A DNA stretch of 32,000 nucleotides from an uncultured Bacilli bacterium (GCA_947627675.1 CANQWY010000010.1:655-32654); one strand, 5' to 3'; shown: positions 1 to 32,000, counted from the stretch's first letter. Notes: a model not told the origin generated them from the letters alone. Numbers and translations: made by a program.

Positions 1-1179
1 TTATTGGCATTTGTATAATTTGAATTGCCATATTTGCCATATTTACTTTGGCTTAAATATGCCATTGCTCCCCATTCCGTGTTCTTTATCATATGGGTAT
101 CATAATTTCCACTTAAACCACAATTTGTTTCTCCATTTGTAGTGAACTGATTTTTTATTGCATCAAAGAAAGCTTTATTTTTTTGACTCATTATACTTGT
201 TTGATTCGGTACTGAGGTTATTGCACTTATTGCTCCAGTTAACTCAAATTTACTTATCCAGATCCCTGGTAATTCTTTATTTTCTGAGTTACTCCTCGTT
301 GACTCTACATCACAACTATTGCCCCAACAAAATGATGAGGGTGTAAAATAGCCTGTTGGTTCTTCTCCACTATATTTTCCGCTTCCAGTTTCGATTGTAC
401 TTGTTCTTACAAATTTGATATCAAACGCTCCGGGTGTATTAAGGCTTGGGGTTGATGCTCCACTTATTTGGTAGCCATATGGCTGTTTTAGTGTATAACT
501 ATATCTTGGGATCCATACTAACATTAAGTTTACATAACTTAAATCTATTGTTGTTCCTACTGTTGCATTTTTATATTCTGCTCTTTTATTTGCATCTTTT
601 ATCGTTACAGCATTCGCCCACATTTGTTTATCATAGTTATACCAGCTATTATTTGTATTTTTCTCATCTGCTTTTATCCAGTTTGTTCCATTATATGTTA
701 CTGGAATCATATCTCCTACTAGCACTGGAGCATTTGGTTCATTGTTATAATAATCTTTTGTTTCTATTTTTAGTTTGCCTTTATAACTTCCTGTCCCTGT
801 AAATGTTATTGTTATCTGTACTTTTTCTCCTACCTTTAAATTGGCTTCGTCTATTGTTTTATTTGATAAAGTTCCGGTTGTTGTTATTCCGTTCTTTGTA
901 TAACTATAACTTATATTAACATCTTCTATATTCTCGATATATAGTCTATAACTTGCATCTTCTGCTCCTCTGTTTTCTATCGTGAATGTATATTCCTTAT
1001 TTAATTCTATATTTTCTTTGTCTGCTCCATATATTCCTATATATCTTGTCCCTGTTTTTATTGTTATTTCTTTTTTTGTTTCTATACTCTTACTATATTT
1101 GGCGTAAGTAACCCCCCCCCATTAGAACTATTGTTAGTATTAGGGGTATTACTAACAATATATCTTTTCTTTTTTCCAT
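1..1179 (-). CDS. Secreted/cell-surface protein with N-terminal signal-anchor; 3' end runs off the window; reading frame broken at a G9 tract (candidate phase-variable gene, or frameshifted pseudogene)
   Basis: It is missing from the ORF track because it has no in-window stop. I checked codon by codon that the minus-strand frame with plus-strand codon starts divisible by 3 has no stop from 1121 down to 3. The ATG at 1179-1177 follows GGAG (1190-1187) and encodes MEKRKDILLVIPLILTIVLMGGGYLRQI, ending at TAG 1095-1093. Removing one G (or adding two) joins it to ...LMGGVTYAKYSKSIETKKEITIKTG... and about 370 further codons (...MWANAVTIKD...LVWIPRYSY...IWISKFE...NTEWGAMAYLSQSKYG...). The first in-frame ATG downstream of the tract is only near 710. 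Confidence 0.7.
1112..1120. repeat. Homopolymer C9 on plus strand (G9 in the coding sense), encoding the Gly-Gly of the signal-peptide region
   Basis: This is a direct read: a at 1111, c at 1112-1120, a at 1121. It is the longest G/C run I saw in this AT-rich window; other runs are 5-6 nt. Confidence 0.95.
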
Positions 1180-1207
1180 TTTCTTTCTCCTTCTATTTTA
1201 TACTTAA

Positions 1208-1236
1208 ATTCTACATCATCTATTTCCTATTTTCAA
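1208..1236 (-). promoter_or_regulatory. Sigma-A-type promoter of the surface-protein gene: TTGAAA-17 nt-TAGAAT
   Basis: Read on the minus strand: TTGAAA (1236-1231), a 17-nt spacer (1230-1214), TAGAAT (1213-1208). It lies about 30 nt upstream of the ATG at 1179. Confidence 0.5.
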
Positions 1237-1346
1237 GTACTTTGATTTTCATAAAAAATTTAGTTTTGATATAAGTTATTTATTCTAAAGTATATTTTAT
1301 AAGAATTTAAATTCATTTTACTACTTCGTATAAAATATTTATATTA

Positions 1347-2156
1347 TTAACTATTATCAATATCATAAGTAGCACTTAAAGCCATTCCAAGAACAAAGAC
1401 ATATGCTAAAAAATATACCCAAACCATTAACATTATTATATTAGAAATACTTCCGTAAAATAAATTATAATTAGAGAAAAATTTAAAATAAATAGAATAT
1501 ATTTCAGTTCCTATTATCCAAACAATAGTTGTAAATAATGCTGCATAAGTAGTCGATTTGTTAGAAAGCTCTTTATTTGGAAGCATCTTATATAATCCTT
1601 TTATATTAAAATATATTAAAACTATTGATAAAGGCACTTTCAAATAATTAAAACAAGAATAAATAAATGTAACTGCTTTTTTATTGAGAGATATTTGGCT
1701 TAAAAATTGAAAAAAATAATCTCCAAAAACAGTAACTGCTAATAAGAAAAAGAATAGTCCTACAAAAACGAAAGTCATTGCAATTGCTTTAATTCTTTTA
1801 CTGATAATATCTTCATCATGACAATTATATATCTCATTTGCAGTTATTATTACAGAATATGTTCCATTTGATGCTAAAAGAAAAGTAGATACAAAGAAAA
1901 CAACTATATTAAAATTTAATCCTTCTCCATATATATTTGATGTAAATAAATTAAATATATCAATAGGTAAAAAATCTGTAATTTCTTTTATAGAATCAAA
2001 TGATAATGAAAAATAATTGGCAATTGCACCGATTAATGCTAATAAAGGAATAAGGGACATAATACAAAAAAAAGCAAGCTGACCTGGAAGTATTCTCATA
2101 TAAGGTCTTGAAATAATATTAATTGCCTTTTTAAGAAATTTCCTAACTTGCTCCAT
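1347..2156 (-). CDS. YihY/BrkB-family integral membrane protein
   Basis: 269-aa ORF with SD AGAGGTG. The N-terminal ...ILPGQLAFFCIMSLIPLLALIG... motif is typical of the YihY family. The rest is polytopic and hydrophobic. Confidence 0.75.
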   Translation of the reverse strand: MEQVRKFLKKAINIISRPYMRILPGQLAFFCIMSLIPLLALIGAIANYFSLSFDSIKEITDFLPIDIFNLFTSNIYGEGLNFNIVVFFVSTFLLASNGTYSVIITANEIYNCHDEDIISKRIKAIAMTFVFVGLFFFLLAVTVFGDYFFQFLSQISLNKKAVTFIYSCFNYLKVPLSIVLIYFNIKGLYKMLPNKELSNKSTTYAALFTTIVWIIGTEIYSIYFKFFSNYNLFYGSISNIIMLMVWVYFLAYVFVLGMALSATYDIDNS

Positions 2157-2166
2157 ATCGACACCT

Positions 2167-4203
2167 CTACTTTTTCAACTCTTCTTTAGATGTAATCATA
2201 TCAAGTGTTGCTTCATTAATTGCATCATCAAGTGTTTTGATATCATCTTCAATTATACTATATCCAACACCTGCCCCGAAATCATGTGGTAATTCTTTCA
2301 ATTCTTTAAACAATTTTTTAGTATACGTTGCAATTTGTCTTTCACTATAGCCAACAAGATATATTAAGAATTCATTACCATCTGTACGGATAATTTCACT
2401 ATTTTCAAGTTGAGTATTAACAAGAATAGATGCAGCCTTAATAATTAAATTATCACCTGCTTCATGTCCAAAATTATCATTTACATATTTTACATTATTC
2501 AAATCTACAATAACAATAGATTGAGGATATACTTTACATTCTTCCCATTCTGGCATTTTCGTATTCAAATAATTTCTATTTTTTAGTGATGTTAACATAT
2601 CAGTATATTTATGTCTATCTATTTTAGTAACTTTCTTCTTTCTATGTTTATGTTTTAAATGTATATATAATATAATTACAACTATAACTGGTAAAAAGAT
2701 TATTATTAAAACAAAAATATATATTTTTTCCAAAGTTGCATCTTCTAATAGTGAAGCATGTAAAGAATCTATACCACTATTTCTATAATTATAATATGAA
2801 TTAGTATTTATTATATAATTAAATAAGTTATAGAAATCTTTATTTTTCTCATTTACCATGAACTTATAATCATTCATCATAGTATCTAAATATAATAATT
2901 CATAGTCTTTAAAAATCGTTTTTCTATACGTATTATATATTTCTTTATCAATTACTATTAATTTATCATTATTTTTTTTGAAATCTTTAACATTATCTAC
3001 TGTTACTATTTTACTGCGAGAATTATTAGAAAAGTAATTATATAAAGAATCATCTTTCATCATCATAACATCTTTATCTTTTAGACTTTCAAAAGAATTT
3101 ATGATATAATCATCACTTTGTTTTCCTAAAACAACATATTCTTCCACAAAAGTTGACAATGTCGCTAAATATTTTGAATCATTATAATTGTAATAATCAA
3201 AATAAATATCAATATCTCCAGCTTCTATCGCCTTTTTTAGTTCCTTTTTACTTTTAAATTTTTTATATTCAAATTCAATATCAGTAAGTCTAGATAATCT
3301 ATTAATATATTCTCCTGCTATCCCTTTTATACTTCCATTTAGCATTACTTCATATGGATTGTTTTCAACATATCCATACACATAATTTTTAGACATTAAA
3401 CTTGCTTTGCTTTTAGCACTTATATCATTTTTTTCTAAATAATAATTTAAGTAAGCATCATTGTATTCTGAAACATATTTTGTTGCTTTCCATTTTATAT
3501 AATATTTTTCAACAATTTTATTTAACTCTGGATTACTTTCACTTAATGTTAAAACTATTTTTTTAGTCATTTCAGGAAAATAATAATTAATAGAATATGA
3601 AGAATTAATTGTCTTATCTAAATACATAATATTTGGAACAATAACCATATTAACTTCATCATTGTCAAGTGCAGCATATAAATTATCAATTGTATCATAA
3701 GTTTTAAATGATAAATTAGTTCCACTTTTCAAATAATAACTAACTTCTTCACTATCATTACTAAATACTCCAAAAGTTAAATTTTTCATATCTTTTATAT
3801 AATTAATTCTCTGATATTTTTTACCTACTGCTACATAACTATCAGTAAATAGTAACAAATCATTATTTGTTATTTTATCTTCATTATTTAAAATTCTTAT
3901 CCTATAACTATTGGTAGTAGGAGTAGATTCTTTTAAATAAGGTATTTTATTAAATTCCAAATTAATATTATCTGAAAAATCATCTAAGAAGTCGAAAAAA
4001 ACACCTTCTCCATTCATACCATATAAAGGATAATTATTAATAACTTCAAAATCAACTACAGTATCTTTATTATCTTCTACCCACTTTTTTTCTACTACTG
4101 TAAGAGTTGTCGTTTTATCTTCTTTATTGTAATAACGATAAACTCCTATAAAAGCTACTATTGCAATAATAATCGGTATTATAATTATAAGTTTTTTTTT
4201 CAT
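2167..4203 (-). CDS. Membrane sensor protein: N-terminal TM, large extracytoplasmic region resembling tandem solute-binding domains, second TM, C-terminal degenerate GGDEF domain
   Basis: 678-aa ORF. The C-terminus reads ...VDLNNVKYVNDNFGHEAGDNLIIKAASIL...IIRTDGNEFLIYL..., the GGDEF fold with DGNEF replacing GG(D/E)EF. TM helices lie at residues ~5-22 and ~495-515. Confidence 0.75.
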   Translation of the reverse strand: MKKKLIIIIPIIIAIVAFIGVYRYYNKEDKTTTLTVVEKKWVEDNKDTVVDFEVINNYPLYGMNGEGVFFDFLDDFSDNINLEFNKIPYLKESTPTTNSYRIRILNNEDKITNNDLLLFTDSYVAVGKKYQRINYIKDMKNLTFGVFSNDSEEVSYYLKSGTNLSFKTYDTIDNLYAALDNDEVNMVIVPNIMYLDKTINSSYSINYYFPEMTKKIVLTLSESNPELNKIVEKYYIKWKATKYVSEYNDAYLNYYLEKNDISAKSKASLMSKNYVYGYVENNPYEVMLNGSIKGIAGEYINRLSRLTDIEFEYKKFKSKKELKKAIEAGDIDIYFDYYNYNDSKYLATLSTFVEEYVVLGKQSDDYIINSFESLKDKDVMMMKDDSLYNYFSNNSRSKIVTVDNVKDFKKNNDKLIVIDKEIYNTYRKTIFKDYELLYLDTMMNDYKFMVNEKNKDFYNLFNYIINTNSYYNYRNSGIDSLHASLLEDATLEKIYIFVLIIIFLPVIVVIILYIHLKHKHRKKKVTKIDRHKYTDMLTSLKNRNYLNTKMPEWEECKVYPQSIVIVDLNNVKYVNDNFGHEAGDNLIIKAASILVNTQLENSEIIRTDGNEFLIYLVGYSERQIATYTKKLFKELKELPHDFGAGVGYSIIEDDIKTLDDAINEATLDMITSKEELKK

Positions 4204-4211
4204 ATTATCTC

Positions 4212-4673
4212 CTACCTATCTAGAGTCCAAGAAAAACCTTCTTTTTTAGGATGATGATAACCTATAATTGGAAATTTTTCATCTTCATTATCTTTTTTAA
4301 TAAATACTTGTATATCATAAAATTTTTTTTCTTCTTCTCCTAATTTTTCTAACACTTTATCTGCTAAAGGTTTAGCATTTTCTATTGAAACGTCATCATT
4401 AACAATAATTGTTACGTTAATAATCTTACCTTGTATATTTATTTTTGTTTCCTTGCTAAGTGTTGTATCATTAACATTTTTAATAATTTCTTTTTTTAGT
4501 TTACTACTTATTTTAACACTATCAATTCCGTCTAATCTATCACCATATATAGCCTTATTATCATAGTTAGTATTAAGTACTAATTGATATAGACAAATAC
4601 AAAGTCCAAAAAAACAAATTATAACTATAATTACTATATTTCTAGTAGTTTTATTTTTCATTACCTTATTCAA
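4212..4673 (-). CDS. Small membrane-anchored hypothetical protein
   Basis: 153-aa ORF with one N-terminal TM (IVIIVIICFFGLCICLY). The track start at 4673 is TTG abutting the SD, so the ATG at 4661 is an alternative start. Confidence 0.6.
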   Translation of the reverse strand: MNKVMKNKTTRNIVIIVIICFFGLCICLYQLVLNTNYDNKAIYGDRLDGIDSVKISSKLKKEIIKNVNDTTLSKETKINIQGKIINVTIIVNDDVSIENAKPLADKVLEKLGEEEKKFYDIQVFIKKDNEDEKFPIIGYHHPKKEGFSWTLDR

Positions 4674-4719
4674 CTCCTATTATATACTATTATACACAAT
4701 ATCTAAAACTTAAGCAATT

Positions 4720-6156
4720 TTATTTTTTAATAAGAAATTCTTTTAATAAATTACTTGCAATAAGAGGATCAGCTTTTCCTTTAGACATTTTCATTACCTG
4801 CCCCATTAAATATTTAAATGCTCTATCATGACCATTTATATAATCATTAACACTATTTTCATTTTCTACTAAAACTTTAGAAATAATATCTTTTAATTCA
4901 TTATCATCAGTAATATTAGAAATATTATTAGAAGATATAATTTCATCTATAGAATTATCACTTTCTAATACAGAATTTAATATATCTTTTATATTTTTAC
5001 TAGTAAGAATCCTAGATTTAGTTTTTGATACTAAATCAATAAACTTTTCTTTTGTAAGTTTTGTTTCAAATATATTTTTATTATTTTTATTTAAATATGA
5101 TGAAATATCTCCTAGTAATAAGTTACTTGCTACTTGAAAATCTATATCAGTATCTAACATATCATTTAAATAGTCACTTAAACTTCTATTAGCAATAATT
5201 TTTTCAATATTTATATTAGACATGTTTTTCTTTTGATATATTTTTCTTCTTTCATCAGGAAGAATAGGAATATTTTTTAGTGCATCATTAATCATTTGAT
5301 CTGTTAAGTGAATATAAGGAATATCAGGCTCAGGAAAATATCTATAATCATTTCCCGTTTCTTTTATTCTCATAAGTACTGTATCATTTATAGTTGAATC
5401 AAATCTTCTTGTTTGCTCTTTGAAAATCTCACCTTTATCATATAAAATACTTTGACGGGCAATTTCTTTTTCAATACTTAAACCCACATTACTTATAGAA
5501 CCTATATTTTTTACTTCTACTTTTACTCCTAATTTATCTTCTTTATTTTTTCTTAGAGATACATTACAATCACACCTTAATGATCCTTCTTCCATTTTAC
5601 AATCAGATATATCAGCATAAAGAAGCGTTTCTTTTAATTTTTCTATATATAGCATTGCTTCTTTGGCAGATGAAATACATGGTTTAGTAACTATTTCGAT
5701 TAAAGGTACACCTGCTCTATTAAAATCAAGTAAAGTTACATTTTTTCTATGAGCACTTTTACAAGTATCTTCCTCTATATGCATCTCTTCTATTTCAATT
5801 TTTTTATCTACGCCATCTACATTTATTTGTACATAACCATCATAACCAATAGGAGTTCTAGCCTGAGTTATTTGATAATTTTTCGGATTATCTGGATAAA
5901 AATAATTTTTTCTATCAAAATGCATTTCTTTTCTTATTTTACAATTAAGAACTTTACATGCTTTTATCGCAATATTTATAACTTCCTTATTTATTAATGG
6001 AAGAGTACCAGGATAACCTAAATCTATTTCATTAACTAAAGTATTAGCACCCATTCCATAACCATTTATAGAATCAGAAAATATTTTTGTATTTGTTTTT
6101 AATTCTACATGTATTTCAATTCCTATTGTTGGTATATAATTAGACACTTTTATCAC
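4720..6156 (-). CDS. gatB: Asp-tRNA(Asn)/Glu-tRNA(Gln) amidotransferase subunit B
   Basis: N-terminal ...PTIGIEIHVELKT...GYPGTLP... and a C-terminal GatB/YqeY-like helical tail. It follows gatA with an overlap. The start may be the GTG at 6147 rather than 6156. Confidence 0.95.
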   Translation of the reverse strand: MIKVSNYIPTIGIEIHVELKTNTKIFSDSINGYGMGANTLVNEIDLGYPGTLPLINKEVINIAIKACKVLNCKIRKEMHFDRKNYFYPDNPKNYQITQARTPIGYDGYVQINVDGVDKKIEIEEMHIEEDTCKSAHRKNVTLLDFNRAGVPLIEIVTKPCISSAKEAMLYIEKLKETLLYADISDCKMEEGSLRCDCNVSLRKNKEDKLGVKVEVKNIGSISNVGLSIEKEIARQSILYDKGEIFKEQTRRFDSTINDTVLMRIKETGNDYRYFPEPDIPYIHLTDQMINDALKNIPILPDERRKIYQKKNMSNINIEKIIANRSLSDYLNDMLDTDIDFQVASNLLLGDISSYLNKNNKNIFETKLTKEKFIDLVSKTKSRILTSKNIKDILNSVLESDNSIDEIISSNNISNITDDNELKDIISKVLVENENSVNDYINGHDRAFKYLMGQVMKMSKGKADPLIASNLLKEFLIKK

Positions 6157-7600
6157 ATCCTTTAGGTGTTAAATCCAAATTCAATTTTTTTTCTATATAG
6201 CTTGCTAGTTTATAAATAGTTGCCTCATCGAAGTCATTTCCAATAATATGCATTCCAATTGGCAGATTATCTTTTGAAAAGCCTATAGGTATATTTAATC
6301 CTGGTAAGCCCGCCATATTAACTGGTATTACTAATACATCATCCATAAAACTTTTTAACGGATTAGGGTCTTCAACATCTAAACCATAAGCAGTTGTAGT
6401 TGTTGTAGGTCCTATTATTAAATCATACTTTTTAAAAGCTTCTAGAAAGCTTGTTCTGATATCACTTCTAATTGACATAGCTTTATCATAATAAATTTTA
6501 GCATTATCTCCACTTAAAATATAAGAACCTACCATTATTCTTCTTTTTACTTCATCACCAAAACCTTCTTCGCGACTTCCATAATATAATTCATCAATAT
6601 CTTTTGGATTTTCTTTAGAGTGCCCATATCTAATGCCATCATATCTTGCTAAGTTTGAACTTGCTTCTCCCATGGCAATAATTTGATATAATAAAACAGC
6701 ATTTTCTAAATATTTAATATCAATATAGTCAACAGTACAACCTGATTGTTTTAGTATATCTATAATACTTCTGATTTTTTCCCTTATTTCATCAGAAACA
6801 ATATCACTCATAAAATAATTAGGGATAGCGATTTTCATGCCACTAATATCTTCGCCAATTTTTCTTGTAAAATCTTCTTCTTTTTTATTTGCAGATGTTA
6901 AATCGTTATTATCCATTCCTACAATTGCATTTAATAAAACAGCATTTTCATATACATTTCTGGTTAATGGCCCTATCTGGTCAAGACTTGATGCAAAGGC
7001 AACTAAACCATAACGTGACACTCTTCCATATGTTGGCTTCATACCAACAACTCCACAATAACTAGCAGGTTGTCTAATACTACCACCAGTATCACTACCA
7101 AGAGCAAATGGTGTAATGCGTGAACTTACACAAACGGCACTACCACCACTAGAACCACCAGATATTTTATTATAATTCCAAGGATTATGAGGAGCACCAA
7201 AATAACTAGTTTTACTAGTAGATCCCATAGCAAATTCATCCATATTTGTTTTACCCACTATAATCATATGTTTTTCTTTTAATTTTGAGATAACAGTAGC
7301 ATCATAAATAGGAATAAAGTTATCTAACATATGTGATGCACAAGTAGTTCGCAAATCTTTCGTTAAAATATTATCTTTAATAGCAATAGGAATTCCAAAT
7401 AATATATTATCAACTTCTAAATTTTCTAGTTTTTTAGCAGTTTCTATAGCCTCTTCTTTATTTAAAGTTATAAATGCATTCAAATTTTCATTTTCTTCTA
7501 TTCTAGCAAATGCTTCTTCTACTAAATCGATAGGTTTAATTACCTTCTCTTTTAGCATTTTATTAATTTCAATTATGCTTTTATCTAAATATCTACTCAT
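6140..7600 (-). CDS. gatA: Glutamyl-tRNA(Gln) amidotransferase subunit A (amidase signature family)
   Basis: Amidase signature ...GGSSGGSA... and ...GSDTGGSIRQPA.... 486 aa, positioned between gatC and gatB. Confidence 0.95.
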   Translation of the reverse strand: MSRYLDKSIIEINKMLKEKVIKPIDLVEEAFARIEENENLNAFITLNKEEAIETAKKLENLEVDNILFGIPIAIKDNILTKDLRTTCASHMLDNFIPIYDATVISKLKEKHMIIVGKTNMDEFAMGSTSKTSYFGAPHNPWNYNKISGGSSGGSAVCVSSRITPFALGSDTGGSIRQPASYCGVVGMKPTYGRVSRYGLVAFASSLDQIGPLTRNVYENAVLLNAIVGMDNNDLTSANKKEEDFTRKIGEDISGMKIAIPNYFMSDIVSDEIREKIRSIIDILKQSGCTVDYIDIKYLENAVLLYQIIAMGEASSNLARYDGIRYGHSKENPKDIDELYYGSREEGFGDEVKRRIMVGSYILSGDNAKIYYDKAMSIRSDIRTSFLEAFKKYDLIIGPTTTTTAYGLDVEDPNPLKSFMDDVLVIPVNMAGLPGLNIPIGFSKDNLPIGMHIIGNDFDEATIYKLASYIEKKLNLDLTPKGCDKSV

Positions 7601-7889
7601 TTATAACCACCGGCACTTCTATATAATTTCCACTATGACGAGGAACATTTTTTAATATATCTTTAACAATAACATTAGATTTGTTAACATCATCTCTTAA
7701 TCTAGCATCTTCACTAAAAGGAGCAATTAAAATTTCATCATCATACCCTGTTACTTCTTTAATTTTTTTAATGCTATCTAAAATTGTTTTTAACTCAATT
7801 TGATATTTTTCCATTTCATTATCTTTTATTTTAATTTTAGCAAGATATGCAACATGTAAAACTTCTTCTTTACTTAATCTGTCTTCCAT
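7593..7889 (-). CDS. gatC: Glutamyl-tRNA(Gln) amidotransferase subunit C
   Basis: 98-aa ORF with SD GGGAGG. It overlaps the gatA start by 8 nt, the canonical gatCAB order. Confidence 0.85.
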   Translation of the reverse strand: MEDRLSKEEVLHVAYLAKIKIKDNEMEKYQIELKTILDSIKKIKEVTGYDDEILIAPFSEDARLRDDVNKSNVIVKDILKNVPRHSGNYIEVPVVINE

Positions 7890-7949
7890 AAAATCCTCCC
7901 AACTGTATATACTGTATATATAATATCACAACTAGTTTTTTTTTTAAAG

Positions 7950-7976
7950 AAAAAAAGAATTTACTTCTAAATTCTA
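7950..7976 (-). terminator. Weak rho-independent terminator after the 7994..8734 gene
   Basis: Minus strand AGAATTT-7 nt loop-AAATTCT followed by a T run. The stem is AT-rich. Confidence 0.35.
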
Positions 7977-7993
7977 CTTTCTTAATAAGTATT

Positions 7994-8734
7994 TTACTTA
8001 AAGTAACAGTTTTTCATATAAAGTTCCATTACATTATTGTTAGAATAATTATATAAAGTTCCTACTATTTTTACTTTATCTTTCTTTTTGTATTTCTTAC
8101 TTTTTTCTAACATATTACATTTTAAAATAGTATTATATTTATTTTCATCATCATTATATTTTAATGTTATCTCACTATTATTTATATTAGATATCTCCCC
8201 TTCTACTTTTAAATATTTATCCATATATAAATTGATAGATTTATCTAAATTATTATTAAATGATAGTGATAAATCTAACATATCAACATTAATTGGAGTG
8301 TTATTATAGTAAATATCCCACGAACCTATTACATTATCAACTCTTCCTTTTTTTTCTTTATATTTTATTACTTTATAGAAAAGTCCATAATATTCTTTAG
8401 TTCCACCATCATTATAAGTTTTTGTTTTTATGGCAAAAAAAGGGCCTTTATCAAAGCGCGATACACATATTATATCGATAGATACTAATAAACTAACAAT
8501 TAATGTTGCAATTAAAATAATATTAATTACTTTATTAATAATTACTATATTAATCTTTCTATTTTTTTCTATTACATCAGTTATTTGTTCTTCTTCATTA
8601 CTATTTAATGTTTCTTCGTTTAAAGAAGTAAAATCCTCTTTTACTTCTTTAAAAGTAGCAGTATCGTCCTCTCTAAATAAATCTTCATCATCTTCTAATT
8701 TTAAATTAGGTATTTTATCTTTGTTCCAAAACAT
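7994..8734 (-). CDS. Hypothetical bitopic membrane protein (acidic N-terminal tail, one TM, extracytoplasmic C-terminal domain)
   Basis: The ORF track extends to 8779, but GGGGGAA sits 6 nt before the ATG at 8734 (MFWNKDKIPN...). The TM is INIILIATLIVSLLVSIDIICV. Confidence 0.65.
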   Translation of the reverse strand: MFWNKDKIPNLKLEDDEDLFREDDTATFKEVKEDFTSLNEETLNSNEEEQITDVIEKNRKINIVIINKVINIILIATLIVSLLVSIDIICVSRFDKGPFFAIKTKTYNDGGTKEYYGLFYKVIKYKEKKGRVDNVIGSWDIYYNNTPINVDMLDLSLSFNNNLDKSINLYMDKYLKVEGEISNINNSEITLKYNDDENKYNTILKCNMLEKSKKYKKKDKVKIVGTLYNYSNNNVMELYMKNCYFK

Positions 8735-8799
8735 ATATATTCCCCCTTTATTTATATAAGTTTTGATAGTCATAAACATGTTAACTAAAATTATAGCTT

Positions 8800-8808
8800 A
8801 TTATAACA
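8800..8808 (-). promoter_or_regulatory. Extended -10 element TGTTATAAT upstream of the 7994..8734 gene
   Basis: Plus-strand attataaca at 8800-8808. The same 9-mer recurs upstream of the SPFH operon at 31763 and 31809. Confidence 0.4.
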
Positions 8809-9194
8809 TATTTGTTAAATAATTTCAATTTTTATTTAAAAATAATATTATATTAAACCTTTTCATATATTTTTTAATATGTTAATTTTCCTTAGGAAAA
8901 AATAATTTATAACTTTAATCTTTATTTGTTACACATTTCTTATTTATTGATTTTCTTATATTTCTATTAAATTTTAAGAAATAAGCACTTATTTTATCTA
9001 GCTTTATTAAGACTGACATATTTATTTCTGTTAAATTTACACTATAATATAAGAAATCTTAATTTATGTCAAGTATTTCAACAATTTGATAGTATAACGA
9101 TTTAACAACAAAACTGCAAAAGTAAACTAAAAAAGAATAAGCAATAGTAATATTTTAAAATAAGTATTATTATAAAAGATAAGGAAAATTTGCA

Positions 9195-9226
9195 ATAAAA
9201 AATACTAGCAAAAATAACTAGTATTT
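9195..9226 (-). terminator. Weak rho-independent terminator after the RmlC-RmlD gene
   Basis: Stem atactag (9202-9208) pairs with ctagtat (9218-9224). The T run on the minus strand corresponds to the plus-strand A run at 9197-9202. Confidence 0.4.
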
Positions 9227-9233
9227 AAGATCA

Positions 9234-10697
9234 TCAATTTTTCTTATATTTATAAACTTTGTTTGTATTTAATTCTTCTGAATACCTATCAACTGCATCT
9301 TGCCATTCAGGCAAACGTTCAAAGCCAGCACTTTCTAATTTATTTTTTTCTAATTTTGAATTTTTAGGTCTATAAGCAATTAGGCTTATATCTTTTCCAG
9401 CATAATATTCCTCTGTTGTTACCGGATTGATAATACAATTTTTATTATTAACTTTCATAATATATTTAGCAAATTCAGCCCATGAACAATATCCTTCATT
9501 AGTTATATTGTAAGTACCATATTTTTCTGTAAAAGACATTTCAACTAATGTTTTTGCTAAATCAACTGTATAAGTTGGACTTCCAATTTGATCATCAACA
9601 ACATTTAATTTATCAAGTTTATCGGCTAATCTCAACATTGTTTTAACAAAATTATTTCCATTTATTCCGAACACCCAAGAAATTCTTGTAATAAAATGAT
9701 TGGGATTTCTTCTAACTTCTTCTTCGCCTAAATACTTAGTATTACCATAAACACTCATTGGATGAGTTTTATCATTTTCTGAATAAGTATCTTGTATATA
9801 TTTTGTACCATCAAATACATAATCAGTAGAAGTATAAATAACTTTAGCCCCAACCTCTAAAGAAGCATCTACAATATTTTTAGTTCCTTCAATGTTAACT
9901 TTTTTACATTCCTCAGGCATAACTTCTGCTTTATCTACAGCAGTCCAAGCAGCACAATGAAAAATTACATCGGGTTTATAATTCTTTACAATATTCATAA
10001 CTTGATTTATATCAGTAATATCCATATCTTTACTAGATAAAGCTAAAACATCGTATTCTCCACGCTCATATAATTCCTTAACGATGTCATAACCCAATTG
10101 TCCTGTAACTCCTGTTACTAAAAATCTTCTAGGTCTTCTATAAAATTTAGCATCACATTGCTCTAAAGTGCATCTATTACTATCTTTTGCTGATAATAAA
10201 GGCATATCTATATTATATTGATTAAAAGTATCATTCCATGGAATATTAACTTCTTTATCATCCCATGCAATACCACCTTCCATACGTGGCATATACTTAT
10301 TATCAACAAAATAATTAAATATAGCATCATCTGTTAAAGCTACAAAACCATGAGCAAATCCACGAGGTACATATAACATCTTGCCATTTTCTGGTGTTAA
10401 TTCAACTGAAGTGTATTGCCCATAAGTTTCAGAATCTTTTCTCATATCAACTACAACATCAAGTACAGCACCATTAGTACAATAAACAACTTTAGCTTGA
10501 CAATATGGATCTTTTTGAAAATGCAATCCTCTAACCGTACCTTTAACACTTTTAGATTCGCTTTTTTGATAAAATCCTTTAAATCCTAATTCTTCCAATT
10601 CTTCTTTGGTAATAGAAGAAAAATAGCCTCGATTATCACCAAATCTTTTTGGTTCTAAAATATAACAATCTTTTAAATTAGTTTCAATTTTTTTCAT
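9234..10697 (-). CDS. Bifunctional dTDP-4-dehydrorhamnose 3,5-epimerase (RmlC, N-terminal) / dTDP-4-dehydrorhamnose reductase (RmlD, C-terminal) fusion
   Basis: The N-terminal half carries FGDNRGYF, RGLHFQ and YVPRGFAHGF (RmlC cupin). The C-terminal half carries LVTGVTGQLGYD, YGNTKYLGEE (YxxxK) and DQIGSPTY (RmlD). The true start is the ATG at 10697, because the TTG extension to 10715 translates the SD GAGGAGG itself. Confidence 0.85.
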   Translation of the reverse strand: MKKIETNLKDCYILEPKRFGDNRGYFSSITKEELEELGFKGFYQKSESKSVKGTVRGLHFQKDPYCQAKVVYCTNGAVLDVVVDMRKDSETYGQYTSVELTPENGKMLYVPRGFAHGFVALTDDAIFNYFVDNKYMPRMEGGIAWDDKEVNIPWNDTFNQYNIDMPLLSAKDSNRCTLEQCDAKFYRRPRRFLVTGVTGQLGYDIVKELYERGEYDVLALSSKDMDITDINQVMNIVKNYKPDVIFHCAAWTAVDKAEVMPEECKKVNIEGTKNIVDASLEVGAKVIYTSTDYVFDGTKYIQDTYSENDKTHPMSVYGNTKYLGEEEVRRNPNHFITRISWVFGINGNNFVKTMLRLADKLDKLNVVDDQIGSPTYTVDLAKTLVEMSFTEKYGTYNITNEGYCSWAEFAKYIMKVNNKNCIINPVTTEEYYAGKDISLIAYRPKNSKLEKNKLESAGFERLPEWQDAVDRYSEELNTNKVYKYKKN

Positions 10698-10852
10698 TAG
10701 CAAAAACCTCCTCAAAGAAACTTATAATAATTATTATAATCTACTAGAACATTAAAGTAAATAACTAAATAAATTTCAATAGATAAAAATCGTAAAAAAT
10801 GAGGAAAAGCCCTTTGAAGATTTGGATAGATTAAATTTTAGATATTTTGGAT

Positions 10853-10880
10853 AATAAAAAAAGATGTAAATATCATCTTT
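10853..10880 (-). terminator. Rho-independent terminator after the sugar transferase gene
   Basis: Minus strand AAGATG-ATATTTA-CATCTT followed by T7. Confidence 0.5.
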
Positions 10881-10905
10881 CTAAAAAATACATATTATTA
10901 TTATT

Positions 10906-11610
10906 TTACTTAGCACCTTTACTAAATAATACTACTTCAAATGTTTTAAAAAATATTTTGATATCCATTTTTAGTGAATTGTTTTTTGAATAATAACTTT
11001 CTAATTCTAATCTTTTCTTAAAAGTCACATCGCTTCTACCACTTACTTGCCAATATCCTGTAATACCCGGTTTTGTTTTTACTATCTCTCCAAAGTATTT
11101 TCCCATATCTGCTTTTTCACGAGGTAAATATGGCCTATTCCCTATTAAAGACATATCTCCTTTTAAAACGTTTATTAATTGAGGAAGTTCATCAATTGAT
11201 AATTTTCTTATTAATTTACCAACCTTTGTAATTCTTGGATCATCTTTGAATTTTTTATTTATTTTATATTCTTTAGCCTTTTCTTTATCATTTTTTAATG
11301 TCTCAAATAATATTTCATCTGCGTTTACAACCATAGATCTATATTTGTAAAATTTAAAATGTTTTCCATTTTTACCAATTCTTTCTTGAGTAAAAATAAT
11401 TTTATGAAAATCGCCTGTTAAAATATATGCTATTTTAATTATAATTGTAATGGGTATTAAAAAAAGAATTCCTATTATTGATACAATAATATCAAAAAGA
11501 CGTTTAATAAAATGATAGCCTTCTACCCTTATCTTTGATATTTCCTTTTCTTCTAATCCCATAATACTGCTTTTCATTTCTCTATCAAATCCTAAAATTT
11601 CACTATTCAT
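10906..11610 (-). CDS. Polyprenyl-phosphate sugar-1-phosphate transferase (bacterial sugar transferase family, WbaP/EpsL-like short form)
   Basis: Motifs seen: ...KRLFDIIVSIIGILFLIP...FTQERIGKNGKHFKFYKYRSM...DELPQLINVLKGDMSLIGNRP...GITGYWQVSGRS.... SD is GGGGAG. Confidence 0.9.
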   Translation of the reverse strand: MNSEILGFDREMKSSIMGLEEKEISKIRVEGYHFIKRLFDIIVSIIGILFLIPITIIIKIAYILTGDFHKIIFTQERIGKNGKHFKFYKYRSMVVNADEILFETLKNDKEKAKEYKINKKFKDDPRITKVGKLIRKLSIDELPQLINVLKGDMSLIGNRPYLPREKADMGKYFGEIVKTKPGITGYWQVSGRSDVTFKKRLELESYYSKNNSLKMDIKIFFKTFEVVLFSKGAK

Positions 11611-11644
11611 AAAAAACTCCCCTTCTTTATTAATTTGTGGCTAT

Positions 11645-11673
11645 ATTATATCGCCTAATTCACAAATTGTAAA
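11645..11673 (-). promoter_or_regulatory. Sigma-A-type promoter of the sugar transferase gene: TTTACA-17 nt-TATAAT
   Basis: Minus strand TTTACA (11673-11668), a 17-nt spacer, then TATAAT (11650-11645). Confidence 0.5.
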
Positions 11674-11773
11674 GAAAAATAATGACTAATTTTGTCGTTT
11701 TTGATATTTTTTATACGACATTTTTTTAATTTAATCGACAAATTGGATTAATTTTACAAATTTATCCAAAATT

Positions 11774-11881
11774 TCACCTTAATTTTTCCTCATCACACAT
11801 TTTAGCAAGTCTTAATGAGCAAAAAATAAATAATAATATTATACAAAATACAACTATTATAAATAATAATATAAACTTAAT
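11774..11881 (-). CDS. Possible 35-aa hydrophobic peptide with charged tail (IKFILLFIIVVFCIILLFIFCSLRLAKMCDEEKLR); it has no canonical start codon, only ATT 6 nt after AAAGGAG
   Basis: SD GGAG lies at 11891-11888, ATT codons at 11887 and 11881, and TGA at 11776-11774. An extended -10 TGTTACAAT lies upstream at 11985-11977. Confidence 0.2.
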   Translation of the reverse strand: MKFILLFIIVVFCIILLFIFCSLRLAKMCDEEKLR

Positions 11882-12063
11882 ATTAATCTCCTTTCAGCCT
11901 ACTATTTATAAGCACTTCAATTATTCCCCTATTATATACTACTTATATTGTTGCACTTCTATACTTCTTAAATATGATTGTAACATATTTTAAAATTAAA
12001 AAAAACAAAATTCGACTATTTTTAGAAAAAATTTTAAATTTTACATTCATTATTTTGTTCAAA

Positions 12064-12089
12064 TAAAAAAAGACCATACATAATAGTCT
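12064..12089 (-). terminator. Rho-independent terminator after mraY
   Basis: Minus strand AGACTA-7 nt-TGGTCT (one G-U pair) followed by T7. Confidence 0.5.
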
Positions 12090-12114
12090 AATTTTAAAGT
12101 AATATCATAATAAT

Positions 12115-13095
12115 TTATAACCAAACACCAAATATTATTCCCGCCATAGCAAGCACTAATCCAAATATCCAGAAAGTTTTAACAATATCTGTTTCCTTCC
12201 AGCCTAATTTTTCAAAATGATGATGTATTGGTGTCATTAAAAATACCTTTTTATGAAATAATTGTACTGATAATGTCTGAATAATAACGGATAACGTTTC
12301 TATTACAAACACTAATGCAACTACTACAAGTGTTAATTCTCTATGAGTAAGTATTGCAATAGCCCCCATAGTGGCACCTAAAGTCAAACTACCAGTATCT
12401 CCCATAAATATTTTAGCAGGATAAGTATTATATACTAAAAAGCCAAGTAAACTTCCACATAATACTAAAGAAAATATCCCTAAATCTTCATAACCAACCA
12501 TTAATGATATTAAAGAAAAGGCAATAAAAGCTATCGCTGAAAGGCCACCAGCCAAACCATCTAAGCCATCTGTTAGATTAACTGCATTACTTGAGCCAAC
12601 TAATACAAATAAAATAAATAATCCATATACAAATCCAAGTTCTAAATCAATATGTAAAGTACCAACTGTAAAAGCAGTTTGCCCTCCATTTTTCATATAA
12701 ATATAGAAAAAACCTATAGCAATTAAAACTTGCATAAATAGTTTCTGATATGTCGTAAGACCTTCATTATTCTTCTTTTTTATAGATAAATAATCATCTA
12801 AAAAGCCTATAATTGCATAACCTATAAATACTATAAAAATTATTCCTAAATTTGAAGTATATGCTACTTTATCTGTTATTAGTAAAGTAATCATAGTTAA
12901 TAATGTTGATAAAATAAATATTAAGCCGCCCATTGTTGGAGTTCCTTCTTTTTGTTTATGAGACTCTGCAACAAAAACACTAATTCTCTGACCAACATGC
13001 ATTTTTTTTAACCAAGGTATTAATATAAAACCAAACAAACTTGCTAACAAAAAACCAATCATTACAGCAAAAACAGCCTTAGTTAATAACAACAT
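12115..13095 (-). CDS. mraY: Phospho-N-acetylmuramoyl-pentapeptide transferase
   Basis: Polytopic protein with ...KQKEGTPTMGG..., ...NAVNLTDGLDGLA..., ...FMGDTGSL... and ...PIHHHFE.... The ATG at 13095 lies 7 nt after GGAG; the track start at 13098 is a TTG one codon upstream. Confidence 0.95.
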   Translation of the reverse strand: MLLLTKAVFAVMIGFLLASLFGFILIPWLKKMHVGQRISVFVAESHKQKEGTPTMGGLIFILSTLLTMITLLITDKVAYTSNLGIIFIVFIGYAIIGFLDDYLSIKKKNNEGLTTYQKLFMQVLIAIGFFYIYMKNGGQTAFTVGTLHIDLELGFVYGLFILFVLVGSSNAVNLTDGLDGLAGGLSAIAFIAFSLISLMVGYEDLGIFSLVLCGSLLGFLVYNTYPAKIFMGDTGSLTLGATMGAIAILTHRELTLVVVALVFVIETLSVIIQTLSVQLFHKKVFLMTPIHHHFEKLGWKETDIVKTFWIFGLVLAMAGIIFGVWL

Positions 13096-13189
13096 CAAAT
13101 CACTCCATTTCTACTTAGAATATTATAACATACTAATATATAGTTTAATAAATATTTTATATATTATTATACATAAATTTACACTTATT

Positions 13190-15097
13190 TTAATTTCCTA
13201 AAAGTAATCTTATAACTGTATTTTGTTCAACTCTAGTTCCAGCATCTGGTGATTGACCAATAATTTTATCACCACTTCCAGCATATTCGATAGTAAAATT
13301 ATTAAGTAGATCTTCTGCTTCTTTTTTTGTTTTTCCAATTACATTTGGTACTTCATAAACTGGAATATCAGACCATTCTAATTCTTTTTCTATTTGATTT
13401 TTTTGTTTTTTAATATCAAGGGCATCAATTATATCCAGTAAAATTCTTCTTGCTATTGGAGTAGTAGTATAACTTGATAACATAGCTGTATGTTTGGGAT
13501 TATCTATTGCAAGATATAATACAGCTTCTGGATCATTTGCAGGTACAACAGACATAAATGACATAATATAATTATTTACTAAATATTGGCCATTTTCAAC
13601 TTTTTGTGCTGTTCCTGTTTTTCCGCCTATTCTATAACCATCAATATAAGCTGCCCTTCCTCCACCTAAAGCTACAACATTTTCTAAAGCTCTTCTCATT
13701 ATTTTTGAGGTTTCATTACTAATTACTTTTCTTACAAATTTCTTATCATTTTGTTTTATGACATTTCCAGTTTCTTTTTCTAAAATATTTTTAACTACAT
13801 AAGGAGTATATAAATTACCCCCGTTAACAACAGCAGATACTGCCGTTACTTGTTGAATTGGAGTTACACTTATCCCTTGGCCAAATGCTGTTGTTGCAAG
13901 TTCAATATTTCCAACACTTGATAAAGGAAAAATTATTCCCTTTCCTTCACCACTTAGATCTATTCCTGTTTTAGAACCGAAACCAAACTTATCTAGATAT
14001 GAAAACAATCTTTCTTTTCCTAATAGTTGACCCATTTTTACAAAACCAGGGTTACATGAATTTTGAAGTACTTCCATAAAAGTTTGGGCCCCATGGCCTC
14101 CTGCTTTCCAGCATTTTATTATAGCAGTATCAACTTTTACTTTTCCAGCATCATAAAAATGATCATTATCTAAATCAACTACTTTTTCCTCAACTGCAGC
14201 CGCTGTTGTAATAATTTTTTGGGTTGATCCAGGTTCATAAGTTGCCCAAATTGGTAAATTACGACTTAATTCTTCTGTTTTATAATCTTGATAATTATTT
14301 GGATCAAAATTAGGTCTGCTACTCATTCCATATATTTCTCCTGTATTAGGATTCATAACAACTGCTAAAGCCATATCTGGAGTAAACATTGAAACAACAT
14401 TATCTAATTCTCTTTCTAAGGATTTTTGGATATTTATATCTATTGTAAGTTGGATATCCATTCCATCTTGAGGTTCTAGATATATATCAGCCATATCTAA
14501 TTTATTTCCTTTCGCATCGGAAAAATATTTAATAGCTCCACTTTCTCCAGTTAAATACTTATCATACTGAAGCTCAAGTCCTGATAAACCTTGATTGTCT
14601 ATTCCAACATATCCTAAAACATGAGACAATAATTTACCATATGGATAGTTTCTCTTTGATTCCTTAACTAAATAAACTCCTTTTAAATTTAGAGCATTTA
14701 TTTTATCTGCTATTTCATAACTTAATCTTCTACCTTCAGGATGCACTCTCTCAATTGATGTTACTTTACTAACATGTTTATACATTTCTTCATAACTAAC
14801 ATTTAATATCTCTGCTAAAGCTTTAGCTGTCTTTTTCTTATTTTTTATTTGATTTGGTACTACAACAAGTGAAGTTGTAGTAAGATTATCAGCCAATACT
14901 TCACCATTCCTATCTAATATTCTTCCCCTATTAGCCTCCACTGGTAAATCTCTACTCCATAGATCACTTGCAAGATATGATAATTTTTTATAATCAAATA
15001 TTTGAACATAAAAGACTTTCAAAATAATCAAGAAAAATGCTAAAAACAAAAATAATGTAAATATCTTTATTCTTTTATCAATATTTTTTAAAAACAT
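13190..15097 (-). CDS. Class B penicillin-binding protein (FtsI/PBP2B/SpoVD family) with one C-terminal PASTA domain
   Basis: N-terminal TM anchor. Transpeptidase motifs STQK (SxxK), SCN (SxN) and KTGT are present. The C-terminal ...VPNVIGKTKKEAEDLL...GQSPDAGTRV... is PASTA-like. SD is AGGTGA. Confidence 0.9.
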   Translation of the reverse strand: MFLKNIDKRIKIFTLFLFLAFFLIILKVFYVQIFDYKKLSYLASDLWSRDLPVEANRGRILDRNGEVLADNLTTTSLVVVPNQIKNKKKTAKALAEILNVSYEEMYKHVSKVTSIERVHPEGRRLSYEIADKINALNLKGVYLVKESKRNYPYGKLLSHVLGYVGIDNQGLSGLELQYDKYLTGESGAIKYFSDAKGNKLDMADIYLEPQDGMDIQLTIDINIQKSLERELDNVVSMFTPDMALAVVMNPNTGEIYGMSSRPNFDPNNYQDYKTEELSRNLPIWATYEPGSTQKIITTAAAVEEKVVDLDNDHFYDAGKVKVDTAIIKCWKAGGHGAQTFMEVLQNSCNPGFVKMGQLLGKERLFSYLDKFGFGSKTGIDLSGEGKGIIFPLSSVGNIELATTAFGQGISVTPIQQVTAVSAVVNGGNLYTPYVVKNILEKETGNVIKQNDKKFVRKVISNETSKIMRRALENVVALGGGRAAYIDGYRIGGKTGTAQKVENGQYLVNNYIMSFMSVVPANDPEAVLYLAIDNPKHTAMLSSYTTTPIARRILLDIIDALDIKKQKNQIEKELEWSDIPVYEVPNVIGKTKKEAEDLLNNFTIEYAGSGDKIIGQSPDAGTRVEQNTVIRLLLGN

Positions 15098-15159
15098 ATA
15101 GTCACCTATTCTTAATTATGATTTAAAAAAAAGAAAAAGAACATACATTTTGTCGATAT
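15084..15159. repeat. Direct repeat copy A (functional PBP leader, SD and first codons)
   Basis: 76 nt from tttttt-aaaaa-catatagtcacctatt... to ...acatacattttgtcgatat. It matches 18837-18910 with three differences. Confidence 0.9.
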
Positions 15160-15201
15160 ATTCTTATTAATAGGCTCAATAACATTTTTTCAATTATACT
15201 T

Positions 15202-15843
15202 TTATCTAGATGTTATTTTTTTCAAACTTCCATCATCCATTCTATATACTTCATCACATAAAGTATCAATATCTTCTTTTATATGCGTTGCGATTATAAT
15301 TAATTTTCCTTTTTTCTTCTCCTCTAATAATAAATTTCTTATTTTTTTTGCACTTTTATCATCTAAACCATTAAAAGGTTCATCTAAAATTAATACCTTA
15401 GGGTTTTCCATTATAACTTGTGCAATACCTAATTTTTGTTTCATACCTAACGAATATTTATAATATTTTTTATTTCCTTCATCATATAAATCAACTTTCT
15501 TTAAGACATCATCTATTTCTTTATCAGAAATAGAATTTTGTATTGACGCTAATAATAATAAATTTTCTTTTCCAGTTAAATCAGGTAAAAAATTAGGTTT
15601 TTCTATCAACGCACGAGTATTAGGAGGAAAAATATTATTTTCATTAATATCTAAATCATCATATAATATTTTACCTTCTGAAGGTTCATAAAAAGAACAA
15701 ATCAGTTTTAATAAAATACTTTTACCTGATCCATTTCGACCAACAATGCCATATATTTTACCACTGTCAAATGTAATATTTAAATTTTTTATTATTTCAA
15801 TACTATTAATCTTTTTAGTTAAATGTTCTAATTTTATTTTCAT
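15202..15843 (-). CDS. ABC transporter ATP-binding protein (BcrA/LanF-like short ATPase)
   Basis: Walker A GRNGSGKS, signature YSLGMKQKLGIA, Walker B LILDEP. It is the last gene of a tightly packed five-gene operon. Confidence 0.9.
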   Translation of the reverse strand: MKIKLEHLTKKINSIEIIKNLNITFDSGKIYGIVGRNGSGKSILLKLICSFYEPSEGKILYDDLDINENNIFPPNTRALIEKPNFLPDLTGKENLLLLASIQNSISDKEIDDVLKKVDLYDEGNKKYYKYSLGMKQKLGIAQVIMENPKVLILDEPFNGLDDKSAKKIRNLLLEEKKKGKLIIIATHIKEDIDTLCDEVYRMDDGSLKKITSR

Positions 15844-15845
15844 AA

Positions 15846-16532
15846 TTAAATTTTACCTACCTTTTGTATTATTTTTTTACTTTTATATTTGAACAATATT
15901 TTTAATATTATAAATAGTATATACAATACTATAATCATAATAGTTAAACTAGAATAACAAGATATTATATTTTTAGGAAAATAATAACTAATTATAAAAA
16001 TTATTATCATAATAAATATTTTAAATTTTTCTAATAAAAAATACATAATATATATCATTAATGATAAATACTGAATAAAAATATAGTATATATAATCGGT
16101 TATAAATAATTTTAATATATAACCAAAATCCATATTATGTTTAAAAAGAAATATAATAAAAATAATTATAAAATATTCAAGCAACTTAAAAATATACATA
16201 AATAACAAAAACGATAAGAATTTTATTTCAATCCATATAATAGGTTTCATTCTTAAAAATATATTATCCAATTGATATCTAAGATCCTTGGTATATATGT
16301 CAAAAATAAAATATATGCATATAAATAGGTTTAATAAATACATAATTACTTCAATATATAAAGATGTTGAAGTATAATTATTTCCTAAAACTATACTAAT
16401 AACTTCTTTATAATCCATTTTTCCTATAGAATAAAAGATACTTATGATAATAATACTAATAAAATATATAATAAATATCTTTCGCTGTCTTTTAAAAATA
16501 TGACTAATATCATTTAAAAATATATATTTCAT
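15846..16532 (-). CDS. Polytopic membrane protein, putative ABC-2-type permease component
   Basis: 228 aa and almost entirely hydrophobic helices. It sits 1-2 nt from both neighbouring genes. Confidence 0.65.
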   Translation of the reverse strand: MKYIFLNDISHIFKRQRKIFIIYFISIIIISIFYSIGKMDYKEVISIVLGNNYTSTSLYIEVIMYLLNLFICIYFIFDIYTKDLRYQLDNIFLRMKPIIWIEIKFLSFLLFMYIFKLLEYFIIIFIIFLFKHNMDFGYILKLFITDYIYYIFIQYLSLMIYIMYFLLEKFKIFIMIIIFIISYYFPKNIISCYSSLTIMIIVLYILFIILKILFKYKSKKIIQKVGKI

Positions 16533-16533
16533 T

Positions 16534-17271
16534 TTATTTTTTCCTTCTATATATATAATTTAAGCAAAAAATCACTAAAAAATATAATATAAATAAAAAT
16601 AATAGTGTAGATATTATTTCTTTACTAAATGTAGAGTAATTAACATTTGAAAAGTAATTCCAAGGAATAATATTTATAGCATTTTTTATATAATTATTAC
16701 TCGGATATAGAATAAATCCCATTATAAAAACCAAATTGAAAAATAATATTTTCCATTGAATTTTTTGATATAATATAACATTTAGCAAAGAAATTAAAGT
16801 TAATATTAAAAAATATCTTATAATATAAAATATCATATATGTATTATTATCAACAGAATAATTAAGATAATTAAGATTATTTAAATTGCTTCCTTTTAAA
16901 AGAAGACAAAAACTAATAACCATAATAAATAACATTATAAGATAAATTATATTATATATTGATGTAAAAAACATAATTTCTTTTGTAGCTTCCTTTTTTG
17001 ATTTTTTTCTTATTAAATAAAAGTCAAATTTTTTTGAAAAAATAGAACATACAGATAATGTATTAAAAAATACTATCAAAAATAATAATATATTAAATAT
17101 AGGAAATTGGAATATAAGAAGTATAGATTCTGATAAACTATTAGCCTCTATACCTAAAACAATAGCACCATAAAGTGCAATAATTAGTGTAATAAAAAAT
17201 ATAACCTTAAATTTTTCAGTGTCCATTAAATACTTTAATAATACAAAAAAATTATGCGATCTGCTTCTCAT
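16534..17271 (-). CDS. Polytopic membrane protein, putative ABC-2-type permease component
   Basis: 245 aa with about 6 hydrophobic helices. The start is uncertain between 17271 and the ATG at 17226. Confidence 0.65.
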   Translation of the reverse strand: MRSRSHNFFVLLKYLMDTEKFKVIFFITLIIALYGAIVLGIEANSLSESILLIFQFPIFNILLFLIVFFNTLSVCSIFSKKFDFYLIRKKSKKEATKEIMFFTSIYNIIYLIMLFIMVISFCLLLKGSNLNNLNYLNYSVDNNTYMIFYIIRYFLILTLISLLNVILYQKIQWKILFFNLVFIMGFILYPSNNYIKNAINIIPWNYFSNVNYSTFSKEIISTLLFLFILYFLVIFCLNYIYRRKK

Positions 17272-18208
17272 TTTCCATCACTACTTTCTCTTTATTATAT
17301 ATTTTTTTATATATAATTATAAAATTACATAATACAATTAAAAATGAAATTAATAACAATAATCCATAATTCATTTTATCATTAAAAAACCAATAACCAC
17401 TAATATTAAAATATTCTGCCAAACCATTAATATTAAAAATTTTTTTAACAATAATTGAATATAAAACTATATATATAAATAAATATTCAATAAGAAAGAA
17501 AATATAGGATAACACACATGCAATTACAGAATTTTTATTTTTTAAACAATTAATCAAGCCTAATAAGCCATACATAATGCTCATAATATATTGTAATAAG
17601 CAAATTATCGCTCCATATAGAATAAAATTATTATATTTCCAATCACTATATACCGCTATTTGTTTTACTTTTTCATCAACCTTAAAATTAAATTTTGTAA
17701 TTAAACACGATAATATAAATATAAATAATAAACTAACAGGGATAATAAAAGATATTTTTAATATTTTAATAAATTGCACTTTTAAATAATCTTTATATCT
17801 CATTCTAGTTAAGTAATTTTTAAACATGCCTGAATTAAAATATTTATGAATACTTCCTATTACTGCAATTATAATCAATATAGGTGCTAATAACTGCATT
17901 ACTGAAAACAAACCGTTTTCTACTATTTCACAAGTTAAAGTTATTGCATCTAGTTTTTTAAATTTATTTCTTGGATCATTATCTTCTAAATAATTTTTTA
18001 ATTCTTTTTCATTAGGAAATGATGAACAAAATTTATCATTCTTATTTTTGTCTATGAGACACGTTTCTTTTTTATTTTCAAAAAATTGCGAATTTGAATA
18101 ATAATCATTAAAATATTGAAAAAAGGAAAAACATGTAATAAATCCAATAATCACTAAAATTACTACTACTATTTTATTATACTTGAAAAGCTCTCTTAAC
18201 TTTTTCAT
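17252..18208 (-). CDS. Polytopic membrane protein with a Cys-containing extracytoplasmic loop after TM1, putative ABC-2-type permease component
   Basis: 318 aa. The topology is TM1, a ~90-aa loop (4 Cys), then ~5 TMs, which is typical of ABC-2 permeases. Confidence 0.65.
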   Translation of the reverse strand: MKKLRELFKYNKIVVVILVIIGFITCFSFFQYFNDYYSNSQFFENKKETCLIDKNKNDKFCSSFPNEKELKNYLEDNDPRNKFKKLDAITLTCEIVENGLFSVMQLLAPILIIIAVIGSIHKYFNSGMFKNYLTRMRYKDYLKVQFIKILKISFIIPVSLLFIFILSCLITKFNFKVDEKVKQIAVYSDWKYNNFILYGAIICLLQYIMSIMYGLLGLINCLKNKNSVIACVLSYIFFLIEYLFIYIVLYSIIVKKIFNINGLAEYFNISGYWFFNDKMNYGLLLLISFLIVLCNFIIIYKKIYNKEKVVMENEKQIA

Positions 18209-18257
18209 ACTTCCTCCAATAATTGTAATAGAGTGATATTAATTTTACTTTACTTTT

Positions 18258-18650
18258 TTAATATTGCCAAACGCCATTAAATTTTGCTGTCGTTGGCAAT
18301 GATTTATTAGATTTCAATTCCAGTCTATATGCACCAGCATTTTGATTAGAAGCTCCCCAACTGGCATATGAATAAGGAACTTCAATCCAAGAAGAATACC
18401 CAACCGGATCATAATAAGAATAAGTTCTAGCAAGAATAACTCTTCCATCTCCAGTTAAACTATCTGTACAACTAATTTTTTTAATTTGTTGAGGTCCAAA
18501 AGTTTCTTTTTCTTTTTGACCAGAATTCCATATTCCACTAAATACAGGAATGGTTATATTATCAATATTATATTGCTTAGCATTTACACCAAGAGTTGAC
18601 AACATCAAGGCAAATATAAATAATGCAACTGTATATTTTAAATATTTCAT
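18258..18650 (-). CDS. Small secreted protein of unknown function (Sec signal peptide, aromatic/beta-rich mature ~106 aa)
   Basis: The N-terminus MKYLKYTVALFIFALMLSTLGVNA-KQ fits an AxA-type cleavage site. The SD is strong (AAGGGAGG). It is the first gene of the ABC operon. Confidence 0.8.
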   Translation of the reverse strand: MKYLKYTVALFIFALMLSTLGVNAKQYNIDNITIPVFSGIWNSGQKEKETFGPQQIKKISCTDSLTGDGRVILARTYSYYDPVGYSSWIEVPYSYASWGASNQNAGAYRLELKSNKSLPTTAKFNGVWQY

Positions 18651-18686
18651 ACAATTATCCTCCCTTATATCACTCTATCTAAAATT

Positions 18687-18715
18687 ATTCTATACCTTTT
18701 ATTTATATATATCAA
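18687..18715 (-). promoter_or_regulatory. Sigma-A-type promoter of the cassette: TTGATA-17 nt-TAGAAT
   Basis: Minus strand TTGATA (18715-18710), a 17-nt spacer, then TAGAAT (18692-18687). It lies about 37 nt upstream of the ATG at 18650. Confidence 0.45.
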
Positions 18716-18836
18716 GCAGTTAATGTTTAAGTTTCAATATTTTTCAAGACTAAATATAAAGTAATTAATAAATATTATCTTAAACTTGATTTCTCAACAG
18801 TTATATAAATTTTTTTTGGTGCTAAAAGTTTAATTA

Positions 18837-18910
18837 TTTTTTAAAACATATAGTCACCTATTTTTAATTATGATTAAAAAAAAGAAAAAGAACATACATT
18901 TTGTCGATAT
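18837..18910. repeat. Direct repeat copy B (orphan copy of the PBP leader, SD and start; reads ATG TTT TAA)
   Basis: 74 nt. It differs from copy A by A4 vs A5 after the start codon, one C/T substitution and one T indel. Confidence 0.9.
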
Positions 18911-18928
18911 GATCTTTGATAAATAATA

Positions 18929-19987
18929 TTACTTAATTATTAATCTTTTAATTTTTTCTTTTTTAATAGGTGATATTTCATTTATCTGTTTATTAATCCT
19001 TTCCAGTTGATTTCTTGTTTCTAAATAAAAATTTAAAATATCTTTATCTTTTTCTTCATTAAATTGCCGATTTATCATATTACATCTTTCATTTAATTCA
19101 CTTTTATCTAATAAATTTATACTTAATTTACTATCTATATCATAATTATTCTTATCACTTGGTGCTATATATAAAATGTCTTCATCTTCTTTTTTTAATT
19201 TAATATTAGGTTTTAATATTAAATTTTTATATTCATTTATACTTTTATTTGCATTAATTATATCTAAAAACAAATTATTAGTTGCATCATAACTAAAAAT
19301 ATATTTTTCATTTTGAGTTATGGCAATTAAATGATTAGTTTCTACACTATTTAGTTTTAGAAAATTATATAAATCTTTTTTATATATTGGCAAAACATTT
19401 AATTCCCATGTAAAATTACCAATATTATTTTGAATATCAATATATAATGATGTTTGATGCCTACATACTGCTTCTCCTGTTGAAATACGCGCACCCAATA
19501 AATATTCTAGTTCATATTTATTATTTTTTATCGCATATTCTTTAGTCAAATCATTATCATATTTAAATTTTTTATTATATGATAAAAATCCATTACTTAA
19601 CAATAATTGATAAAATATAGCAACATCTATACTATCAGTAATTTTCTGTTTTATAAAAAAAGATACTAACTTATTAAGATAATTATAATAATCCTCTTCT
19701 AATTTTTTATACATATCACTATCACATATTAAGTGTCTAACACCAGCATAAACTCTATCTTGTACTTCATCCCATATGTTTTTATACTTTTCTGAATTTA
19801 ATACATCTGATTGTAATAACTTAAATACAGGTGTTATTAGACAAATACTTAAATTAATATAAATTTTTTCTATATAATCTATAAAAAAGGAAAAAAATTT
19901 AAGATTTTCTTTTTTTATAATATCAATAATAATATATTCTGTATATTTTTTTTCAAACTCAACTAAATCTATATCAAAATCATCCAT
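18929..19987 (-). CDS. Hypothetical cytoplasmic protein; possible papain/transglutaminase-fold Cys-His-Asp enzyme
   Basis: 352-aa ORF with SD AAGGAGA. The spacing in ...TGEAVCRHQTS... followed by ...NHLIAITQNEKYIFSYDATN... resembles a Cys...His-x14-Asp core. This is inference only. Confidence 0.7.
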   Translation of the reverse strand: MDDFDIDLVEFEKKYTEYIIIDIIKKENLKFFSFFIDYIEKIYINLSICLITPVFKLLQSDVLNSEKYKNIWDEVQDRVYAGVRHLICDSDMYKKLEEDYYNYLNKLVSFFIKQKITDSIDVAIFYQLLLSNGFLSYNKKFKYDNDLTKEYAIKNNKYELEYLLGARISTGEAVCRHQTSLYIDIQNNIGNFTWELNVLPIYKKDLYNFLKLNSVETNHLIAITQNEKYIFSYDATNNLFLDIINANKSINEYKNLILKPNIKLKKEDEDILYIAPSDKNNYDIDSKLSINLLDKSELNERCNMINRQFNEEKDKDILNFYLETRNQLERINKQINEISPIKKEKIKRLIIK

Positions 19988-20029
19988 CTTATATTCTCCT
20001 TATATAATAAAAAAATTCTAAGAAACTCT

Positions 20030-20275
20030 CTAGAATTTTTCTATTTCAAGTTTTATATATTTATTATCTCTCAAAAAACTAGCTTCTTGTAATATTGTTC
20101 TTAATGAGTTTATTGTCTTTCCAGATTTTCCTATTACTCTTCCTATATCATCTTTATTTACTTTAACAATTATTTCTAAATAATCATCACTTACTTTTTT
20201 TTCTTCCACTACTATTTTTTCTTCATTTTTAACGATGGCTTTAACTAAAGTTTTTGTTAATTCTAATAAATCCAT
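20030..20275 (-). CDS. ylqC: KH-domain RNA-binding protein (YlqC family)
   Basis: GXXG motif in ...IGRVIGKSGKTINSLRTIL.... The ATG at 20275 lies 1 nt after the rpsP stop, and the track extension to 20308 overlaps rpsP. Confidence 0.8.
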   Translation of the reverse strand: MDLLELTKTLVKAIVKNEEKIVVEEKKVSDDYLEIIVKVNKDDIGRVIGKSGKTINSLRTILQEASFLRDNKYIKLEIEKF

Positions 20276-20276
20276 T

Positions 20277-20552
20277 TTAGTTTTCCTTTTTATTTTTTTG
20301 ATCAGCAAACTTTTTCATTATACCGGCTTTACTAAATAAACTTCTAACTGTATCAGTTGGTATTGCTCCTGTTTTTAGCCATTTTAGAGCAACTTCTTCA
20401 TTGATTTTAGTTTCAGTTGCATCACAAGGATAGTAATTTCCAATTTGCTCCAAATATTCTCCGTCTCTTCTTGCACGTGAATCTGTTGCAACTATTCTAT
20501 ATACTGGATGTCCTTTTGCACCCATTCTTGTTAATCTAATTTTTACTGCCAT
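20277..20552 (-). CDS. rpsP: 30S ribosomal protein S16
   Basis: [31 protein letters not shown]... is canonical S16. SD is GGAGGG. Confidence 0.97.
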
Positions 20553-20595
20553 AAAATTCCCTCCATTTCTTAATCTGCTAATATAATAACATAAT

Positions 20596-20631
20596 AAAAA
20601 GATACTGTCAACACATTTTTGTTGACAGTAT
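20596..20631 (-). terminator. Rho-independent terminator after galE
   Basis: A perfect 11-bp stem, atactgtcaac (20602-20612) with gttgacagtat (20621-20631), and an 8-nt loop. On the minus strand it is followed by CTTTTT. Confidence 0.75.
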
Positions 20632-20633
20632 TC

Positions 20634-21632
20634 TTATTTATTTTCATAATTCCAAGCATCTCTTACCATATCTTCAAGTGTTTTTTCTGATACAAAACCT
20701 AACTCTTTTTTGGCTTTATCTGTATTACTATAGCAAATTGCAATATCTCCATCTCTTCTTGGGGCTATTTTATATGGTACCTTTACATTATTAACTTTTT
20801 CAAAAGCATTTATAAGTTCTAAAACACTATAACCTTTTCCTGTTCCTAAATTATATACATAAAATCCTGTTTCTTCTTTATTTAATTTTTCTAAAGCCTT
20901 CACATGTCCCTTAGCAATATCTACTACATGAACATAATCTCTTACTCCAGTACCATCTTTAGTATTATAATCATCACCAAATACCGATAAATATTCTAAC
21001 TTTTTACTAGCAACTTTTACAATGTATGGCATAATATTGGCAGGAATACCATTAGGCTCTTCCCCAATTAATCCAGATTCATGACAACCAATAGGATTAA
21101 AGTATCTCAAAATACAAATATCATAACTATTATCAGAATTATATAAATCTTTTAATATTTGTTCAACAAATAATTTACTTGTACCATATGGATTAGTGGT
21201 TCCACCTATTTTAGAATCCTCGCTTATTGGTACTACATCAGGATTTCCATAAACTGTTGCGCTTGATGAAAAAACTAACTTTTTACAACTATATTCTTTC
21301 ATAACTTTTAATAAATTTAAGACTGTTGCAACATTATTTATATAATATTCTACAGGTTTTTTAACAGATTCCCCAACTGCTTTATAAGCAGCAAAATCTA
21401 TAACGCATTCTATCTTTTCCTTTTCGAATATATTTTTCAGTAAATTATAATCAAGCATATCTCCTTCATAAAAAGTTATTTTTTTACCTGTTATTTTTTC
21501 TAATTTTTCTAAAACATCTCTTTTGCTATTACTAAAATTATCAAGACCAATTACTTCATAATTATTATTTAATAATTCTATACATGTATGAGAACCTATA
21601 TATCCACAACACCCTGTAACTAATATTTTCAA
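20634..21632 (-). CDS. galE: UDP-glucose 4-epimerase
   Basis: VTGCCGYIGSH (Rossmann), NPYGTSK (YxxxK) and typical GalE length. The likely start is the TTG at 21632, 9 nt after GGAG. The track GTG at 21641 abuts the SD. Confidence 0.9.
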   Translation of the reverse strand: MKILVTGCCGYIGSHTCIELLNNNYEVIGLDNFSNSKRDVLEKLEKITGKKITFYEGDMLDYNLLKNIFEKEKIECVIDFAAYKAVGESVKKPVEYYINNVATVLNLLKVMKEYSCKKLVFSSSATVYGNPDVVPISEDSKIGGTTNPYGTSKLFVEQILKDLYNSDNSYDICILRYFNPIGCHESGLIGEEPNGIPANIMPYIVKVASKKLEYLSVFGDDYNTKDGTGVRDYVHVVDIAKGHVKALEKLNKEETGFYVYNLGTGKGYSVLELINAFEKVNNVKVPYKIAPRRDGDIAICYSNTDKAKKELGFVSEKTLEDMVRDAWNYENK

Positions 21633-21765
21633 AAAAATCACTCTCCTAATAAAATATTTATTAAAAATATTTTATCATTTATTTAATAGTTTTACTACTA
21701 ATAATTTCTTATAAAAAAATTAAATTTTATATTTATTAACATGTAATTTTTCAAAAATAAAAGAA

Positions 21766-22293
21766 TTATACAGATTTATCTTCTTCTATATAATTCTCAT
21801 CTACTAAAGAATCTATTTTTTCATCTACATCATCTATTATTTCATCCCAAGGATCTTCTTCTTCACTTGTTTCTATTTTTACTTTTTCATCTCCTACCAA
21901 TTCTATTCCTAGTTCTTTTTCGATTGTATATGCTATATCATTACCTTCAATTTCCACTTTAGTACAACTAGGTTGTTTTAAACTTCTAACTATTATTTCT
22001 TCATTTAGTACATCTCTATTATTTTTTATAGTAACTGTTTCGTTGTAAGTATCTGTTTGTTTAATAACATCAGTTTTAGTATCATTATCATAAGAATACC
22101 AAATATTAATATCATAGCTTCCTGTAATATTAACTTTTTCTCCTACTTTTTGACCACTAAATTTATGGTTAATTACCCAGCATCCTAAAATAGTTGAAGG
22201 TGTATTTTCAACTGTTTTTCTATTATTTGTAGTAAAGGTTTTTTTACCTTTTCCAAGAACCGTCTTAGTAACAATTTCACGATAACTTGCCAC
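21766..22293 (-). CDS. cotE: Spore coat morphogenetic protein CotE
   Basis: MASYREIVTKTV..GKGKK...PSTILGCWVINHKF....GEKV.I.G.YDINIWYSY.....TDV... closely parallels B. subtilis CotE as I recall it. It has an acidic C-terminal tail, a GTG start 7 nt after GGAGGG, and it follows ymcA as in Bacillus. Confidence 0.85.
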   Translation of the reverse strand: MASYREIVTKTVLGKGKKTFTTNNRKTVENTPSTILGCWVINHKFSGQKVGEKVNITGSYDINIWYSYDNDTKTDVIKQTDTYNETVTIKNNRDVLNEEIIVRSLKQPSCTKVEIEGNDIAYTIEKELGIELVGDEKVKIETSEEEDPWDEIIDDVDEKIDSLVDENYIEEDKSV

Positions 22294-22312
22294 TATAATC
22301 CCTCCTCTAATT

Positions 22313-22339
22313 TAGTCTATGCAACTAAATAAGAAAAGT
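22313..22339 (-). promoter_or_regulatory. Sigma-K-like sporulation promoter upstream of cotE: AC-16 nt-CATAGACTA
   Basis: Minus strand AC (22339-22338), a 16-nt spacer, then CATAGACTA (22321-22313). This matches the AC-16/17-CATANNNTA consensus. B. subtilis cotE is transcribed from mother-cell sigma-factor promoters. Confidence 0.35.
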
Positions 22340-22371
22340 ATCACAAAAATTATTTAATAATTAAAATTTGA

Positions 22372-22722
22372 TTAATTTATTACACTATTCGTAACTTTAT
22401 AAAAATAATCATTTAATTCTTCCCTTACTAAATCAAGCATTCTATTCACTTTTTCTAAATAAAAATTATATTCTAAATACACTTTATTACTATTTAATAT
22501 ATTTACTACTTCATCTAATTGCTCTTTAATTTTAGAATCATAATTACTTCTTATATACTTTTTTTGAAGTTCTTTTACTTTTTCTATTGTAGCCATTAAA
22601 TTATTATCTTTAGCAATTATTTTTTTTAAATTATCTACTTTTATATATTCATCTGTTGTTTTTATGTAATCTATAATTTTTTTTAAACTTTCTTGTGACT
22701 CTTTATTTAAATAACTTACCAT
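22372..22722 (-). CDS. ymcA: YlbF/YmcA-family regulatory protein (RicA-like)
   Basis: 116-aa helical protein between miaB and cotE, the B. subtilis ymcB(miaB)-ymcA-cotE order. It overlaps the miaB end by 20 nt. Confidence 0.65.
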   Translation of the reverse strand: MVSYLNKESQESLKKIIDYIKTTDEYIKVDNLKKIIAKDNNLMATIEKVKELQKKYIRSNYDSKIKEQLDEVVNILNSNKVYLEYNFYLEKVNRMLDLVREELNDYFYKVTNSVIN

Positions 22723-24127
22723 CTAAACTCCATGTTTTAGCATCTGTTATAATAACATCTACTAAATCCCCTTCTTTTATATCGTTTGCTGTAAAATTTA
22801 CAAGCTTATTTGTTTTTGTATATCCGTAATAATAATCTTTCTTTTTAGCAGATTTTCCCTCTGTTAAAACTTCTACTTTTTCTCCTACTAGTTTTTTATT
22901 ATTTTCTAAAAAATATTTATTTACTAAATTATTTAATCTTTGTAAACGTTCTTCTTTTTCTTTTAAAGATACATTATCTTTTAGTTTAGCAGCTGGTGTA
23001 TTTTCTCTAGGAGAATATATAAACGTAAAAGCATTATCATATTTACAGTGTTTTACAACGTCTAATGTCTCATTAAAATCTTTCTCATCTTCTCCCGGAA
23101 ATCCTACAATGATATCAGTTGAAATTGCCACTTTTGGGATTTTCTTTTTCATTTTATCAAATAATTCAAGATAACTTTCTTTACTATATCTTCTACCCAT
23201 TAATTTTAATATTTTATTGCTACCTGATTGAAGTGGCAAATGAATACTTGGCATAATATTAGGATACTTGCTAATTAAGTCGATCATTTTATCAGAAAAA
23301 TCCCATGGATGGGAAGTTGTAAATCTAATTCTTGGAATATTAGTTTTACTAACATCTTCTAATAGTTCACCTAACCCATAATTTTCATATATATCTTTGC
23401 CATAAGCATTTACATTTTGTCCTAGTAAAGTTACTTCTTTATAACCATCTTTTACAAGATACTCTATTTCTTTTAAAATATCTTCTTTCTTTCTACTTCG
23501 TTCACCACCTCTGGTAAAAGGGACAATGCAATAAGTACAAAATTTATCACATCCATAAATAATATTTACATATGCCTTATAATTATTTTCTCTTCTAACT
23601 GGTATATCTTCTACCAAATCTCCTTCTTTTGAGTATACTTCTATTTCCTGAGAATTTTTAATTATAGCTTTATCGATTATATCAGGAAGACGATATAAGT
23701 TATGAGTTCCAAAAACGAAATTAACAAATTTATAATTTTTCATAATTTCATCAACTACGCCAACCTCTTGAGCCATACAACCACATAAACCAACAATCAA
23801 ATCTTTTTTTTCTTCTTTTAAATGTTTAAATCTTCCTAACATACCAAAAGCTTTATTATGAGCATTTTCTCTTATAGAACACGTATTAAGAAGAACTAGG
23901 TCACTATTAGTATAATCATCAGTCTCTTCAAAACCAATTTGTTCAAGCATTGCCCTTATATTTTCACTATCATGTTCATTCATTTGACAACCATAAGTTT
24001 TTAAAAAATACTTTTTTCCACTATATTTTCCTATATAATTTTTATCAATATTATAATCTATTCTTTTATAATTTTTATTTCTTTTTCTAGCTTCTTTATA
24101 ATCAGGTAAATTCATAAACTTCCACAT
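22703..24127 (-). CDS. miaB: tRNA-2-methylthio-N6-dimethylallyladenosine synthase (radical SAM methylthiotransferase)
   Basis: N-terminal ...YGCQMNEHDSE..., radical-SAM CDKFCTYCIVP (CxxxCxxC) and a C-terminal TRAM-like domain. The start could be 24127 or the ATG four codons downstream. Confidence 0.9.
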   Translation of the reverse strand: MWKFMNLPDYKEARKRNKNYKRIDYNIDKNYIGKYSGKKYFLKTYGCQMNEHDSENIRAMLEQIGFEETDDYTNSDLVLLNTCSIRENAHNKAFGMLGRFKHLKEEKKDLIVGLCGCMAQEVGVVDEIMKNYKFVNFVFGTHNLYRLPDIIDKAIIKNSQEIEVYSKEGDLVEDIPVRRENNYKAYVNIIYGCDKFCTYCIVPFTRGGERSRKKEDILKEIEYLVKDGYKEVTLLGQNVNAYGKDIYENYGLGELLEDVSKTNIPRIRFTTSHPWDFSDKMIDLISKYPNIMPSIHLPLQSGSNKILKLMGRRYSKESYLELFDKMKKKIPKVAISTDIIVGFPGEDEKDFNETLDVVKHCKYDNAFTFIYSPRENTPAAKLKDNVSLKEKEERLQRLNNLVNKYFLENNKKLVGEKVEVLTEGKSAKKKDYYYGYTKTNKLVNFTANDIKEGDLVDVIITDAKTWSLDGKLFK

Positions 24128-24192
24128 CCATTTCTTTTAGTATTATATAAATAAAAAGAAAAAAAGTAAATATTTACTCTTTTTCTGTAAAG

Positions 24193-24882
24193 CTAAGCAA
24201 CCATATAAGAATTAATTATTAATTCTAAATTACTTGATTTATTGGATAATAATTCTTGTTTGATTAATTCCATATTATTTATGATAGATTCTAGAAGTTC
24301 TTTCATTCTAGGAATTAATTTTTCTTTTTTCTCTAAATTATCTACTATTATTTCTAAATTATTAAGTTTAGAATATTTTCCATAGTAAGAATTTTTTATA
24401 TATGCTTTATATAATTTTCTAAATGATAATATATCTATATTATTAAATCTTTCGTCCTCTAAAATTTTAATACTTGTATAAATATAACTACTATTAATTG
24501 ATTTATCTAGTATAGTTTCATTATTATTATTTTTTATATTTGGCATAAAATTCTTATTTTTTATTAACTGATCAATTATTTTAGTAACTTTTATATTATT
24601 AATTGTAACTAAGTAATGGGCAAAAGTATTACCATCTAAATTTTGATTATTAACATTCCAATCTTTATTTTTCATATATTTTAATACTAAATTATATTCT
24701 CCTGCTTTTAGAAGTCTTGTTATAACATCATTTTGAGCATCATCTTTAGTATTAATATCCACTTTCTTTTTTGATAAAATCTTATCAACTACATCGTAAT
24801 AACCATCTTTTATAAGTTCAAAAATCAGGGATGGTTCATTACTACAAGCATTAATTGCTTGGTCTTCATTATAAAATATCAT
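24193..24882 (-). CDS. Hypothetical protein with probable ankyrin-like repeats
   Basis: 229 aa with SD AGAGGTG. Segments such as ...DINTKDDAQNDVITRLLKAGEYNLVLKYM...NNQNLDGNTFAHYLV... resemble ANK repeats. The motif match is weak. Confidence 0.6.
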   Translation of the reverse strand: MIFYNEDQAINACSNEPSLIFELIKDGYYDVVDKILSKKKVDINTKDDAQNDVITRLLKAGEYNLVLKYMKNKDWNVNNQNLDGNTFAHYLVTINNIKVTKIIDQLIKNKNFMPNIKNNNNETILDKSINSSYIYTSIKILEDERFNNIDILSFRKLYKAYIKNSYYGKYSKLNNLEIIVDNLEKKEKLIPRMKELLESIINNMELIKQELLSNKSSNLELIINSYMVA

Positions 24883-25028
24883 AAAACACCTCTTTTATAC
24901 GGGACAGTTATAAATTATACTATCAAAAAATAGTTTTGTCAAATTGAGACATTTAATACTATATTTTATTAAACTATTAATAGTATGAACACTTTATTAA
25001 AAATTATTTATAAAATTACCAAAAAATG

Positions 25029-25037
25029 TGGTATTAT
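25029..25037 (+). promoter_or_regulatory. Extended -10 element TGgTATTAT for the plus-strand three-gene operon
   Basis: tggtattat at 25029-25037, about 20 nt upstream of the ATG at 25058. The -35 is poor. Confidence 0.35.
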
Positions 25038-25057
25038 AAGTTCATGGGGGCAATTTT

Positions 25058-26509
25058 ATGAGTAAAAAAAGAGATATCATAATAAAATTAGTAAAAATAG
25101 AAAATAATATTGCAAAAATATATGAAAAATTAATTAATTTAGATATTAATGAAAAAAGTAATTCTAATGAATATAAAATAGCTATTAATTATTTGAATGA
25201 TTATGTAGCCTTAGAAAAGAAATATTTAAATGAAATTTATGAATTAGAATATGGAAATGATGGATATATTAAGGATATATGTTCATTAGTAATTGATTTA
25301 GAATATTCTTCTGGATGTCATGATATCTTTATAGAAGAAAATGATACTGATTCTTATTCAAACATTGATACTAGTGATCCTATAAATAAAGAAAATCTAA
25401 ATAGTATTCCTGATATTTATAATAAGATAAATGAATTAGAAAATCGAATTAAAGAAATTGAAAAAAAACTTTACAATTCACAAGATAACACCAACGATAT
25501 CAATAATGATATTGATAATAAACCTGATGATTCTAATAATGTTAATGAATATACTGAAAATAGTGATTTGGTAATTAATGATAATTATTTAATGCAAACG
25601 ATAGCCTTTATAGTTAGAGAATATGGAGAAGAATGTACTTTGGATCAAGAATCTTATCCTTTAACTAAAGATTCTGTATATAATAGTCTTATATATACAA
25701 AAATTATTCATGGATTGCAAATGATTGCTTGTGAAAAAAATATTATAAATATAATTGAAAATACTTTAAGTGATAAAATTTATGACTGTTATTACACATT
25801 ATTAAAAGAAAAAGCTTATCACATATATAAAAAAAATTATCCTAATTATGAAATTAATATGGATAATATAAACATTAGTGACAATTATGGTAATATAGAT
25901 AAAAGTGTATCTAAAATAAAAGAGAATATTTATAGAAATATTGTTAGTTGTTACTGTAATAAAGATATTTTATACTCAACAATTAACGAATTAGATAACG
26001 CTATTAAATTAAGAATGAATATTAAAATTATTACTTTTAATCTAATTTATCATAAATATAGAATAAGTTATATGATAAATTATAAACCTAATGATTATAA
26101 TTTTTATACCAAAAATTACTTATATCCTAATTATATTAATGATTTAGCAATTATAAATTCAGAATATATAGAAAATATAGATGCAAATTTTGGAGATATT
26201 ATAGAATTTATAAAAAATTTAATTGAAGAATATACTGATGAAAAATTAAATCTTTATTATGAGAAGAATATTAATGACGCTTATATAAATGCTATAGTTA
26301 ATATAATTTACAGTATTTGCATATTAAAAGCAAGATTTAATGTTAATGCAGATGAAAATATTAACAATTTCTATTTATATAGAATAAATGCTGAAATATT
26401 TAATAATGAAAAATATAAAGATACATTAGAAAAATCAACAATCGTAAAAAATGCAATTTCAGATATTTTTAAGGAAATCGAGCCCCAAAAAGAATATAAA
26501 AAAATTTAA
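25058..26509 (+). CDS. Hypothetical protein, paralog 1 of a KLVKIENxI-N-terminus family (with Asn/Asp-rich low-complexity insert)
   Basis: 483-aa ORF, N-terminus MSKKRDIIIKLVKIENNIAKIYEKL...EKKYLNEI, internal NSLIYTKIIHGL. No TM or signal peptide. Confidence 0.85.
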   Translation: MSKKRDIIIKLVKIENNIAKIYEKLINLDINEKSNSNEYKIAINYLNDYVALEKKYLNEIYELEYGNDGYIKDICSLVIDLEYSSGCHDIFIEENDTDSYSNIDTSDPINKENLNSIPDIYNKINELENRIKEIEKKLYNSQDNTNDINNDIDNKPDDSNNVNEYTENSDLVINDNYLMQTIAFIVREYGEECTLDQESYPLTKDSVYNSLIYTKIIHGLQMIACEKNIINIIENTLSDKIYDCYYTLLKEKAYHIYKKNYPNYEINMDNINISDNYGNIDKSVSKIKENIYRNIVSCYCNKDILYSTINELDNAIKLRMNIKIITFNLIYHKYRISYMINYKPNDYNFYTKNYLYPNYINDLAIINSEYIENIDANFGDIIEFIKNLIEEYTDEKLNLYYEKNINDAYINAIVNIIYSICILKARFNVNADENINNFYLYRINAEIFNNEKYKDTLEKSTIVKNAISDIFKEIEPQKEYKKI

Positions 26510-26525
26510 TTAGGAGTTATATATC

Positions 26526-27626
26526 ATGAAAAAGATTAAAGAACAAATAATAAAACTTGTAAAGATAGAAAATTCTATAGCAGATATATTTTATAAATTA
26601 TGTTGTTTTGAATGTGACAATTACCAAAAAAAATATAATTTAAAAGACAATTATCTATATCAACTTCTTCAAGATGCTCTTAAAATTGAACAAAAATATA
26701 TAAATAATATAATTATAGATAACATTAAATATTTTATTTATACTGAAAATGTTACAAATAAAAGTAATAATTATGTAGAACAAATTATTATTGATGAAAA
26801 TGAAAATAATCCAATACTTAACATGGTTTATTATGTTGTAAAAAATTATGCTGATCATAATTACTTTTTAGAAGATTATGAAGAAAACGAGAATGATAAA
26901 TACAAAAACAATCTAATATATGAGAGAATACTTAATCAATTATCTATTGCTAATATAGCATATAACTTAAAGGAATTAGAAAATGGCTCTTTTTATAATA
27001 ATATAATTGACAATTCATATAAAGAATTACTAATAAAGTCTGGCTATTTAAATAAAATCCAACAAGAATTAAATACTTATTTTATTGATACATGTTTTGA
27101 AATAGACACATCAATAATGTGGACTAAGAACATAAGTAAATATATTTCTGAAAATAATTTTGATAATATCAATATTCCAAAAACATTAATTATTCAAAAA
27201 TACAAAGATGCCTTTAAATATTGTTATTTTTCAGAATTATTATCATTACCAATGAAAACTAGATTATATTTTGTCTACGGAAAAGAAAAGATTGACTTTG
27301 AATATAGAGAAAGAACTTTTACTAAAGACTATAACTTAATATATTTTTTAGAAGATTTTATACAAGAATATGACAATAATAGTTTTGTAGAAAATAAGGA
27401 ATATGCTATTGAAGATATTATTTATAATAAATGTTACATTAATACAATATTTGAAATAATAAATGATGATGATATAGTTATTGAATATATCGATACAATA
27501 AATAATGAATTGTTTTATAATAAAGAAAAAGATTTTAGTAATTATAGTTATATTTATAATTTATTAAAAAAATACATTGAAGATGTAAAAGAAAATATTA
27601 TTACTAAAAAGAAAGTAAAAAAATAA
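26526..27626 (+). CDS. Hypothetical protein, paralog 2 of the same family
   Basis: 366-aa ORF with SD TAGGAG. N-terminus MKKIKEQIIKLVKIENSIADIFYKL...EQKYINNI, internal NNLIYERILNQL and KYKDAFKYCYF. Confidence 0.85.
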   Translation: MKKIKEQIIKLVKIENSIADIFYKLCCFECDNYQKKYNLKDNYLYQLLQDALKIEQKYINNIIIDNIKYFIYTENVTNKSNNYVEQIIIDENENNPILNMVYYVVKNYADHNYFLEDYEENENDKYKNNLIYERILNQLSIANIAYNLKELENGSFYNNIIDNSYKELLIKSGYLNKIQQELNTYFIDTCFEIDTSIMWTKNISKYISENNFDNINIPKTLIIQKYKDAFKYCYFSELLSLPMKTRLYFVYGKEKIDFEYRERTFTKDYNLIYFLEDFIQEYDNNSFVENKEYAIEDIIYNKCYINTIFEIINDDDIVIEYIDTINNELFYNKEKDFSNYSYIYNLLKKYIEDVKENIITKKKVKK

Positions 27627-27643
27627 TTTTATTTTTAAGGGGG

Positions 27644-28636
27644 GTGATTATTATTAATACTATTAGAGAAAAACTAATAAAACTTGTAAAGATAGAAAAT
27701 TCTATAAAAGAAATTTATATTCAATTAATGCTTTTAGAAATTGAATCTAAAGCAAACAGTTTAGAATATCAAAGAAATATTAATATATTACAAGAAGCAT
27801 TCATGATTGAAACAAAATATCTAAAAGAAATAAAAGAAAAATATAATTTTAATGAATATTATTATTTAAATAATAATCCAGTTAAATATGCAGTATCAGA
27901 ATATGTTAAAAAGGATGATTATTTTATAAATAATAGTGACATAGAAACTAATCCGGTATATATAAGAATTATAAATGGATTATATACTGTTTTATTTGAG
28001 GATAAAATTAAAGATTTTCTTAATAATAATACTTATGATGATACTATTTGGATTAATGAAGCCTGTCATAATTATTATATAAGTGATAAATGTTACCTTT
28101 TCATTGAAGAATTAGATAAGGAAATTAATAGTTATAAATTAAAAGAAAATAATACTGAAAATAACGAAATAATAACTGAATTAATATGCAACAAATATAA
28201 AGAATTATTTAAATATTATCAGATTAGAAATATTATTCTCAAAGAAGAGTATCATTTAAAAAAGCCAAATTTATATCCAATATTTGAAAGTTATAATATT
28301 GTAAATAATTCATACATAAATATAGGAGAGAATAGTATTAACGACATTTTATACACTTTATGCGATGTAATGGATAAATATAGTGATAAAAAAATAAAAA
28401 ACAATCATACTTCTGCTATTAGAAATCTAATTATTTATGGATGTCACTTAAAGGCTGAAATTCGCCTACTTGATAATAAAGAAAAAGTTGAAGAATATAT
28501 TACCACATTATTAACTCAATTATATTATGGTAATTACTATAATATGGAGAATTCTAAAATTTCTAGTGAATATTTTAGAAATTGTCTAATAAATTTAGTA
28601 AGTAAGTTTGATAAAATGAAAACTTTGAAAAAGTAA
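27644..28636 (+). CDS. Hypothetical protein, paralog 3 of the same family (start codon uncertain)
   Basis: ~327-330-aa ORF. N-terminus ...REKLIKLVKIENSIKEIYIQL...ETKYLKEI, internal NPVYIRIINGL and KYKELFKYYQ. The GTG at 27644 is part of the SD GGGGGGTGAT, and the next in-frame codons are ATT x3. Confidence 0.8.
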   Translation: MIIINTIREKLIKLVKIENSIKEIYIQLMLLEIESKANSLEYQRNINILQEAFMIETKYLKEIKEKYNFNEYYYLNNNPVKYAVSEYVKKDDYFINNSDIETNPVYIRIINGLYTVLFEDKIKDFLNNNTYDDTIWINEACHNYYISDKCYLFIEELDKEINSYKLKENNTENNEIITELICNKYKELFKYYQIRNIILKEEYHLKKPNLYPIFESYNIVNNSYINIGENSINDILYTLCDVMDKYSDKKIKNNHTSAIRNLIIYGCHLKAEIRLLDNKEKVEEYITTLLTQLYYGNYYNMENSKISSEYFRNCLINLVSKFDKMKTLKK

Positions 28637-28705
28637 AAAAAATTTTTAAAATAATAGTTTAAATTGTTAACAAATTAAGATAGAAGTAAAGATCATAAAT
28701 AACAA

Positions 28706-28748
28706 ATCTTTCCATGATAAAATAAAAGAAATGGAAAGATTTTTATTT
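28706..28748 (+). terminator. Rho-independent terminator of the plus-strand operon
   Basis: A 10-bp stem, atctttccat (28706-28715) with atggaaagat (28731-28740), followed by TTTTATTT. Confidence 0.75.
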
Positions 28749-28863
28749 ACACAGTTTTATTTACAGACTCATTTACAGATTCAAAATTATATATTTATCT
28801 ACAAAAAATATACCTGAAAATTAGCTTTAAGAATATATAAACTAGTAAATACTAGTATCATAT

Positions 28864-28892
28864 TAAAAAGAAGTAAGTATATATCTTACTTC
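28864..28892 (-). terminator. Rho-independent terminator of the zinc-ribbon/SPFH operon
   Basis: An 8-bp stem, gaagtaag (28870-28877) with cttacttc (28885-28892). The T5 on the minus strand corresponds to the plus-strand A run at 28865-28869. Confidence 0.7.
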
Positions 28893-28970
28893 CTATCATA
28901 AATTTTTTTTATTTAATGCCAATTTTTTCTACTATAACACCCATATACTAAAATATAAAATTCCTTTTAA

Positions 28971-30467
28971 TTATTTATTATTTAAATCATTAAAAATATT
29001 ATTTACTAAATCATCATTTAATATTGAATTAAGTATACTAGTAGAATTATTATCAGAGACAATCATATTATTTGCCCCTTCTATCATCTCATTTTGTAAA
29101 TTATTTTTCCTAGTTAAAAATATATCATTTTTTTTCAAATTTTTTATTTCTGTTTTTGTTTCTGTTTCATATTTATGTCTTGCATTTGAATTGCGATATC
29201 TAATATATATTAATATAAAATATATAAAGCCTGATAAAATAAAGAAAATATTATAATTATTATCAGAATCACTAAATAAAAATATCAAAAAGCCAATTAT
29301 TTCTATTAAAGAAGAAATCATTACTAATTTAGGAATATCTATTGGTACACTTCCCATAACTTCTTTGGTTCTAGCATTTACAGCAACATAATGAATTACT
29401 TTCTTATCTTTACTAACTTGTTGATAACTATATAACCATACTGGTAAATAAGCCGTTTTCCAAAGCTGTCCATTAATTTGAACTTGTTGTTGTTCCCATC
29501 TTACGCCACGATTATATTCTTTTAAAGTTTTATTAGCAGAAAATTTGGCTATATCTCTAGCTTGAGTATCAACTATATTTTTTAAATTGGCTACATTAAT
29601 ATCTCTTTTTTCAGAAGTATATCCTTTTAAATAATTAGCATCATATCTAACACAATTTTCAATATCAAATGGCATAATAGCATTAATTACATTGTTAGTT
29701 TTATTAGATGCCTTATTATTTAATTTATCTGAACTCGATTCTACTGTAAGTCCATTTATTGATACATCAAATTCCCGCTCCACATTATATACTTCAGCAT
29801 CATAATATGTTTTAGCATCGTCACCTATTCCTCTAGTATATTTTCTAATTAAGCGTTCTCCCTGACCACTTAATTTTGAATGAGAATTTATATCTACTAT
29901 CATATAAGGAAAATAAACTCCCATTACATTTTCAGTTTTAAATTCTTCTTTAAACTTCTTATCAGCAAAAAACATTCTATTCTTAACAAAATCTTTTATT
30001 TGGTTTTTGGCAACCTCTCTTTCAATTTTAAAAGGCAATACTAGATCAGGAACACTTCCATTAGGAATTTGTTCATTAATAGATAAGATATTTCTACACC
30101 AATGGCATCTTGCTTGATTAAAAGATGCTGTATCAATTACTACTTCTGCACCACAACTTGAACACTTTAAAGTAATAACATCATTTGTACTACTAGAAAT
30201 ATTTCTTGCTCCTGATGATAAAATTTGGCCCTTTAATTTGCTTATATCCTGATTTAATTCAGATATTTTTTCTCTTTCAAATTCGTATCTACAATAATTA
30301 CATCTTAATTTACCTGTGGATTCATTAAGTGAAATGTCAGTTGCTCCACATTTTGGACACTTATTTTGACCATTTTTTAAATCTTTATCTGTTTCAATAA
30401 TAATAGTTTCAGATGACAAATCATCGTTATTAACATCAGTAATATTATCTAAATTACTATTTGCCAT
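28971..30467 (-). CDS. Double zinc-ribbon protein with C-terminal transmembrane helices (YdjG-like)
   Basis: CPKCGA...x...CNYC and CSSCGA...x...CHWC form two CxxC...CxxC ribbons. Two C-terminal TM helices are present (LVMISSLIEIIGFLIFLF, IFFILSGFIYFILIYI). The start lies 2 nt after the upstream stop. Confidence 0.7.
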   Translation of the reverse strand: MANSNLDNITDVNNDDLSSETIIIETDKDLKNGQNKCPKCGATDISLNESTGKLRCNYCRYEFEREKISELNQDISKLKGQILSSGARNISSSTNDVITLKCSSCGAEVVIDTASFNQARCHWCRNILSINEQIPNGSVPDLVLPFKIEREVAKNQIKDFVKNRMFFADKKFKEEFKTENVMGVYFPYMIVDINSHSKLSGQGERLIRKYTRGIGDDAKTYYDAEVYNVEREFDVSINGLTVESSSDKLNNKASNKTNNVINAIMPFDIENCVRYDANYLKGYTSEKRDINVANLKNIVDTQARDIAKFSANKTLKEYNRGVRWEQQQVQINGQLWKTAYLPVWLYSYQQVSKDKKVIHYVAVNARTKEVMGSVPIDIPKLVMISSLIEIIGFLIFLFSDSDNNYNIFFILSGFIYFILIYIRYRNSNARHKYETETKTEIKNLKKNDIFLTRKNNLQNEMIEGANNMIVSDNNSTSILNSILNDDLVNNIFNDLNNK

Positions 30468-30469
30468 TT

Positions 30470-31714
30470 TTAAATTCCTAAAATCTTTTTCTTTACAGCA
30501 TCAAAATCTTCTTGTGTTATTACACCAGCATCTAATAATTTTTTCATTTCTATTAATTTTTCATAAGGATTTTCTTGTTGATTATTATTAAACGGTTTGC
30601 TTTCAATATTACTACTATTATTAGATTGTTCTATTGATGAAGGTTGTTCAACAATATTAATAAATGGATTTTGAGTATTTTCTGATGGTTGATTCATACT
30701 ACCCATTACTCCTGATGCTGCATTAACACCCATTCCCATAAAAGCCATTGAAGAAGCAGAACCATTTTCTCCAGCCTGTTGCATTCCTCGTGCTACTGAT
30801 TGTTGCATAAATGAATTGCCTCGTGCTCCAGATAAAGCATCTGCTCTTTTTACATCATTCAATAGTTCTTTAGTAGTTTCATCATACTCAATTGCTTGAA
30901 TTGCAACCTTTACAATTTCAAGGCCACGATTACTTTTCCATTGATAGGCATCTTCAACAGCACCTGATAAAGATTGCGCAAAACCGATTTGATCTCCTTG
31001 AATTTTAGATATACGATTTCCTTTATTTGGATCGTTTGTATAATTAGAAAATGCGGGTGCCAAACTACTTACAACTTCATTGAATAATTGTGATGCTGCA
31101 GCATTATTCATGTCACTGAAATCAAATACTGGAGCATTTGGTTGTAGATATTGAGATGGAACGAAGTTCTTTATAAATAATAGTGGATCTGTAATTTTTA
31201 ATGTATATGTTCCTCTAGTTACTGCCCCTACTTGAGTATTTAAGTAAGCATCATCCCAATAAATTTCTGACTGAGTTCCAAATTTATTATTCGGAATTTC
31301 TTTTAAATTTACATAAAATGCTAATTGCTGTGCTGAAGGTTGACCTCCAAATTTAAATCTTTCCCAAGATTGCTTAATTGTAGATGATAAAAGACCATTA
31401 CCACTAAATATAGATTGAGAATTAGGATCATCTGATTTAAATTCAAATCCACCAGGCTCTGAAATCATTCCTGTAATTTGTCCATCCTGTATTGTAATAA
31501 GTGCTGTTCCTTCAGGTACTATAATTTTGCTACCATTTGTAATAATATTTTCTGATAAACTTGTATTTTCACCTCGTCCTGCGTTTGTTCCATGTTGTAC
31601 TGCTGGAAAAATAGCAGCAGTTGAAGAAACCCCTTGTTTTGGTGCATAAAAATCTTTCCATTGATCAGCAAATGTACCGCCAATTGCACCTGTAAATGCT
31701 TTGATAAATCCCAT
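30470..31714 (-). CDS. SPFH/band-7-type protein of the YdjI / COG4260 family with C-terminal SHOCT domain
   Basis: The N-terminus MGFIKAFTGAIGGTFADQWKDF... is characteristic of this family as I recall it. The C-terminus YEKLIEMKKLLDAGVITQEDFDAVKKKILGI fits the SHOCT pattern. SD is AGAGGT. Confidence 0.7.
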   Translation of the reverse strand: MGFIKAFTGAIGGTFADQWKDFYAPKQGVSSTAAIFPAVQHGTNAGRGENTSLSENIITNGSKIIVPEGTALITIQDGQITGMISEPGGFEFKSDDPNSQSIFSGNGLLSSTIKQSWERFKFGGQPSAQQLAFYVNLKEIPNNKFGTQSEIYWDDAYLNTQVGAVTRGTYTLKITDPLLFIKNFVPSQYLQPNAPVFDFSDMNNAAASQLFNEVVSSLAPAFSNYTNDPNKGNRISKIQGDQIGFAQSLSGAVEDAYQWKSNRGLEIVKVAIQAIEYDETTKELLNDVKRADALSGARGNSFMQQSVARGMQQAGENGSASSMAFMGMGVNAASGVMGSMNQPSENTQNPFINIVEQPSSIEQSNNSSNIESKPFNNNQQENPYEKLIEMKKLLDAGVITQEDFDAVKKKILGI

Positions 31715-31762
31715 AAATATACCTCTTTCTTTTTATTATTGAATAGCATCTTTATTTCTTTA

Positions 31763-31817
31763 ATTATAACAAATTAATTCCATATTATCTTAACTTCTAT
31801 TCTTTTATATTATAACA
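31763..31817 (-). promoter_or_regulatory. Two extended -10 elements (TGTTATAAT) upstream of the SPFH operon
   Basis: Plus-strand attataaca at 31763-31771 and 31809-31817, about 50 and 95 nt upstream of the ATG at 31714. Confidence 0.4.
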
Positions 31818-31877
31818 TAGTATTTTTAAAATGGATATATTTTTATGTATTCAATATAATTAGATTATAATATGTAA

Positions 31878-32000
31878 TTAATCTTGACCTTTACCATAGA
31901 CGTTAACAGTAACTTTATAGGTTTTAGAAGTATCTGATAATACATAATCTTTATCAACCCACATTCTTAAGCGATAATATTTTGTATGAGTTGTATGTCC
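31878..32000 (-). CDS. 3' end of a gene continuing beyond the window (C-terminus ...GHTTHTKYYRLRMWVDKDYVLSDTSKTYKVTVNVYGKGQD)
   Basis: The minus-strand frame is open from 32000 to the TAA at 31880-31878. The beta-strand-like YRLxxW...KVTVxVxG pattern loosely resembles the N-terminal domain of the left-edge surface protein (YRLYIEN...KVQITITFTG). Confidence 0.5.
   Translation of the reverse strand, partial: GHTTHTKYYRLRMWVDKDYVLSDTSKTYKVTVNVYGKGQD

Follow-up and report, generated by a model that had tools for sequence, protein, structure and literature searches.

How did a five-gene operon come to lie between two copies of the leader and start codon of a PBP gene, when nothing that could have put it there seems to be encoded nearby? 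The question is raised by the window, that is, the whole 32,000-nucleotide stretch of DNA from an uncultured Bacilli bacterium that we have analysed. A previous sequence-only reading of the window had drawn attention to the repeat and left several mechanisms open.

The repeat, the operon and their neighbours

The features on which the argument depends are the following:

12115-13098, minus strand: mraY, which follows the PBP gene
13190-15097, minus strand: class B PBP, SpoVD-like, with PBP dimerisation, transpeptidase and PASTA domains
15080-15165 (core 15084-15159), minus strand: repeat copy A, with hairpin, U-run, SD, the PBP ATG and the first ~15-17 nt of the CDS
15166-15201, minus strand: inserted DNA between the ABC stop and copy A (~36-42 nt), not conserved in other cassettes, with no terminator-like site
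15202-15843, minus strand: ABC transporter ATP-binding protein, with a Pfam ABC_tran domain; its top NCBIfam match is a lantibiotic-protection ABC subfamily, below the curated cutoff
15846-16532, minus strand: p228, polytopic membrane protein, ~6 TM, no Pfam hit
16534-17271, minus strand: p245, polytopic membrane protein, ~6 TM, no Pfam hit
17252-18208, minus strand: p318, an N-terminal TM, a ~60-aa loop, then ~5 TM; ABC-2-permease-like topology, no Pfam hit
18258-18650, minus strand: p130, secreted protein of 130 aa with a signal peptide ending VNA|K and a beta-sandwich fold
18687-18715, minus strand: predicted cassette promoter TTGATA-17-TAGAAT, from a consensus scan, kept in four other cassette copies (L089, L090, L092, L095)
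18717-18831, minus strand: inserted DNA between copy B and the promoter (~115-120 nt), without similarity to other cassettes or related loci
18832-18916 (core 18837-18910), minus strand: repeat copy B, with the same hairpin, U-run and SD, then an orphan mini-ORF
18929-19987, minus strand: p352, a soluble ORFan of 352 aa directly upstream of copy B

The direct duplication of about 75 bp announced by the sequence-only reading is real: alignment and blastn give a core of 75 alignment columns with 96% identity between copies A and B, and recover the same three differences (an A indel after a run of eight T, one G/A, and a T indel right behind the ATG). With looser ends (15082-15165 and 18835-18916) the repeat covers 84 columns at 94% identity, its left end fading out through an AAGA common to both copies and its right end lying ~15-20 nt inside the PBP CDS. 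Because all genes here are on the minus strand, copy B is the upstream copy and copy A the downstream one. Copy A carries the working start of the PBP, as had been proposed: an SD (AGGTGA, 15102-15107) precedes the ATG at 15095-15097, and the reading frame opens with MFLKNIDKRI, a start that matches the one found in relatives. Copy B, which begins 18 nt past the stop codon of p352, is indeed an orphan, with an SD at 18854-18859 followed by ATG TTT TAA at 18841-18849.

It had been a concern that such a repeat could belong to a family scattered around the genome. A 35-nt exact block of it is present two times in the window and no more, whereas in 100 dinucleotide shuffles this block found no match at all, even with up to three mismatches allowed. 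A blastn search of ~1.46 Mb of related loci (~100 loci) gave no further copies, the sole other similarity being a weak one at the orthologous PBP leader and start, and exact matches are absent from the JGI metagenomes and IMG/VR. In the sequences searched the repeat is therefore not a dispersed multi-copy family. In its T-run and SD, copy A is similar to the PBP leader that relatives (L001 and L003, for example) have as a single copy, which argues that the repeated sequence is target DNA and not element DNA.

The sequence-only reading saw no convincing terminator ahead of the PBP. This is correct for 15166-15201, where nothing is terminator-like, and needs one qualification, since the leader copy itself opens with a weak, AU-rich hairpin (arms 15156-15165 and 15137-15146 in copy A) and a U-run (~15123-15136), in the position of a real terminator in relatives. 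As this hairpin folds no better than shuffled sequence, read-through of cassette transcription into the PBP gene stays plausible.

The PBP scores as a SpoVD equivalog; that it is essential, as the sequence-only reading has it, is an assumption, and several relatives have a second PBP match (~30% identical) within 10 kb. On the other side, p352 has no homologue among 5.8 billion proteins and, because it is an ORFan, no database genome has it adjoining the PBP gene, so that no empty site is on record for this particular locus. The gene directly upstream of the PBP gene belongs to 46 different families across 65 species, and no relative carries any other window gene near its PBP gene.

Between the two copies the five predicted ORFs are confirmed; they form an operon within an insert of ~3.67 kb and encode a secreted beta-sandwich protein, three polytopic membrane proteins and an ABC ATPase. 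The latter does not reach the family score of the LanFEG-type lantibiotic-protection transporters, with 167.6 bits against TIGR03740 for a cutoff of 309.75; a generic ABC_tran domain is present. No replication gene was found in the cassette and no bacteriocin genes near it.

The cassette elsewhere and in two strains

Homology among cassettes spans only 15211-18680 of the window (from ~30 nt 5' of the p130 start to the ABC stop, with 67-72% nucleotide identity), and a finer alignment places the conserved promoter just beyond this block, on its upstream side. Downstream of the promoter lies a conserved 5'UTR box, TTTAGATAGAGTGAT (18669-18683), followed by the SD. Promoter and box are kept together in the four other copies listed above despite unrelated upstream DNA, which bears out the idea of a self-contained operon with its own promoter. 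The cassette is present in at least six unrelated genomic contexts: the PBP locus described here, an ICE at tRNA-Trp, lon/rubrerythrin, sortase/VanY, mntP, and the interval between rpmA and obg. The ICE, which encodes a tyrosine integrase and has T4SS genes, carries as cargo a version of the cassette with 71% identity. The cassette is thus mobile in the evolutionary sense; flanking repeats are absent from its other instances.

The species is on record as two strains, both of which have the cassette. Strain DRR848750 shows 33 differences from the window over 11963 nt on the PBP side, and 10 over 3225 nt on the p352 side (~0.28%, or 43 SNPs in 15.2 kb of flanks), and the region in between stands out:

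14148-19003, no strand: interval free of substitutions between the two strains, with one homopolymer indel at 16536

Under a Poisson model, an absence of substitutions has a probability of 2e-5 over the cassette alone and of 1e-6 over the whole gap; the longest gap without SNPs elsewhere between the strains is 1262 nt. The contrast between a cassette without substitutions and 0.28% divergence in both flanks indicates that the cassette arrived, or was exchanged, recently, as the sequence-only reading had suspected. Logan assemblies of five runs, representing the two strains, have both repeat variants and the junctions in identical form, so that the structure is not a one-off assembly error. These assemblies break exactly at the 37-mer common to both repeat copies: in graphs built with k=31 this 37-mer is not phased, and the integrated form is equivalent in k-mers to an empty site plus a circle.

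How the cassette may have entered

No integrase, transposase or recombinase emerged when all larger ORFs of the 32-kb window were scanned with Pfam and NCBIfam, and no terminal inverted repeats were found at the insert ends (the best inverted match, of 13 nt with E 0.11, is not terminal on both sides). On these points, and in holding the duplication too long for a transposon, the sequence-only reading was right. An IS element or transposon was accordingly rejected, for want of both features and in view of a duplication of 84 bp where 2-14 bp are expected.

Comparable insertions recur in related loci. In L080 a RelB/ParE module is flanked by a 92-nt duplication of the 3' end of ftsW, for which L034 provides a clean empty site; in L011 an AAA_14-DUF4143 gene is flanked by a 110-nt duplication, with L012 as the empty site; in L071 another AAA_14-DUF4143 gene is flanked by a 234-nt duplication that includes 168 nt of PBP CDS and has left a truncated PBP stub of 61 aa; and in L028 a 43-nt repeat goes with a TA module. 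An orphan ftsW-end fragment accompanies the TA module of L028. Since the repeats (43-234 nt) differ in length and position from one case to the other, they have no fixed core in common, and this variation, together with that of the inserted DNA outside the conserved genes, argues for non-site-specific joining.

We think that the ~84-bp repeat is probably a long target duplication, produced when a horizontally acquired, self-promoted putative ABC-exporter cassette inserted into the PBP leader and first codons with no recombinase of its own. The five genes would have entered the PBP gene at about codon 6-8; the duplication would have rebuilt the hairpin/U-run, SD and ATG ahead of the PBP (copy A) and left copy B behind the upstream gene as a relic, a non-functional SD-ATG-TTT-TAA. 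As an insertion at this position otherwise destroys the gene, only events that duplicated its 5' end could have been kept. By analogy with the related loci, we infer that a former empty site existed here. Host homologous recombination appears to be the most likely mechanism: a circularised fragment with the cassette and one leader-like segment could enter through one Campbell-type crossover within the 37 nt that are identical. A second possibility is that homology served as an anchor on one side and was combined with an illegitimate or inter-sister join. Both routes would yield repeats of arbitrary length and position, and the repeats could then permit RecA-dependent loss, amplification or re-circularisation. 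One point requires some care: the two copies differ by ~4%, against ~0.3% between the strains, so that a simple recent duplication in situ would require rapid change in homopolymers, to which two of the three differences belong, or else copies derived from different alleles.

This scenario can be extended into a more ambitious one, to which we give rather little credit: the clade might have an active, recombinase-independent cycle in which selfish or defensive modules (ABC exporter plus secreted protein, RelB/ParE, ATPase-nuclease genes) insert with target duplications of 40-230 bp, preferentially just upstream of PBP-mraY, loop out as circles via the repeats, and re-enter other strains by crossover in short leader homology. 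If this were true, the SNP-free cassette would be a trace of such a transfer, and the ftsW-end fragment next to the TA module of L028 the footprint of an earlier site.

It is improbable, in our opinion, that the copies are attL and attR of a decayed ICE or island once integrated in the PBP leader by a site-specific recombinase that has since been lost, even if such an element might still be excised by a related recombinase in trans. The idea has its merits, since a homologous cassette does ride on an ICE, att direct repeats of tens of bp are normal, and integrative elements landing in a gene end commonly bring a replacement copy of that end. However, that ICE adjoins tRNA-Trp and nothing in it resembles the repeat, the other cassettes have no flanking repeats, no recombinase lies within 32 kb, the duplications of relatives (43, 92, 110 and 234 nt) are at different positions with no common core, and the repeat core is without exact match in IMG/VR and the JGI metagenomes. 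The att-like core for a trans-acting recombinase considered by the sequence-only reading is thus not supported.

Equally hard to favour is a local rearrangement in place of an insertion into the p352-PBP junction, either by unequal crossing-over or tandem duplication with later replacement of the interior, or by translocation of the PBP-mraY block with its leader beside a resident cassette, the arrangement then being fixed in the species. Furuta et al. recognise a class of "chance insertion between repeated sequences" (PMC2853133) that would accommodate it. The extreme fluidity of PBP-mraY synteny is in keeping with this idea, as are the absence of other window genes near the PBP gene of any relative, the presence of the arrangement in both known strains, and a divergence between the copies that exceeds that between the strains. 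Yet the cassette is a discrete mobile module known from six contexts, it is SNP-free between strains with flanks 0.28% apart, relatives have bona fide insertions with duplicated single-copy targets, and the right end of the repeat, ~15-20 nt into the PBP CDS, is where a breakpoint may well lie, whereas the duplication of a functional unit would not be expected to stop there.

Finally, we find it very hard to believe that the cassette is a separate 3.75-kb circle, or lies elsewhere, and that the common 37-mer led the assembly graph to place it between p352 and the PBP gene: it is true that the k=31 Logan p352 contig, the cassette contig (3774/3775 nt) and the PBP contig all end in this same 37-mer and that a path of empty site plus circle has identical k-mers, but p352, the PBP and the proteins of the cassette occur together on four independent contigs of 20-50 kb, no replication gene is present in the cassette, distinct copy variants are fixed to distinct flanks in the two strains, and a repeat of 37 nt is short enough to be bridged by ordinary short reads and by the larger k of most assemblers.

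Comparison with known systems

As far as the cargo is concerned, the operon recalls the LanFEG/BcrAB-like ABC-2 immunity exporters, with an ATPase whose top family is a lantibiotic-protection one and several proteins of ~6 TM; it differs from them in the score of this ATPase (168 versus 310 bits), in having no family for the membrane proteins or p130, and in having no bacteriocin genes nearby, so that export is a putative role. CIMEs and ICE remnants are att-flanked, non-autonomous integrative elements. They also consist of recombinase-free cargo between direct repeats beside a conserved gene, and related cargo is on an ICE; here, in contrast, a common att core and a recombinase are lacking, tRNA-Trp is the site of the related ICE, and repeat lengths and positions vary.

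Campbell-type integration and the merodiploids of Streptococcus pneumoniae resemble the route proposed here in that host homologous recombination alone brackets an insert with direct copies of the homologous segment, and the repeats make the product reversible. In the S. pneumoniae experiment, by the account in Johnston et al. 2013 (PMC3784515), insertions in an essential gene could be recovered only along with a duplication by which one copy stayed intact. The duplications in that account extend over 100-900 kb and are bounded by IS-derived repeats, whereas here 84 bp of unique sequence are involved, and a circular intermediate and competence are hypothetical for this organism.

The closest parallel is the "insertion with long target duplication", already described by Nobusato et al. 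2000 (cited through Furuta et al. 2010, PMC2853133). It is documented for restriction-modification (RM) gene complexes of Helicobacter pylori, Haemophilus, Campylobacter, Neisseria and other bacteria, where the repeats measure 46-423 bp and mobility genes are lacking. Furuta et al. look for repeats longer than 30 bp, a single-copy target in an insert-free relative, no mobile-element genes in or beside the insert, an insert below 20 kb and a repeat that is not multi-copy. Here the repeat is 75-84 nt long and not multi-copy in the sequences searched, the insert is ~3.67 kb, and mobile-element genes are absent from the 32-kb window; the databases hold no empty site for p352-PBP, and clean ones for analogous events only (L034/L080 and L012/L011). 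In both cases a short block lies between direct repeats of tens to hundreds of bp that represent (here, probably) the duplicated target, are unique in the genome or, here, in the sequences searched, vary in length with the event and often overlap a gene end, without integrase, transposase or terminal inverted repeats. What differs is the cargo (a putative ABC-exporter cassette here, RelB/ParE or AAA_14-DUF4143 in relatives, instead of an RM system), the host, an uncultured low-GC Bacilli lineage, and the target, which here is the leader and start codon of a PBP gene, so that the duplication rescues the target gene. The locus therefore fits a known, if poorly understood, mode of recombinase-free gene insertion, and not a new kind of mobile element.

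The duplicated PBP leader and its cassette

All genes of the region lie on the minus strand, in the transcription order rpsP, a KH-domain gene, p352, copy B, five ORFs, copy A, the gene for the class B penicillin-binding protein (PBP) and mraY, copies A and B being two direct, nearly identical repeats of the PBP leader, Shine-Dalgarno (SD) sequence and start codon.

Features of the locus
18929-19987, minus strand: p352, the 352-aa gene directly upstream of copy B
18837-18910: copy B, core
18650 down to 15202, minus strand: the five cassette ORFs (p130, p318, p245, p228 and an ABC ATPase)
15084-15159: copy A, core
15097 down to 13190, minus strand: class B PBP gene, followed by mraY

The cores align over 75 columns with 96% identity, and looser ends extend this to 84 columns at 94% (15082-15165 and 18835-18916); the alignment returns the same three differences that had been listed from the sequence alone, namely two homopolymer indels and one G/A. 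The window has exactly two occurrences of an identical 35-nt stretch, for which 0 of 100 shuffles gave a match, even with 3 mismatches allowed. That the repeat belongs to a dispersed family is rejected: elsewhere in about 100 related loci, similarity is only weak and is found at the orthologous PBP leader or start. Exact matches to the 35-mer were absent from the JGI metagenomes and IMG/VR.

Copy A contains AGGTGA and the PBP ATG, reading MFLKNIDKRI, which is also the start used in relatives, and its T-run and SD resemble the single-copy PBP leader of these relatives; copy B reads ATG TTT TAA (18841-18849). Judged from this likeness, we take the repeated sequence to be target DNA. The integrated junctions are p352...GATC-ATATCGAC...T8-AATCATAATTAAAAATAGG on the p352 side and ...GAAT-ATATCGAC...T8-AAATCATAATTAAGAATAGG from cassette to PBP. 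No integrase, transposase or terminal inverted repeat was found anywhere in the 32-kb window, and no such inverted repeats at the insert ends.

In several relatives, the intrinsic terminator of the upstream gene lies just 5' of the PBP leader and is followed by the SD. Each copy in the window opens with a weak, AU-rich 10-bp hairpin and a U-run, the folding of which is no better than that of shuffled sequences (z = -0.35); the sequence-only reading was thus right to find no convincing terminator here, and the read-through that it suggested stays a possibility only. Within the leader, there is no Rfam match at E<=1 that would indicate a structured RNA or riboswitch (folds are at the level of shuffles), and no convincing sigma-70 promoter by eye, the sites of a consensus scan not exceeding those in shuffles.

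The structure was checked in Logan (k=31) assemblies of five sequencing runs, recovered by exact-protein look-up. The p352 contig, a cassette contig of 3774/3775 nt and the PBP contig all end in the same 37-nt identical block, the pairing of repeat variants with flanks is that of the window, and four more contigs of 20-50 kb bear p352, the cassette proteins and the PBP. The structure is thus reproducible. The k=31 graph is blind to the difference between the integrated form and an empty site plus a 3.75-kb circle, because a crossover within the 37-mer makes no new k-mer.

The PBP has PBP-dimerisation, transpeptidase and PASTA domains and, with 714.8 bits, exceeds the cutoff of the SpoVD equivalog (688). 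Its host belongs to an uncultured, very AT-rich lineage of Bacilli, whose relatives are metagenome-assembled genomes such as "Mycoplasma sp. CAG:877" and Candidatus Onthousia; the closest species-level PBP has 89% amino-acid identity. The p352 product is a soluble ORFan (GC about 20%) with no Pfam or NCBIfam match and no homologue among 5.8 billion proteins, and its gene, ahead of the PBP gene, comes after the rpsP-KH pair, the usual place of rimM-trmD. Elsewhere in the window, three neighbouring paralogous ORFs (483, 366 and 330 aa; 25058-28636, plus strand; 18-20% GC; no Pfam match) have in common a block of about 96 nt near their 5' ends (67-75% identity), and a strong 12-13-bp palindromic terminator-like hairpin with T-rich tails on both strands (20601-20632, between galE and rpsP) overlaps the best promoter-like match (TTGACA-17-TATTAT with TG).

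The cassette encodes a secreted protein of 130 aa with a signal peptide (p130), three polytopic membrane proteins not assigned to any family and an ABC ATPase whose best match, the lantibiotic-protection subfamily, falls under the cutoff of that family. The AlphaFold2 model of p130 is confident (pLDDT 88) and has a beta-sandwich fold; Foldseek returned only a generic beta-sandwich likeness, the best matches (TM-score 0.45-0.54) being the C-terminal domain of Clostridium perfringens enterotoxin, PirA and a subtilisin-type protease. It is a reasonable guess that the cassette is an ABC-2-type exporter or immunity system. Fine alignment supports its having its own promoter, as first read from the sequence: TTGATA-17-TAGAAT (18715-18687) and a box in the 5' UTR are conserved in other copies of the cassette. 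No match was found for the roughly 115 nt from copy B to the promoter or for the roughly 40 nt that follow the ABC stop. At 16536, on the junction of p245 and p228, the second strain, DRR848750, differs in a homopolymer (A7, against A6 in the window), and the called p245 becomes 247 aa instead of 245.

Other copies of the cassette and the comparison of two strains

Homologues of p318 and p130 were found in this clade only, and the five genes move together, as seen in the following contexts.

Cassette copies in related genomes
L089:1-17872: integrative and conjugative element (ICE) beside tRNA-Trp (17799-17872), with a 71%-identical copy of the cassette as cargo
L090: between lon and rubrerythrin
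L092/L093: adjoining sortase/VanY genes
L097: adjoining mntP
L098:7548-11001 and L099:2665-6118: between rpmA (L27) and obg, interrupting the widely conserved order rplU-prp-rpmA-obg

The ICE, with its T4SS genes, encodes TraG/VirD4, TrbC, TrbL, PrgI and VirB4-like proteins, the toxin PemK and a tyrosine integrase of 512 aa; near 18010-18065 of the same locus there is a tRNA-like remnant. Homology at the DNA level to the other cassette copies is limited to 15211-18680 of the window, and no flanking repeats are present at any of them, L098/L099 included. A plasmid or phage origin was sought with p318 by tblastn against PLSDB and INPHARED, with no match. An att-like core, which had been offered as one way to explain the duplication, is not supported: no recombinase is present in the window, there is no common core, and the cassette-bearing ICE, with which an att site might have been shared, uses tRNA-Trp.

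Between the window and DRR848750 there are 33 differences in 11963 positions towards the PBP and 10 in 3225 towards p352; these flank SNPs (about one per 350 nt) are evenly distributed, with a widest gap of 1262 nt. By comparison, the two known strains have zero substitutions over 4.86 kb (14148-19003, nearest SNPs at 14147 and 19004), a tract that spans the whole cassette and about 0.95 kb of the 5' end of the PBP gene. For the cassette alone, the flank rate predicts 10.7 SNPs and none is observed (P = 2e-5); the cassette region was therefore exchanged or acquired after the strains diverged.

When the PBP, p352, p318, the ABC ATPase and S16 were looked up as exact proteins, only these two strains came back, both of them filled (i.e. 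with the insert and both repeat copies). Among 80 species-level PBP relatives, the cassette is absent, as are p352, KH and S16 upstream of the PBP gene. With p352 an ORFan, alignment with an empty site is impossible for this locus.

Long target duplications in related genomes

Self-comparison of 1.46 Mb of PBP-centred loci from related genomes, for direct repeats of >=40 nt with >=90% identity and 0.3-12 kb apart, found only eight pairs, among them the following.

Insertions with duplicated flanks in relatives
L080: RelB/ParE module (1707-3046), 92-nt duplication of the ftsW 3' end; empty site in L034 (4713-4804), single copy with no insert
L011:8244-9918: AAA_14-DUF4143 ATPase gene, 110-nt duplication of a small upstream ORF; empty site in L012
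L071:1932-3752: AAA_14-DUF4143 ATPase gene, 234-nt duplication of the PBP leader and 168 nt of PBP coding sequence; no clean empty site
L028: RelB/ParE toxin-antitoxin module, 43-nt duplication directly upstream of the PBP gene; empty site not found

There is no recombinase at any of these four sites. The repeats vary in position and length, and apart from the conserved genes each site has different inserted DNA; in L071, a PBP stub of 61 aa is left by the duplication, corresponding to the ATG-TTT-TAA in the window. A repeat upstream of the PBP gene in L072 was rejected as a target duplication, being two paralogous small ORFs, and is left out of the events. Repeat pairs within about 2 kb upstream of PBP-mraY make up 3 of 6 (4 of 7 with L072), against 11% expected (binomial P 0.004-0.02). 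With 46 families directly upstream of the PBP gene in 65 species (L001-L080), this junction is exceptionally fluid. In most species mraY is downstream of the PBP gene, often with kilobases inserted between them, and no relative, including those with 88-89% PBP identity, keeps any other window gene in synteny.

Three species (L011, L071 and L053:8716-9924) have the AAA_14-DUF4143 gene immediately before the PBP gene, and this gene family, whose DUF4143 domain is treated in a survey of the PD-(D/E)XK nuclease superfamily (PMC3424549), may be a frequent passenger of such insertions. The RelB/ParE module is found at different sites in five species (also L041:9229-9913, L028:995-1615, L026:6602-7253 and L016:20644-21323), with 73-84% nucleotide identity between copies, and directly upstream of the PBP gene in L028 and L041. 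At 658-802, just upstream of the module, L028 has 64 nt that resemble the right end of the L080 insert and, after them, 81 nt that are an orphan copy of an ftsW 3' end, with no ftsW there; this fragment could be a footprint brought from an earlier insertion site.

A possible mechanism and the known insertion class

The variable length and position of the repeats, the lack of an element-encoded enzyme and the undefined insert ends point to host recombination. This might proceed by a single crossover in which a circularised fragment, bearing the cassette and one leader-like segment, recombines with the chromosomal leader, or by a homologous anchor on one side combined with an illegitimate or inter-sister join. 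A single crossover would explain why the left end of the repeat lies at the hairpin base, where the two upstream contexts diverge, and its right end at an arbitrary point about 15-20 nt into the coding sequence; it would also explain why the copies are 4% apart and the strains only 0.3%, because the copies would come from different alleles. The predicted empty site is GATC-ATATCGAC...T8-AAATCATAATTAAGAATAGG...ATGTTTTTAAAAAATATTGAT, and the junction of a circle or tandem would read GAAT-ATATCGAC...T8-AATCATAATTAAAAATAGG...ATGTTTTAAAAAATAATTAAAC. That a duplication is observed at all would reflect selection, because an insertion at about codon 6-8 of the PBP gene would be viable only with a regenerated intact 5' end; Johnston et al. 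(2013; PMC3784515), in their experiments with lethal cassettes in pneumococcus, showed that such insertions were recovered only with duplication.

Insertion with long target duplication has been known since 2000, and Furuta et al. (2010; PMC2853133) left its mechanism open; surveys of it have dealt almost only with restriction-modification (RM) genes. To these, the present loci add non-RM cargo of three kinds (an ABC-exporter cassette, a toxin-antitoxin module and an ATPase-nuclease gene) and new examples from a gut-associated, uncultured lineage of Bacilli. Two events have clean filled and empty pairs, and one is seemingly recent enough for zero SNPs between strains. Insertion at the start of a cell-wall gene can be tolerated, with leader and start codon regenerated, and concrete junction sequences are now available for searching raw reads for the empty site, the circle and tandem amplification. 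None of this makes a new class of mobile element, nor does it change the knowledge of PBPs or ABC transporters.

The duplication that had been read from the sequence is confirmed. The core of the sequence-only reading, a recombinase-free insertion of a cassette into the PBP leader with a duplication of a length beyond that of target-site duplications, is backed by analogy and by the SNP evidence. By the same analogy, the window locus would belong to a known, poorly understood insertion class, whose recurrence is seen in this clade. In the cases of Furuta et al. (PMC2853133), the repeats are 46-423 bp long, unique in the genome and often over a gene end, and the inserts, mostly in naturally competent species, are shorter than 20 kb. 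The window locus fits every testable feature of that class, empty-site alignment apart, and differs from it in its cargo, which is an ABC-exporter-type cassette and not an RM system.
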